In this document: positions 1-64,000 of the stretch, piece by piece
Numbering within the stretch: position 1 is the stretch's first letter
Layout: each line of letters begins with the position of its first letter
Assembly: GCA_029953675.1 (NCBI GenBank)
Contig: JAMWBK010000001.1
Location: 186,001 to 250,000 of the forward strand
Reading direction: 5' to 3'
DNA from: Rhodosorus marinus CCMP1338
Taxonomy: Eukaryota; Plantae; Rhodophyta
DNA length: 64,000 nucleotides
Made by a program: the position numbers and the translations under genes
The notes under the pieces: model-generated
The model's input: the letters and a program-made list of their open reading frames with translations, nothing else
What the model was told of the DNA's origin: nothing
Databases searched by the model: none

Positions 1-1787
1 TTGCTAAATTGCAACTCTCAAGCCAATTTGAGGGCCCGAAGTTCGTTCTTTTCTAGATACTCACCCCTTCCGAAACCGTCAAAGAAACTACGCGTCTCCA
101 CCCCTCCTGGGCACTTTCCAGCTCCTTCGCGAACTGCTCGTCGATTAGAAGAGAGGAAAGCTCCGGGTTACGGCCGTAGGCCTCCTTTATCCGGTCCAGG
201 AATTGAGCTCTGATAATACAGCCGCCCTTCCAGATTCTAGCAATCTCACCAAGGTTGAGATCCCAGTTGTTTTCAACTCCAGTCTGCTTGATGAGGTTCA
301 TCCCCTGTGAAAATGAAATACCAACAAGAACACCACAAAAATCAAGAATCAGTCCACCTTCCTTGTTGTCCTGTGGGAAATAGAGACAATAAACAAGTTT
401 GCCTCACCTGAGCATAAGAGCAAACCTTCGACGCGTAAAGTGCCTGCCGGACGTCCTCAACGAGTGCTTTTTGCTCACTAGTAATAGCTGGAGTTGGTCC
501 TTTGAGAATCTGCGCACAGGAAAATGGGAAATTTTAAACGAAAACCAGACCGCTGCATTGGCACTTCAGTTTTCCAGGTTGGGTGAGGGGTTCTCACCTC
601 TTCAGCTGCAACTCGCTCCTCCTTCAGCGAGGACAGGTAACGGGCATCAAGAGACGAGGCAATGGTTGGAGAGGGGACTCCTCGACGAACTGCCTCCTCC
701 ATTGTCCACATTCCCGTTCCCTTCGCGCCGGTTTTGTCTAGCACTTTCTCGACAAGTACAGATCCGTCACCAGCTACATCATCCTTGATCGCCATAATGT
801 TTGCCGTGATCTCAATAAGGAAACTCTTCAGGTCACCTTTGTTCCACTCGGTGAACACATCTGCAAGCTGATCTGGTGTCAAACCTCCAATTGTACGAAG
901 AACATCATAAGCTTCGCCAATGAGCTGCATATCGCCATACTCAATCCCGTTGTGGATCATTTTGACGTAGTTGCCCGCACCGCCGGGACCAATGTGGAAG
1001 ACGCAAGGTCCGTCATCAACCTATAGCATTCCGTAAAACCCGAAAAAGCGAGCTCATCAACAAAGGCACTAGAATTCATTAGGTCCTAGACTTATACCAA
1101 ACAGCGGACCTGTGCGGCAATCTTCTTGAGGATAGGCGCTACAGATTGCCACGCTTCCTCAGGTCCACCAGGCATCAGCGATGGTCCAAATCTGGCCCCT
1201 TCCTCGCCTCCGCTCACCCCCATACCCATATACATGATTCCTTTCTTTGACAGTGCTTCGGAACGACGTTCAGTGTTCTCAAACCACTCATTCCCTCCAT
1301 CGATGATCATATCGCCTTCCTCCAACAAGGGCACGAGCGCTTCAATTGTCGCGTCTACTGGCGCTCCAGCCTTCACGAGCATGATAATACTGCGTGGGCG
1401 CTCTATGGATTCAACGAACTCCTTCATATCCTTGAAGCCGGAAAACAACGCCGGATCCTCCAGCTCCCCTTGCGCTCTCGCAACAGCGTCGTCAGTCTTG
1501 GAGCTCGACCTATTGAAAACTGATATCGAGAACCCTTTCTCCGCGATATTGAGGGCCAGATTCTGCCCCATAACAGCAAGTCCGACGAGGCCAATCTTCG
1601 ACAGCTCAACGGCGGAACTTCCAGAGCCTTTGTCGGGCTTAACTTCCATTCCAACCATCCGTACACTCGAGCTCCTCAATCTTCCCAGTCGTACGCCGCT
1701 ACCATGACTGCAGGCATGAGCATGACGGCTGTCAACATTCACAGGCTTGCCCAAGAAAACGCTCGTCCCTCCAAACACAAACGCCAT
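1..1787 (-). CDS. gnd: 6-phosphogluconate dehydrogenase, plastid-targeted (3' end beyond window)
   Basis: Motifs [82 protein letters not shown]. Exons 1787-1110, 1020-598, 509-408 and 304-65 are joined by in-frame GT-AG introns. The Ser/Arg-rich N-terminus starting MAFV looks like a transit peptide. Confidence 0.97.
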
Positions 1788-2882
1788 CCTGACTCTTCTT
1801 CCCCTAACAACCCCGGAATATCAAAAAACAAACCAATGAAGCGAACCTACATCACCAACACTCCTCCCCCTCCCTCCTCGATCTGCACTAGTCAGCCATT
1901 TTCGCATCGCTCTTATATACTCAACCCAGCTATCGCTTCACCCGTCAACGGATGAAAGAAAACTCTTTTCGCGGGTCACCTATCATGATGAAAGACGCTA
2001 TCGCTCTTTGCGTGCCACATTTGACCTTTTCGCTATCTTTCGTCAAAATAATTTCATCCTTTCAAGAATTCCCCGCATTTACTTTTTAATTAATTCTGAA
2101 AATATTTCCGGTAGATATCTCCGCACTCCTTAAAACTTCATCATAAAACAATCAACACCGATTCCATTTTTTCTTGAAATAGAGAACATAAGAGGATGGG
2201 TTATAGTCCAATTTTTCGCGTGGATATTTTGTATCACCGGAAAAACCCGTACAGAGTATCTCAGTGGACCTTTCCCTGTACAGTTTTCTCGCCTGGCAAA
2301 GCTAGTCATAGCTCGAACCATATATAGACCTATCAGTCGAAAAAGTTTCTAATAAATTTTACAATATACATAATATTCTTAATATAGCGAAAAATCTTAT
2401 ATTATGAATACATCTTCTCAATCGTCTTAAGCCTCTATCATATATATTGTATAAAGACTGTTTATATGATCCAACGAAGCATACCGAGTGAAATCGGCGA
2501 ATGTATTCATATCATGAATTGTGACTATTTTAGATGGATCGCAAGGGCTTGCGCGAAAACGGAGGCTTTTCAAGAATTTCCTACGTTGACAATACTCAAA
2601 AATATGATTCGTCTAAATTATAAACTGATAGATGATTGGATCCTTAACAGCCAATGAAATCTTTAGAACGCAGCAGAGTTCGGTACCCGAAACGACGAAA
2701 GTCTGCTGAGAACCCTACGAGAATATGGTTCGACGAAGGGGCCCCACCCCACGCCCAGTCGATTGGGTTTGGGCGTTAGCAGCCAGCTTCGGTCTGAAGC
2801 TGCCGATCAGCCTACCGCTTGAGTTGAGCATTCCGCAAATGCGGCTGTTCGTCGAGAATATGGTTAGAGAGCTCTTTCCTAA

Positions 2883-4110
2883 TCATTGTCTCATATCATG
2901 CCGTGCGTTTGTTACAATCTGTAATCGATACAACGCATGGCCGAAAATTCTTGTGTTTGCGAATGACTTATGTTGCTGCAGGCACTGCAATCGACTAACA
3001 ATGGTGCGCAGACTTGTGACAAGCGGAATGACGACTATTTTCTGTAGCCTTGCTCTTCCAGTATGCACTGAGCTTGACATTGCGTTCTCATAGTGTTCAA
3101 TCATCCTTACGAACGCATTACAAAAATCTTGCTGCTGCGTTGCGAATGCCAAGCACGAAGACATCGTCTGTCGAAGACATCCGGACTTAAGCGTTTGACC
3201 TACTAGTAGTCCCGTCAAGAATGGAGAGCACAGCAATGTCTGCGTTCCGTGAGGATGCTCTGCGGACCTCGTTAATGTGCGACTGAAGCCGACTACTTGA
3301 GGGGATCAAACCCGGACAAATGGGTTGGTTGATAACTAGGACCTCTTGCTCGAAGCCTCTTGAGCCAAACAAACGCTTCTGCTGGCCTAGCTAGCGGGGC
3401 CTCGAGGATCGTTCCGAGTCGATCTTCAGAATAATGGTGCAGATCGAATGGCTCAACTAAAGCTGTCGGACAGGAACTTGCATGCAAAGCGATCTTGTTT
3501 TGTGTGCGATTCGCGCGGCCTAGAAAGAAAACCGGCGGAGATCCAGTGGACAAGATACTGGCGTTGACCTCATGCCGTGTAGCAATTCCCCCTACCTGGA
3601 GCCTTTGGCAAACCATTGCTGCTGTCATCTGAGAGCATCGTGAGATGCAAAATACCAGACTTTGCAAATGATAATGCTGACTGAAGCTATGCATTCTCAG
3701 CAATCAATGGACCAGAAGCCAGCTTGTTCATTCTGTCCCTTAACATCCACGCCAAAAGGACGCATAAAAAAAAAGCTCACCAAGGAATCAGGATCTTGAA
3801 GCTTAGATTCATTGGATGGCAAGAAAACTTGTCGGCGAACACCTTCACCAAGAGCATCTGAATCCGATACAAAGCTATTAGTCTCCCCAACACCTTGTAC
3901 TAGCGACCTGTATCATCGGGACAAAGCGCTCATAAGGCCTAGTATTTAGATACGGCGTCATAGTTGATGCTGCTTACATGCCACTCTCCTTGTTGAGCAC
4001 GTATTCGAGAGAGCCAGGGTGCATAGCGCAAACCACGACCACCAGATCAAAGCTGAACCAAATTGAAGCGTTCTCAGATGACCTAGACCGTTTCCGTCAG
4101 AACGCGGGGA
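2883..4110 (-). CDS. Probable multi-exon hypothetical protein, weak resemblance to APC4; boundaries uncertain
   Basis: Minus-strand open stretches (2883-3236, 3293-3703) and donor/acceptor-like sites near 3780 and 3968. A helical segment AMSSSVHTGRARLQKIVVIPLVTSLRTIVSRLQCL loosely recalls the Apc4 helical domain. The exon chain was not resolved. Confidence 0.25.
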
Positions 4111-4300
4111 TGACCAGAAGTGAATGCTGGAGGTTCATCTCTCGCGCTGGTGGGGGCGGTGGTATTGGAAAACGCTCTTTGGGGTTCCGATCAGACTTTC
4201 CTATGATAGTCCCCGAGGATCGACATCCAAAATTGGTTCAGGGTTAACGCGGTGTCAGTTTGAAGCTGCTTTCGAGGTTGCGTCCGCGTCCTCAACTGAG

Positions 4301-6208
4301 ATGTTGTCGCGGCTGAGGATCTCCGGGCGTGGAGGAAGCGGGAGACTCTGGAGAGCTTTCAGTACTGTAGGTTCGAAATCTACTGGGCATCCTGCGTCAG
4401 TATGTGTCGTTGGAGCTGGACCTGCTGGGTTCTACACAGCGGAGTCCTTGCTGAGAATGGCCAATGGTCGATTTAATCTGAAGCTGAGTATTGTGGAGAG
4501 ATTAGCAGTTCCTTTTGGGTTGGTACGTTTTGGGGTCGCACCGGATCATCCAGAGGTGAAATATGTAGAGAACGTCTTTCAAGGTCTGCTGGAGAACCCC
4601 TCCGTGGACTTCTTCGGAAACGTGGCCGTCGGAAGAGACGTAACAGTTCCAGAGCTTATGCAGATGTACGATGCTGTTGTATTAGCATGTGGCGCCGAAT
4701 CAAACCGCGACTTGGGATTGCCTTCGGAACATCTGCAGAACATCTTCTCAGCTAGGGACTTTGTGGGCTGGTACAACGCACACCCCGACTTTACAAACCT
4801 CCCGGTCGATCTATCTAGAATAACAGATGCCGTGGTCATCGGCAATGGAAATGTAGCATTGGACGTTGCAAGGATACTCATGAGGAACTACGAAGAGCTC
4901 GCGAAAACAGACATTTCAAACCACGCTCTGGTAAGCCCCACACCACCCTCAATCACTAGCGAGAGCTCGTGCTTCCTTTCTTATATTAAAAAACGCTTAT
5001 ACTTGAAATTAGAACTTTAGACGAATGTTAATATCACGTTTTAAAAAGAGCTGATGTATATTCAATGATTATTCATCATTATCAATCAATGTATCAATCA
5101 ATTTGAGTCTGTTTGCTGACAGTGGAGTGGGATTTGTGTTTGTCGCGCCTGTTGCTGTTTGGAATGGAATGCTCTATGAGCGATGGACTGATTTTCCCCC
5201 TTGTTTTGGTATGTATTAGAGCACGCTGAAGAGATCTATGATTAGAAGAGTTCATGTGGTTGGGCGCAGAGGATTGGCCCAGGCTGCCTGGACAGCGAAG
5301 GAAGTGCGGGAGATTTTGCACGCTGTGTCATCTGTGGCTCCGATCGTTGCGGATGAAAACGATTTGAACGTTTCTTCTGTAGATGAACAGGAGCTGCAGA
5401 GCAACCGATCGCGGAGGCGATGTGTACATATCATGAAGGATGCATATAGTAAGGGGAGAGCTTCGGAAGAATTGGCTGGGAGAAAGGAGCTGGTATTCCA
5501 TTTCCGCAGAGCTCCTGTTGAGTTTCTGCCAGACGATCATGGCAACGTAATGAGAGCTGACTTTTTGAGGACTGTGCTGGAAGGTGACGCTGGACGTCAG
5601 CGAGTGGTTGGTCTAGACGACGGGGATCGATTGAAACTCCCTGCCCAGCTCGTGGTGAAGAGCGTCGGATATAAATCCGTACCTCTCGATGGGGTACCGT
5701 TTGATCCTAAGGGATCAACCGTACCGAACGATCGCGGCAAAGTTGCCGGAGGTAAGCGCCCTTTTTTTGTTTGAAACTCTGATCCACCAAGGTCGTGGTT
5801 GCTGAGGCATTGCTCTGTATCGCTTATGCCCCGTGCCTCATACGCCTCGACCGGATAGAGGAACGCCTGTTCGTATCTGGATGGTTGAAGAGGGGCCCGT
5901 CCGGTATTATTGCAACCAACAAATGGGACGCGGAGGAGACGAGCTCGATGGCGATTTCTCACCTGTCAAAAGTACGAGACACGTCGGGGACAGGCTTACT
6001 CGGAAACGTGCGCTTGTCAGAGCTGCTCCGGAAGAGATCAGTCAAAGCTGTTGCTCTGTCTGGTTGGAACTTGATAGATGCTGAAGAACGCAAACGTGGA
6101 TCAGAACAGGACCGCCCGCGCTCGAAAATTTCATCCACCGAGGCTCTTCTTAAGCACGCGGCCTCGGCCGAGATACTCCCCACGGCTGAAGAGAACTCTG
6201 AACTGTAG
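4301..6208 (+). CDS. FDXR: NADPH:adrenodoxin oxidoreductase, mitochondrial (FDXR/Arh1 family)
   Basis: Mitochondrial-type presequence MLSRLRISGR. Motifs VCVVGAGPAGFY, PFGLVRFGVAPDHPEVK, VIGNGNVALDVAR, GRRG, SVGYKS, GWLKRGPSGII. Exons 4301-4930, 5220-5751 and 5859-6208 are in frame. Confidence 0.96.
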
Positions 6209-6362
6209 CCTTGCCCCTGTATCATAAAACTAAAACAAAAACTTCAGTTAGGTCGGCAATGTAAGGATCTCTTTAAGATTGCTCAGTTCTTGCTGTCTAG
6301 GCGAATGTCGCATTCCGAAGACGAAAAAAAATAAGCAGACCTACTCCAGTGCAAGGCTCAGA

Positions 6363-6884
6363 ATGCATGCCGTTCCCTCGTCCCGCAACATCAAAAACGA
6401 GAACCTCGTCTTCAACCCAAACAATTCTGAGCTAGTGGGGGTGCTTCTTTGGGTGATTGATATGGAGCTATTCAGGTCACGATCACTCTTCTATCTACAA
6501 AAAAAGCATATCCTACTGCGTTGCAAGATGCAGCACGAAGCTTGTACGCGATGCTCAGCCGGTCTCCACGATACAACTTCCAAACCTTGTTTCCGGTAAA
6601 ATTAATCCGCTCTCAAGGAGCGAAGACGGTGATCAATAACCAGCAGGTTGCAACTATTCTTCTAGGGAATGTCACAATCCACTTTTTACTCTCTCAGCGA
6701 AACCTTCTACATTGCAACAGCCAGCATCAGTTTAGCAGTCATGCTCAGTAGTCCTCCGGCGTTCCGCCAGTGGAACCCGTCGGGAAGCACAGGTCAGCTT
6801 AGGAGCGAAGACGGCCTGAGATCAATAATCAGCCGGTCGCAGAACTCTGGTGGGGAAGTTCACGATCATTCTCATTCGCACTAG
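6363..6884 (+). CDS. Possible small multi-exon hypothetical protein with a hydrophobic segment and His-rich C-terminus
   Basis: Short open frames, a hydrophobic stretch FYIATASISLAVML and the ending VHDHSHSH*. No family recognised; exon chain unresolved. Confidence 0.2.
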
Positions 6885-7276
6885 TCGAACTTTACTACGC
6901 TCTAAGACCGAGAATGTCCGTTCTTCTCTCCACCTGACCTGACATGAAAAATTCGTTTTCAAGTTAAAAAAAAGGACTGAAGCTCGACAATGAAGTGATC
7001 GATATCGATCTGATCGATGGGGTTTGCATCGGGTAAGGGGAAGGAGAAGAGAAGTCGTAACTGGTCGTCGTTTGCTTTGTTGTTGAAGGGCTTGTGAAAG
7101 CTTGAGGATTTGGAATGTGAAGTGCTCACGTATGAATTAGCTCCATTGTTGTAGGGTCTAGGAGAATTTTGTTTTGCTTGATTGCGTGGATTTTGGGCGG
7201 GTTGCTTGGCGTCTGTTGATCGAAGAAGAGTAGTACTTTTGGGTACCTGGGAGGGAGAACTTTTGTTGGTTTGAGG

Positions 7277-7975
7277 ATGAGTACGTCTGAGGATCTGAAG
7301 GAGAGGCTTCCTGTGCCCAAAGCAAATATTTTGATAGCAGCAGCTTGGGAGATTGGGCAAAAGTGTGCAAAGGAGAATATTAAGTTCGCAAAGTGCAAGG
7401 CTGAGGAGGCTCATATTGATCACTGCACTAGGGAGGTAAACGATTGATGATCCATTTTAGGCGGGAAGAGACAAGGCTTGAAGGCTATTTTGGGGTTCGT
7501 GGAATACTAACACATGATGCCCTTTTGATACTTGGAATTGTCCAACAGGCAAAGCAGGTTCAGAACTGCGTCCATCGAACTCTCATTCAGTGTAACGAAC
7601 AATGTCCGGTAAGTGAAGAAATATCTGATCTTCCTCATTCGCGAAAGGAACGAGGAAAAGTCTACCTGACTTTTTGTGCTCGTGCTTTCAACAGACTGAG
7701 TTCGAGGAATTTCGGCATTGCTTGCAATCCCGACCTCTGGTTCTATTGAAGCTTGAGGACTGCAAGGCTCACAAATTCAAGTTCCGTAAGTGTCGACTGA
7801 AATCAGCGTGTACCCACCTCTCTCTTCGGCACATGAGAGGCAGGGTCAAATCCCATCTCGTACTGAAACCCCGCGGTTCTTTTTGCAAGGAAATTGCATG
7901 GCCCGCAACGATAAGGAGCTAGAGACCGCTGCCGAATTCAGGAACAAAGTCTGGAAGGTGGAAAAGGAACAGTGA
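7277..7975 (+). CDS. NDUFA8: NADH dehydrogenase (complex I) subunit NDUFA8/PGIV; C-terminus ambiguous (see finding)
   Basis: Exons 7277-7435, 7549-7608 and ~7694 onward give four CX9C motifs (CAKENIKFAKC, CTREAKQVQNC, CPTEFEEFRHC, CKAHKFKFRKC), preceded by LPVPKANILIAAAWEIG, as typical of NDUFA8. Confidence 0.85.
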
Positions 7976-8722
7976 TCATGCAGCATCGAAATACTGAGGA
8001 CGAGAGTTAGAAAGACGGTCTCATCGTGTGAAGAAACGAATAGTAGCTTGCGCAAGAAGCTCATCTCTCATATCCAAGTGAAACCTTTCTACGGCTTAGT
8101 GAAGGAGGAGGGCGCAGGATCTTGCGACGAGCGTTGAAGCGCTTTTTTCCTGTTTCTCCTTCGTATAGTCTTTCCTTGCTCTCCTGGTTACCTTTTGATA
8201 AACTTTCATTTATATACGCATAAACAACGTGCGGATTTGGACTCTAATCGAGCGCCTTGAGGATCAGCAAAGACGTCGCGAAAGCCAAGGTGCCCCACGC
8301 AGTTGTGAAGAGCTGACGTAGGACAACAATGCTGTCTTTTTCAGCTCGGCTGAAACCCAGACCATTCCAAACTAGAACTCTGCATTTGCTTCGGCAGTAC
8401 TGAAGGGCTAAGATGGAGAAACCGATAATCATCTCTCGCTCAATCGTCGATAGTGCCATTCTTCAGTTGGACCAGGGCGTCTGTGCTCTGCTTGAGTATC
8501 AAAATCCCGCTCAGCGTGACACTAAGATGATCGAGTCAGCGCTTCTTGACATCCACCAACAGCCTTATGACGAAGTCAATCCGGCACGGAAAGGTCAGGA
8601 CGGAGCACTCCGACTTGCTCTTGGAGGTCACTGTTTTGCTGGTGGCAACCGGACAACTCTGCTTAGCGAAACCAAAGCTTATTGTTCATATAATTGGTAT
8701 ATTTCTTTTAACAGTGGAAGCC

Positions 8723-10847
8723 CTACATTATCATACGAACTTGTAGGGTTTGAACTTTCCTGGATGTAGAAGGAACCAAGACATTGCTTGCAAGTATAAC
8801 GTAATCCTTGGGTTTGACGATCCCTTTTGATTTCAGATGGTCAATGGCAGAGCTGATTGTAACCTCCGGATCTGAGCTGAACTCAAGTGGATACGCGTTC
8901 ACTCCCCAGTACAAACTGAGTGTTCTGATAAGCCCATCAGCACCTGTGGGACAGAAGGCTATGATAGGCACGTGTGGTCGTGTTGACGATGCCTAACGTT
9001 GTTTGAGATTTCAGGATGAATGAAGAAATACATGTTAGCTCCAGCGCTCATTATAGGTTGAGCTCCTCACTCCGGGCTAAACCACGAACCTCAATTGCGT
9101 ATGCTCCGCCCCGAGTGAAGCAGACGATGGCCGCTGCGTCGACGTTCTTGGCGAGCACGGAAGCAGAATAGGCGATAGAGGCTCGACCAGAATCTTCTCC
9201 AGCTATAGGGGCATCCTCAATGTACTCTTCCTCCAGATCAGCACCGAATACACTTTTAGATACAGTCGCCATGACGTTGACAGCTTCAAGGGGGAACTGA
9301 CCCCCCGCTGTCTCACCGCTGAGCATCGTCGCATCGGCGCCCTGGAAGACGCAGTGAGTGGGAAACAAGACCTTTCAGAGCTTAATTGCTGACCCTCGGG
9401 TCTCAAGAGATCGGATAACCCACTTGCTGCAGAGCTGTTTGAATATCAGTAATCTCAGCTCTGGTAGGTGTCGGGTACGTTATCATGGACTCTAGCATGT
9501 GAGTAGCAACTATCGTTGGCTTCTTTAGGCCGCGGTTGATCCTCACTATGCTTTCCTGGACCAGTGGAACATCCTCAAAGGGTATTTCTGATCCCAGGTC
9601 ACCGCGCGCAACCTAGGCCAATACAATGGATTTCAGCAAACACCGAGATGAGTGCTAAAAAAAAATAAAAATAGATGTCAATCCGGTACTGCGCTGACCA
9701 TTGCCCCGTCGCTTTGATCAAGAATCTCTTCCAAATAATCCATCGACTCTGCGGACTCGATCTTCGCCAGGACTAGGGCATCATCGTCTTTCTCCGAAAG
9801 AAACCTAGTTTCACACGGTTTCGAGTTTCCATTTAAGCGTGGTTTACTTCGCAATGGCTTGGAGGGCTCTTGTGTCAGTACCTTTGCAGCTCTGCGACGT
9901 CCTCGGGCCGTTTCACAAAACTGAGAGCATAGAAATCTACTTCGTTTCGCAAGCCGAACTCTATATCTTGCCAATCCTTGTCCGTGATTGCCGGGAGCGA
10001 CGCGCTCTTTCCGCGGACGTTCAAGTGCCTTCTGCTCGTGAGGGTTCCCCCGTCAATGCACTCGGTGATCACATCCACGTCGGTTATCTAGAATCAATTG
10101 AAAGCGAAGAACTTTGGTAATGCTGTATCAGACTTTTCTCCAAAAACTCTCTCTTTCTCTCACCTCTTTAATCAAGAAGCTGTTGAGTCCACCATCAATC
10201 AGCAGTGTGTCACCAACATGCACATCGTTAACGAAATCGTCATAGTTGACTTCGGTCACATTGGGAGCCTTTCCTTTGCTGTCGCTTTGTCTGATTGTGA
10301 AACAAAACTCTTCTCCTCTTTGCACTTCAATTGGATTCTTCAGGTCCCCGGAGCGGACTTCAGGCCCTTTGGTATCGAGTAGAAGGCCAAGATTGTATTT
10401 CCCCTCCGCGTTGATTTCACGTGCAATGTCTACAACGCCTTGATGCCATTCATGTGTACCGTGAGACATGTTCATCCTGATCACGTTCATCCCCGCCTCT
10501 GCAAGTTGCAGCATCATTTCCTTGCTAGCCGTCTTGGGGCCTATCGTACAGACGAGCTTAGACTGCCGGATGCCGTTTGTTGTGAAGATATCCCCAGGCT
10601 CCAATCCTTTGATGCACAAACCAAGCAATACGGGGAGTCAGACAATCCGTACGTTTTGGCCCAAGACCGACCTCGCCTTCTGGCAATAGATACCTTGGCC
10701 CGTCATCACAGCCCTATCGGGCGCAGCCACACATCGCCATGTCCTCGCACGTACTCCTATAGAGCATTTTCTCTCTCCTCGAAGCGGCGTCCGCAGACGG
10801 CTGCCCGTCCAGCTGCTGACGAAACAGGCAGGGAGATTCATTCCCAT
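8723..10847 (-). CDS. Pyruvate kinase, probably plastidic
   Basis: Motifs [57 protein letters not shown] and a C-terminal LYWGV. Ser/Arg-rich N-terminal extension; several short introns. Confidence 0.96.
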
Positions 10848-11704
10848 ACACAACGCCCTACGCACACAAGAAAAAAGATCAAGCGATACAGAGGGCTTTG
10901 ACTTAAAAGCTCCAAATGCTCTTCTACTGTTCCTTCACACACAAAGACCCCTCATAACACAGACGTTCATCCGATGTCAGAACCCGCAATCCAAAGCTGC
11001 CGGTGACACAGAAGGTCTTCCTCAAAGCAATGCTGAGACCGGAACGATCCCAGCGCATCCTCAACTCATCCAATCATACGAAATCTATTGTAAGCTTCAC
11101 CACTACAATCTATCAATGAAGCCCCAAAATCAATCATAATTACAATATTATTGAATTCAGAAATTTTATTCTGTAATATTGACTGATTGTTGAGTGACAC
11201 TTAAGATATACAACAAGTCATTTGCATCTGAGCTCCTCATCTCGTGGAGGGTAAGAAAAAAATTGGAAGAAAAAATGTATATTGCATTTTATAGCAGGGA
11301 AAAGGAAAACTAAAGTTGAATTTATATTGAAATAAATGGATCTTTGAAAGATTTTCATTATACATTTGTTTTGCCGGTCATGCGGTGATTTCGTTTTAGC
11401 AAAAAAATGCTGAGGCGTACACATCGGATAGTTGGCGACTTTCAGGGTGTGTGTGAAGTTGGGCAAAGTAGGAGAAGAATGATGCCTTGTTGAACATGGA
11501 TAAATGATTAGATATCCTCCTAGAAGAGACGATAATAATCAGAATAGTTAACCCGTGCTCACTGTCGGTCAAAAGTTTTTATAAGTGCTTGCCAAAGATT
11601 GAGTTCCGTTAGTATTGTGGTGGTCTGAACAATTGCCATTAAAACAAAGGTCCTCTCTCAGCGGACCTGGAAAATAGAGAAGGTGCTTATCTCGAACTCG
11701 GATA

Positions 11705-13532
11705 TCACCACCCTCCCCCACCACCGCCCCCTCCTGCACTGCTTCCCCCTCCAAACGAAAAGGATGATCCCCCTTGTCGATTATGGTTTTTGCTCCTAGC
11801 TATTAGAGCATCTTGCTCCCTGTGTCGGTCATAGTCCTGTTTTCGCATTACGAAACAGTCGAATGATTCAGATCAAGAAAATGGTATTGCTCAAAAGCGT
11901 TTCTACGGACGTGTCTATCAATGCGCTCATTCTGCTTACGCCGACGAAGTCACAAAACGGGTCTCCGAGCCAAACATCAACATGCCTCTGAGCAACAAGA
12001 TCCGGGTACAGATAGTGCAATCTACGCAGCCGGAACTGGACTGGATATGCACCAGCAACGGTTGAGTCCCCACTTTGTCCTTGAGATCCATCCTTACGCT
12101 CGGTTGGGGAGCCGTCAAAAGCGTTCCTGTTTATAATGAGAAATTAGAGGTTGATTTCGTGTGCTTCAAGCCAAGATCGGGTTGACCCCACGCATAGAAG
12201 ACTTACTGTTGGCAGATAGGACAAGTTTGTCTAGCAGAAGCTCGAAGCCAGTCCTCTATACATCCGGAGTGGAACGCATGACCGCAATGAAGGCTCTGCT
12301 TTTTCAGTCTCTCGTCTTGAGGTTCTTCCTGTGTGAAGTCCTCCAGACAGATAGGGCAAGACGTTGAGCTGAAATTGGGCACGTCTCGCGATTTATCACG
12401 CTCATCCTGGATCTTTTGCAGCTTCCCTCGAACGTCTTTGACTCGCTTGCTCTTCTTCCAGATGTTGCTGTTTGGAAAATACCCGAAAATCATCAAAAAA
12501 CACAACTCAAGCTTCAGACAAATAAGGGACAGCATGGCCTCTCCCAAGTTCGCCAACGATTGTCAGGCGTTCCTTACACAATAGCCAACCCAAAGAAATA
12601 TACGACACAGGCAATAATTGTCACACCAAAAAGCGTTGATGCAAAATGGAAAAACGAGTCTAGCCAGGTGGGCTCTTTAGAAAGGTAGTCCCCGATGGAT
12701 TGGACAGCAGACAGAATTGCCTCGTCATCCTGTAGAAACAAGGATTCTGGATGTTCAGCTGGACTGGTTTCTTTAGGTATACGCAATCCGGGGGAAGAGC
12801 GACTCATACATCTTTCTGTCGAAGAAGCCTCCTGGTCGAGCCAACGATATTGGCGATCCTACTGTCAGTAAGCCTCTTTGCTGCACCCTTTCCAGTAGCG
12901 ATGTACATGTAGCGATCCTCGAAAGACACGAGAAATAAAACTCCGTTGTTGCATTCTTTGCTGCCCACTCCCCATTTGTCAAAAATCGCCCGAGCGAGCC
13001 TGAAAGGAGAAAGAGAAAAGCGTCCTGGTCAATTGTCATCGTTCCATATTCGCAGCGTTCACAGGATATGATCAGGATTCTGGCCTCTCCAAAGTTACCT
13101 TCCGAATTCCTCATCACGATTCCCGGATTTGATATGTGCTGATTTCATAAGAGCTACGCCTACCTGAAAAATAAAATAAAACGAAAACACAAACATACAT
13201 ATCGGCTACGATTCACTCCATGGCGACAAGCAAATTTTGAAGTGAGGTGTAGGGCTCACCTGATATCCATCATACCCACTACCACAAGGGCCTAACTTGA
13301 ATCCACGTTTTCCCGCCTGAAGGTCATTCACTATTCCGTCCACGGTGTCCCTCGCAGAGGAGCTTAACATCGAGTCTGGATCGCATATCGAACTTCTTGT
13401 TTTTCCTGACCTCCCACAGAGGTCAGGTTCTACATTCGGGTTCGGAAACGACTCAGCACTCCACATTTTTCCCCAAGCTGTCCCGTACAGCAGCAAAAAA
13501 ACCACCGAAACCCTTAAAGCTCGTGGCGACAT
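11705..13532 (-). CDS. Signal peptide + TPM/MOLO-1-like domain + TM + RING-H2 + Gly-rich tail membrane protein
   Basis: N-terminal signal peptide, then FPNP...CGR...ICDPDSML and ARAIFDKWGVG...NNGVLFLVSFEDR (TPM). Next a TM segment LFGVTIIACVVYFFG, a complete C3H2C3 RING (CPIC...CGH.FH..C...CPIC) and FRLRRLHYLYP. Ends SFGGGSSAGGGGGGGGW*, stop at 11705-11707. Confidence 0.85.
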
Positions 13533-14248
13533 AGCATCCACCCAGGGGTCACCGAAAACCACTCAGGCACTTTTCCAGAAGACGCACTCAATACCACTCT
13601 CAAGAACACCACCAAAAAATGTCCAGGAATTCAAGGCTCCATCTGTAACACACTGCTTCGCCCAAACAAACAAAAGACGACACTCTAAGATCTCCCATAG
13701 CCGCTTTGTCACACATGCTTCAACCCCACCTCCTCCGCCATGACTATATCTACTTCACAAACCAAAAACGGAGCTCTTCTCAAATTATTGATTCCCTAAT
13801 AAGCACCGTCTAGATTTTGGCTGAGTAAGCACAGTTTGTCTTTATGTACTTAATTAATTGGTTAGTAGTCTCAAAAAGACAGGTGTTGATAATTAATTTG
13901 ATGAAGCTTTGGGACGATAGCACAGAACAGCACCCCCTCTAAAATATTTGACTATTCCTTTGGCGTATTTTCCAATTTTAGTACATTCTAGATTGAAATT
14001 TTTTTCTGCTAGACAAAACAAGGGACTTTTTTCATGCTCTCTTTTTGCTCCGGGAATGGAAACGACTAAATTGTTTTCACCAAAGGGTGGGTGGCATAAA
14101 ATGTACATATTCATGTTCGATATTTTACGTACATAAAACAAAATTTATTGGGTTGGAAAATGGAGTTTGATCATGGTGTGGAAGGTTCCGTCAAATGGCT
14201 CACGACGCAGTTGTCTTTCATCGATTTCTGCAGTTTGGAGTAGCAGAT

Positions 14249-15182
14249 TTACCGGAGCCTTTTCCTCCTCTCTAGTCTCTCAGTTCTCTGCTCGTCCTTC
14301 TTACGCTTTTCCGATTCCATCTTGCGTTCAACCTCCTCCTGGATAGTGGCCATAGGCATGGGGATAAAGCTCGTGCGCTTACCAGCTCTGACTTGCTTCG
14401 CGTAGTCATCGTAGTGGTCCTGATAAGATTTTCATGGACTGAATCAGTAACAGATATCAACACACGAACCGAAGATGTCTCAACTAACCTCAGTCAATCG
14501 ATAAGCCCAGTGCTGCAAAAGTTGCCGAATCACCGGTGAAACGCGTGCATCATCAAATTCCTCCTTTGCAAGCACGACCTTGTGGATTAGGTTTCTTTTC
14601 CAGCGTCCCTGCACAAGAACAGTGGGTAGAGACTAAGCAATGGACCGGGCAGAAGCCATGAGCCATCTAAAACGTGCTCGAACCTTTTCTCCTGCGATCG
14701 CACTCCATCGGCCAATTTGTCGACTATCATCCGGAGTTCTTCGTCCGAGGAAAAACCTACAGTACCATTGCACCCAACCATATGGATCGTAGGAGGTAAT
14801 CCATCCCTTGCCCTCCCATTCTTCAAGACTCAAGCCGGTCCTTGCTCTGTACAAATTAACCTAGACCATTGGGTATTGTCTCCTTATGTTCGTTATAGAG
14901 CTCGAATATGTCCGTTTGATTTGGTTTACAAAATACCTGAACATCGTAAAGCGGGGAAGCCACCTGTTTCTGGATATCCAATCCTTCAAACCACTCATCT
15001 GGGAATTCCTTCCATGCGTCTTTCAGTCGTTTGCCAACGACGGAGGAGTATATGGGTCTGAAGTAGGTACCACCAAAGCTGCCAGACTGAAAGATCTCTT
15101 TCGGAGAAAGGTTGGGTCGAAAACTGGGAGTGTCAGAAAAGCGAAATGCTCCATCTTTCCCCCTAGAGGGTATCACAGCCAT
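14249..15182 (-). CDS. Conserved uncharacterised protein (FRPNL/GSFGGTY/DPYGW.QWY family); start may lie further upstream
   Basis: Spliced product contains FRPNLSPKEIFQSGSFGGTYFRPIYS, EEWEGKGWITSYDPYGWVQWYCRFFLGRRTPDDSRQIGRW and SPVIRQLLQHWAY, followed by a charged helical tail. Canonical in-frame introns. Confidence 0.8.
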
Positions 15183-15781
15183 CCGCGCGCAACCCGTCAG
15201 TCCACGAGCATGAGCGCCCTGTTGCTGTTGCCTTCCAAGCCAACTGGACACAAAGCAAGAGTCCGCTAAAACCCTGAACTTGCGCTCAACTTGTGTTCGA
15301 TCTGAGGACCATAACATTCTCGAGGCCTTTCCGCTCGCTCTGCTCTTCGGCCTCAAGTCCTCTCCATCGGTTTGCGCGGCTCAATTACCTCAGGACGGCT
15401 CAAATGTTCATAGGACACGTCGTCGTACATTCTACTGTACAATTGGCTTTTGTCCTTCGTTTTCTGCTCGAAAGGAAGAGACGCCGGGACTGCACATGCT
15501 GCGCTGCGCAGTAGCTCCAGGTCACCGGTCACCGGTGGAGGAACCTTCTTGCGCATTCTACGTCTTGCCGGATCGGTGGTTTTAGCAGGTCACGGGATCT
15601 CAGATCGAGATGGCTAGGCCAAGTCAGGGCTTGGCTAATGGACATGTTTTTATTGGAAACTGGAATTTTTTGGTGCTTCTCAGGTTGTTCCGCAGCGGAT
15701 ATCGTGTTTTACTTTTCAACATCGACTAGCGAAAGTCCTGTTTTCTTCTATGCTGGCAAAACACACGGCTCGATAGAACCC

Positions 15782-17248
15782 CTAATTCTGTGCGGTGAGA
15801 GGGGTGTCAATGATACCTTCCGCTTGATCAATGATACCTTCTGCTGGTTCCTCTGTAGGTAGAGTCTCCGATTCATGAACTGGTTCTGCGTCTTCCGGCT
15901 TGGAAATGGCCCAGTATTCCATTCTGCCCTGAAAGCCGTGAGAGTCCAGAGGTCCTTTCGGCTGGCGAGGTGGGACATACCGCTTGATTGTAGGGCTCGA
16001 CAAAAATCCTACGTCGGAATCGCCTTCTTTCCACTGGGAGCGTGGTTTGGTCATCTTGTACTTGGAAAGCTGCTCCGCGCTGAGAGGTTCATGAGTCTTA
16101 TCCTCTGGTCGTTTCGATGGTTTCTTACCACGCCGTCCTCCGCGCGAGCTTTCACCGTCCCCAGACTTTCGGTCGGCTTCCTTCTGCTTCTTCCAGTCCT
16201 CCTCGAGTTGCCTGAACATCTCAATCTTTTCTGGGTCTTTTGTACAGCACATGTACTTTTCTTCATCTTCGTTCTCCACTACCCGATGGCCAAGGCCGAG
16301 CTTCTCTGCGATACGGTGGATTCTGCGCCTTTCAGGAAACTGGAGCTCCGTAGGGAAAGCATAATCAAGGCCTTCTTCATCTGGACGATCCTTGAACTCA
16401 GTGAGGATCTTCAGATACTTCTGCCCTACAGCGTCAAGGTCTTGCTCCATCGAATCACGGGAGAGGGCCTTGCTGTTCAGCCTTTTCTCCTCTTCTTCTT
16501 TCCAGACGTGTCTCAGCTCTTGATCCTTGGTGACTTGGATGACCCGCTTTCCTTCCTGGTTCTCACTGCTTCTGTGGCCCAGTTCCAAATTTTCCGCTGC
16601 ATCGTGGACGGCGCGCCTATGAAAGCTGGATAGGGTTGATGAAAACTCGTAGTATGTCTCCTCTGGATTGTTGATGAATTCGCTCAGAACTTCAGTGTAC
16701 TGTCGTACTTGCTCTTCGTACTGTTCTGCCTTTGCTTCCTTCGAAAGTTTTGGCTCCTCAAAGGGTGGACGCTTTTGCGTGCGCCAGTTCTCCTCTGTGT
16801 TCCTCTTTGGCCTCGTCGTCGTGCGCGGCGGTTTCTTCTCCCGTGGGGGCCGCTCACCAGGTTTCAGACGACGATACTCGATTCGAGTTCGCCTTCCTCC
16901 AATTTGAGCTATTTTTAAGTACCCGTGAGCTTTGATAGCGTCCTCTAGACTTCGATAATTAATGAACACCAATCCTAGAAATTTCCCCTCGGTATCGTTG
17001 TACGGAGCAAAGCTCTTAATGGGCAAGGTTCCGTCTCCGAGTCCGCGAATTTGGTCCTCTAGTAGATCAATATCGCTGTCATAGGGCAGATTCTTTATCA
17101 CGATCGTCGGATTTGGTGGAATTTCCTCGTCCGCTGTTGATGGTGTTCCGGGACTCCTGTCCTCTGCAGAATCTCTTGGGAGGTATTTACCATTACCAAA
17201 GGCTGGCAAAACCGGTACGACCGGTGGAACTTCCTCGGAACTATCCAT
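15782..17248 (-). CDS. RNA-binding protein: RRM + two R3H domains (Pin4/Cip-like architecture)
   Basis: Single 488-aa ORF. RRM with RNP2 TIVIKNLP and RNP1 FLGLVFINY; two R3H motifs (RRAVHDAAENLELGHRS, RRRIHRIAEKLGLGHRV); C-terminal PRQPKGP...GF, SUZ-C-like. Confidence 0.88.
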   Translation of the reverse strand: MDSSEEVPPVVPVLPAFGNGKYLPRDSAEDRSPGTPSTADEEIPPNPTIVIKNLPYDSDIDLLEDQIRGLGDGTLPIKSFAPYNDTEGKFLGLVFINYRSLEDAIKAHGYLKIAQIGGRRTRIEYRRLKPGERPPREKKPPRTTTRPKRNTEENWRTQKRPPFEEPKLSKEAKAEQYEEQVRQYTEVLSEFINNPEETYYEFSSTLSSFHRRAVHDAAENLELGHRSSENQEGKRVIQVTKDQELRHVWKEEEEKRLNSKALSRDSMEQDLDAVGQKYLKILTEFKDRPDEEGLDYAFPTELQFPERRRIHRIAEKLGLGHRVVENEDEEKYMCCTKDPEKIEMFRQLEEDWKKQKEADRKSGDGESSRGGRRGKKPSKRPEDKTHEPLSAEQLSKYKMTKPRSQWKEGDSDVGFLSSPTIKRYVPPRQPKGPLDSHGFQGRMEYWAISKPEDAEPVHESETLPTEEPAEGIIDQAEGIIDTPLTAQN

Positions 17249-19252
17249 TCACACTCGGCAGCTTGGATAATGAATAACAGGTGATGATCCCCAGCTTCAC
17301 AGGACAGGACCCTCGCCCTTCCAAACTCACTCGCGTCTTGATCTCCTCGGATGTGATAACCCAACTCGAAAGTCCTAACAACAACTTGGCCAAATGCAAA
17401 TCAAGTCTCCTTCCCCTCTCTCCAAAAGAAACGAACAAGTGCGTACCACAAGGTCCCTCCTCCTCTATTTCTCTATTTGTCCGTAAACGCACCAAAAATA
17501 ACTCAAAAAATCAAAAGAATGCTTAAGCAAGATGGACACTAGCCAAAACAGCTGGTCGCCACCCTTTTGTCTTTTCAAACAACATGCCGGTTCTCTCACC
17601 AAAAACAAGAGCGCTACCCATTCTCAACGTTGCACATAATTAAGAAAATAAAAGCTGATCACCAGCTCTTTTCTTCGTCTCTTCCCTTCCACTAACCGCA
17701 TTTCACCCTATTTCCAAGACTATCACTACCACCACCCCAACAACCCCAAAAAGCTTCAAGTTCGTTTCCCTCTCTTCTACAAACAACAATAACCTTGTTG
17801 TCCAAGGGACCCTAAAGTAGATCCACCAAGATATCCCCCTCCAGGTCCAAGACCTCTTCAACCCCGAAGCAGCTTTCGTCTCCCCCCCACCCCCTCCCCC
17901 CTCTCCCCACCACCTACTCATCCACCTCATCAGCCGTGTGGTCAATATCTCTTGGACACGACCCATCTTGATCATGCAGAATGAACGGAGCGCAGGGCGG
18001 GGGTCGATGAGGAGAACTGAGACCTCCAGTGCTCAGGCAATACTTTTCTCAATCCACTACCAAAAAAAAGAGGCTATTCCTCTTTGACCTAGAGATGATC
18101 TACATTTCGTAGTGATCAAAAGCACATATCCACAAAGCGAACGTAATACTCACACAATGGCAACACGGCGAGTGAAACCGTGCCTTCCACGGCCTCGAAA
18201 AAAATCTGTCCCAAAAAAAACGAACCCCTTGCCAAAACATCGTTTTTACATGGATTTTCTTCAACCCATATTCAAGACGGTATGCTCTCTATATCAGTGA
18301 GAAGTGGCCTTATTTTACTGTATTGAGGAATATTTGTTTGCTTGTTGATCGTGAATATGAAGATTATTCTTGATTATGATATTCGATTAGTGTTCGGGGA
18401 TAGTACGTTGTACTACTAGTGTGCGAGGTAAGGTTGAAGTACGTTGAGAGAAGTGGGGAGTGGGACCTGACTAGGCTTGCCGACAGATAGGAACAGTAGA
18501 ATTCGAAAGCTGCGATCTAGACCTTGATCGCGAACTTCTCCACTGGGATCCGTCTTCTCAGCCGAAGTCCAACGTCCACGTTCCGACTCTTGTAAGGCGA
18601 AGGCTCTTGTGCAAAACTAGGATATAGTCGAGAAGTTTTCATCGCGTACTGGACGTGAGAAACGGCCTGTCGTTTCAAAGACGGACTTACGGCGTTCAGT
18701 GAGAAGTAGAAAGCCTGCTGCCGAAGCACCCTCCTTTTCTAGAATCATATTCCTCTGTTCCGGTTGAGCCAGGCTGATATTCGCGCTCGGGCCTCACTGC
18801 AGGCACCACAGCTGTTACATGGGAAACATTTCAGAGAGGCAAGATCCATCGTACATGGTGCATGTAGTCATGAAGTATAAAAACGATTTTTCAATTTACT
18901 ACACAACCAGTCCGTCCGACAGTTGTAAAACTTAGAGCCGTGAGTCAGATCGCAGGAAATCAAGTATTGAAGGATCCATCATCTGTGAATCCTTCCAAAC
19001 AGATTAACCAACAGCTCCGAAGCATACCTCGGAGCAATGGCGTGGTACGTTCTCCCTTGTGTTAAGTTGGTAGATAGTGATTCGTACCGTTGACCCACGC
19101 CGCTGTAGAATATCGTACAACACTAGAGCTCGCGCTCATCCTGAAAGTATCTATCAGAAGACTCCCAAGTATCACGCCGCGGGTCCGCGTATACAGTGGC
19201 GGAGAAGACTTTCAAAACTCTTCTGGTCCCCAGAGCGTTTGTTAAATAGTTC

Positions 19253-22200
19253 TCAGCCAAACCTCCTCGCAGTCCTCTGGGCCTTGCTCATTGGAGTCCC
19301 TCCGGCAATGACTCGCTGAGCTGGCCTGCTAAACGACGGTGTCTGGTGTCTTCTAGCTCCTGCTTGATTTATCGCTGGCCGTGCTCCTTGAGAAGCCGTT
19401 TGAGTCTGGTCAGCTGTTGCTTCTTCACCAACTTGGACTCTGCTGCCGAATGCGTACGTAATACGCTTCGCACCCATCGGCGTAACGGGAGGCTCATTGG
19501 CTTTGCCCGCAACAGAAGCAACAGAAACTTCAGGGGCGAAGTGAACAGAGCGATGCGGTTTTGCTGAGACCAAGGAGCTCCCTAAATTAGCAGAGTGGTC
19601 CGCGTCGGGTAGATCTGAAAGTAGATTTGAAAGCTCCTGCTCAGAGTCAAACATGATCTGCAAGAAGCACATGGACATGAAAGCACAGGTACGATTGCGT
19701 GAGCTCGCTGATGATTCAAAAGGGTGGCAGATATGCAGATATGATCGACTGCGCATGCCTACCTTGGGTCTTTTATTCAAGTCAAGGTCTTTGGCGGAGA
19801 CTCCCATGGGACGCACAGACCGAATATTCACTCCGTTCTCAGTAAGCGGCCATGCAGGTGGATGTGAGCCCGTCTCCTTAGCTAATCCATTTCTTCCACT
19901 CCCGTTTGCAGCGAGTCCCGCCCTTTCGCGCTTAGAATCAGCGCTACGAAGTGGCAGACTGGGAGTTCGTATTCCCGCATCAGTAGATACGCGTTTGGTC
20001 GGCATTGGTGATCGTAGCGCAGACATAGAAGGGCCCTTCAATGTCGCACCAGAATGCAGATTTAGTTTTTTCGCACGCATAAGCTCTAACTTGAGCTCCG
20101 CTTCGCGGCTGTTAAAATCAGCTTCCATCTGAGGAAAGAAAAACGTTTCGAGACTTAGTAGCGACGAGCTAGTTCTTTACGTCATTGATCAATCATGATA
20201 CCTCTATGATCTTTTTGCTTGGGTCTTGGACCTTCGTCAGTTCGAAATTCGCCAGCTTCTCCTCCAGAGCTCGTATTTGCTCATCCTTCGAGGGGAAAGA
20301 GCTGGTAGTCCTCTCCAGGTGCGACAGCTTCTCCTCGAGCGCAACAATTTGTTCGTCTTTGAGAGCGAAAGATCTACTAGTACTCTCCAGCTTCGTCACC
20401 TGCTCCTCGAGAGCTAGAATTTGCTTATCCTTGAAGGCGGATGAATCGCTAGTCCTTTCTAGGTTCGTTATCTTCTCTTCAAGCACTCGAATTTGTTCAT
20501 CTTTCAAGGCGGAAGAACGGCCAGCTTTTTCCATGTTCGTGAGCTCCTCCCCCAGCGATTGGATTTGTTCATCCTTCATAGCAGAGGAGCGTTTCATCTC
20601 TTCAAAATTCTCTACTGTCTTCTCGAGGGCTCGAATTTGTTCATCCTTCAAAGCGAGATTAGTACGTTGGACTGCCTCGACTCGCCTAAGCTCGTTTTCC
20701 AGCTTGTCCAGTTTCTCTTGGCTCTTGGCGTTCTTCTGGAGATGTTTTTGGTTCTCATCTTGAAGGTGCTCGACCTGCTGTGAAGCACTCTCAACGGCAC
20801 GCCGCGTCTTCTCAAGGTCCTCGTGTTTTTTCGCCAGCTGCCGGTCCAAATTTTCTCGCTCTCTGTCTCCTTCAAGCACCTGGTTGCGAAGCCGCTGAAC
20901 CTTTGTCTCCAGAGTCTTTCTCTGACTTTCCTTTTCGCTGAGTTCTCTACCGAGCCTGACCAGCTCTACATTATCAGCTCGTTTCGAAGCAGCGCCAAGC
21001 TCAACCTGAACAAAATCATACAGTCGGATTGCTTCAGCGTGGTCCCTCGTACAAACTTCTCCGAGATTCGCCGAGCTTGCCAGCCAAATACCTTTGCAAC
21101 TCGGGAAGCAAAGAGCAGACTGCAGTTGGTCTCGGACTGTTCGCTCTCTTCTGGAGCTACATTTACAAACATGACAGTCTTGGAGTTACCGCCAATGCTT
21201 TCCTGCAGCAAGTAAGTCAGTTTCGAGTTTCTGAAAGGAATATGGGGTTGTCTGGAAAGAATCCCCATGAACACGTCACCAAGCGCTGCAAGCGACTTAT
21301 TTATATGCGCGGCTTCCTTGAGTCGATCGCCCACAGCGTGAGATTTTGACAGCCGCTCGGAGCCTGCCAAATCAACCTGCAAAAGAGGCAATCAAGAGCA
21401 AAGGGCGTATCAGACACAGTCGGGCGGCGATAAATAGCACTATGCACCCAACGCATATAACCGGGTACTTACCAAGTGAAGATTACCCGAGGTTCTCAGG
21501 TTCGTCAATAAGCTTCTGCTCTGGACGCGCACAGATACGATAAGATGACTGCGGGAAGACCTCTCGTTCATCGCAGTTGCGCCAGAAGCTCGATTTGAGC
21601 TGCCTTCTCTCATCAGATTCCATACCTCATTTGATGTGTGGCAGTCTACGAGCGTTAGATCAGGGATAAATACGCCATCCGGTCCTTTTTTGATTTCGAG
21701 CTTGGGCTGGACTTTGTCATTGACAAGCAAGTCTCTAAGCGTCTCGTTATATATCTCGACCATTGAAACCGAGATTTTCGTGTCGAACATATCGTTCCGT
21801 TCCTGACTTATACGGAACAGGTCCTGGAGAGCTCGAAAATTTACGCCTCGATCTTCGGGGACCCCGTTCATAGTATAGGTCTTGCCCGAGCCGGTTTGCC
21901 CGTACGCAAACACGCAGGCATTGTACCCATCCAATACAGATGTAACAACACTTGCAGTTTCTTGGTATACAGTGGATTGGCTTTCAGATACCCCGAACAC
22001 TCTGTCGAACTCGTATCGCTTCGCTCCTACGCTTATCTTTTTGTATTCACCGTTTTCTAGTCCGCCAATGTCTACGAACGCCTGACGACCGGCTTTTGGC
22101 GGTCGTATCCGGCAGAATACCCTTGATTGCCGTCCGCAACCAGGACCAGTTAGCCAGGTCGTATTTTGTGATGAAACGAAAATGTCTACACGTGTGATGT

Positions 22201-24099
22201 TGCTCACCTGATATTTCCTTTGAGTTCCTGCACCGTATTGAACAGCCGCTTTCTCTCTGACCACTCTTTTGCGTACCGGTGCTCTGCTTCTCGTCTCAGC
22301 TTTTCTTCTTCGGCAAGCCTCTGCCCTACTGTTTCAAGCGCAGCAAGCTTTTCCTGCAGTGTAGCCCTTAGGGAATCCAGCTCCTGCTGCAGACCATCAT
22401 TCTCCGGTCCAACTGTGTGGGCTTCGTCAAGAAGCCCTCTCGCCTCTTGTAGAGCAAATTCAAGCTGTCTGCGTGCTTCGCTCGATGACTCCCGCTCCTC
22501 TTCGAAAAACTCGACGTAATCAGAGACAACCATTCGAACGTTGTCCAGCTCATCAAATAGGTTCGTAATGGGCTGATTTACCGAGATCTTCAAGGAACTC
22601 AGACGAAGATTGACATCTGCGATCTGCTCCCGAATTCCCTCAATGGCAATCTATCCCGTCAGGACGTAAGGTTGGCAACGGAAGAACATCAGAAAATTGT
22701 CTCCGCTGACAGAACACGAAACAAGCGAATATGGGTACTGGACATTTTCATACCTGGTCCTTGGATGGCGAGCTGCCACCTGCAGGTTTCATCATCGACT
22801 TGGCCCGCAACGCAGCTATTTCACGTTCTTTATCCCTTGCGAGCTTTCTAGCTGCTTGAAGAGAGCTTTGCAGCTCCGTAATTCGACCTCGATGGCTCTT
22901 GGACTCCCAAATGTCCTCCTCGTGGGGGATACTCCCCTCCAAACCGCAGAGACCAGGAGAGCTAGTCTCTGTCGAGTCCTCGTCTTCGTCGAGTACCTTC
23001 AGGAAACTCCTGAGTCTGCTTACGGGTGTTCCTATTCCGGACTCAATGATACTGTATTCACCATTAGCCGCAGATCGGTTTCGACTGGGAGTCATTGTCA
23101 ATTGTTTTCTTGCTTCCGGGCGACTGGGTGTTCTGTCAATGCTGTCTATTATCTGCACAGATCTGTCAGCCTCGCTTGCCAGATTCACTTTTCGCAATGT
23201 AGTCGACTCCCAGCATCTTTTCTTGCTATTGTCGTCGATGCAGATGTATTTGTACTCGATATTTTCAACATCATCCAATTCCACTTCCAGCTCCCAGTCT
23301 CCTTTCCACAGCCCTTCGAAAGGAGCCTGGGCCGTCTTCTTCTGCATTCGTATTGCACTGTCCTCCTTCCATGATCCAAGAGCAACCCCAGCCCCAACCG
23401 CATACACTGTGACGTCGTCGTTGGAAAGATAGTTCGTCTTAAATAGCACCCTGTAAGTCTGCGGTGAATCGACTTCTTCTTCCTCCGGCTGTTTATGAAA
23501 CGCATTGCTGCGTCTCCTAGAGGCATTCCTCCCGGCTCCGACTCCGCCAACAGGTATCAGTTTTATTGAGTAGTTGTTCTCATGATTGAGCCAATTCACT
23601 TTGTTGCTGTGGAAGCTCCACAGCCGGAAGAGCGTTTCATCGGAAATGGTTACCTGAATTTATCACAGGAACGCCAAAGAGCATTCGTAAGCATCCAATT
23701 TGATCGAAGAAAAGGGATCCAGGAACATGAATCTGGTTTCCGTACCTTCACCAAGGCCCATGATGCACTCCAGCCTTTTCCGTCGTGGCGGATCGTGATG
23801 TTTAAAAGGTTGCCAACGAAGGGAGCGCTAAAGGCAACCTCTGTTACGCTACCCCGCAGAAGCTCTCCGTGCGTTAGCGGAATTTCTTCTGTTGTCCTAC
23901 AGTCTCCGACCATGGTTAAGTAAACTTGAGCGTCGGTTCCTCCCCATCGCGCATCTCCTGTTTGCAGGGTAACGGAATACCGGTGCATTTCACTAGATAC
24001 ATTCCCAGAATCTTCAGCACCACGGTCCCTCATGCTACCACTTTCTCCTCGCTCCGGGGTCCTCAAACTTGGACTCCCCATCGCCGACGAGTCAGTCAT
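19253..24099 (-). CDS. Kinesin-14 family motor with N-terminal PLAT/LH2 and CBM20 (starch-binding) domains and a coiled-coil repeat tail
   Basis: Exons 24099-23747, 23653-22754, 22650-22208, 22121-21473, 21376-21092, 21005-20202 and 20128-19253 (one further probable in-frame intron) join by GT-AG with matching phase. Motor motifs [37 protein letters not shown]; kinesin-14 neck [20 protein letters not shown]. Confidence 0.93.
20229..20660 (-). repeat. Six tandem 72-nt (24-aa) coding repeats in the kinesin tail, consensus SAxKDEQIxALEEKxxNLExxxxS
   Basis: KDEQ/KDKQ-encoding blocks recur at 72-nt spacing (approx. 20280, 20352, 20424, 20496, 20568, 20640). Confidence 0.9.
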
Positions 24100-25517
24100 C
24101 CGGAAGGGTCCGAGAATGAACTCCCAGCCCTTGCGCGTTGCACTGCACTATTGATTCGAAAGCATGAACATCCAAGAAATCCGAACGTACATGTAGGATT
24201 AGTACGTCAAGATCTCCAACCTGCTCTCTGCTTGCAGGAAGTTGAAAACAATCGCGCTCATCTCAATTCTCGTCGACCCCGAAGCATTTTTTTTCTACCT
24301 CGACTTGTGCCGTCCTCTCCCAGTTTCATATGGAAGACTGCATACCACATAAGAAAATGAGTAAAACTAGTGAGTCAAAACAAAACAGTCAAGTTACACC
24401 TGCCTTCGTTTCCGATCGCTTCGCTGAATCCCCTCATCAACCTGAACACGACTCGCATTGCTGAAACTAGCCGGTAGGGGCAATGTCACCTAGGCGCTTT
24501 TGAATTTTGAATTTGTGGCAGATGTCAATCATTAAAGTCAATCACCAAATGCAAATGATTGAAACAAACGCAGTCATTCTGAGCGATTAATGACTGTAGT
24601 CAATCAATAATAAACATGCATTGAGGAGATAGCGTATATATCGGTGGCATCATCTGGAATAGTAGATCTTTGGTGATCTTGATTTTCTCGATAAAGTAAG
24701 TATATAGATTCGTATTGTATTTATGTTTTGATATTTTTGATGCCTTCTGCCATTTTGGGCGTGTGGGCCGACGGCGGAAGGCCCTATCTCATTTTCCTCC
24801 ATTTCCGAGACGTACGGAATGTAATTTAGCTTGTTAACACACCCAGACGTCTCGAAAGAATGCTCTTGCCCCTCGCTTTAGCTTGGCCCAGTCGAAATCC
24901 CCGACATATGCAGTCCTAATTATAAATAAATCTACTATCGTAAAATAGATTGTGTGCTGACCAGGGGTGGTTAAGAACTTGTTGCGCTTCAGGAAATGTC
25001 AACTGTGAAGCTAGAAATGGCTAATATTCGGTGCTTTCATGAAGCACCGAATATTAGTCTCTGAAATACGAATAGAATGCTACTTAATGAATATCTGATT
25101 ACCCCGCTGGTTATCAGAGAAGAATAGGGAAGTATTCAACGCAACGCACAAGTCTAGTTTTAGACCGGTGATCCCATAATGATTGTTTTGTTTTTCTTGA
25201 CCCCCGTGCGCAGTGAGATCTTTCTGGTTTTGTTCATTGCGAGATGTGGTTTTTTCGGGGGTTGCTGAAGAGAATACAAAGTAGTGGGTTGTTCTTGAGT
25301 GTTTTCGAGTTTAGGACGACGCTTCAAAGGGCGGAGTTGTAGAATGAGGGAAAAAAAAGTTAGGTTTTGGTTGATTTTGAGGGGTGTGGAGCGCGAGGGT
25401 GGAGTGATGTATTGAGTTTAGGAGGTTTGGGAGGAGAGTGGGCGATTGTTTGTACGAGTGGGAGGCCTGTGAAGGATAGGAGGTAGATCGTAGGTAGAAG
25501 TTTGAGGACTAGGAATC

Positions 25518-26279
25518 ATGGTTGATCCTGAGCCAACGCCTGCGTCGCCGCAGGCTACCAAGCTGGCGAAGCTGGCTAAATTGCAAGCCTCTGTACGGAT
25601 GGGTGGCAAGGGAACGATGAGAAGAAAGAAGAAGGCGACACATAGAACGGCGCCAACGGACGACAGGCGTTTTCAGGCAACCATTAAGAAGATGGGTATG
25701 GCTCAGATTACTGGAATTGAGGAAGTGAACTTGTTCCGTGATGACGGCACAGTCACAAACTTCATGAATCCTACTGGTAAGATCTGGTCCCACTCCCCTC
25801 ATACTGAGCAGTGAGCTCTCGTTCACGATTCTAACGAGAGAAGTGTCTCCACATGGATAGTACAAGCACAGCTGCACGCCAGCACCTACGTCATTTCGGG
25901 TCAGAACCAAACAAAACCGCTTCAGGACATGCTCCCGAGTTTGATAAATCAGCTCGGTCCGGATAACATAAAGAACATTAAGAACCTCATGGAACACCTC
26001 GTTGCCAAGGAAGGCGGAGAAAACGGTCCGGCCGAGGAAGGTGATGAGGAAATTCCCGAGCTCATGGAAACCGAGAACTTTGAGAACGTTGAAGGGGAAA
26101 AGGTGAGTTTCGAAATTCCTTTCTTGGAGATATAGATTTTTGCTCTCCACGACTAGACCTGTGCTAAAAAGCTTACCTACGGCTTGTAATGTGTAACGCA
26201 GGACGAGACCAAGGGAGAACCAGCTGAGCAAGCCGAGGAGGCGCCTGCTGAGAAGCCCGAGGAAACTGCTGATGCGTAG
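25518..26279 (+). CDS. BTF3: Nascent polypeptide-associated complex beta subunit (BTF3/Egd1)
   Basis: Motifs [22 protein letters not shown] and [14 protein letters not shown], plus an acidic tail. Three exons; stop TAG at 26277-26279. Confidence 0.95.
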
Positions 26280-28464
26280 GCAGAACAGGATTAGACAGCA
26301 GACGAGGTTGAGATGGGGAGACGGAAATAGCTGCGTTTTGTACTTTGTTTCAGGAAGCACTCTTTCTCGTTAACCAATAGACTTGTTTTGAACAGTGCTC
26401 GGGAACCTAAGTCGCTGTAGTGCGCTGCAGCCACCAGGTTTGACTTACCGAGCTCCTCGTCGTTAACTTTGATGTTGTGTGCCGATCATCACCGACCGCT
26501 ATATTTTTCGGCTGATAAAACGGCACAGTGCTTTGTGAGGTAAAATGAGGACGTCTATCAATCGAACAGAAAATTGGGAATGGACCGATCAATATCTAGA
26601 GCACGCTGGAGTTGTGCTCCTTCCCCTGTGTTTTCATCTTCCGCCAGTAGCGTGGGTGGACGAAACCTCAGAATCGTATGCCGCTGTGGATGAACCTGAG
26701 ATGTGCAGGGATCCAGGCCTGGCGACGATGAGAAGCCTGTTCTTGACTTCTGGAAATATTTCCCAAACAGATTGCGCGAGTTATAGCAAGGAGATTCGCA
26801 GATTTACATGAAGTCAGATCCAAAAATTTGCCTAGACTCTGTAGTGGAACATGCATCGAATCGCAGTGTACCTCTGTCCGCGGTATAAACCCTTCCTTGA
26901 TTCCAAAATTCTCTAGGACATAAAGCTGCACTGGCAACTTAAGCCTTAGGAAAATCGGGTAGTAGATTTTCTTTGGTGTCTGCATCGTGAGAGACAAGCT
27001 CCAAACCCCTTTGAAACTGGTACAGCCTGGCAGTTCTGGGGGAGGGGAGGAGGCCTACGAATTTTTGGCACTGCCATCAAGAAACTCGGCAATTGGCGTC
27101 TCACAACCTCAAGCACATTGTTCCAAGCGGGGAGCTACCCTTTTCAGAGACTGAAATCAGTTCCCTAGCCCAGCCCAGCCATCCAAACATCCACGCTCAC
27201 GTGCAGCAGCACGCGTCCTCGCCTCATTGTTTCTCGTAACACCGTTTCACTCTCATCCTTCGGAATAGACTTCCAGAGCGCTCTGAATGTGGCTGCTCCA
27301 GGGACCTTGTCTTCAGCTCATCTCCCGCTCGCAACCCATGCCCTCCACCAGAATCTCCACTGAAACCAACGACCCGACCAGAAAAGTTAATGTAAGAGTC
27401 ACTTCCCCGCGAAAAGTTAAGAGTCACCTGTAAAAAACAATCAGATTCATTCCGCATCCCGAATAGTTTCGGATTTTCAATTTAGATTGTTGGAGAATTT
27501 TTCAGCCTTCTTGCCTGGATCCCTGCTCCGCACGAACTAGCACAATACATGGATTCAACTGCCCCTCTTTACAAACGCACCAGAGACAACGTAGGAACAG
27601 CCAAAAAAACCCTACCCCCTTACCTTAGCTCGTCTAAATTGTTGGCAACTAGATCATTCATATAGCAATAAGTTCTTGGGGATGCATCGATGGGTAATCG
27701 CGTTCCAGCAAGAGAGGGTGAACATCAGTGATTCTATTGGGAAGTGGTTTAGGAAGTGGTTCGGTGGGGAAGGGGTGAGGTTGGTCATCCCGGGGTTTTC
27801 GATCACAACTTCTTCGCGAAAAGAAACAAACCCGTAAAAAGATATATTGTTGTTTTCAATAGCGAGCTACAGTCAAAATATTCATAGTAATCAATGTTTT
27901 TCATATCCAATTCCTCGCCAAGGCACAAATTTCCAGTACTCTTAGTTTTTCTATATGTCAATAAAAGTTGATCATTTCTATCCGATTTATTTCGCAAAAA
28001 ATATTTTTAAGAACAATATTATCAATAAATATTTGCATTGAATCTCTGTAAATTGTTTCTTTAATAATACAGATATCTGCTTATTCGTAATTTGGAAGGA
28101 ATTCAGGAAAGACCGCGGAGGGAGAAAAAGGAAAAAGGGTTTCCTGTCAGTTGTGTTTCAGGGTGAGTTCATTCCAGGCTTTCTCTGTCGACCTGGAGGG
28201 GCTCAGAGGAGTGTGTGTTGTTATTGTTGGTTGGCTGGTAGACGGGGACAATAAGACAGTAGGGGATATTCCAATTCGATCTTGGAGAAGAGAATGGAAG
28301 GGGTGCTGGTGGTGCTAAGGGGGTTGGTATAGGCTTTTTGAGGTTTTTGTTTTTGGGGAAGAAGGACGTGGAGGAGAGGTTGTATTAGCGGGGATTCGAC
28401 AAGGTGTGGGTTTGTTCTATCGAGATTTGGTGGGGTCTCGTTTTGTTTCGAGGCGTTGGTCGAG

Positions 28465-31400
28465 ATGGGTTGGGGGGATCCGGGTGAGCTTGTAGAGCTG
28501 AACGGGGCCTCTGGTAAGACTTGGCAGCTTAGGTTTGCCAAGTTGGTATGGCCCCTGCGAGAGGATCCGGATGCGGCGTCGACTGTGTACATGATGAAGG
28601 AAAATCTCCCTAACGGCAAGGTGTATATCGCAAAAACGCAGTTTGCTGATACTGATGAGGATATGGAGGACTTGATCGCCGAAGCAGCGAGCTGGAGGAA
28701 GATTAGCCTAGAGAATAACAATCGGTGGCCTCCAAATATAGTTGAACTTCATGATGCGTTTATTACCCGCGGGGAGGACTCCTCCGTAGTGTACCTGATG
28801 GAGCTCGGCGAGAAGGGAAACCTTCCCAAGCCGCTCCCTGAAGATCAGGTGGTAAAAGCGCTCCAAGAGATATGCAACGGCGTTCGCAGTGTTTTGAACA
28901 GCGGACTCCCCTGCCATGGCTACGTAGCTCATTCTAACGTTGTGGTATCTTCCAAGGTGAGTCTCCGCAACTAAGAGCATGTGGACACATCAGCTCGGAA
29001 GGCTCAAGCTGGTGATTCCGCTTTCTCGATTAAGGGAGTTGCCAAACTTGCTGGCTTCGGTGCTGGTCGAGCCAAGATTCTGCGCAGTCATCCCCAACTG
29101 TCAGAGAAAGACGATGTATCCGCAATCGGACGCCTAGGGTTCGAATTGCTCGTCGGGCGACCTCCGTCCCGCACGGAGACTGCCCTTCCGAAACAGGCTA
29201 TGCTCTCCGTACGAATAAGGGAAGCCATTGACTCCGCGATGTCTCCCCCACAAAGTCGACCAGACTTGGGGGCGTTCACACGCATGCTGTCCGAGGGGGT
29301 GCAGGCAGGACTAATGTCCGAGACAAGCATGAAGGGAGACCTGAAAAGCCGCGGGGGTCTCCCTCCGGTTGCTTCCATGTCCATGAGACGGGGTATGCCC
29401 GCAGCTCCTCCACCGCCCGCTGCAGGAATGGGCCGTCCTCCACCGTCTCAGTCCCGGTCATCGCTCATGGATGCAGTAAACCAAGTTTCCCAAGCCTCGA
29501 TACGGGGAGCGGTACCACCTGCAGGTGCGCCACCCGCCGCCGGCCAGCAGGCATATGACTCAGGCTCCGGAGGCAGCCTGGGAGGATTGGGCAGGAGATC
29601 TAGCGTTATGGATGCCGTGGCCACCGCAAGCCGGCGCGGGGGTGATATGCTGGGAAATGGTGATGCAGGATTGGGCTCGAGAAGAATGTCAATGGATCCC
29701 TTTGGCCTGGCTCAGCGGACATCGACTCCAGGAGAGAAAGCGAAAGACGTATCGGAGTTGTTGAACAAGGTGAGAACACAGTAATTGTGTTTGTTCTCAG
29801 CTGGGAAACAGTTGATCAACCCGGTGACGATTGCTGTAACGTTGAACTCAAGCTGTTTTGGCTCACTCTTTTGACCGTATAGATTACGGACCCAGACGTT
29901 ACCGTTTTCGATGCAGAGTCCATGAAAAAGCTTCTCACGCTCCTGCACGAGGCCAAGGCTTCACCAGATGTGTTCAGGGTCCTATTCAAACGTCCGATTA
30001 GCGTGGACCCAGTAATCGCTTTCAAAACGTTGACTGCTGTGCATCTTATGATGGCTGAAGGCCCCCTAGAATTCATTGACATGACTTTGCGCCAGGCGAA
30101 GTTCTTCGAATGGATTGAAAATAGCTGGTCAGCAGATGCAGTTCAAGCCAATATGGACAAGCACAAGTTCAGCTTTGCCTTTATGAGTAAGTGCCTACTG
30201 AGTCATTGGTCTTTCAAGTGGGATGGACGGAGTGGATCATTGGACTCATAGTACCGTTCCTTTTCTACCTCACAGATGGCGAGATTGCAAAGTACGCGAA
30301 CTTCCTCCGACTGAAGGCAATTTTCCACTACAAGGCTGCGTACGCGTTCCACGGGGACTGGTCCAGGAGTGAGATGCTATCGGAGGCCGGCGGGGACGCA
30401 GTACAGGGCAGAGAAAGGAAGATCTTAGCTGGGGTTGCTGATATGATGGACCTGGCTGAGGATGTTGCTGGCTCCATCATCCTTGGGCAGGACCCGTGCA
30501 GGTAATTATTACAATCGGACCTCGTTTGTGAGTGTCTGTCGATGCTTGACCTAACCACGTTGTAATATCCCAATCGGCGACCAGGAACATCAAGATTGTC
30601 AGCTTCCCAGTTCTGGTTGGAGAGATCATTCATGGGTACGAGGCCGCCTGCGAACTGGTCGACTCTATTGAGAACCTGCACACGAGGCGAAAGTTGGTGC
30701 CAGCCTTCAACCGTTGTCATAACAGTGCAAGGAACGTCCTCATGGCATTGAACGCGGCCCCCGATCTCAGCTCCAAGGTGTCCCCTGAGATGGCTGGCAT
30801 GGAGATCGATGAGAATCCTCCAGGTATCGGGATTTGGATAATGTTGATGTCCTGATGAGAGGTATTCAGTCGGATGTAGGTTGACTGCTCACGTTGGATA
30901 TCGATGTTTTCACGCAGACATTGCCGCTGAACCCGAACCGGAGCCGGTCGTAGATTTGTCCTACACTGAGGAGGTAGATGAGGGAGAGAAGAAGAAGAAG
31001 AAGAAGAAGAAGAAGAAGAAGGAGAAGGGGGAAGAGCCCTTAGTAGAGGATGCCACAGAAGATCCTGCTGCGGGTGATGAAGCAGCTGCGGGAGGAGCTG
31101 TTGTGCCCTTCCAAGAGAACAAGATAGGGTTGCTTGTTCGGTACGCCGCTGAACATGACGGAGATGCACCGGAAGAAGAGCCAGTAGAGCGTGCCGCTAA
31201 TCCTAACGTTGAGAATGCTGGTCTTTTGGCGGACATTCTGGGTAAGCGAGAACGCGGTCGCTGGGAATTTTTCGGAGCGTGATCTTCGGCTTCCTGGTCT
31301 GGTCACATGCTGCCCAATCTTACCAATAATCTCGGCTTTTCGTGACAGGTGAGGCACCCACGGCTGAGGAGGGCGGCGATGCAGGAGTTGGAAATTCGAT

Positions 31401-32767
31401 TGCCCTGGCCTTAACCGATGAGGCGAGGGAACAGGAACGCGCAACTTTGCGAGAGGCGCGTGAGAATTCCGCCGCGTACTCAATGGCACTGGTATGCGGT
31501 CCACAGTCTATCACGATAGAAATGACTAAATACAGTTTGCCGGTAGGTAGGTGTTCGGAGAAACCTAACCTTGCTATTTCCTTTTTCGACAAGACTGTGG
31601 TTGGAGAAGCACCTGTTTTCGAAAAGACGCACCCTCCGTTCTGTCAGTGTGCAATGTGCCAGACAACGACCGCGGTGCAGAATATGACTGTCTATGGTGC
31701 AGGAGATGAGGATGAAAATATTGATCAAACGCCTGTTGATGCCACCACCGAAATACCAGAAAAGTTCATCATAAACGGCAAGGACGTGAAAATAGGCCAA
31801 GCCATAGGAGAGGGAGGATTTGGATCAGTGTACAAAGGTAAGTTGCAATTCGTGGAGCTTGCAAACATTCGTGTCTGGAAGGCGTACGTTTCCGAAAGCC
31901 AAGTCCTTCTTTCGATGTTGGGATTTTTTTTCTGCCGTCAGGAAAATACAAGCGGAAAGAAGTCGCGGTCAAGAAGATTCAGAAGGCATATTTGCAGGAC
32001 GAGGCTATATATGATGCCCTCAAGAAGGAAGTAGCGTTGATGAGTCAACTTGAGCACAAGAATGTTCTCAAGCTTGTCGGCGCATACCCGAAGAAGAACA
32101 ATTTTATGATGTTGTTTGAGTACATGACTCGGGGATCTCTCTTTGACATGATTCACAAGGCTCGCGCACGGCTGACTTGGCCTATTGTGAAGAAGCTTGC
32201 CACGAATCTAGCACAGGGTATGGCTTACCTTCACGCGTCGAAGGTAATGCACAGGGACTTGAAATCGGCGAACATAATGGTGGACGAGGACTTCAGCGTG
32301 AAGATAGGTGACTTTGGAATCGCTGTCATCCTCTCTGGTGAGGATGACGACTCCAGCGAGCGCCATGGGTGAGAGTTCCCAACAGCTTCTCAGCTTGCCG
32401 ACATAGCACTTCGAACTGGAACGTTCACTGACTGTAAGGTTTCGTTCGCCTATGAACGGATAGATTCGCGGGTACTCTGCAGTATATGGCTCCCGAGGTC
32501 ATTCAGAAGCTACCTTTCACTGAGAAGAGTGATGTCTACTCTTTTGGAGTTGTGCTATGGGAGATGGTCTCGATGGAACTCCCTTACGCTGGCGTAGATC
32601 CACAAGTAGCTGCGGATCAGGTTATGAACAACGGCTTCAGACCACAGATCCCACCGTTCTGTCCTCAACCCCTCGCGGTGCTCATATCTTCCTGTTGGAA
32701 TCAGGAACCAACTTTACGGCCCTCGTTCGTTCAGATTCAAGAGCTGCTAAAACGGATTCCGGGTTAA
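28465..32767 (+). CDS. Multidomain protein: N-terminal pseudokinase + Pro/Gly linker + ANTH-like domain + C-terminal TKL (Raf/MLK-like) kinase
   Basis: Phase-consistent GT-AG junctions traced at 28957, 29769/29881, 30186, 30501, 30823, 31241/31349 and 31837. ANTH-like VIAFKTLTAVHLMMAEG and IAKYANFLRLK. The C-terminal kinase has GEGGFG, VAVK, HRDLKSAN, DFG and GTLQYMAPE. Confidence 0.85.
30989..31021 (+). repeat. (AAG)11 coding microsatellite (poly-Lys)
   Basis: Directly visible AAG run encoding 11 consecutive lysines in an exon of the multidomain kinase. Confidence 0.95.
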
Positions 32768-33132
32768 TAAACCTGAGCAACTATTGAATACTCTACTCCC
32801 CCGCACCGAGCTTCTTCTTATTTGAAACGGAGACTGATACCCTATAGTACGAACGAAAACAAGACAACTTCACTCTAGATCACCGTGCTTACTTACTACG
32901 GAGCCGTCTTGAGGATGGACCCTCGAACAAACGCCTACCTCGAGCATTGACGTGCAGCGCATAATGCATGAATTCCCCAACGCCGCAAAATCATCTATCC
33001 CTGCTCTTTGGCCTCGCAGAACAGCAACCCCGCCTTCGAGAGGAGAGGCCCTTTGATCTTGACAGAGTGTAAGCAAATCTGGTACGGACAAATTGTTTTT
33101 ACATATAACTGCCTCGCTGCTTTCGTAGAATC

Positions 33133-33749
33133 TCATGCAACGGCAAAACCAACAATGACCAGGCTGTCCGTCTCGGAAGCCAAGATCTTATGCTTTTTAG
33201 GAGGCGCGACTCGAATGCACGCACCAGGTGTCATGGCAAGCGCTTCGCCGTCCAGAATCAACGTCCCGTTGCCAGAAAGAACTAGGAATACTTCGTACAT
33301 ATCGACGTGCCAATTCTCAGAGGCGATCTGGTCAATGAGCCGAACCAGTGCCTCCTTCAGTGCTCGCAAGGCGTTGAGGGTCTCACTGGTGTTTGTGCTC
33401 CTTACCTGGCCAGGTTTCAGCTCGGACCGTGCGACTTGCGTAATGTGTGGTATTTCACCATTCCTAACTAATACCTGCAAGAGCGGTGTGTGTCCAAGTG
33501 CCACTGTTACAGTGAGCAACTAGAGCAAAACCACGAGCTCCAGAACAACCCGCATATCCGATTCGTTTTCGGGCTTCTTACCTGCTTGAAAATGTCTTCA
33601 TCATGTGATACGCTCTCAAACGGGATGTTTTCAAGGTGAACATAAGGGCTTACGTCCGGGAGAGCCTTGCTTCCACCAAAAAAGAAATGAGCAACAAGCA
33701 AGACCTCGCTACAGACAAGAATCAACAAAACCGGTGCAGGAACGTTCAT
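33133..33749 (-). CDS. Cupin_2 domain protein with N-terminal hydrophobic leader
   Basis: Spliced product VSHDEDIFKQVLVRNGEIPHITQVARSELKPGQIASENWHVDMYEVFLVLSGNGTLILDGE...PGACIRVAPPKKH shows cupin motifs 1 and 2. Two short introns. Confidence 0.85.
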
Positions 33750-34546
33750 CTGGAGCTTCCCCGTTTCCCCACTAATCGTTTTTGTCCTCTCTTAATGACA
33801 ACTGTGCTCACAACTTCACAGGGATCGGACAAAGGCTAACGTGACGCTCTCTATCCACCTCCAACAAACTCCTAACACGGCTCTGGAGACACTTGTCCTT
33901 ATCAATCAATCGCTCGAGTTCTTGACCTCCACCATAGCAAAGCAGGACAAAATTAGAGCGAAAACGTCTATATCTAGATATCCTATACAGAATTTCAAAT
34001 CTAATTCTGGCGTTTTGATCTCGAATTAGGATATCTGAGCTCTATAATAAGGCCCATCTGACGATCTGCGTGTATATGTGGACGATGACGGTTTGGATGG
34101 ATTCACGTGTTGAGCATGGAGGTTCGCTTCATGTTACATGTGGATTTCTATCGTCATACAACCAACCCCAGTAAGGATTTTCGGCTTTGCGTGGAAAGGA
34201 CTTGCCCAAGAACATCGATGAACACTTTTGTTGATCTCCATCCTCACGAGACGCGGTTGGTATCTGAGCTGACGACGACTGGACTACTGGAAGCGGCTCC
34301 TTTGGTCGTTGCTCCCTGGTCATTTTGGCTCATGCGGAACAGAAAATTGAGCTTTTTCCCTTTTTTTCAATGCAGTTCGAAAATTTTGTTTGGTTAGCAG
34401 TCTCGATGTTGGCCTTTTGCCACTCTCTTAGGTGGGCATGGTCCTTCATCAACGGTCAGAGTGGATTCTAGATGTTCAGCAGAAAAGCAATGCGGGCTCT
34501 TTCTTGAACAGCCCTGGTAGTGCATAAATAGATGTGATTTGATTCC

Positions 34547-35698
34547 CTAAGTGGCGACCTCGAAGTCTTTCGCGGACGACGCCGGGGATAACTCGTGGCT
34601 GTTCTCAGAGAGCCGCTCTGCTTCATAGTCTGAGTCGCTTGAGGACGAGTCCCTTGTCAGTGAATTGATGAGTTTCAGGGCCTTTGATTTGTTGACTTTC
34701 GGTTCTCGCTTTCCAGCGGGGCGGGGTCGCTCAACTACAAAGCGAAAAATGTTGTTGGTTAGGTTGGTCAGTATGCGGTCAAGCCCCGCGTCGTTAGTAT
34801 CCATCTCGGAAAGGACTAGCTCACATATTGATTTGAAGAGGAGTGTGCTCTTTGACGGACTTGGACTGTCAGCAGTTCGCCCTTCCATTTCGCGGCGCTT
34901 CTTCGGTGGGGATGCGCTTGCTTCAGTCTTGCCTATTTTCTTGCTACTCTCAAAAGTAGAAGTGATATCACTAGCATGGTTAATCCCCTCACCAGTTTGT
35001 CTTCCTTCAGAGCTGGTTCGTATACCTGAAGGGGAGCCCGAGTAGGAAGAATCCTCCTCGCGGTAGTGATTTAATCTTATTGATTTGAGAAGCTTCCCTT
35101 TCATGTCCATGACACGAAAACGTCCGCTTGCGTCTCTGTATGCCCGGAGCTTCTCACTTGGCAGCGATGGATCTCTCCATGGCGCTTTATCAAGGCGGTC
35201 GTGGGAAAGCCGAATTGTCTCCGGGTACTCCAAGTCGACTTCGTCTTGGGACGACTCTGGAACGTCACTCCTTACGGACGATCGAAGGAATAACTTTCTT
35301 TCTGACTTGAAATCAGTGCTCTCCTTTGCCCTCGCTGAAAGTTTCCGAGCACGTTTCTGTTTTCCAGCAGCTCCTTCCGGGGATGATTCGGCTTGACCAA
35401 GGTCTGTCAAGATCTTCTTCGGGGATTCTCCGGCAGGAGGGCGCCTTTTGGTACCCCCTCCCTTCTCCCCTTCGCCTCTATTCGAAACTCCCTCATCAAC
35501 CGCTTTCCTCTCCGGCTCGATGACATTTGACTCTCGGACACCTGTTGTGAGACCAGCTTTTTTTTTTGTGAAAAATCCCAAAATATTGAAGAAAAGCAAT
35601 CCAACGCCCACCCCCCTTAGTAAGAAAGTGCAAATCGCGATCGGGAATTGGGACAACTTACGTTCTTGCGGGGTTTGAGCTGCCCCGTCCACGGACAT
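34547..35698 (-). CDS. Hypothetical Ser/Arg/Lys-rich, largely disordered protein
   Basis: Long open frame (432 codons in the track). A GTAAG...AAAG in-frame intron near 35660-35563 removes the apparent hydrophobic stretch. Probable start MSVDGAAQ at 35698. No family recognised. Confidence 0.5.
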   Translation of the reverse strand: MSVDGAAQTPQERKLSQFPIAICTFLLRGVGVGLLFFNILGFFTKKKAGLTTGVRESNVIEPERKAVDEGVSNRGEGEKGGGTKRRPPAGESPKKILTDLGQAESSPEGAAGKQKRARKLSARAKESTDFKSERKLFLRSSVRSDVPESSQDEVDLEYPETIRLSHDRLDKAPWRDPSLPSEKLRAYRDASGRFRVMDMKGKLLKSIRLNHYREEDSSYSGSPSGIRTSSEGRQTGEGINHASDITSTFESSKKIGKTEASASPPKKRREMEGRTADSPSPSKSTLLFKSICELVLSEMDTNDAGLDRILTNLTNNIFRFVVERPRPAGKREPKVNKSKALKLINSLTRDSSSSDSDYEAERLSENSHELSPASSAKDFEVAT

Positions 35699-36586
35699 TC
35701 TCAAGCGAGCCCAAAACCCAGTTCCAAAAAGCCCCGCAATTATTCCGGCTACACCTCGCACGAAATCCTTCAAACCGGTTGTCGTCCAGTGCGGCGAGTG
35801 TTCGAGTTGTCCAGTTGTCAAAGGTCGTCCAGTCTCCAACTCCACGAAACCCTAGAAGCAAGTTTTTCCCATCACCATCCAAATCCTTTTCGAGCAGAAA
35901 ACTGTTATCCAACAAACCCGTAAAAGCACCACGCTCTCTCTCTCTCACACAGCAATACGAATAAACTTCACCTCCCTCCCCACCACCCTCTCAACCACCA
36001 CCCCTCCAACAAAACCTTACAAAATTCTACTTCTAATCCTACAACTTAAAACTCGATGAAAGCAACACAAAAACAAAAACTCAACCCCCTTCACAACACC
36101 ACCGTTTGCATTGAAAACCCAATCTCTCCGTTGTTGTGGAGGAGCTCTCCTACATACAGTGGAAGGACAAAGGAGGACGCAACTCGACGAAAACAACATC
36201 AAGAGGAAAACGCCATCTCATGAATAAATCTTCCCATCCTAGTCGGCCGATATCGTACACGCTCTCCCTAAGCAAAAAATATGAGGAAAAGTAGTGTGAT
36301 GAAGAAGCCCTGTTTTGTCGTCGTTCATCTCATTCGGTCAAAGTGAGGGTGTGGAGGACGAATTCTGTCAGAGCGAGCGTTGATGAAGGTCATGCTAGCG
36401 CTCCATCTGCAGGAAGATGGATGGACTCCCTTGGTCCCCACCCAAGCCAAAGAAAGCTATCCTTCGTCGCTCTGAACGGTTGAAACGCTTCCAATGCAAT
36501 CAAGTATGCGAGCAGGATTGAAGCGATGGGCCATGTAGCCTCTCTCGACGGGAAGGGCCCTTCTCTTTAAGAACAGGAATCAGCCA

Positions 36587-36960
36587 TTGAAGGGCATCAG
36601 CGGCGTTCTCTCCCAGAAGGTGAGTTTCTCCCTGAGCCCATGTACACTGACAAACAGTCCGGGACTGACCTTGCCTTCTGCAATGCCAAGGATGTGGCCT
36701 AGTCCAAGATTGACCGTGGCATGTGTATTGCCCAAGGGTACAAGAACGGGTTTGGCCTTTTCAAGTGTCGAGCAGAACTGGACAACAATGTGGCGCTACT
36801 AGAGAAACGCTGTCGGCGAGGGCTCAAGCGGATGCATGCAAGGCAGTGTGGTTTTTCAACGAACACAGTAGTGATGGTGTTGCATGTTGAAGTCGAATAT
36901 CCATATCGAACCCGTTCACACAACGGAATAGTTGCTTTCACGGAAACAACCTGGCCCATG
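36587..36960 (-). CDS. 3' exons of an unidentified hypothetical gene (upstream exons unresolved, probably up to ~37900)
   Basis: Protein-like terminal exon RHIVVQFCSTLEKAKPVLVPLGNTHATVNLGLGHILGIAEGKVSPGLFVSVHGLREKLTFWERTPLMPFNG*, preceded by an AG acceptor. Confidence 0.25.
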
Positions 36961-38055
36961 CTTAGGTTTTGAAGATGCTACTCAAATGCCCAATCGAGAC
37001 AAGTCGGTGCCTGTCGGTTGTAGTTGGGTTGTTTTACAAACGAGCAGATTGATCTGCCAAGCACAGACTTTTGCCATTCTGAACGGTTGGTTGACGTAGA
37101 AATATCCCCCACAGGGTCACATGGTGATTGCACTAGCCTGCTTGGCAAACATCTGCATATCAGGTTTTGCAGGGTGGCATCACAGGTTCCAAGCCTCTAC
37201 GGTGGAACCTCGCGGCCAAGTTTCTCCGTCGCGGAGTTTTGTGCTGTGGCTAACTAGAAAACTATCAACCCCTTGTGGATGTCCTCGCCGAAGGAAAGGG
37301 GAGGCACGCGGGTTGCGCTGCGGTTTACTGGCGTTTCAACGCCGCCTTAGTCTAGAGGCCCGTCCTTTTCCTTGGTTGCCTATTTTCCATTCGCTCAGGG
37401 CTGTTGTCTCCGAGTAATCCGGCTCAGTATCCGAACCTGGTCTTAGTGCTGGGTATGAGCTCCCCTCCTCCCCTCCGCGGTCAGAAGGAAGTGGGCCAAG
37501 TCTGGATGTCCCAAAGTGTGCATGACAGATTCGCTTTTCTTTCCACGTGAACAGTCCAGAACAGCCCTTTGGCCTATATGACAGGGCGCTCCCCGCTAGG
37601 AAACTTGATCAGGAATACTTTCGGTGACTCTGTGTTCACGAAGTTGTCGAGGAGATCTCAAAGCGTTGCACTCACGTGATCGACGCGATCGTGCTGTCTG
37701 ATGAGAGGGGTTGATGGAATCGGTAGTTCTGACGATTTCCGAGTTCCGACTACTCTACCACAGATTGCGGCGCTCGAAAACCAACGTTGTACACCTGGGC
37801 CTGTTCAGGTTGGTCCGAATCCATGGTACCGAAAACGTGCTGGTTCCTTCGCACCGTGTGAGCGGACGTAACGAAGAGAGAAGCGATTCTCGGCCATGTG
37901 ACATGACTCAGCTCCAGTGGCAAGGACTGGATTGGAGTAGCGCATACGTGGTCTTTGAGAAACGAGTTTGATGGTCCTCGTTTGACAACGAGAGTAATAG
38001 TTGTTCCACTTCAACGAAGCTAAAAATAGAACCCCTTTCTAGATGCACGCACAAA

Positions 38056-38985
38056 CTAATGCAGAAGCTTTTTCAGAATGGAAGTTCTACCCAGTTTGTG
38101 AGAGTACGTATCGATGTACTGGACGATGTTGCCCATTCCAATCTTGTGCAGCACCTTAAGTGGCGCCAGCAGAACACGGGAGAGAAGGAACGGTAGAGCA
38201 TCCGTAGTACTTGATGCGACCACGCCGTCCACGACAATTCTGTCATTCATCGTATGGATGTTGCGTACGGGAAGTCGTACATTCAGAATCTTCGTTACCA
38301 CCGCCGCGGTAGCCTCCGATTCAGTTTCTGGCACAACGAAAATTTTGGACCCCGCCTTGATCGACTTGGCTGGGACAAACGCATCCTTGTCCTTTGCGAC
38401 TCTCAGCAAGTGAGTGTTGGAGAGCGTAATAGCTCCAGATGCCTTGCCGTCGAGAGTGTTGAAATGGATCTGCCTGAGTCTCCTGACCGCAGTTTGTTTT
38501 CCGTGCTGAATCAAGAAAACTTCGGAGAAGGTTCGGCGACCTCGTGAGTCAACGGATTCAACCATATCTCCGACTCGAACTTCGTCGACGGCTTTCATCT
38601 GTCCGTCGGCCATCTTCACAGTGGAGAATGCGGAGAAGCAGATATCGTCATCGCAGAAGAGCTTGATGTAGATGTTGTTCCCGACCTGGTAGCAAAAGTC
38701 CTCTTGGGCTGTCTCATCGAGTACCTGAACTCCGTTGCAACTATCACTGTTCCAAGCCTGAATGCTTCCTTCAGGTTCCCCGTCCTGGCAAATGGCTCTC
38801 ACACCAATGTCGTTGAAGGTGTTATCAACGTCCAAGTCAACGCAATCGCCGTTGTCACCGTCCTCGCACTCCTCGCCGTCATCACAGGTTGAATTGGTGT
38901 ACGAGCAGATATCAAAGTCTTCCGCAAAAGCCACTAGGCTGAGTCCGCAGAGGATCAGCACAAGAATTGTAACCCAAACCTTCAT
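38056..38985 (-). CDS. Secreted Hog/Hint-domain precursor 1 (signal peptide + 8-Cys module + Hint + SRR-like tail)
   Basis: Single exon. Signal peptide; Hint starts at C116 (DDDI|CFSAFSTV) and contains VRVGDMV, TLSNTH and NIHTMNDRIVVDGVVASS. Amphipathic tail LLAPLKVLHKIG. Confidence 0.92.
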   Translation of the reverse strand: MKVWVTILVLILCGLSLVAFAEDFDICSYTNSTCDDGEECEDGDNGDCVDLDVDNTFNDIGVRAICQDGEPEGSIQAWNSDSCNGVQVLDETAQEDFCYQVGNNIYIKLFCDDDICFSAFSTVKMADGQMKAVDEVRVGDMVESVDSRGRRTFSEVFLIQHGKQTAVRRLRQIHFNTLDGKASGAITLSNTHLLRVAKDKDAFVPAKSIKAGSKIFVVPETESEATAAVVTKILNVRLPVRNIHTMNDRIVVDGVVASSTTDALPFLLSRVLLAPLKVLHKIGMGNIVQYIDTYSHKLGRTSILKKLLH

Positions 38986-41900
38986 TTTTCACAACCAAGA
39001 AGCTTGACAAAAAAAACAACGTCCTCCTTCAACAGCGAAGATCCGAGGCTTTCCTCAGCTGGCTCCCACCAACCATCGCTTGCAAATGCGGTGCCTTCAT
39101 ATAACCTACCAAATGGGCCGATCTCTTGATCGAACTGCACTACATGATCCGCGAATCCCCAACCACAAAAAAATCACCTTAATCCCCCTGCAGGTCCAAT
39201 GTCTTAGTCCTTTTCCCGCCCTGACCAATCAGTCCTGAAAGAAACCCAATCATTGTCAAATGTCCCGTATCACGTAATATCGCTACCCCCAACTTGCCTC
39301 CACCAGATTTTGAAAAACCTTATGACATCCTGCAAAACCCGGTATCCAAGTTAACCCCCCCTACCAAAGTAGGCCCCTCAATCGAGAACTAATTTGAAAC
39401 CTTAGAGATACCTGAAAACAACAATCTCCTCAGCGCTTCTCCCCCCCCGCCCCCCTTCTTAGAAAATATGAAGCTCCCCGTCACCAAGAGCCATGTCGAG
39501 TCCACCCCATTGCAATCCGCCAAAAAGAATGATAGCGCAAGTCCGTGATTTTTTTCAATGCAAAAGTTCTTACGGTTTAGCTGAAATCGAAATCTCCCCC
39601 CCCTGACTCTGATCAACACTTTTAAACACAATCTCAAAACGATTCAAACGGAATCTACACCCCTGTTAAAAATATGAAGAAAATCACCAGTAGTTTCCTT
39701 CATTTTCCGACGGGGGCGGGGGTCTTACGGCGTCTCTTTTTTCTGTAGTTTTTGACTGGAATGTGCGGATTCGAATGAAATGTCAGTATGATTTTTGCGA
39801 TGATCGCGAAAATATTGGAACAAAAAAACACCAAAAAACAAAAATGCTTGGCTTTCTGTCTACGTGGTTGGATCAGTAGACTATTTGATTTCAATGTCTC
39901 TATAGACAATGAGAAAATTCGACCTGAGTGAGCATGTATGTATATCAAACATCACGCGCACTTGGACTTTTTTTGAAAATAATTCGATTTGTCCGGGGTT
40001 GTGTATGCAGAACAAAAACAACTTTTGTCCAAAATCGTGCTGTACTCATATGCGTGTGGTATATATGATATGAGGTGGAGCGGAGATGAGATATAGTAGG
40101 ACGTTACGCTGGAAGCATATCTTTGCGTTTGCTTTTGGATGGGAAAACACCCCTGTGTTGCACATAGCAACCGATGGGTGGGGTTTGTGAAACCTATGTA
40201 GAGAGTAGATCTAGTAGATTTTGGGGGGACCTAGTGTCATGGCGCTCTTTTCTTTCCGCGGGGTTCAGACCACCAGCGCTGGAGTAGAAGTCTACGACCT
40301 AGTGGTTTTTCAGTCTAGACAGCATTTGAATGTTTTTGCTTTGCATTCCCGTCGAAGAACCTAATTTCAAGAATGCACCTTGTTTGGCTCGATTGAGAGT
40401 AGAAAAGGATTGTGTGAGAGCTTGGCTCCCCCCTTTCTTGTTTAGTGGACGGGAGCGACGAGTTTGGTATCATGGTAAACCCTGCAGTCTTTAACTCGCG
40501 ACCCACTCGGCGTAATCGAAACGGTTTCTTCGGCGAGTAAAGTGGTTCTGAAGAGCCTAAATATCTCACTCTGGAATCCAGGTTCAGTTCGACGCCGACG
40601 ATAGCGGAAGAGGCTGAGCTGATTTGGCAACTTGGCTCGGGGGACGAGCGAGCCCCAAAATCGCCCGATTTTAGCTCTTCGTGGAAAGGGAATTATTTGA
40701 CGCTTGTTGCTTACAAGCGTCAAATAATTCCCTTACCAGCGGGCCATAAAGTCACCCCCTTGCTTACTCTAGGGGCTCCAATTCAGTTGTCACGCGTAAC
40801 CTAAATATGCCATCAGTCGTTCTCACAGCGCTGTAGACGGCTACAACACGAACTCACGTCCACTACCGGCCTATTTTCTTTCCCAAATGAATAATCTCCA
40901 TCTCTTTCGTTTTGGCCATCAGTAGCAAACCTTTCTAGATACCAACACTCTAACGAATCGGATATTACATGCCTCGCTTCCTCCCAGCCCTGCCTATTAG
41001 CAACCACGATTCTATGGTATTTATCAACCCCTAAAATCAGGCTTCCGATAATGACAGGCTGTCCCTGCTCGAGCTTTCAGTAAGCGGGCTTCGCTTACTG
41101 TTTATCCTCTACAGTATAGTGTAGCTGCTCTACCTACGACACTTATATGATAAGGGGGGTTGCTCGGCTATAAATGGGGTCCCAACGCCAATTAAATATC
41201 TGGTATCGATACCTTCGTGTTTGCTTCGTGTTTGCTCCTGGTTTTTGAAAGAAGACCTGCATTGTTGTCTTGCAGTCACTCCCCGCACCTCAACCTGCTC
41301 GACAGCGTTCAACAACAACGACAAGACTCTGTGACTTTCCTCGTTCTAAACTCGAGGCACACATCTAGATTATGAGAGAAAAAAGAAGAACTGTCCATTC
41401 ATTGGCTGATCGCAGTAGCATCGAATTATTTTTGAATTACTACTCGAATCTCCCCCCGGCGACCTGCTTATGGTACGCAAGCAAGATTTTCACGTCAGAG
41501 ACTGGCTGCGTAGCTGCGCACAACACAGCGGTCCTAGACGTTTGTCCTGTATATGCGTTGAAGTGGTTAAGGATGCGCCCCGGAGTACGGGCAAAACTTC
41601 GTTGGACGTCGACCGAAGGCTCGCGAGCAGATTCTTTCCGCTGGGGCTCGCAAGCCGACTGAAACTGAGTACTTTTCACAGCCTTAGACTGTTGTTCTAC
41701 TTATCCGGTTTCTACTGTCCCTATGACAACTGCGTGATCCACTCCTTTTAGACGACTTAGGTATTTCCGTCCGCAGCTGTGGTTTACCAGTCTCACAGAA
41801 ACCTTGTGATGGGTGCGTGCCCTCGTGGACAAGTTTTTGGTGATAGCCCAAGGCTCCCCGGAGAAGAAAAGCAATGGATCCGGTTTCGTTTGTCGAGGGT

Positions 41901-42300
41901 TATGCATGACGAGATTGCTCCTCAGCACCCCGTGAACAGTCATTCCGTGAAGATGACGATTAATCACGCCTCCCTGGGTAATCCTGTAGTTTGACTTGCA
42001 GCGGGCAAATAAGATAGTTTCCATTCGTCACCCCAGCTTCCCAGTTTGGACTTCGGCCCAACGAATCAACCATGTACTAGCACGCAATAGTGATACGAAG
42101 CTGCATAGCGCAGGCAGACTCAAAATGTCGGCGATTTGGAGCACTCGCAGCAGAGGTCACTCAGTGCACGTGGTATGTAAAGAGCGATGGCGTAATGTCA
42201 AAAAGGAGCAACAGGTGGTTCCTTCGTTTTACATGTGCTATTTCGTATAGGCAAAGAAAACAACTGGCTTTTCGGTTCGAAGGCCGCATCCTAGCCCGCG

Positions 42301-43248
42301 CTACAAACTGGACAAGATCTTCCTCCCAGTAGAAGTCTTGGCCAGCTTGTGTGCATACGCATCAAAAGAAGTCACGACCTCGTGTAGTCCGATCTTGTAC
42401 AGGAGCTTAAGTGGCGCTAGGAGTAGTCGAGCAACGGAGAAGGGCACGAGTTCCGTCGTGCTTGATGCGACAACTCCATCAACCACAATTCGGTCGTTCA
42501 TAGTATGGATGTTGCGCACGGGATGTCGTACGGAAGAAACCTCCGTCACCAGCGCTTCGGTGGCCTCCAACTCGTCCTGCACGACGACAAATATGGTCGA
42601 TCCCTTCTCGATTGTCTTGGCAGGGACGAAAGTATCTTCCTCTTTCGCTTTCCTCAGCATGTGAGCTCCTGAAAGCGTGATCGCTCCAGAACCCTTACCG
42701 TCAACTGTACTGTAGTGAATCCGCCTGAGTGTCGTCGCGGAAACCTTTCCTTCATGTTGAATTAAGTACACTTCGGAGAATGTCCTCCGACCCCGGGAGT
42801 CAACAGATTCGACCGAGTCCCCTACTTTCACGTCTTGCACGCTCTTCGTTTCTCCATCGGACAGCCGGACAGACGAGTACGCAGAGAAGCAGATATCCTC
42901 CTGACACTCAAACCGTATGGCGAAATTCGTGGCGCCGACCGGGTTGACGACGGAGCAAGTATCATCCGCAATAGCATCAGCATCTGGCGTTCCACTGCAG
43001 TTGGTTTCTGAGAAAAGGCCGAGCAAGCCTGAGGCGTTTTCCGATTCAGTGCATGCGCCTATTGCACCATACTGTTCACTCGTACCGTCAACTGATACTG
43101 TTAGACACGAGCCGTTGTCGCCCTCCTCGCACTGCTCGCCTGAGCTACAAGAAGTATCCGTGTACGTGCAAACTTTGACACTCACTCCGTACGCGGTCAG
43201 ACTGAGCCCAAGAAACACTAACATAAGAGTCACCCCCTTAATCTTCAT
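42301..43248 (-). CDS. Secreted Hog/Hint-domain precursor 2 (paralogue of 38056-38985)
   Basis: Single exon with the same layout. Hint starts at C120 (QEDI|CFSAYSSV) and contains VKVGDSV, TLSGAH and NIHTMNDRIVVDGVVASS. Confidence 0.92.
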   Translation of the reverse strand: MKIKGVTLMLVFLGLSLTAYGVSVKVCTYTDTSCSSGEQCEEGDNGSCLTVSVDGTSEQYGAIGACTESENASGLLGLFSETNCSGTPDADAIADDTCSVVNPVGATNFAIRFECQEDICFSAYSSVRLSDGETKSVQDVKVGDSVESVDSRGRRTFSEVYLIQHEGKVSATTLRRIHYSTVDGKGSGAITLSGAHMLRKAKEEDTFVPAKTIEKGSTIFVVVQDELEATEALVTEVSSVRHPVRNIHTMNDRIVVDGVVASSTTELVPFSVARLLLAPLKLLYKIGLHEVVTSFDAYAHKLAKTSTGRKILSSL

Positions 43249-44477
43249 CTTTCTAGATAGGACGAGAGTATTCTTCTTCTTGCACTTGTGACCTAAGAAC
43301 TCCCTCCCTGGTGGCCAGTAGGCAATACCAGCAGAAATCCAAATCTGCTCCGCCGTTGACCCACAAGCCGGACCCCCCAGGGGCTAAATATATACGCACT
43401 AGCAAAGGATCTGAAGGGAATCGGACTTCAGTAGAATGATCTTGCCACCTCATCTACAGGTGCATCTCAGACAGCCTCCATCAAAATCAAAAAAAAGGAC
43501 GAATCTATTTGACAATATCTCCACGAAAATGTGTGTCACCAAGAAAAAGAAAGATGAAGTTAGTACACGTCATCAACCAAGAGATATATCCACCAGATAT
43601 TGTTACTCATGCGATGATAACATGACGCGGGAGCGACAATCTCACCACCCCGAAGAGATCTACAACAACATAGCATCTAAAACAACCAGGATCGACATCG
43701 GGAAGGAGAAGTCCTTCCATAAAAATATATAGTACGATCTTCAAAATTAAGGAATAAAGCGACAGCCTGTCTTTTCTTTGAAAAGAATGTGAGAACCTCC
43801 CCTACTTTACAACCTTGTATAGGCAAAACCGATTAGATTCAGATCATACTTTCCATTTTTGCTCAGCCGGAAGGGGTGTGATGTGAGAACGAAAAAACGA
43901 GGCCGAACGCAGATTACAAGGTTGCACCCGGGATTTTAGGTCAGAACGTTAAGCGTATCTTTAACGATTCTAGTGGACATACACGACAGAAACAGGAGGA
44001 TAGGGATTATTCCTTTGGAAAAGAAAATAGTCCGATATTGGACGGATGGTTCGAAGTTGATACATATATACATATAATTCTAAAAGAGGTAATAAGTAGG
44101 TTATTTTCGGGAGGCCTGCAGGCAAGTGTCTCCCTCAATTGTCCCAAGAATTATGTACAAAATTTGAATGAAAACTCAATGAATAAAAAAAATTAGATAT
44201 AGAAATATAGAAATTCATACCCTGTTTGATGATTCCATTCTAAAATTAACCGTTATACCGGCCCCTGCTAGGATTGAGATGGAGCAGGAGGGCCGGGGGG
44301 GGGGGGTGGAATTTTTACAGAGTCTCGTATCTATTGTAAAATGATTGAAATTTGGACAATATCATTTTCTCTTTCGAGGATTTAGGGTGATCGTTTCTGA
44401 GCAGGGTGTAAGTTTGGGGGTTGGTGTGTGGGGTGTGTCCTCGTTCATTATCTCGGAGGCTGAATATGGGGAAGTAG

Positions 44478-45916
44478 GCACATCAAGGGGAGAGTACAAG
44501 ATGCTCGTCTGGAGAACTAGGGTGCTGTTTCATCCTTCCATTGGAGCAATTTAGATGGACAGAGTTACAACCCGGCCAGCCAACCAACGGAGGATTCTTG
44601 CGCTCACAAATTCTTTTTTCAAAGTAGCTTTGTTCATAGCGTTCGATCTGTCGTTGTGACATGGGGCTTGTTCTTCCCTCTGTCAATAGTAAAAACCATT
44701 CATTACATAAGGCTCATCGGCCACAGGGGGACAACTGTTTGCAAGAAATTTCATTTGTTCTCTGGCAGACCGGCTGGTGAATAGACTTGGACTCTTTCAA
44801 GTCCCTTGGACGGCCCTTTTTCCCATCGCCCATAGTTCGTTCCACCATGGTACGCCTCCGTCGTCCATTCGAACTTCAGTTTAACGAGCTAGAGGTAAGA
44901 CCGTAAGGGAACCCAGTCGATAGGGTGCTGGCTGATTATGATTGGCTTTCGTATTAGCGGAGGGGTATTCTGTTTGGCGGATCTCGTTGCTTATTGATTG
45001 GTCATCGTGATATCAACTTGTTCTCAGCTGTGTGTACTTCTTTTTCGTTGATTTGGGATTCGTTCGCTGAGATCGAAATAAGCACACCATGTCACATGCT
45101 TAAGAGAGATATCCGCAAGTATTACGCGACTGGAGATGTCGATGCTAACGCCACAGCCCAAGCCGTCCCCCCTCCCCCCCAAAGCAACAACAAACTCTCG
45201 CGAGCAAGGTAAGGAAGCTTCCTTAGATGATAATATTTCATCGGTGTTGAGATTGTTCCCGCTTGAGTTGAGTACCATACAGGTAGACTCGGGTTGTTTG
45301 TATTCTTTCCGCATTTGCGGTGTTTTGTGCTAAACAGGTTGACCCTTGGGGTTTCCTGCACGCCCCCCCCCCCCTCAATAAGAGTTGAATGCGGATTGAG
45401 TTGATGCCAGAAGCCCATTGCGAGCTTTCGGGATTTAGGGGGAGCTCTGTTACCACGGATGTAAGCACCATCTTAGCCCCGAGAAAACAACCTGTCGTCC
45501 GTCCCTCCGTCCGAATTCATCCCACAAGGGAAGACTGAGTCATTGCTGCGCTAGTTACCTCAACGATGCCGCTTTCGTGCAAGCAGCTTTACGGAAACCG
45601 CTACTCAGAGATTTCTCTCTGCAGGAGGAAAGCTTCCCACAGGTGCGAATTAGGCAACCGGGTTGGAGCACGTCGCGGACCCTTGAAGCGCATGTCCACT
45701 GGCTAGTGACCTGCTCCTCCCACCAAAACCATGTCGATTTCTAGTAGCTCTTTATATACACGTCTAACTGCACCCAGTCTCCGTTGAGAGGGTTCAGCCC
45801 AATACAGCGCAAAAGGAACTTCCGAACGCCGGGATGTTCTACTTCTCTCCGTCGAAATCGTCGTCAGCGTCCTGAGCTGCATGATCTCTACTGTATGGCA
45901 CATGCCAATCAGTTAA
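44478..45916 (+). CDS. Probable multi-exon hypothetical protein; boundaries uncertain
   Basis: Several AG...GT-bounded open segments (e.g. DRLVNRLGLFQVPWTALFP, WDSFAEIEISTPCHMLKRDIRKYY, YLNDAAFVQAALRKPLLRDF, DVLLLSVEIVVSVLSC). No family recognised. Confidence 0.3.
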
Positions 45917-45957
45917 CCGACTTTATATGGGTGAGGCCGACACATCCGGCGGTTTGC

Positions 45958-46602
45958 TCAGCTATCGTCGCCTTCCTCCTGCAGAGGTATGCTGATCCCA
46001 CAGAGCTCTGTCAACTCGCCATTCAGCTTCTCTCTGAGGTATGAGTCGTCGCGAGAAGAGCGCCATTGTCGTTCACGGAAGTCCCAGTAGTATCTAGCGG
46101 GACCGCTCTTTGGAGATGACAACCAAAGCTGTCGGTTAGGGGTTTGTGTGTTGACTACGTAAGATCCCAATCCTACCATTGTCGGTGAGTAGCACACCTG
46201 ATCAGTGGCTTGGACACCACGTAATATTTCATGATTCTATCAGATCGGCTGCTTACCGTTGCCAAGGGTGACCGTTAGAACGCCCATGCTCAGTTCTATG
46301 TCGAACTCACCTCCGAGCTTGTCGCTCTGTACCTCGATTGAGTCGTGCAGCGACGTCAGCGTAGAGTCAGCCGTCGAATAGAAGTCATGCTCAGACCAGT
46401 CGGCAGCTGTGGGGTGGCTCTTAATCGCCAAATATCGCACCAAAGAGCACTTTGGAGTCCTTCCCGCATACCCCGCCCCAACACCCGTCTCGAATCGAAT
46501 GCCTCCTCCGTGAACGATCTCCCGATGTGCTTGAAGGGATTTCCTCACATACGCACGCCCATGCGCTGTGATAGTGCGTCCTAAGATCAATATCCCATTC
46601 AT
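45958..46602 (-). CDS. FXN: Frataxin homologue, mitochondrial
   Basis: Two exons giving FYSTADSTLTSLHD...[42 protein letters not shown]. Basic N-terminal presequence. Confidence 0.96.
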
Positions 46603-46845
46603 CTGTGACCTCTGGTTTGTTTGCCTTACTTTTCACTTAGCTAAGCAAAGGAACAGTGAACCGTCGCTCTCCAAACCCCGGCGAAGTGCTTTTGAATCAT
46701 CTCGTTATCCGCTCGGCAACAACCAAAGCGTGCAATGGAATTTCGACTGGACGGCAGTCCATTCACACGAGCGACTGGTATGGGATTTATTTATGGAAAC
46801 AAAGTACATAGGCTTTACATTTCGAGCAGAAGAAGTATTTCCAGA

Positions 46846-48553
46846 ATGAGTGCGAACCCTGTAGTCGAGGTCAACAAGTACTTGGCTGCTGCCAAAAGGA
46901 GCAGCAGATCGAGGCTGATCCTGGGCAACGAGTCTGCAGGTAAATCTGACCACATCCTACTTCACCTCACACTCAGCTCGACGGCGAGCTTGCCAGACTT
47001 GTTTAATTGACTCTGCACTAGAAGCTCACCCGCTTGCTGACAATTTTCCACGTGGACCTACAGATATGGACTCCATTGTGAGCGCTCTGGTTTTCGCGTT
47101 TGTCCGTACGAAGTCAACGAAGGATGTCTACGTACCAGTTATCAACACCGTGAAGCAAGATCTTCCATTACGAACGGTTCGTCGCCTTTGCTCGACGAGA
47201 TTGTTCAGAATCCTCTTTACTTACTACAGATCGGGAATATGCCGTGGCCGTCATCCCGATGTTTACAGGATGTGGCTTACCTCTTTGCCAAGCTGGGACT
47301 TGACATGAACACTCTAACGTTTGTCGACGAGGTTGTATCTGACCCCAGCGTGCCCAATTTCTTAATGAGAGGGACTGAAGTATTAGAAATCCTTTCTAGG
47401 TCGATTTTCGGACGGATGGAAACGAAGAAGTCGTCCTCGTAGATCACAATCGGCTAAGCGGATCTCAGGAGGTGAGACCAAACCCAGACACAGATTGCAT
47501 TTGAATCAGACTGAAGTCAAGTTGCTTGCCCCAGGCGCTCTCGGATCGAGTTACACAGGTCATTGACCATCACGCAGACGAGAACTTGTACACGAAAGCC
47601 AATCGCAAAATAGAGAGGGTAAGACGTTGCCACAACATCCAGTCCAAATGGATTGATGTCAACTCACGAATGGATCCGGTGTAGGTTGGCTCCTGTGCTT
47701 CGCTGATTGTCGAGGCACTGTCCTCGCAAGCTGAGAGGTCAATCTTGCTTGGAAACGAGTGCCTTTGTCGCCTACTGCTAGCGACGATATTGGTCGATAC
47801 AGTTAACCACGATGCGAAGCAGCTGAGGTGATAAGTGTCTGGTTCAACAAAGGGACATACTGCACGGAGCTGACCTGGATTTTCTCGTTTGCGCAGGTCA
47901 ACAGAGACTGACAGACGTGCGTGCGAGATCATACGCAGCGGCAGCAGCGTGGTGGATTCCGATGCACTATTTCTAAGCCTGCAGAAAGCGAAGTTTGATC
48001 AGTCGCGGCTTTCCTCCTCTGATCTGCTGCGAAAGGATTACAAGCAATGGAACCTGAATGGAATCAACCTCGGTATCGCTTCCACCGGATTGTCATTGGA
48101 GTCGTGGCTGGAGAGGGACGGAGATTCAGTACATAGCGAATTGTACCGCTACAAGGGAACCCAGAGTTTAAACATACTTATGGTCATGGGGGCATTTTTT
48201 GAGAGCCTCGACGAAGAGGCGGCCTCAGAGTTTAGGAGAGAGCTTTTGGTTCTCTCAGATGATGCCCGGTTGCTAACGTAAGTCGGCGATGTCGTCCTTC
48301 TGATTTTTGATCTCGTGGCCAGTGGTTCTGACTGATGGCATGTCCTGTCTGCCAATGGAAATTCCGATCTCACAGGTATGTCGTCGATGGATTATCAGAC
48401 GATAAGGCTGGACTGGAACTAGAGCAACTAGAAATACAACAGTTTTCAGGAGATGTCAGATGCTTTTCGCAGAAGAATATCAGAGCCAGCAGAAAAGCTC
48501 TTCAGCCCATGCTCGCAAAGCTACTCTCCAACTACCCATCCTCATCCGTTTGA
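46846..48553 (+). CDS. DHH-family exopolyphosphatase (PRUNE/PPX1)
   Basis: Motifs ILGNESA|DMDSIVSA, VPVIN...DLPLR, VIDHH, VGSCASLI, LLATILVDTVN, DLLRKDYKQW (DHHA2) and C-terminal ASRKALQP. Multiple short introns. Confidence 0.93.
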
Positions 48554-49336
48554 CCCCACCTGCATCAACCTATATTAACGAAAGGAGTGCCAAAAAAACA
48601 CCCCTCTAGATCTTCATGCCATATATATGGTACAATTTATTAAGGCTAGAACAATAAAATCGAGCAGCCAAAATATAGGCACGGTAGTACGTAGAAAAAA
48701 GAAACTGCAATTGGATGAGTGTAGAAAGTTAAAGGAATTGAAAGGGCGCCCCACTTTTATTGAATTTATACAATATGAGAACAAGAATTATTTAATTTCA
48801 TGGACGCACCTTCAATTTTTTTCGCTTATTCATCGAAAAAACTTACTCCTCCCTTTTATATAGGATATCAACGTTGCATGTGTATTCAGAATTAACTGCA
48901 CCGCACCACCACCCCTCCCCAGTACAATGACGCTTCGGGAATTCCTAAATGAGGTATTGGGGAGTGCGTTGAAGGGTTTTGAACAATTCTTGATGGGAGT
49001 TGTAGAAATTTAGAGGGGGGTGGAAAGTTATCGCATGGTTTTTAGTAAGTTTGCTGGGTTGGCGTTTCACCAGACAAGAGGTGTATCACTACGTTGCCAG
49101 TTGTGATGATAGTAATCATGGAGTAGTACTTGTGCTTGCCAGTTGGGCGTAGCTTTTGGGGTTTTGCAGGGTGTTCTTGTTCTTGTGGTGGGGGTGTATG
49201 GGGGATATTGAAAGAAAGATTGTAGGATAGAGTCACAGCTTTATGGAATTTGTAGTCAGAAGTTGGTTTGAGGTTTCTTAGGTCTTGAAGAGGTTGTTTC
49301 TCCTACCTTGTAAAGGGGGAGCTAGGTACAGCTAGA

Positions 49337-52300
49337 ATGTCTGGTCTTGGTGGTTCGTCGGACTCCGGGGTAGACACCCGGGAGCTGAACTTTTTGATCT
49401 TACATTCTCTGCTAAATGGTCCATGCGAGAAGAGCGCAAGAGAGCTAATGCGGGAAATGCAGGAGAAGAAGTTGCTTCCGTCGCAATATGATTGGAACGG
49501 AGACACTTCCTACCCGAGCTATTCGCAGCTTAGCAGGAAGTTCTCGCGTCTACCTCCAGACTACCTCCGCTCTTTGCTGAATGAGGTCCTCACCCAAGAC
49601 CAACTAAGGAGCAACTCGCTGCTCAATATTGGCAACGCCCCGAACAGTGAAGAGCTGCGCAGGAGAAAGCTTATAGAGCGAAGGAAGCGACCCCGAAGCT
49701 GCTTACAACTACTGCGGCAGAGAGCTGAGAGAGGAAAAAGAATGCCAATATCGATGTGGTCACCTGAAGATCTCTACAAGAACTTTCGAAAATTGAAGAC
49801 ATTGCGCGGTCATTCTGCTCCTGTGTACAGCGTTTCCTTTGATAGAGAGTCGCGGTTTATTGTCACGGGTTCCGATGATCACCTTCTCAAGGTGTGGTCC
49901 GCCGATACGGCCTACTTACGTCATTCTTTACGCGGCCATGAGAAGGACATTACGGCACTCGCCTTTCACCCTGAGAATACAATGATCGTTTCAGCGAGTA
50001 ACGATGGAACGCTCAGGGCGTGGGATCTGCGAAGCGGGGCTGAAATCGCGGTTCTGAAAGGCCACAGGAAGGCTGTATTGTGTGTAGCGTTCAGCCCGTG
50101 TCCTGACCGACCATATGTGCTGTCTGGGGCTGGTGACGGTACTTGCAGACTGTGGAATTCTGATGATTTTTCAATTGGTAAGTCCCAAACGTTAAGAATA
50201 TGTTACTCCGCGTTTCATGTGATTGATGAGAGCCTTAACTCTGTCCTCGTACAATAGGGAGCGTAACCATAGAGTTCCCACCTAAACGGTTTAAGCGGTC
50301 GCGCGGCCGGCATCATCCGCCTGATGATTTTGCTCACGCTGAGTCCCACGCGACTCCTGGGTTTGAGTCAAACACGCTGGGGTCACATGTCCAGGGCGCA
50401 AACAGTACGGTCAGCGGATCTCAATTGATTAGCATAGAGATCCTAAGCGTAAACTTCAACCCTGGCGGAACTCGGTTCGTGGTTGGTGGTACGGACTGTA
50501 CTGCGTACGTTTGCCAAGTACTTCCCAGAAGCCCGCCAAGAAAACCAGAGGTGAAACATCTCGCAACCCTCCGTGGTCACTCCGGGTTTCCCTACAAAGT
50601 TTCTTTCTCGCACCTTGGCGACAAAATCTGCACGGGGAGCAGCGACGGCACTGCGAGAGTTTGGAGTCGAGCTCGGTGTCCGGATGGGCCAAGTTCTCGA
50701 ACTCCTCGATCGAAGAAGGTTACGTCGACGTGGGCATCCATAGTGCTGAATGTCAGGGTGGCAACAACACTCAGTAACAACAGTGTCCCGGAACCACCTG
50801 CGGGAACGTCCTCAACTGTTGGTCGCATTCGTCGGCATTTCGGTAATCCGGAGGTTACTGCTGTGGTCTGGACGATTGACGACAAGAGGCTAGTAACTTC
50901 GTGCAGTGACAACCTGATTCGTGTCTGGGACGCGAACAACGGCCAGCTCATTCACAGTCTTGATTTCCACAAGAACCAAGTGTTTGTCCTTGACTCACAT
51001 CCGTTGGACAAGCGCATTCTTCTTTCAGGATCCTACGACGGAAAGTGTGTGCTTTGGGATATAGAGAAAGGAACAACTTTGCACGTTTTCGACCCGCCTG
51101 ATGATTCATCGGAGGACGTAGTCGGGAAGCGAATGGTTGTCGATGGAAGGTGGGCACCGAACGGGTTGATCTTTGCTATATCAGACGATAAGGGTTGCAT
51201 GTCGATGTACAGTATAGGTGACGGAGAGCAAACGAAGCAGGCACCAGAGCAGCAGTTTTTCATGAAGGACTATGCAGGGTTAGCGCATGATCAGCGAGGG
51301 AATACCCTCGACGAGCAGCTGCGCGTACCTCCGCACCGAATTCCTCAGGGACCTCTGTGCGATGCGTACATGATCCCACACCCGCCATCTCAACAACCTA
51401 TACGCTTCGTCAAGCCAGGGAGTTACAACTTTTCCAGCAGTCCTAGGAGTGCGTCCACGATGAGAGCTGAGCTGATCGCGAGAGCTGAGGCTTTTCGCCG
51501 CCGAGAAGTCGAGGAGGAAAAACGACTCGCGAGGGAGGCTTACTTCTACGGAAGAGAACGTACTCCTGCGGAGGCATTGTTACGCGCCCGGAGAGAGAGG
51601 GAGGAACTAGAGTCTGGTAGCTACTCCGCACCGCGTAGTACATTATCACGGCCTGAGGACGGGGACTTGTCCATGGCAGCTTTGGATACTTTTGAAAACC
51701 CGGAGGATTCGCATTCAGAACCTGAAAATGATGCAGAGTGGAGCTTAAGGGATATCAACCGTAGCAATGCAGCCGGCGCTATGACAAGCGAGAACCAACA
51801 AGTCGTAAGCGAGGGAGATACTGCGCTGCGCAGCGAGCGCAGGGAGGGCGAAGATTCTCAGACTCGATCCCTAGCTGCTCAAGACTCGGTTACGGCAAAC
51901 GAAATGGAGACCCCAAGTCCGCTTGTCCAGAGCAACCCACATGGTGCTGTTGAGTTGCGTTCTCGTCGGTTCCGACAGTACGTCCATGATGGTACTGCAC
52001 TAAGGAACGCGGAGATGGATTCTGCTAGCGCATTTCGAAGGTCGAAGTCACTTGAGGATGCCAGGACGGAGGTACAGGACTCTTTTGCTATGGAAGGAAC
52101 CAGAGTGGAGCAGATGTCTTCAATTGCGTTCCTGCGGGAGGATCAGAGATCTGTTGCTGCTACCGAAAGCATCGGACAATCGCATGAACAGGGATCGATA
52201 GCGGCCTCGGAGAGCGTTGGAAAATCGGAAGCAGCGGAGGCCAGGAGGGGACACATCGTGCAAGGCAGCGGGGTTGTTTATGACCAGCACTCACGGAGAA

Positions 52301-54225
52301 CCTTTAGCTCGCGATCTGGTTCTGAATCACCAACCAGTGCAAAACTTGAAGATGGCAGGGGAAGTGGAATACCTAGAAAACGTCAGAGGCGTACGCAAGA
52401 GGGGGCGAACTCGCCTAGCGGAACGAGGATGGTGGAACGGAATGAGCCAAAGAACGTTGGCACCATCACAAAACGCAACCGTCGGCGATCAGAGCGGGCA
52501 AACAGAAGCAATGCAGGAGTTGGTCGAGTCAGTCTCGGGTTAGAAATAGGCTCTGGGAAACTTAAGCCAACGCAGTATATTGAGAGGAAGCGGGATGTGG
52601 TTCCTGAACGTTTCTTGCTGGAAACGATACCGCTCAGCGCTTCAGAGTGGTTGCTTTGCACGGATGCAAATGAAGGAGAGTACGTCCCGCAGGTTGGCGA
52701 TCGAGTTGTGTACTTTCCACAAGGGCACCAGAGCTTGGTTGAGGCAGAGATCGAAAATGGTATTTGGAACCCGGATGCTGCGAACACGTCGATTCCGAAG
52801 TCTAGAGATGGCGAGCCTTCGGTGTTTGAGGTCATCCGAATTGAGTATAAGATCACTCAATGTATTTTCACCGTTGATCGGGAGAAAAAACAGAGTCTTT
52901 GGGACGATGTTAGGAACGTTGCAAGACTTTTCCTCAAGCGTGTTGACGGTGAGTAGCACTGAGACTTCGAGAAGCGAGACCTTGATTAGATTTAAGCGTT
53001 AATCAATATCTTTTCGATTCTATTTATTTCTTTGATTCAGCAGGAAAGGAAGACAGCGAACTGTACCTTCTGAATTACTATCCTGTTGACTCTGTACCTG
53101 AGTATGTTGTTCTCGAATCCAGAGTTTCATCCTCAAAGTCGAAGACCTGGAAAATCGGAGAGAAGTTCCGAATGTTGTTCATGGACGAAAAGCGGACTGG
53201 GGTGTTCTACACTGGCCGAATTGTCAACCTTTCACCTGATATGGAGTCTCGGCCGTGGAATAGTATTGAGGTCCAGTGGGAATCGGAGAACGACCCGGAC
53301 CGTGGTGCCAGAATGTTCGTCAGCCCATGGGAGTTGGAACCGATCGATGGTGGAGAACAGCCATCACCAGTATCTGAGAATGGCAGACGTGGTGAGTTTC
53401 GGAGGACTAGGGGACCCCTTTAAAGCTCGAACAAAGGTGTTGAACCCGCTTTTGTTGTTCTTGTTCCTTTACAGTGCGTCACCTCTCTAACAGAATTGTA
53501 TCAGCGGTTACACATCAACTCGAGGCGAACGAAGCTTTTCGCGTGCTAGCGTCCCCGCTGATTGTACCTGTGCAGGAGCTGGCGAAGAAGGTTGGGTATA
53601 CAAATCTAATTCCTTGCCCATTGGTATGGCACTTCACATATACATCTTGTTGCGACCTTCGTTTGGGCCACACGCTAACTGCCAGCACCTTCATTTTCCC
53701 CCTCCGCAGACGTTAAGTACCTGGCTTGGCCGATTGAAGAACCATTTCTACAGACAGGAAAGCGCGATTGTGGAAGATTTGAATCTGCTCCGAGCAAACA
53801 CTGTTGCGTATAGCCCATACGATGGTGAATCCGCTGCACGGATGACTGAAACCAGTAAGTGGCTGGTACAGGCTGTGAATAAGTGCCGAGCTGAAGGCCG
53901 CCAACAGAAAAGGACTCTGGATACCAAGAGCACCGAAGGCGCTGGTGGCTACAACGCCTGTACTAGCGCCAACAACGAAGGACAAATACAAGCTCTGCCT
54001 CATGGATCGCCTTCGGTGAATCACGAGACAGATAGCACGATGCCCCCTCCAACCGACGTACGAGCTACGCTGCACCACGAGAACAGCGTCATCTCTGGTG
54101 CCGCAGCCGAGAGTACAATTAGCTACGGGGGCACAAAAACAGTGGGGGGTGCAACGGAAAGCGGTGAGGAAGAAATCTGGCCGGGTGTTGTTCATCAGTC
54201 AAGAAATCGCGTCGGCAAGAAATGA
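49337..54225 (+). CDS. BRWD/PHIP-like protein (WD40 propeller, cryptic Tudor, single divergent bromodomain)
   Basis: N-terminal ELNFLI...LLPSQYDWNG...YSQL...LPPDYL, multiple GH...WD repeats, PEQQFFMKDY, YVPQVGDRVVYFPQGH, SPWELEP and a bromodomain-like RLKNHFYRQ...EDLNLLRANT. Confidence 0.92.
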
Positions 54226-55461
54226 GCGGGATGGACTATTTTTGTGGAATTGACTAACAGCTTTAAGCAGGAGTCGAGCTTACCACAGCTCATAAGAAGT
54301 AAGAGACGGACTACAACTACGTGTACATATATACCTAACAGAGCTATTAAAGAACGAAAACGAAACCAGAACTACTCACGTACCACTTGGCTACAGTTAA
54401 GCGTCGTCTTCAGATGAAGCTCATTTCTATGTTCGCGTTCGAGAATAAGGAGCCACATCCTGACCTTGCAAGTCGTGAAGAAGTGCCTCCCGAAGCGGTG
54501 TCAGATTAAACCTCGATCACTACACGCACTGCACGTCCTTTAGAGTGGGAGGAAATTCGGCCTATGAAGTCTTAAGGCTTCAGGGGGGATTCGAGAACCC
54601 CGGATGGTTCAGGTGGCACTGCCGCGATTTGGGCATCCGAAAATTCTTCTGGGATCAATATTAAAGGGTCAGCGATTACGCCGCTCAGGAGAACTCTCCA
54701 TCGCGCGCTCGCAACAAGCAGATATTCCCTGCAAACGCCAAGCTAGTTCCAACCCCCAGCGCAGCAACAACCAGAGAAATATATAAGAACATATCTGTAC
54801 ATCTTAAAAATATCTCAGATGGGTCATATACTATAAGAATTACACAAAATTTTCAATCGTCAGCTGTGGAACAATGGGAGCTTCGATCATGACCAGGGAC
54901 ACGCGATCGTTTGGGAGGGTGTTGTGGCCGTCAAAGGGAAACGCTTTGTTCACAAATCTGTTTGCGTTCGTACTTTTTTGATTATTTGTAGAAAACTACT
55001 GTCCATCGAAAGGAAGCCAATCTTCCTGAGCCGTGTGGGGTTTGCGTCATTGTGCAAAGGTTTGATTTGAGGCTCAAGAAGTTGTTATTGCGAAGTGTGT
55101 GCCCTCGTAGCCTTCTTTTTTTTGGTTTTTTGTTTTGGTTTGCAGTGAGGGAGAGGATGGAGGTGACGCCTGGCAAATGGGAGGATGGAGCAAAGATGAA
55201 GTAGATCTGAGGATACGCAGGTTGCTTTTTTTTTGATAAGCTTACAACGTTTTTTGAGGATGAATAAGTTTGGTGTGTCGTGCATCGGTTGTGGTTGGGT
55301 TGAAGTGACTTTTCACGGATTTTCAAGCTTATGATCTGTGTTGATTTTTTGGGAGGTTTGTCTCGATATCCCTACTGTTCTTGGGACATTTAAGTCTCAA
55401 GTTGTAAGTGGAGACTGGTTTCAGGCTATCTAGCAGAAAAGAACGTGGCCTGTCTTATCTC

Positions 55462-58400
55462 ATGGAGGCTCCATCTGCTGTCTCATCTGCACCCGCTCCG
55501 AGGCCTGGGGGGTAAGAACTTTCCTTTTGCCAAGTCACCATGGAGACAAACATTCTTCCGTCGATTCTGGACGATGATCTAAGATTGTCACCATGAATTT
55601 TGGTTCTTGATAGTCACCGTGAGTTCTTGAAGCAATGGGAGATCAATGCGGAGCTGCCTGAGAATCAGAAAGAGTTGGTAGAGGTGGTGGAAACCGTAGT
55701 CACGTCACGCCGGGTTGAATCTGGGGGTAAAGTTGCCTCAGGGAAGATGCCCTCACTGCAACTGGCCCCGGAGGAGCATTCGGCTACCGGTGACTCGAAC
55801 AGGAAGGAGGACAGCAAGGTGGCTGGATCTGACAATAGTGAGTTTGATTCCCCACGGTTTGAAGATATTGACCATTTCGTGGAATCAGATTCGTTTTTGT
55901 CCTGTGAAGAAGTCGTCTTGCTGACAACCCCCTCGGGTTCCTGGTTTGTCGCTAGGTTCGGCACTCGCCTTCGGTGATGAGCTCAAAGCTCTGGGGAAAG
56001 TAAAAACCACTGAAGGATTCAGGAAATGGTACGAGGAAATTGAGCGAAGACTTGATGAAGCTAACGAGAAGAAGTACCACAGCTTGATAGAGGGTTTACG
56101 AGCTGGGCTCTCCGCATGTGGGAATCTACGAGAAATGATCTTGGAATCGCAACGAGACCTTATGGCCGTGAAGCAGGAGAGGAAAAACGTGACGGATATT
56201 ACCGCAAGCGTGAAATCTGCGTGCGAGAACCTGGTCTCCGAAAGAAACCAGCTTGTTGAATTGGCTGGAGCTTTGAGACGCCGACTAACTTACTTTGAGC
56301 AACTGGAAACTCTCTCACTGAAACTCGGGCACGGAAGGGGTGCGGTTTCACCAGATAATCCAGAATTTTTGAAGTTGTTGTTCAGGCTGGATGAGTGCAT
56401 CGCCTACGCAAGCTCTTCCACGGGAACCGTAGCTGAGGCGGACGGGTATCTGGCTCGGTTCCTTGATCTTCAGCGACAGGCGTTTACGTCAATAAAGGAT
56501 TTCACTGTGTCGGAGTTGAAGTCCGTCACTCGACAGGTCTTGAAGGTAAGTTACCGGATTAGGCGAAGATTTTCGCATCCCAAGCTTACGGAGATGGTTA
56601 GTTAGAATGGACTGCTGAAACTTGTATTTACCATGATCAGGAACTTCGAGAAGGAAGTACAGCAAGCTCTAAAACAATTGGTGACCTTACTGACGCATCT
56701 ACGGAGTATCTTCGTTTTCGAACTATCGCGACGGATATAAAACAGTTGATGACAGAGCTACACACTAGAAGCACGGAGAAAGCTACCGCTGGGGGTGGGA
56801 GCGGGACACAGATCCCGTACTCGCCTGGTGCTATGCCTTCGAATCCCGCATATTCCACACGATACTTTGCACTAAACTTGCTAGGTGACTGCGAGGAGTG
56901 CTACACTGAACAGCGCCGCTTGATATTGGTAAGGTTATAGTTGGGAGCCTGCGCAGTGGCATCTGCGGAGAAGAGCTCGGTCTGCGAGAGGGTCTGACCA
57001 GTCGGCTTGTTGCTTTACGTTGTATCAGGAGTCAACGGTGATTAGGCATATGAAGATTCTAGTTAGTTCCTTGCCAGCTCTGGACGCTTTCGCGAGGGCA
57101 GCCTCCAGATTCACTCTACAACTGTGTCAAATGGAGAGCACTTTGTACAAACACTTTTTTTGCGTAGAGGAAGATGACAGGGATTCCCCTGCTCTCGTGT
57201 CATTGCTCGACTCGTTCTGCAACGTATTCTACGAGGAGCTCCGATCGAAGGTTCTCCAGGAAGTCGACCTTGGCACGCTTGTTTACCTTGTTGACATCCT
57301 CCAAACGGAGGTGATGACCGTTGATGCGCAACGGAAAAGGGTTGAAACTGCGTCGTTTGCAGGCGCTTCTTCTCGGGTGATTGCAGACTCCCAAGAGAGG
57401 TAGGCAAAGAACGCATACTGAACCCCGTTACTAGCACCCGTTTCCGGGCCCTGTTCTGACTAGCTTCAACATAGTGAGTATCATTAACTTGTTTGTTCTA
57501 CTGTGAAACTGCTCAGAATTATTTATCGGTCGCAGATTTACATACAAGAAGATATCAAGAATTTTGTTCCTACTAGCGCGCAACTAGACTATCCGAGGAT
57601 GATCTTGGAAGCTAGTGGTGCTTCAAAAAATGGAAGCAAGACGTCGGATACAAAAAGTGGACCTCCGAGAAGCCTTCACGCGAACTGGTACCCACCCTTG
57701 GAGAAAACACTGAAGCTTCTTTCCATGCTCTACAGATGTATCGATAGCGAGGTGAGAGCAAGACAAAGTAAATTTTCTATTTGCAGAACCGTTCGCACTC
57801 GGAAGACTGCAAAAAGCCCCTGTTAAGAGTTCGCTATAGTTTGACAAGAGATACTATCAAATAATCTGCGCAGGTTTTTACCAGCATCGCGTCGGAGGCC
57901 GTGGCCGTTTGTGTCAACTGCCTTGTGAGCGCCAGAGATAGGATAGCTGGAAGCGGGGCAGAAAAGGCAGAGGACCACGCGGAGCTATTCCTGATTTGGC
58001 AACTCTTAATGTTGAGAGAACAAACCGCTCCGTTGGATGTAAATTTTGCGTTTGTCGACCGAGAGCTGAATTTCACAGAGCTCAGAGGTATGCTTGGAAG
58101 CGTGATAAGAGGTCAGGCTTCCGTTCGGCTGTTGGCCACGCCTCCTGCTGCAACAAGAGAAAGGGTCGTTGACTCTTCTCAAGACTTGGACAACGCTTTC
58201 TTCAAAGCATGCGAGGCTTTTGTTCTGCGCTTAACCAGAACCTTTCTCGACCCAATTCTGTCATTCCTTGCAAAGTGCAACGCGCTTCCGGTAAGCGAAT
58301 GATGCAAAGCATTCTCAGGTTGACATACGATCAGCCGTCTGAAAGTAGAATCAAAACGTCGGTGCGATGCTTTTGTGAATAGGCGAACAGGAACACCCCG

Positions 58401-58913
58401 CTGAGCCACCCATCATCACCGTCATTGAAAGCCTATGACGGGAAGACATTTGAGTCAATGAAACAGACGGAAGGCAGCTTCCTACACAGTGAAAGCATCA
58501 TAGCCGTTTGGAAGGATACGGAGGACCGAATACAAACGGAGCTGGCGTCCGTAGTTGGCGACCTGAAGTTGTACATTAAGAAACCTTCGTCGGCTTCAAT
58601 CCTGCTGAGTCCTGTCCGCGCAAACTTCCAAGAGACATTTAGTGAGTATTTGAATCAATCCTTGTGTACGCTGCTCAACACCTAGGTGTAGGGCTGAACC
58701 ATTTTCAACCGCTTTTCTTGATCCTGGACAGACGAACTCCTTTCCGCTCTGCAAACTCGGTATACACTAGAGGAACGGGAAGAGATCGGAATTGACGGAA
58801 GCAAAATTGAGGCTCTGATGGCCAGAGTGGATGATGTTATGGATATAAATCCTCACCCATCCTCCTCTAAGAGCGCGAACAAGGACTCCATTGAGCCTCG
58901 CGCAGAGAGTTAG
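55462..58913 (+). CDS. COG3: Conserved oligomeric Golgi complex subunit 3 (Sec34)
   Basis: Motifs FRKWYEEIE, ACENLVSERNQL...LTYFEQLE, RLDECIAY, YRSQIYIQEDIKNFVP...DYP, WYPPLEKTLKLLSMLYRCID, LFLIWQLLMLREQTAPLD. Final exon stops at 58911-58913. Start codon is tentative. Confidence 0.93.
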
Positions 58914-59528
58914 GTTATTTTGTGTAGAACCGACTTCGCGTCTTCGACAAGAGAAGCCGTGACTAAAGTCCTCCAGGCAGTTTCATTCAAGTCAGAAGGA
59001 TTGTTGGTTGACCGCAGGCTTTAGGTACTGACCCTCTGCAAGGGCGACCCAAACGTATTGTCTCCGTTTCAATCCCCCGTGCACGGAAAAAGCTCAAGCG
59101 ACAGGTCACTCCACCATGCTACAACAATATGTGAATATTTGCCACAGGTTGCACCAACGCATCCATCTCCGCTAGTAGACAACTCCGTACAATTCAGGTG
59201 CCGCAATCTGTCATTGGCATCGGTCACCACTCGCATTTGACTATCAAACGGTAAGAAGTTATTTTCTAAGCAGCTCCATTGGTAACAGCCAACGGATCCA
59301 GAATTAATAATGATTGAATATCCTCATAAATGATTGATCCATATTTGGCGGGACCTGTCTCTAAATCATGAGGAGTACGCTATATTATGCATAGTACCCC
59401 TCACATACAGCTTAATTTTAACTCGAATAGTCCTTCATCTAAATAAAAGTTCAATATGGTTTAAATTTACTATCGCCGCATAGTCTCACCACGGAGTGAC
59501 CGTCGATGGTCGTTGGATGTAGGAAGCT

Positions 59529-59565
59529 GCATTTCCTCGCCCTGCCCTTCAGGGCGAGGAAGTGC
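59529..59565. other. Isolated 16-bp GC-rich stem-loop (5-nt loop) in intergenic DNA
   Basis: GCATTTCCTCGCCCTG-CCCTT-CAGGGCGAGGAAGTGC: 15 Watson-Crick pairs plus one G-T pair. Confidence 0.85.
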
Positions 59566-60311
59566 GATTTTAATCAATCAAGGGAGTGAACAGTGGTTTT
59601 AACTTCGCTTGCGTTGTAGGAATTCTCTGATACAATCTACTTAACGACAGATCAACACTCGATTTTCCCCCCTTTTCGAGAATGTCTTCCTTTCGTGCAT
59701 CGAACACGTCCATCTGTACAGCCACGCTAAAATGGATGTTCGTATCACGGATCAACTACAACTGCAGTATCTCTGCAGCTAGCACAAAATGTGGACAACA
59801 TCACACTAGACGTAGTTCAGAAACAAGCGACAAGCGCTTCCGACCTCGAGTCTAAACGCACATCATCGCTGCGCTAAAACTGAAAAAACTGGAATTTAGA
59901 GAAATGTTCACGTCGGTCGTCTCCTTCGAAGATCAGGGCATGGAGGAGTTCATGCACAACTAGATCGACTTCCATTGCAGGTCAGGTAGATAGGGATGAC
60001 CTCTTTGATTCTATTTTTGAAGGCGGGATCTTGTGTTTAATACGATCTATTTTGTTGCCAAGGCTTGGGAGTCATTGAGAGAGGCAGTCGTCTTGTGGTT
60101 GTGGAAGGTTGGAACACAAGGGTTTGTGGTAGTCAAACAGACGTGGATCGTCTTTCTGTTTTAGGTAAGGGCCCAAACGATTGAAAGGTCGGGGATTTGA
60201 GTCCAGAGTCTCGCGAGGGAGATCGCGACTTGGGCAAGGCAGATAGCCTGGTTGGAGTGGACCCGCCTGCTGTGATTGTAGTAACTTTGGAGGAAATCGG
60301 AGATCTACACA

Positions 60312-62574
60312 ATGTCGCAGTTTTTGGTGAGCCTGCACTTCTGCTGATGAATATGGTGATCCTCTTTTATGTTGTTCTAGGCTTTGTACCTTGTTTCCTC
60401 TTAAAGAATCGTTTTAATTCTATGCATTGTGAACTGACTGTGTTGTCTCCTCACACTCTCGATCGATCCAGGCACCGAAGATCGTGTTCCTTAAACAAGG
60501 AACGGATACTTCGCAAGGAAAAGGACAGCTAATCTCAAACATGAACGCATGTATGGCAGTCGTAGATATCGTTCGAACGACTCTTGGACCGCTGGGGATG
60601 GACAAGCTCATCTATAGCGATAAGGGTAGTAGTCACAGTGCTGAGGTATATGATTTAGCAATCTCAATGGTCATCGACTGATCCCTGGGTTGTTCAGTTG
60701 ATCGGAAGCTCAACGAACTGCTGTGGACGTGTTGTGTGTTTTTTTTGATTTAGGTGACAATCTCCAACGATGGTGCTACAATAGTAAAGCTCCTGGATAT
60801 CGTACATCCAGCGGCAAAGACACTTGCCGATATTTCATTGAGCCAGGATGCAGAAGTAGGCGACGGAACCACCTCCGTTATGGTGCTGGCAGGGGAATTC
60901 ATGAAGAACTGCAAGGAGGTAAGCATCTTGCCCTCTTGCGTGGACTTGGAAGAAGAGAGAGGGTCAAGCCTGTAGACGACCTGACCTCCTATTGGGCTGG
61001 CCTCTGTGATGATCTTTTTGCAACTCAGTTTGTTGAGGATGGAATGCACCCGCGGGTGATCATCAAAGGTTTCAGAGCGGCTCAGAAATATGCCATAGAC
61101 AAGTTGAACGAGCTTGCTGTAGATATTCACGGCAAGGATGAAGCGGAGAGAAAGGAGCTTCTGGTCAGATGTGCTGGGACGGCGCTGAACTCTAAGCTCG
61201 TTTCACACTATAAGGACTTCTTTGCCCCCATGGTGACCGATGCAGTTCTCTCTCTCGATGACGACCTTGACCTCTCGATGATTGGAATCAAAAAGGTGCA
61301 AGGCGGCTCGATTCTTGATTCCTTGCTTGTGAAAGGCGTCGCCTTCAAGAAGACTTTTGCGTACGCTGGTTTCGAGCAACAGCCGAAGAAATTTGAAAAC
61401 GCCAAGATTATACTCTTGAACATTGAACTTGAGCTTAAATCCGAGAAGGAGAATGCAGAAGTCAGAGTTACAAACACTCAGGACTATCAGGCTATAATCG
61501 ATGCGGAGTGGAACATTATCTACGAGAAGCTTGAAAAAATTTACGCCACGGGCGCCAAGGTGAGATACTCGAGCACGCGAAGGGTTCAAAAAGAAGGAGG
61601 TCTCCTGATCATCGTTCTTGAATTCGCTCCGTCGATTACAGGTGGTTTTGAGCAGGCTCGCCATTGGCGATCTCGCGACCCAGTTCTTTGCTGACCGAGA
61701 CGTATTTTGCGCCGGACGAGTGCCGGAGGAAGATCTTGAGCGTGTGCAAAGGGCTGTAGGTGGGCGTGTGCAGACGACGGTAAACGGAGTTACCGCAGAT
61801 GTTCTCGGTACTTGTGAGCTGTTTGAGGAGAAGGCAATCGGGGGCGAGCGATACAATGTCTTCACGGGCTGCCTGCAGTCCTCGACAGCGACAATCATAG
61901 TTCGAGGCGGATCCGAGCAGTTCATGGCTGAAACGGAGCGCTCTCTACATGACGCGATCATGATTGTGCGACGGGCCATCAAGCACTCCGAGGCCGTCGG
62001 TGGAGCTGGGTCTATCGAGATGGAACTTTCAAAGCATCTTCGAGACCACGCGGTGAGCATTCAAGGACGAGAACAGACTATTCTGCTCGCGTATGCGAAA
62101 GCTCTCGAGGTCATACCGAGAACACTTTGCGACAACGCTGGGTTTGACTCAATTGACGTCATGAACAAGCTTAGAGCGAAGCACGCTCAAGGTGGAACGT
62201 GGTAAGGCCTTGCTCAAGTACACTGCTTCGAGGCCGCAAATGCAGGACACACAAGTTTTCAGGATACGTATTGTCAACAAAACCATTCAACCGCGCCCTC
62301 TTTTTCCCCTTGTCTGGTGAATAGGTATGGCGTTGACATCAAAACTGGCGGAATCTGCGACGCTTGGGAGGAGTTCATCTGGGAACCTTCCCTTGTCAAG
62401 ACAAACGCCATTGTAGCAGCCACTGAAGCGGCGTGTCTAGTTCTGAGCATCGATGAAACCGTGAAGAACCCGGCGTCCGAGCAAGATCAAATGGACCAAG
62501 CCGGAATGTTACCGGGCGGGCGAGGTGCAGGTATGCCGCCAATGGGCCGCGGCCGAGGGATGAGACGTCGCTAG
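60312..62574 (+). CDS. CCT7: T-complex protein 1 subunit eta (CCT7)
   Basis: Motifs [80 protein letters not shown] and a Gly/Met-rich tail GRGRGMRRR. The first micro-exon (MSQFL, 60312) is inferred. Confidence 0.97.
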
Positions 62575-62673
62575 GCGCGCGGCTGGAGAAAGCCAAAAAA
62601 AAGAACAAAAAGTTAAAACGAAGGAAAGCAAAACTGCAGATATTCTCTCTACAAAAGACTGGCTCTTTATTCT

Positions 62674-63978
62674 TCATCCACACAGTGCCCGTCGAAAAAC
62701 CCCAGAGGATCTCGTTGGTAGCACCACCTCGTCGATGTAGTCCTCATAACGATTTGCTATTAACGATGGATTGTCCAGCACCTCCTGCGGCGGGGTCTGA
62801 ATGACAACAAGCAGCCTTTGACTCTGAATCTGCACAATGCGATTGTTAGGATGCTTCGTCTCTATTATAGAAGTTATGATGTTCTCGACATCAGCCTCAA
62901 GAACGCGCTCCAGCATTTCTCGGCAATAGCAGAGGTTTAGCAAGAGCGCAAAACCGTTCTCGCATATATCAGGGTTCTCCACGTGACCGACGAGATCCAT
63001 CGTGCATAAGCTCAAGACCTCCTCACCTGCTGCGATTCTCGCATTGAACTCATTGTCGTCCGTGAGACATCGCAAAGTGCGAAGACCAGCTACCTGTATT
63101 TGAACGTGATCTCGATGCCGAAACAAGAGTTCCACCATCTGCGAGAGCGCACCAGTCTTCCCAGCCATAAACTTGTTCTCTTGGTGGTTGAAGCAGGCGT
63201 TGCCAAGCGCGAGTATCACGTTTATGTGAAACTCGTCGTCGCCAGATTTCACACTTTTGGCATAGGCCAGAGCTCTGCTGATTGAGTGTATCCCTCTAGC
63301 TTGGCAAATCCTCATTCGGTTAGCAGCGATGAAAGCAGCATACCGCAAGGCTTGAGCCCCGCGAAACTGCACCTCGTACGACTGATCATGGTTTTGCATG
63401 GCGCTAGCGACGGACTCCATGGCCGCCTCAGTTCTGAACAGAATCTCTGCTACATCTGAATCTCCTACAACAGCATTGCGAATCAGCGCAAGAGCGTCGG
63501 CGCATATGTATTCCTCCATTGCCCACTCTTGAAGTATCCTCACTAGGACTCTCAGCGATGATTCCTGTTGTACTAGAGTGCGACAGGCTGCTCGCTGGCT
63601 GGTTATGTTCCGCAACGCAACGCAGCTTTGGTAGACAATCGCACGCTCATGAAGGAAAAACTGTAGCACGCGAAAAAGGACGGATGCACTTTCTTCCGCC
63701 TCCTCATCACTAATCTCTTGATTGTCAATCGTAACTATGGAGAGGAGCAGCGTCGCACTATCAGTGAGCAGCCTATCTGTTCTATACAAATCGAGTTGTT
63801 TGAGAATCGCTTCGAGTCCTCCAATCTTCAGTAGACTACGCCCTAGATCACTCGTCTCCTTGCACATCTGCCAAAGGATAAGCAGTGCCCTCCTCACGCC
63901 ATGCGCCGATATTGTCGTGCTAGAGATCAGGAGTTCTGTGACAGTCCCCAAAACGTCCTCTTCCTGCATAACCTTCAA
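62674..63978 (-). CDS. Armadillo-repeat protein
   Basis: Single 434-aa ORF with recurrent ARM-like helices (CVALRNIT, ALALIRNA, QFRGAQALRYAA, ILALGNAC, AGLRTLRCLT, ALLLNLC). Confidence 0.85.
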   Translation of the reverse strand: MKVMQEEDVLGTVTELLISSTTISAHGVRRALLILWQMCKETSDLGRSLLKIGGLEAILKQLDLYRTDRLLTDSATLLLSIVTIDNQEISDEEAEESASVLFRVLQFFLHERAIVYQSCVALRNITSQRAACRTLVQQESSLRVLVRILQEWAMEEYICADALALIRNAVVGDSDVAEILFRTEAAMESVASAMQNHDQSYEVQFRGAQALRYAAFIAANRMRICQARGIHSISRALAYAKSVKSGDDEFHINVILALGNACFNHQENKFMAGKTGALSQMVELLFRHRDHVQIQVAGLRTLRCLTDDNEFNARIAAGEEVLSLCTMDLVGHVENPDICENGFALLLNLCYCREMLERVLEADVENIITSIIETKHPNNRIVQIQSQRLLVVIQTPPQEVLDNPSLIANRYEDYIDEVVLPTRSSGVFRRALCG

Positions 63979-64000
63979 TGCTTGATGCGATGGGACACAC

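Follow-up and report, generated by a model that had tools for sequence, protein, structure and literature searches.

A red-algal kinesin-14 with PLAT and CBM20 domains as a candidate starch-granule motor

One gene encodes the PLAT, CBM20 and motor regions

Red-algal starch is cytosolic and hence within reach of microtubule motors. Does any such motor bind it directly? The question is raised by a locus of Rhodosorus marinus CCMP1338, in which a first-pass annotation of the DNA sequence described PLAT and CBM20 exons joined to a coiled coil and a kinesin-14 motor. We analyzed this locus within a 64,000-nt stretch of genomic DNA (the window; contig JAMWBK010000001.1, positions 186,001–250,000), whose numbering is used throughout. 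All features given below lie on the minus strand.

The coding sequence (24099–19253) comprises 8 exons and specifies 1401 aa. Exon 1 (24099–23746, 354 nt) and exon 2 (23653–22754, 900 nt) are followed by exons at 22650–22208, 22121–21473, 21376–21092, 21005–20202, 20128–19763 and 19657–19253. All introns are of the GT-AG type. Intron 1 (23745–23654) splits the PLAT domain at aa 118/119, and intron 2 (22753–22651) falls within the linker/stalk region; the lengths of exons 1 and 2 place both introns in phase 0, in line with the in-frame joining proposed earlier. Of these two introns, the latter had been called exactly and the former one base off, as 23746–23654. The elements described in the first-pass annotation are real, but its list lacked five further introns (22207–22122, 21472–21377, 21091–21006, 20201–20129 and 19762–19658) and a 520-aa extension beyond the motor. 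The last intron, 105 nt long, is in frame, contains no stop codon and is optionally retained; an isoform retaining it (P0163) is present among transcript peptides.

The spliced model equals an NCBI entry, 'hypothetical protein NDN08_005066' of R. marinus (P0002), except for the start codon. Peptides from the MMETSP transcriptome of another Rhodosorus strain, 1377–1382 aa in length, show 7/7 splice junctions, indicating a single mRNA rather than two genes. The junction check suggested in the first-pass annotation thus came out in its favor, and the NCBI model and MMETSP peptides both place PLAT, CBM20, coiled coil and motor in one transcript. The MMETSP0011 peptide (1377 aa) is collinear with the model, to which it is 86% identical overall (91% for the first 920 aa), and contains all four of its Pfam domains. 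We conclude that this is one transcribed red-algal gene. Among neighboring ORFs, no connection to starch metabolism was found.

Could adjacent PLAT-CBM20 and kinesin genes have been falsely merged by annotation? If intron 2 is left unspliced, a stop six bases into it closes the exon-2 frame, and ORF callers broke the locus of an orthologue (L001, described below) into separate pieces. Yet the 1377–1382 aa peptides cross the junction exactly, an Agarophyton transcript contains a complete ORF of identical architecture, and the fusion recurs in at least 16 proteins. Moreover, exon 3 has an in-frame TAG upstream and no ATG before aa 458, while aa 419–457 are conserved with L001. With no start for these 39 conserved codons, their translation requires splicing of exon 3 onto the CBM20 exon. 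Lacking a start there, and with transcript peptides bridging all junctions, the merged-gene explanation is effectively refuted, and we give it a negligible chance.

PLAT and CBM20 form the N-terminal region

Pfam analysis of the spliced product gave scores above the curated cut-offs for PF01477, PF00686 and PF00225, the three models proposed earlier for HMMER. PLAT/LH2 (aa 41–149; 23561–23979, interrupted by intron 1) scored 46.6 bits (cut-off 23, E 6.6e-12). This agrees with the earlier assignment of PLAT to exon 1, though the domain runs past intron 1 into exon 2. CBM20 (aa 186–282; 23162–23452) scored 40.2 bits (cut-off 23.3, E 3e-10), and the motifs LGSW, EYKY and CWE, among the hallmark residues reported for exon 2, were found. 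The motor matched Kinesin (PF00225) with 341 bits over aa 594–877 and Microtub_bd (PF16796, a model of the neck plus the N-terminal part of the motor) with 147 bits. All four scores are far beyond chance.

To locate the glucan-binding residues, the CBM20 was aligned to the starch-binding domain of Aspergillus niger glucoamylase (1AC0), in which we take W543, K578 and W590 to form site 1, and Y527 and Y556 to form site 2. The site-1 triad is fully retained, as W213 (in LGSW, 23380–23369), K253 (in EYKY, 23257–23246) and W266 (in CWES, 23215–23204). The site-2 residues are absent in this alignment, with D and K at the positions equivalent to Y527 and Y556. Because site 2 is degenerate in several bona fide CBM20s, its absence does not exclude membership of that family.

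Both domains were modeled together with AF2 from a 12-sequence alignment (pLDDT 87.3, pTM 0.84); an earlier model, made from 3 sequences, was discarded (pLDDT 39). The predicted CBM20 β-sandwich matches glucoamylase 2vn4 (rmsd 2.5 Å over 113 columns, 23% identity) and also CGTase 4jcm. The predicted PLAT fold matches the PLAT domains of 5-LOX, 8R-LOX, pancreatic lipase, lipoprotein lipase (LPL) and Rab6IP1 (rmsd about 1.9–2.7 Å over about 113–123 columns, identity 13–24%). It differs from these lipoxygenase, lipase and Rab6IP1 domains in being a single PLAT fused to a motor. A pTM of 0.84 suggests that PLAT and CBM20 form one rigid unit. Between them lies a basic linker of 14 residues (aa 157–170; 23498–23539), which is conserved in the family alignment with the consensus AGRRASRRxS and predicted to be helical in the confident model (model residues 125–135). 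The consensus resembles an RRxS phosphorylation site, from which we infer a possible regulatory role.

The motor resembles transport-type kinesin-14s

CBM20 is followed by a low-complexity linker (aa 283–372) and a putative stalk coiled coil (aa about 373–555), assigned from composition and position; the two occupy 22240–23161, across intron 2. The neck (aa 556–573) and motor (to aa about 886) lie at 20979–22239 and span introns 3, 4 and 5. The neck has the kinesin-14 form, in which a coiled-coil helix leads into a conserved GN-IRV(F/Y)CR(V/I)RP junction just before the motor; the matching sequence spans aa 550–573. A neck of the form ELxGNIRV[FY]CRxRP is N-terminal to the motor in 15 of the 16 full-length family members checked. 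The motor has a P-loop (GQTGSGKT, aa 640; 21901–21878), switch I (SSRSH, aa 754; 21559–21545) and switch II (DLAGSE, aa 784; 21373–21356). Its best matches in the PDB were KIFC3 (292 bits), KCBP (287 and 280), Ncd (250) and Kar3 (231); kinesin-2 and kinesin-1 entries, outside the kinesin-14 group, scored about 213–218 bits. Judged by its neck, motifs and match scores, the motor is a kinesin-14. KIFC3 and KCBP are transport-type kinesin-14s, whereas Ncd, Kar3 and KIFC1 are spindle motors. That the motor scores higher against the former than against the latter makes a purely mitotic, kinesin-14A identity less likely.

The 520-aa extension beyond the motor begins with a second predicted coiled coil (aa about 887–1170; 20054–20978). 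This includes six tandem 24-aa repeats (aa about 991–1134; about 20666–20235), each with a 14-residue core followed at a short distance by LE; at the DNA level, TRF reported a 72-nt period with 4.6 copies (20248–20578). One repeat is missing in the MMETSP strain. The C-terminal tail (aa 1171–1401; 19256–20053, containing intron 7) is rich in Ser, Pro and Arg. Two of its motifs, one of 11 residues (19471–19439) and one reading RPAQRVIAG (19327–19301), are conserved in a 16-member alignment of family C termini.

The architecture is widespread in red algae

Distribution was assessed by an exhaustive HMMER profile search of proteins. From the profile matches, 14 further proteins were selected for their length and for how many stretches matched; all 14 have CBM_20 and Kinesin, and most also have PLAT. 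The architecture is present in Galdieria partita, Porphyridium purpureum, Agarophyton chilense and a second Rhodosorus paralogue, and on about ten environmental or SRA contigs. A Logan contig, L001 (from SRR22824290), carries an independent orthologue with the same domain order, five intron positions in common and a CBM_20 score of 52.8 bits. As sought in the first-pass annotation, the layout thus recurs among red algae, in four classes that range from Cyanidiophyceae to Florideophyceae, and was probably ancestral to the group. Word-indexed protein searches were uninformative in this respect: the N-terminal 418 aa returned P0001 alone, and so did a 12-sequence profile, which missed P0002 and the Galdieria and Porphyridium members.

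Conservation of the CBM20 is uneven. Its scores across the family are modest (22.8–64 bits), with 13 of the 14 further members exceeding the cut-off and the paralogue P0149 just below it (22.8 versus 23.3). The first site-1 tryptophan is W in 15/16 members and F in the other, while the lysine equivalent is K in just 6/16. Several orthologues, probably from florideophytes, have F or Y in place of the second tryptophan or have lost it. The complete triad is found in the window protein, L001 and Galdieria; Porphyridium keeps the lysine and second tryptophan, with F at the first position. Given this variability in the lysine and second tryptophan, some family members may bind glucan weakly or no longer bind it.

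A model for starch-granule movement and its alternatives

Beyond the gene structure, transcript, domain identities, predicted folds, kinesin-14 affinity and red-algal conservation established above, we infer how the protein may dimerize, bind glucan, move, select cargo and cluster. On balance, we lean toward a kinesin-14 motor, encoded by a single gene, that binds cytosolic starch through CBM20 and moves or anchors granules toward microtubule minus ends. The protein would probably dimerize through the stalk coiled coil, with the compact PLAT–CBM20 pair as its distal N-terminal tail and the long coiled coil and basic tail placed after the motor. The aromatic platform of CBM20 site 1 would bind α-glucan chains at the surface of floridean starch granules, PLAT may contribute a membrane, lipid or protein contact, and the motor would attach to microtubules and pull toward their minus ends. 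Many such motors, weakly bound and individually non-processive, might cluster on one granule and together move, gather or anchor it, for example around the nucleus or plastid, or in partitioning at division. The conserved site-1 residues, the CBM20 fold match and the presence of red-algal starch in the cytosol all agree with this proposal, and it is plausible that the motor carries floridean starch granules toward minus ends or tethers them. Some kinesin-14s, however, are static cross-linkers rather than transporters, and the presence of PLAT and of conserved C-terminal motifs means that starch need not be the sole or main cargo.

To our knowledge, red algae lack dynein and many also lack myosin; work on the Porphyra genome reportedly points to a very reduced motor set. 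Since dynein is reported to be missing, a starch-binding motor could take its role. A broader proposal, which we put forward tentatively, is that an ancient motor, present throughout the red-algal lineage, recognizes a polysaccharide granule directly through its carbohydrate-binding module, with neither membrane nor adaptor. Many such motors on the granule surface would then actively transport, cluster and partition floridean starch or glycogen granules under RRxS-based regulation.

Alternatively, the protein might chiefly use PLAT to position a membrane organelle (the plastid, nucleus, ER or a lipid droplet), or serve mainly to organize microtubules. CBM20 would then be a regulatory or parking device, sensing soluble or granular glucan or sequestering the motor on granules and so coupling motor activity to carbon status; the CBM of the AMPK β subunit is a precedent for glucan sensing. 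PLAT is the most N-terminal domain and equals CBM20 in conservation, the conserved RRxS-rich linker helix and rigid pair predicted with pTM 0.84 would suit an allosteric or phospho-switch, and the C-terminal motifs point to additional partners. Against this explanation, we know of no CBM-regulated motor, and PLAT and CBM20 sit at the stalk end remote from the motor, where cargo-binding domains are classically found. The near-invariant site-1 tryptophan indicates selection for carbohydrate contact, although alone it does not separate cargo from sensor. We consider this scheme unlikely.

That same tryptophan, W in 15/16 members, speaks against the idea that CBM20 has given up carbohydrate binding and become a protein-interaction or structural β-sandwich, in an ordinary spindle or cross-linker kinesin-14 with a lineage-specific tail. 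Such a loss would fit the absence of site 2, the variation in the site-1 lysine and second aromatic residue, the modest CBM_20 scores and the sub-threshold P0149. It is harder to reconcile with the retention of all three site-1 residues in the window protein, L001 and Galdieria and of two in Porphyridium, with the apparent retention of the family throughout red algae, and with a motor nearer KIFC3/KCBP than Ncd, Kar3 and KIFC1. We judge it quite unlikely.

Comparison with known systems

Among the closest parallels to the proposed starch-granule motor are the plant kinesins KCH, with a calponin-homology (CH) domain, and KCBP, with MyTH4-FERM. In both, as in the window protein, a binding domain precedes a coiled coil and a kinesin-14 neck and motor. 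In KCH, too, the motor is internal and a second coiled coil comes after it, and the KCBP motor is the second-best PDB match. Lineages that lack cytoplasmic dynein use these proteins to carry cargo toward minus ends, and KCBP, when clustered, is a processive organelle transporter. In contrast, the tail here is PLAT plus CBM20, the presumed cargo is a membrane-free polysaccharide granule bound directly without an adaptor, and no calmodulin-binding helix was found in the protein. Animal KIFC3 (kinesin-14B), a minus-end organelle motor and the closest solved structure, lacks PLAT and CBM20, and its motor is C-terminal, without a long post-motor extension.

On the starch-binding side, STBD1 (genethonin-1) and laforin also use CBM20 to target a cytosolic protein to an α-glucan particle, in their case glycogen. 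STBD1 additionally tethers glycogen to membranes, a parallel to the PLAT–CBM20 pairing. Neither has a motor; their CBM20s are joined to a transmembrane/Atg8-interacting region or a dual-specificity phosphatase, respectively. PTST1–3 (CBM48) and Chlamydomonas SAGA1 (CBM20) are built on a similar plan, a starch-binding module linked to a long coiled coil, and bring a partner activity to the granule surface or shape granules. These proteins, however, have no motor and work within plastids, where they recruit enzymes in trans, whereas the window protein carries its partner, a motor, in cis and would act in the cytosol.

Novelty and significance

The first-pass annotation knew of no described kinesin with a carbohydrate-binding module. 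This holds for the searchable literature, where we found no kinesin linked to a starch-binding module; a passing mention in work on red-algal cytoskeletons or genomes is possible. Database entries already bear automatic labels, such as 'Kinesin motor domain/Starch binding domain/PLAT/LH2 domain' at JGI. What is new is therefore the biology, not the sequence, and the layout has apparently never been studied before.

The known routes by which motors find cargo involve membranes, adaptors or other cytoskeletal filaments; direct binding of a storage polysaccharide by a motor tail would add a new class of recognition, and the protein, if our proposal is right, would be the first motor with a carbohydrate as its cargo ligand. 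It would also help to explain how carbon stores are organized in cells without dynein and, in many cases, without myosin. The family, spread over four red-algal classes, is a concrete and testable candidate for a factor in granule positioning and partitioning. Starch granules, microtubules and this one protein would make a simple in vitro system for teams of non-processive kinesin-14s, and a starch-binding motor might be useful as a tool.

Gene structure and splicing

Minus-strand positions 24099 to 19253 of the window hold a run of open reading frames with short gaps between them. When the frames are joined at GT-AG boundaries, they give a coding sequence of 4206 nt (1401 aa) in eight exons (24099–23746, 23653–22754, 22650–22208, 22121–21473, 21376–21092, 21005–20202, 20128–19763 and 19657–19253), with introns of 73–105 nt. 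The first-pass annotation had placed two of these introns, both in phase 0; both stand, with the donor of the first corrected by one base. ATG 24099 is the first start codon downstream of an in-frame stop. The NCBI model begins at the second Met (24081), downstream of this ATG. A transcript peptide of a sister Rhodosorus strain (MMETSP0011) begins MTDASMGSPS and thus supports 24099 as the start. Intron 7 (19658–19762, minus) is 105 nt long, keeps the reading frame and contains no stop codon. Its orthologue is apparently retained in one MMETSP isoform (P0163) and spliced out in the other isoforms and the NCBI model.

PLAT, CBM20 and motor are encoded by a single gene

Four independent lines of evidence show that the PLAT domain, CBM20 and kinesin motor belong to one gene. 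The codon directly upstream of exon 3 is TAG, part of the acceptor, and the first ATG in exon 3 lies at aa 458, yet aa 419–457 are conserved in an orthologue; splicing must therefore connect exon 3 to one farther upstream. The first 920 aa, used as a query, recovered an NCBI protein of this unicellular red alga, "hypothetical protein NDN08_005066 [Rhodosorus marinus]" (1395 aa), 100% identical to our model apart from its second-Met start. The MMETSP0011 peptide, from the other strain, is 1377 aa long and 91% identical within the 920-aa query, or 86% along the full protein. Together with its cluster mate P0162, it matches all seven splice junctions residue for residue, including that from the CBM20 exon to the stalk, KD(Q/L)-IAIEG (hyphen at the junction). 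Finally, L001, a 5.7-kb Logan contig (run SRR22824290), carries an orthologue with 43–67% identity and identical domain order; once spliced, it encodes 1220 aa with the same four Pfam domains, and five intron positions are common to both genes. The earlier proposal that the PLAT/CBM20 exons join the kinesin in one transcript is thus borne out by transcript peptides over all seven junctions, and an artefact of merged genes is effectively refuted.

Window intron 5 (21006–21091, in SRVAK-VELGAAS) is absent from the L001 orthologue (L001 4059–4586 compared). Judged from the two sequences, related red algae differ here by the gain or loss of an intron.

Domain architecture

On the spliced product, Pfam scores far beyond chance show that the PLAT, CBM20 and kinesin domains recognized at first pass are real. 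PLAT (aa 41–149) scores 46.6 bits against a curated cut-off of 23, CBM_20 (aa 186–282) 40.2 against 23.3, Microtub_bd (aa 546–698) 147 against 27 and Kinesin (aa 594–877) 341 against 29.3. An AlphaFold2 model of aa 36–296, built from a 12-sequence family alignment, is confident (pLDDT 87.3, pTM 0.84). Its first half resembles the PLAT domains of 5-lipoxygenase, lipases and Rab6IP1 (rmsd about 1.9–2.7 Å), and its second half the CBM20 of Hypocrea glucoamylase, with CGTase likewise matched. The high pTM suggests that PLAT, CBM20 and the conserved basic helix linking them form one predicted unit.

This linker (aa 157–170; 23498–23539, minus) contains a basic motif that is conserved in the family (consensus P-x-G-x-V-x-AGRRASRRxS). 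The AGRRASRRxS part is predicted to be helical, is similar to basophilic-kinase sites (RRxS), and may be a regulatory switch.

The P-loop, switch I and switch II motifs of the motor are all intact, and the neck is of the kinesin-14 type ([14 protein letters not shown]). KIFC3, KCBP, Ncd and Kar3 are the nearest solved structures, with kinesin-1 and kinesin-2 far behind. Match scores are higher for KIFC3 and KCBP than for Ncd, Kar3 and KIFC1; these scores hint at a transport-type (14B) rather than a spindle-type (14A) motor.

C-terminal to the motor is a putative second coiled coil of roughly 280 aa. It contains six tandem 24-aa (72-nt) repeats (aa about 991–1134; 20235–20666, minus), each built around a KDEQI core. 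Copy number differs between members of the species complex, since the MMETSP Rhodosorus strain lacks one of the repeats; in the L001 orthologue the corresponding region is much shorter. The protein ends in a basic, Ser/Pro-rich tail that looks disordered and is divergent except for two motifs kept in family members that range from Galdieria to florideophyte-like ones: AKRxxYAFGSR ([11 protein letters not shown]; 19439–19471, minus) and RPAQRVIAG (19301–19327, minus; RPAQRV in the family). These motifs could possibly bind a partner or give the protein a second site for microtubules.

Distribution in red algae

A word-indexed homologue search gave a poor yield for this eukaryotic protein. We also screened 1.84 billion representative proteins with a profile built on PLAT+CBM20. 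The majority of matches were multi-PLAT repeat proteins. Further members were examined among matches of 680–1590 aa in which the profile aligned to no more than three stretches (one to three). The 14 selected all had CBM_20 and a kinesin motor, and most had PLAT above cut-off. The same domain order in other rhodophytes, a check proposed with the original annotation, was found in Galdieria partita (GJQ13818.1), Porphyridium purpureum (KAA8492972.1, auto-named KIN-14S) and Agarophyton chilense (GEZJ01002213 / CAN8063899.1, a complete transcript ORF). A JGI metagenome member bears the product name "Kinesin motor domain/Starch binding domain/PLAT/LH2 domain". Rhodosorus included, the fusion occurs in four classes (Cyanidiophyceae, Porphyridiophyceae, Stylonematophyceae and Florideophyceae) and so probably dates back to the ancestor of red algae.

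A second, shorter R. marinus paralogue (P0149/P0159; UniRef A0A7S3EEJ2 / A0A7S2ZSI9; 905–987 aa) shows this layout too, with PLAT-like, CBM20 and kinesin parts, no canonical GNIRV string at the neck and a CBM_20 score just under the cut-off.

Proposed function

From N to C terminus, the protein consists of PLAT+CBM20, a putative stalk coiled coil, the kinesin-14 neck and motor, and the second coiled coil. Plant KCH kinesins share this plan, with an actin-binding CH domain in place of PLAT+CBM20. CBM20 modules bind alpha-glucans, PLAT domains make contacts with membrane, lipid or protein, and red algal starch is cytosolic. Movement of kinesin-14s is minus-end-directed; single motors are non-processive, and clusters of them can transport cargo. 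We lean modestly towards a motor that attaches directly to starch granules, with glucan binding, dimerization, direction and cargo all inferred. The motor would be joined directly to the granule, which PLAT would probably link to membrane, and would move, gather or anchor granules along microtubules. The granule surface would supply multivalency for a low-affinity CBM and non-processive motors.

The starch-binding sites were compared with those of the Aspergillus niger glucoamylase starch-binding domain. W213, K253 and W266 are the counterparts of site-1 W543, K578 and W590, and W238 that of W563, which we take to be structural; the site-2 tyrosines are not conserved. Of 16 family members, 15 have W at the position of the first site-1 Trp and one has F; at the second, about half have W and most others F/Y; and at the Lys position six have K and three R. 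CBM20 might instead serve for regulation or parking, with the motor's main cargo being another, which we consider rather doubtful. Less probable still is that the CBM20 has degenerated and the protein is otherwise an ordinary kinesin-14.

Relation to previous knowledge and genomic neighborhood

Full-text literature searches on kinesins or microtubules in connection with starch binding, CBM20, carbohydrate-binding modules or floridean starch gave nothing relevant; a passing mention in red-algal cytoskeleton papers is possible. The first-pass statement that no described kinesin was known to have a carbohydrate-binding module thus agrees with the literature searched. The sequence itself is no discovery, because family proteins are already public under names that say little or were assigned automatically ("hypothetical protein", "kinesin motor domain-containing protein", KIN-14S and a JGI domain-string name). 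The novelty lies in recognizing a conserved red-algal PLAT-CBM20-kinesin-14 family, in which a kinesin-14 bears a cargo tail of a new type, and in the hypothesis drawn from this.

Over 1.4 kb upstream of the kinesin gene's start, no ORF of appreciable size has a Pfam match. About 2 kb from the kinesin stop codon lies an intronless 488-aa ORF (15782–17248, minus) for an RNA-binding protein with R3H (52.8 bits) and RRM domains (RRM_1 at 20.6 bits, slightly short of its cut-off of 20.7).

Follow-up and report, generated by a model that had tools for sequence, protein, structure and literature searches.

Two tandem Hog-domain precursor genes with an eight-cysteine N-terminal module in the red alga Rhodosorus marinus

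To our knowledge, protein cholesterylation has so far been demonstrated only in animal Hedgehog (Hh). Hog proteins with lineage-specific N-termini occur in Chondrus, Porphyra, Gracilaria, and Griffithsia, as well as in mosses, alveolates, jakobids, and other groups (Bürglin, 2008; PMC2362128), and the presence in red algae of Hint genes with unrelated N-domains, noted in a first-pass annotation of the present locus, has indeed been known since that survey. A literature search turned up no biochemical evidence of cleavage or sterylation for any non-animal Hog protein. When Asp46 of Drosophila Hh-C is changed to His by engineering, cholesterolysis is retained and sterol tolerance becomes wider (PMC9163320). 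Cholesterol production is strong in red algae (PMC8172173). A second set of proteins, the CfaA_B_C/DUF3430 (PF11912) and DUF3586 (PF12131) repeats, includes the bacteriolytic Bad proteins of Dictyostelium; DUF3430 proteins have a signal peptide, at least eight conserved cysteines, and repeated Y/FxxxxC motifs (PMC7886984). No DUF3430 protein has been reported in the literature with a Hog fusion.

Here we describe two genes, A and B, found in a window of 64,000 nucleotides (the whole stretch of R. marinus CCMP1338 DNA that was analysed). The pair is a well-supported and modestly new example of a protein type already known in red algae: A and B are ordinary members of a recognised class, and databases already label both as Hint-domain proteins. 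What is new is that a shared N-module precedes Hog across genera, that this module is probably akin to CfaA_B_C/DUF3430, and that it yields a confident structural model without a match in the PDB.

Two intronless paralogues on the minus strand

The two genes and their signal peptides are as follows.

42301..43248, minus strand: gene B, complete intronless CDS, 315 aa plus stop (ORF list, database protein, transcript L001)
38056..38985, minus strand: gene A, complete intronless CDS, 309 aa plus stop, paralogue of B (ORF list, BLASTP, transcript L002)
43183..43248, minus strand: signal peptide of B, aa 1-22, MKIKGVTLMLVFLGLSLTAYG followed by V (inspection; in the full-length model, a low-pLDDT helix at 3-16)
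38923..38985, minus strand: signal peptide of A, aa 1-21, MKVWVTILVLILCGLSLVAFA followed by E (inspection)

Both reading frames lie exactly where the first-pass annotation had placed two intronless paralogues (38056-43248), and they are the only copies that tblastn finds in the window. The R. marinus transcriptome contigs L001 (B) and L002 (A) are collinear with the window over the whole CDS, which supports the intronless status of both genes. L002 is the orthologue of A and is 89.5% identical to it, and the MMETSP data for R. marinus contain full-length transcripts for the orthologues of both genes. The product of gene B matches at 100% a database protein encoded on a 3.8 Mb NCBI contig. In BLASTP, A and B are 52% identical overall, and their C-terminal 194-196 residues align without gaps at an offset of 4 residues. 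The order of domains described earlier, with a signal peptide, an acidic module of about 95 residues, and a Hint domain, is found in both proteins. The signal peptides are judged by inspection only, from an MK start, a hydrophobic core of 14-16 residues, and then A-x-G or A-x-A; hydrophobic N-terminal segments are found throughout the family.

A complete Hog domain and its catalytic residues

The C-terminal parts of A and B carry the following features.

42454..42891, minus strand: Hint core of B, aa 120-265 (PF01079, HMMER alignment to 6td6/6tyy/1at0, Foldseek, invariant columns)
42889-42891, minus strand: Cys120 of B, predicted nucleophile
42754-42756, minus strand: His165 of B, at the position of Hh Asp46
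42661-42663, minus strand: His196 of B, in the TxxH motif Ser193/His196
Within 42454..42891, minus strand: motif J of B, aa 249-265, with Ser263 replacing Hh Cys143
42304..42453, minus strand: adduct-recognition (ARR/SRR-like) tail of B, aa 266-315, with motif K LAPLK (AF2 secondary structure, alignment to Hh)
38059..38640, minus strand: Hog domain of A, aa 116-309, with its ARR tail at aa 262-309 (PF01079, ungapped alignment with B)
38638-38640, minus strand: Cys116 of A
38503-38505, minus strand: His161 of A
38410-38412, minus strand: His192 of A, in the TxxH motif Ser189/His192

The C-terminal part of each protein is a bona fide Hog domain, made of Hint and adduct-recognition helices. PF01079 scores 64.5 bits in A and 63.7 bits in B (cutoff 29.7), with the match spanning positions 8-183 of the 213 in the model, and the best-matching PDB sequences are those of Drosophila Hh-C (6td6/6tyy/1at0 in the HMMER alignment). 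The full-length AF2 model of B (pLDDT 82.5) is matched in Foldseek by 6TYY (E=2.9e-10, TM 0.86) and 1AT0 (TM 0.87, rmsd 2.5 Å), with inteins and BIL domains ranking below Hh-C. Together with the invariant catalytic Cys1 and His, these matches bear out the annotation's view of Hog/Hint-type precursors with a cysteine-rich N-terminal cargo in a red alga. The Cys-Phe of motif A is nearly invariant in the family, and the predicted scissile bonds, Ile115-Cys116 in A and Ile119-Cys120 in B, are those proposed before. In motif B (Thr-x-x-His), which reads SNTH in A and SGAH in B, His is present in 13/13 family members and the first position is Ser or Thr; the position of B His165 is likewise invariant or nearly so among these 13. 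Motif J (TMNDRIVVDGVVASS) aligns with Hh TREGTIVVNSVAASC, and motif K (LAPLKLL) with Hh LAPMRLL. What had been read as an amphipathic tail is thus better described as the SRR/ARR-like helix-turn-helix of a full Hog domain: in B, AF2 places helices at 270-285, 289-303, and 306-314 (muH 0.39-0.46), and P279, K281, and G287 are nearly invariant in the family. The ARR of A and B is only about 50 residues long.

Two other identities can be set aside. Inteins have a C-terminal His-Asn ahead of a C-extein nucleophile, but A and B end about 50 residues past the Hint core in a helical ARR and lack any C-extein, and Hh-C outranks inteins in Foldseek. Animal Hedgehog proper does not fit either, as neither protein matches PF01085 (Hedge) and the N-terminus is an unrelated eight-cysteine module.

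A and B have Ile, His, and Ser where animal Hh has Gly-1, Asp46, and Cys143; in the animal Hh sequences retrieved, Asp and Cys are present in 13/13, and Gly is at -1 in all 11 that include the site. Read by themselves, these three substitutions could point to catalytically dead Hint relics, with A and B acting as uncleaved two-domain secreted proteins. Inteins, however, tolerate many different residues at -1. The same three replacements also run through the 39 non-animal Hog proteins retrieved, which keep Cys1 (where the N-terminus is present), the His of TxxH, and the His at position 46; the Hog domains of both genes are under purifying selection (dN/dS 0.11 in A, 0.28 in B); and D46H Drosophila Hh-C is active (PMC9163320). 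A dead domain is therefore very improbable, and we consider it likely that A and B are autoprocessing Hog precursors.

The N-module, its relatives, and its divergence

Between the signal peptide and the Hog domain lies the predicted cargo.

42892..43182, minus strand: N-module of B, aa 23-119, acidic, with 8 Cys, seven beta strands, and two [YFW]x4C half-repeats (Cys map, pI, AF2, profile matches, half-repeat test)
38641..38922, minus strand: N-module of A, aa 22-115, with 26 acidic and 2 basic residues and 8 Cys (88-bit match to the module HMM)

The cysteines are at 27, 34, 40, 48, 66, 83, 98, and 111 in A, ahead of Hint Cys116, and at 27, 34, 40, 48, 66, 84, 98, and 115 in B, ahead of Hint Cys120, so the spacing from the first module cysteine to that of Hint is 7-6-8-18-17/18-15/14-13/17-5. 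The pI of the N-modules is 4.05, against 8.7-10 for the Hog parts. The eight cysteines in near-identical spacing and the GDNG motif, which the earlier reading had picked out together, are both there in A and B, but conservation of GDNG does not reach beyond Rhodosorus and its close relatives. Structure prediction and a Foldseek search, proposed at the same time, give a confident AF2 model for the B module (pLDDT 88, pTM 0.79) that has no match in the PDB (best E 0.74, TM 0.38 or lower) and no viral fold match either.

The module is no orphan. Porphyridium, Compsopogon, Purpureofilum, and Bangiopsis also have Hog proteins with this module, which precedes Hog in at least six genera from three red algal classes, with 1-3 copies. 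The [YFW]x4C motif is found in 14/16 first halves and 16/16 second halves of Hog-linked modules. When a profile is made from Hog-linked sequences alone, it finds Hog-less repeat proteins, at library-wide E values of 1e-9 to 1e-4 and with scores 8-19 SD over composition-matched shuffles. Seven of those retrieved are above Pfam cutoffs (E 6e-9 to 1e-3), for PF11912 (P0016, P0024, P0026, P0032, P0043) or PF12131 (P0030, P0033). Most of the Hog-less relatives retrieved have anchor-like ends, either hydrophobic GPI-like tails (P0018, P0019, P0024, P0030, P0037, P0043) or a single transmembrane helix (P0038, P0041). In the direct search with PF11912, the full A protein scores 18.5 bits (cutoff 28.6, E=0.002) in a match that takes in the signal peptide, the full B protein has no match, and the isolated modules stay below threshold (best E 0.27); hhalign gives 63% probability between the module and CfaA_B_C, over 38 columns only. 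Because a HYR_4C repeat protein from bacteria also scores with the module profile, a convergent cysteine pattern may account for some of the signal. The MiAMP1-like Greek-key/beta-gamma-crystallin fold proposed for DUF3430 is absent from the Foldseek PDB matches of the pLDDT-88 model. A and B do have a signal peptide, eight cysteines, and repeated [YFW]x4C, as DUF3430 proteins do. Judging from these sequence profiles, the N-module and the extracellular CfaA_B_C/DUF3430 and DUF3586 repeats of protists are probably distant relatives.

The contrast between highly similar Hint domains and strongly differing N-modules is real: A and B are 67% identical in the Hint core and 35% in the N-module, and the identical stretch, at 23 aa (PVRNIHTMNDRIVVDGVVASSTT), is longer than first noticed. 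Since 11/23 codons of this block differ synonymously, protein-level selection, not gene conversion, is what preserves it. Such divergence could reflect a cargo that is a fast-diversifying recognition or defence determinant under positive selection, with the tandem pair born of an arms race, and the orthologues of B lean that way: with two sequences per orthologue, dN is 0.231 in the cargo vs 0.059 in Hog (Fisher p=1.3e-7), dN/dS is 0.67 vs 0.28, and the cargo substitutions are concentrated in the module's second half. The bootstrap interval of the cargo ratio is 0.36-1.35 (vs 1, p=0.23), so neutrality is not rejected. In gene A the ratios are 0.12 for the cargo and 0.11 for Hog, the former significantly below 1 (p=2e-8); the faster cargo divergence claimed in the first-pass annotation thus holds for B and not for A. 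All eight cysteines and the first ~30 module residues are conserved. With a paralogue dS above 1.7, the duplication is an old one, and the two genes already existed before the strains split. Since dN/dS exceeds 1 in none of the comparisons, the data stop short of demonstrating an arms race of a ligand or of defence, and positive selection appears improbable.

A proposed processing model compared with known systems

A model can be proposed by analogy with Hedgehog, in which we infer cleavage, the nature of the adduct, the surface location, and any binding partner of the cargo. After removal of the signal peptide and formation of disulfides in the ER, the Hint domain would carry out an N-to-S acyl shift at Ile-Cys (115-116 in A, 119-120 in B). 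A nucleophile bound by the C-terminal helix-turn-helix, with the invariant His (His165 in B, His161 in A) activating it, would then resolve the resulting thioester. The sterol 3-OH is the favoured nucleophile because red algae are rich in cholesterol. This would leave a beta-module of some 10 kDa, acidic and with four disulfides, whose ester-bound lipid would tether it to the outside of the cell membrane or to the matrix; the basic Hog domain would be discarded. As the Hog-less relatives have GPI-like or transmembrane tails, Hog would supply an alternative anchor. We give this whole proposal, of secreted Hog precursors that autocleave and transfer a DUF3430-like module to a sterol, tethering it to membrane or matrix, a probability of roughly 0.55; for a sterol or lipid adduct on the cargo, taken alone, the odds look slightly short of even. 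Two differences from Hedgehog count against the proposal, namely Ile in place of Gly at -1 and Ser at the equivalent of Cys143, and so does the short ARR. According to a 2025 paper, C143 of Hedgehog reportedly forms a branched intermediate, so that with Ser in A and B the chemistry may differ.

The same catalytic evidence (PF01079, the invariant Cys1 and His, and the Hh-C fold) would also fit cleavage only, with water resolving the thioester; the disulfide-rich peptide would then be freed unmodified and soluble, to act in defence or as a diffusible ligand. The cargo is indeed small, acidic, and disulfide-rich, the adduct of non-Hh Hog proteins was left open in the original survey, hence the neutral name ARR (Bürglin, 2008; PMC2362128), and the DUF3430-family protein BadA contributes to bacteriolysis in Dictyostelium, although BadA purified alone failed to lyse bacteria (PMC7886984). 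Yet a conserved helix-turn-helix ARR with motif K, together with a general-base position always occupied by His, would be superfluous for simple hydrolysis, the Hog-less cargo relatives are membrane-anchored and not soluble, and antimicrobial peptides are typically cationic, unlike this module with its pI of 4. We regard release of a free peptide as rather unlikely. An ARR with motif K and a His at the sterol-activating general-base position make a lipid-tethered product the likelier outcome. A more speculative extension, which we consider doubtful, is that in early-branching red algae a native His-general-base Hog attaches a cholesterol-type sterol to a DUF3430-like surface module, as an ancient sterylation system outside animals and an alternative to GPI; His, not Asp, would then be the ancestral general base of Hog domains, with Gly-1, Asp46, and Cys143 derived in animals.

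The value of the pair is comparative and evolutionary. A, B, and their relatives offer a compact test of whether non-animal Hog domains attach anything, and what: they are about 300 aa long, lack introns, are expressed, and come from cholesterol-rich organisms. The probable kinship of the cargo with GPI- or transmembrane-anchored protist repeats leads to a concrete prediction, membrane tethering.

Like CfaA_B_C/DUF3430 (PF11912) and DUF3586 (PF12131), A and B combine a signal peptide with at least eight conserved cysteines, aromatic-x4-Cys repeats, and an all-beta prediction; unlike the former, they stay below the Pfam cutoff, with only 63% in hhalign and the MiAMP1/beta-gamma-crystallin fold not recovered. 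As in the nematode warthog, groundhog, and quahog proteins, a family-specific cysteine cargo is fused to Hog and also exists in Hog-less proteins. The cargos are unrelated, however, and the putative Hog-less relatives here are repeat proteins of protists with GPI-like or transmembrane anchors. With the non-animal Hog proteins of Bürglin (2008), the pair shares a signal peptide, a short, lineage-specific, often cysteine-containing N-domain, and a Hog with motifs A, B, J, and K, as well as the change from Cys to Ser in motif J seen in red algae and mosses (PMC2362128). The upstream regions of the red algal proteins examined in that survey matched nothing (PMC2362128), whereas the N-domain of A and B is a defined eight-cysteine module, present at 1-3 copies in three early-branching red algal classes, for which a link to a broader family of protist repeats can be drawn. 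Compared with animal Hedgehog, A and B lack Hedge (PF01085), have Ile at -1, His for Asp46, and Ser for Cys143, and end in a shorter tail. They resemble Hh-C (1AT0, 6TYY) in their fold (TM 0.86-0.87, 27% identity), in Cys1-Phe, the His of TxxH, and the SRR-like tail with motif K, and in being secreted, and they naturally carry the same His general base as the D46H swap engineered in Drosophila Hh-C, which is active there with broader sterol tolerance.

The gene pair and its surroundings

The window is nuclear DNA of Rhodosorus marinus, a unicellular red alga of the Stylonematophyceae. It contains two paralogous Hog-type precursor genes, and a tblastn search found no further copy in the window. 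The coding features of interest are:

38056-38985, minus strand: gene A, ORF of 309 aa
42301-43248, minus strand: gene B, ORF of 315 aa
49337-50257 and 50425-52956, plus strand: two adjacent ORFs that together hold the split coding sequence of a BRWD1-like/WD40 protein

A and B are 52% identical over their full length, with the C-terminal part aligning without gaps (BLASTP). Each protein has four parts: a hydrophobic N-terminal leader, an acidic module (residues 22-115 in A and 23-119 in B; pI 4.05), a Hint region, and a basic tail of ~50 residues. The module, or cargo, carries eight cysteines at near-identical spacing (7-6-8-18-17/18-15/14-13/17, A/B), and the Hint cysteine follows 5 residues on. 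GDNG is found in both proteins, and their longest identical run is 23 aa, PVRNIHTMNDRIVVDGVVASSTT. The first-pass annotation, which had placed two ORFs here with conserved eight-Cys spacing, GDNG and Hint identity, is borne out in every detail by the ORF coordinates, the BLASTP alignment, the cysteine map and the identical run.

Protein B is a 100% match to a database protein, its nearest relative being an R. marinus MMETSP transcript (81%), while A groups with one NCBI protein and R. marinus transcripts under the UniRef label "Hedgehog protein Hint domain-containing protein". Two transcript contigs from a diverged R. marinus strain are collinear with the window: L001 over the B CDS and its flanks (74% identity, 2.8 kb), and L002 over the A CDS (89.5% identity). 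Because this collinearity runs across both CDSs, the sequences support A and B being intronless, orthologous to the L002 and L001 genes, respectively, and expressed. A third Rhodosorus Hog paralogue (P0059/P0057, the 338-aa NCBI hypothetical protein NDN08_007667) lies on a different contig, and its unrelated 146-residue N-terminus gives no match to the module HMM.

L001 also extends (1337-2842) for ~1.5 kb beyond the B-orthologue stop, collinear at ~74% identity with the minus strand of 40750-42300. This interval has no convincing ORF; a coding gene was considered there and rejected, as the called 176-aa ORF appears non-coding. Candidate explanations for the extension are read-through, a non-coding transcript or a long 3' UTR.

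The adjoining genes are ordinary eukaryotic ones, encoding an R3H/RRM protein, the WD40/BRWD1-like protein, TCP-1 and an oxidoreductase. The split BRWD1-like ORF suggests an intron or a frameshift, and therefore the intronless state is not universal among genes near A and B. Searches around the locus found no duplicated flanking DNA, no Rfam family and no tRNA. The A and B loci share no flanking DNA, and the sole DNA-level direct repeat between them is 60 nt long (73% identity, 38848-38907 and 43111-43170) and codes for the best-conserved cargo stretch (C-x-Y-T-x-x-x-C...GDNG). A 46-nt inverted repeat, 85% complementary, lies on either side of gene B (40857-40902 and 43999-44044), with a near-perfect 26-nt hairpin directly downstream (40682-40738). 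When the 34-nt core of one arm was searched against the window at ≤3 mismatches, only its own arm was matched.

The cargo module: family, distribution and fold

The isolated module matches no Pfam family. The whole A protein scores 18.5 bits against PF11912 (CfaA_B_C, formerly DUF3430), below the cutoff of 28.6, and by Pfam's own criterion the cargo is not a member. A profile made from Hog-linked modules only, searched against 1.84 billion representative proteins, retrieved 37 at E ≤1e-3. Hog-linked matches came from Porphyridium purpureum, P. aerugineum, Compsopogon caeruleus, Purpureofilum apyrenoidigerum and Bangiopsis, and because of these genera the combination of module and Hog can be assigned to the Porphyridiophyceae, Compsopogonophyceae and Stylonematophyceae. 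Cargo copy number varies across species from one to three: the P. aerugineum protein (P0023) has three modules plus Hog, with Pro/Thr-rich linkers, and P. apyrenoidigerum has two. The comparison also takes in the Purpureofilum-like proteins P0006 and P0013. In P. purpureum an identical protein (P0014) is encoded at two loci (KAA8490380.1 and KAA8496808.1).

The Hog-less matches are repeat proteins of protists. At the C-terminus most carry either a GPI-like hydrophobic tail or one transmembrane helix, and seven score above the curated thresholds of PF11912 or of its relative PF12131. Composition bias as their cause was ruled out by a shuffle control (z 8-19), the best domains scoring 15-37 bits versus ≤10 for shuffles. 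Profile-profile comparison of the Hog-linked modules with a PF11912-positive family gave only 63% probability (E=7e-5, 38 columns). The shared core comprises six cysteines (C34, C48, C66, C84, C98 and C115 in B), C27 and C40 being extra in Hog-linked modules. The two module halves align in register (E=7e-4), and the first core cysteine has an aromatic-x4-Cys motif ahead of it in the first half of 14/16 modules and the second half of 16/16. DUF3430, to which the bacteriolytic Bad proteins of Dictyostelium belong, is reported to carry the same signature (PMC7886984). The cargo probably belongs, as a distant member, to a protist superfamily of extracellular Cys-rich repeats. A word-index homologue search with a 26-sequence module alignment had a single match, P0037, whose contigs are metagenomic.

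Large bacterial and other repeat proteins (P0011, P0012, P0017, P0020, P0021, P0042 and others) matched through the DCSG core only and were set aside. Bacterial HYR_4C-type repeats (P0012, P0042, P0034) score well with the module HMM, P0012 reaching z=21 over shuffles. Convergence of a Cys-patterned beta module on this short core is the probable explanation, the alternative being very remote homology.

From the 26-sequence alignment, AF2 models the cargo with seven strands (pLDDT 88.2, pTM 0.79). Foldseek found nothing significant for this model in the PDB (best E 0.74, TM ≤0.38) or in BFVD, so that MiAMP1/beta-gamma-crystallin or another known fold is unsupported. A MiAMP1-like fold has been proposed for DUF3430; the search did not recover it.

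Divergence and selection

Rates were estimated by the Nei-Gojobori method on orthologue pairs, window versus MMETSP strain.

Divergence of cargo and Hog between orthologues
A: cargo dN 0.067, dN/dS 0.12; Hog dN 0.033, dN/dS 0.11
B: cargo dN 0.231, dN/dS 0.67 (bootstrap CI 0.36-1.35); Hog dN 0.059, dN/dS 0.28

The two parts differ significantly in B (p=1.3e-7 on dN, 0.013 on nd:sd) but not in A (p=0.10 and 0.24), where the cargo is clearly below 1 (p=2e-8). The faster cargo divergence noticed at first pass therefore holds for B only. Arms-race diversification of the cargo is an unlikely rival reading here: the B ratio is the one that would speak for it, and the A ratio would speak for constraint. 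A test of the B cargo against neutrality gives no rejection (p=0.23), and positive selection on the cargo is not demonstrated by either orthologue pair. Substitutions in B are concentrated in the module's second half; all cysteines and the first ~30 residues are kept.

Between the paralogues dS is saturated (≥1.7 or undefined), which makes their dN/dS uninformative and the duplication old, older than the strain split. The identical 23-aa block has synonymous differences at 11/23 codons; gene conversion is thus ruled out, and selection keeps the block identical.

The Hog domain and its predicted processing

On sequence and predicted structure, the C-terminal part of A and B is a complete Hog domain. 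It matches PF01079 at 64 bits (Pfam cutoff 29.7), and among PDB sequences its best matches are C-domain entries of Drosophila Hedgehog. The full-length AF2 model (pLDDT 82.5, pTM 0.79) superposes on 6TYY and 1AT0 with TM 0.86-0.87, rmsd ~2.5 Å and 27% identity, and inteins, BIL and Vint domains rank below Hh-C (Foldseek). In HMMER and family alignments the nucleophile Cys-Phe is near-invariant (C120 in B, C116 in A), and TxxH takes the form SGAH in B and SNTH in A, its His invariant. Motif J is found with Ser at the Hh Cys143 position, a replacement that Bürglin also reports in Hog domains of red algae and mosses (PMC2362128). The tail, earlier described simply as amphipathic, is so (µH ~0.4-0.46); since motif K (LAPLK, versus LAPMR in Hh) lies within its helix-turn-helix (270-285 and 289-303), it is the adduct-recognition region of Hog. 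That the Hint domains are dead is a rival reading, very unlikely in view of these conserved residues and the low Hog dN/dS of both genes.

An invariant His (B His165, 42754-42756; A His161, 38503-38505) takes the place of the Hedgehog general base, Asp46 (D303), throughout the family. A Hog-alignment search retrieved 48 proteins; pooled with earlier members, 52 have this position aligned (39 non-animal and 13 animal). The comparison takes in A, B and P0054-P0094.

Residues compared, non-animal Hog versus animal Hedgehog
General-base position: His, 39/39; Asp, 13/13
Residue -1: variable; Gly, 11/11 where the site is present
Cys143 equivalent: mostly non-Cys; Cys, 13/13
Further motif: N-x-H-T; A-x-L-T

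The structure of the D303H (D46H) Hh-C variant is the top Foldseek match of the full-length model. This engineered Drosophila protein keeps cholesterolysis and accepts more sterols (PMC9163320), and the His accordingly fits, and hints at, a hydroxyl group as the nucleophile of the transfer. Strong cholesterol production is reported for red algae (PMC8172173). We found no experimental work in the literature on processing of non-animal Hog proteins. Many of their cargos have an acidic run directly upstream of X|CF (P0054, P0056, P0066, P0074, P0075, A and B; e.g., DDDI|CF, QEDI|CF, EEEDDDDEI|CF, DDDDDDDAV|CF), which may be a common linker feature.

The identity of the domains, the residues kept, the constraint and the distribution are shown by the data; cleavage, adduct and localisation of the products we infer as follows. 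The signal peptide would be cut off and disulfides would form, after which an N-to-S acyl shift would occur at Ile|Cys (I115|C116 in A, I119|C120 in B). The thioester would be resolved by a nucleophile held by the adduct-recognition region and activated by the His, a sterol being favoured, and the product would be an acidic beta-module tethered to the membrane. The less favoured rival outcome is a soluble peptide freed by hydrolysis, closer to the ligand or defence reading of the first-pass annotation.

Hog proteins whose N-termini are lineage-specific have been known in red algae since 2008 (PMC2362128), and databases already label proteins of the A/B type as Hint-domain-containing. What this analysis adds is that one cargo module is kept in three red algal classes with varying copy number, that this cargo is probably akin to anchored repeats of the CfaA_B_C/DUF3430 type, and that His consistently occupies the general-base site of non-animal Hog domains.
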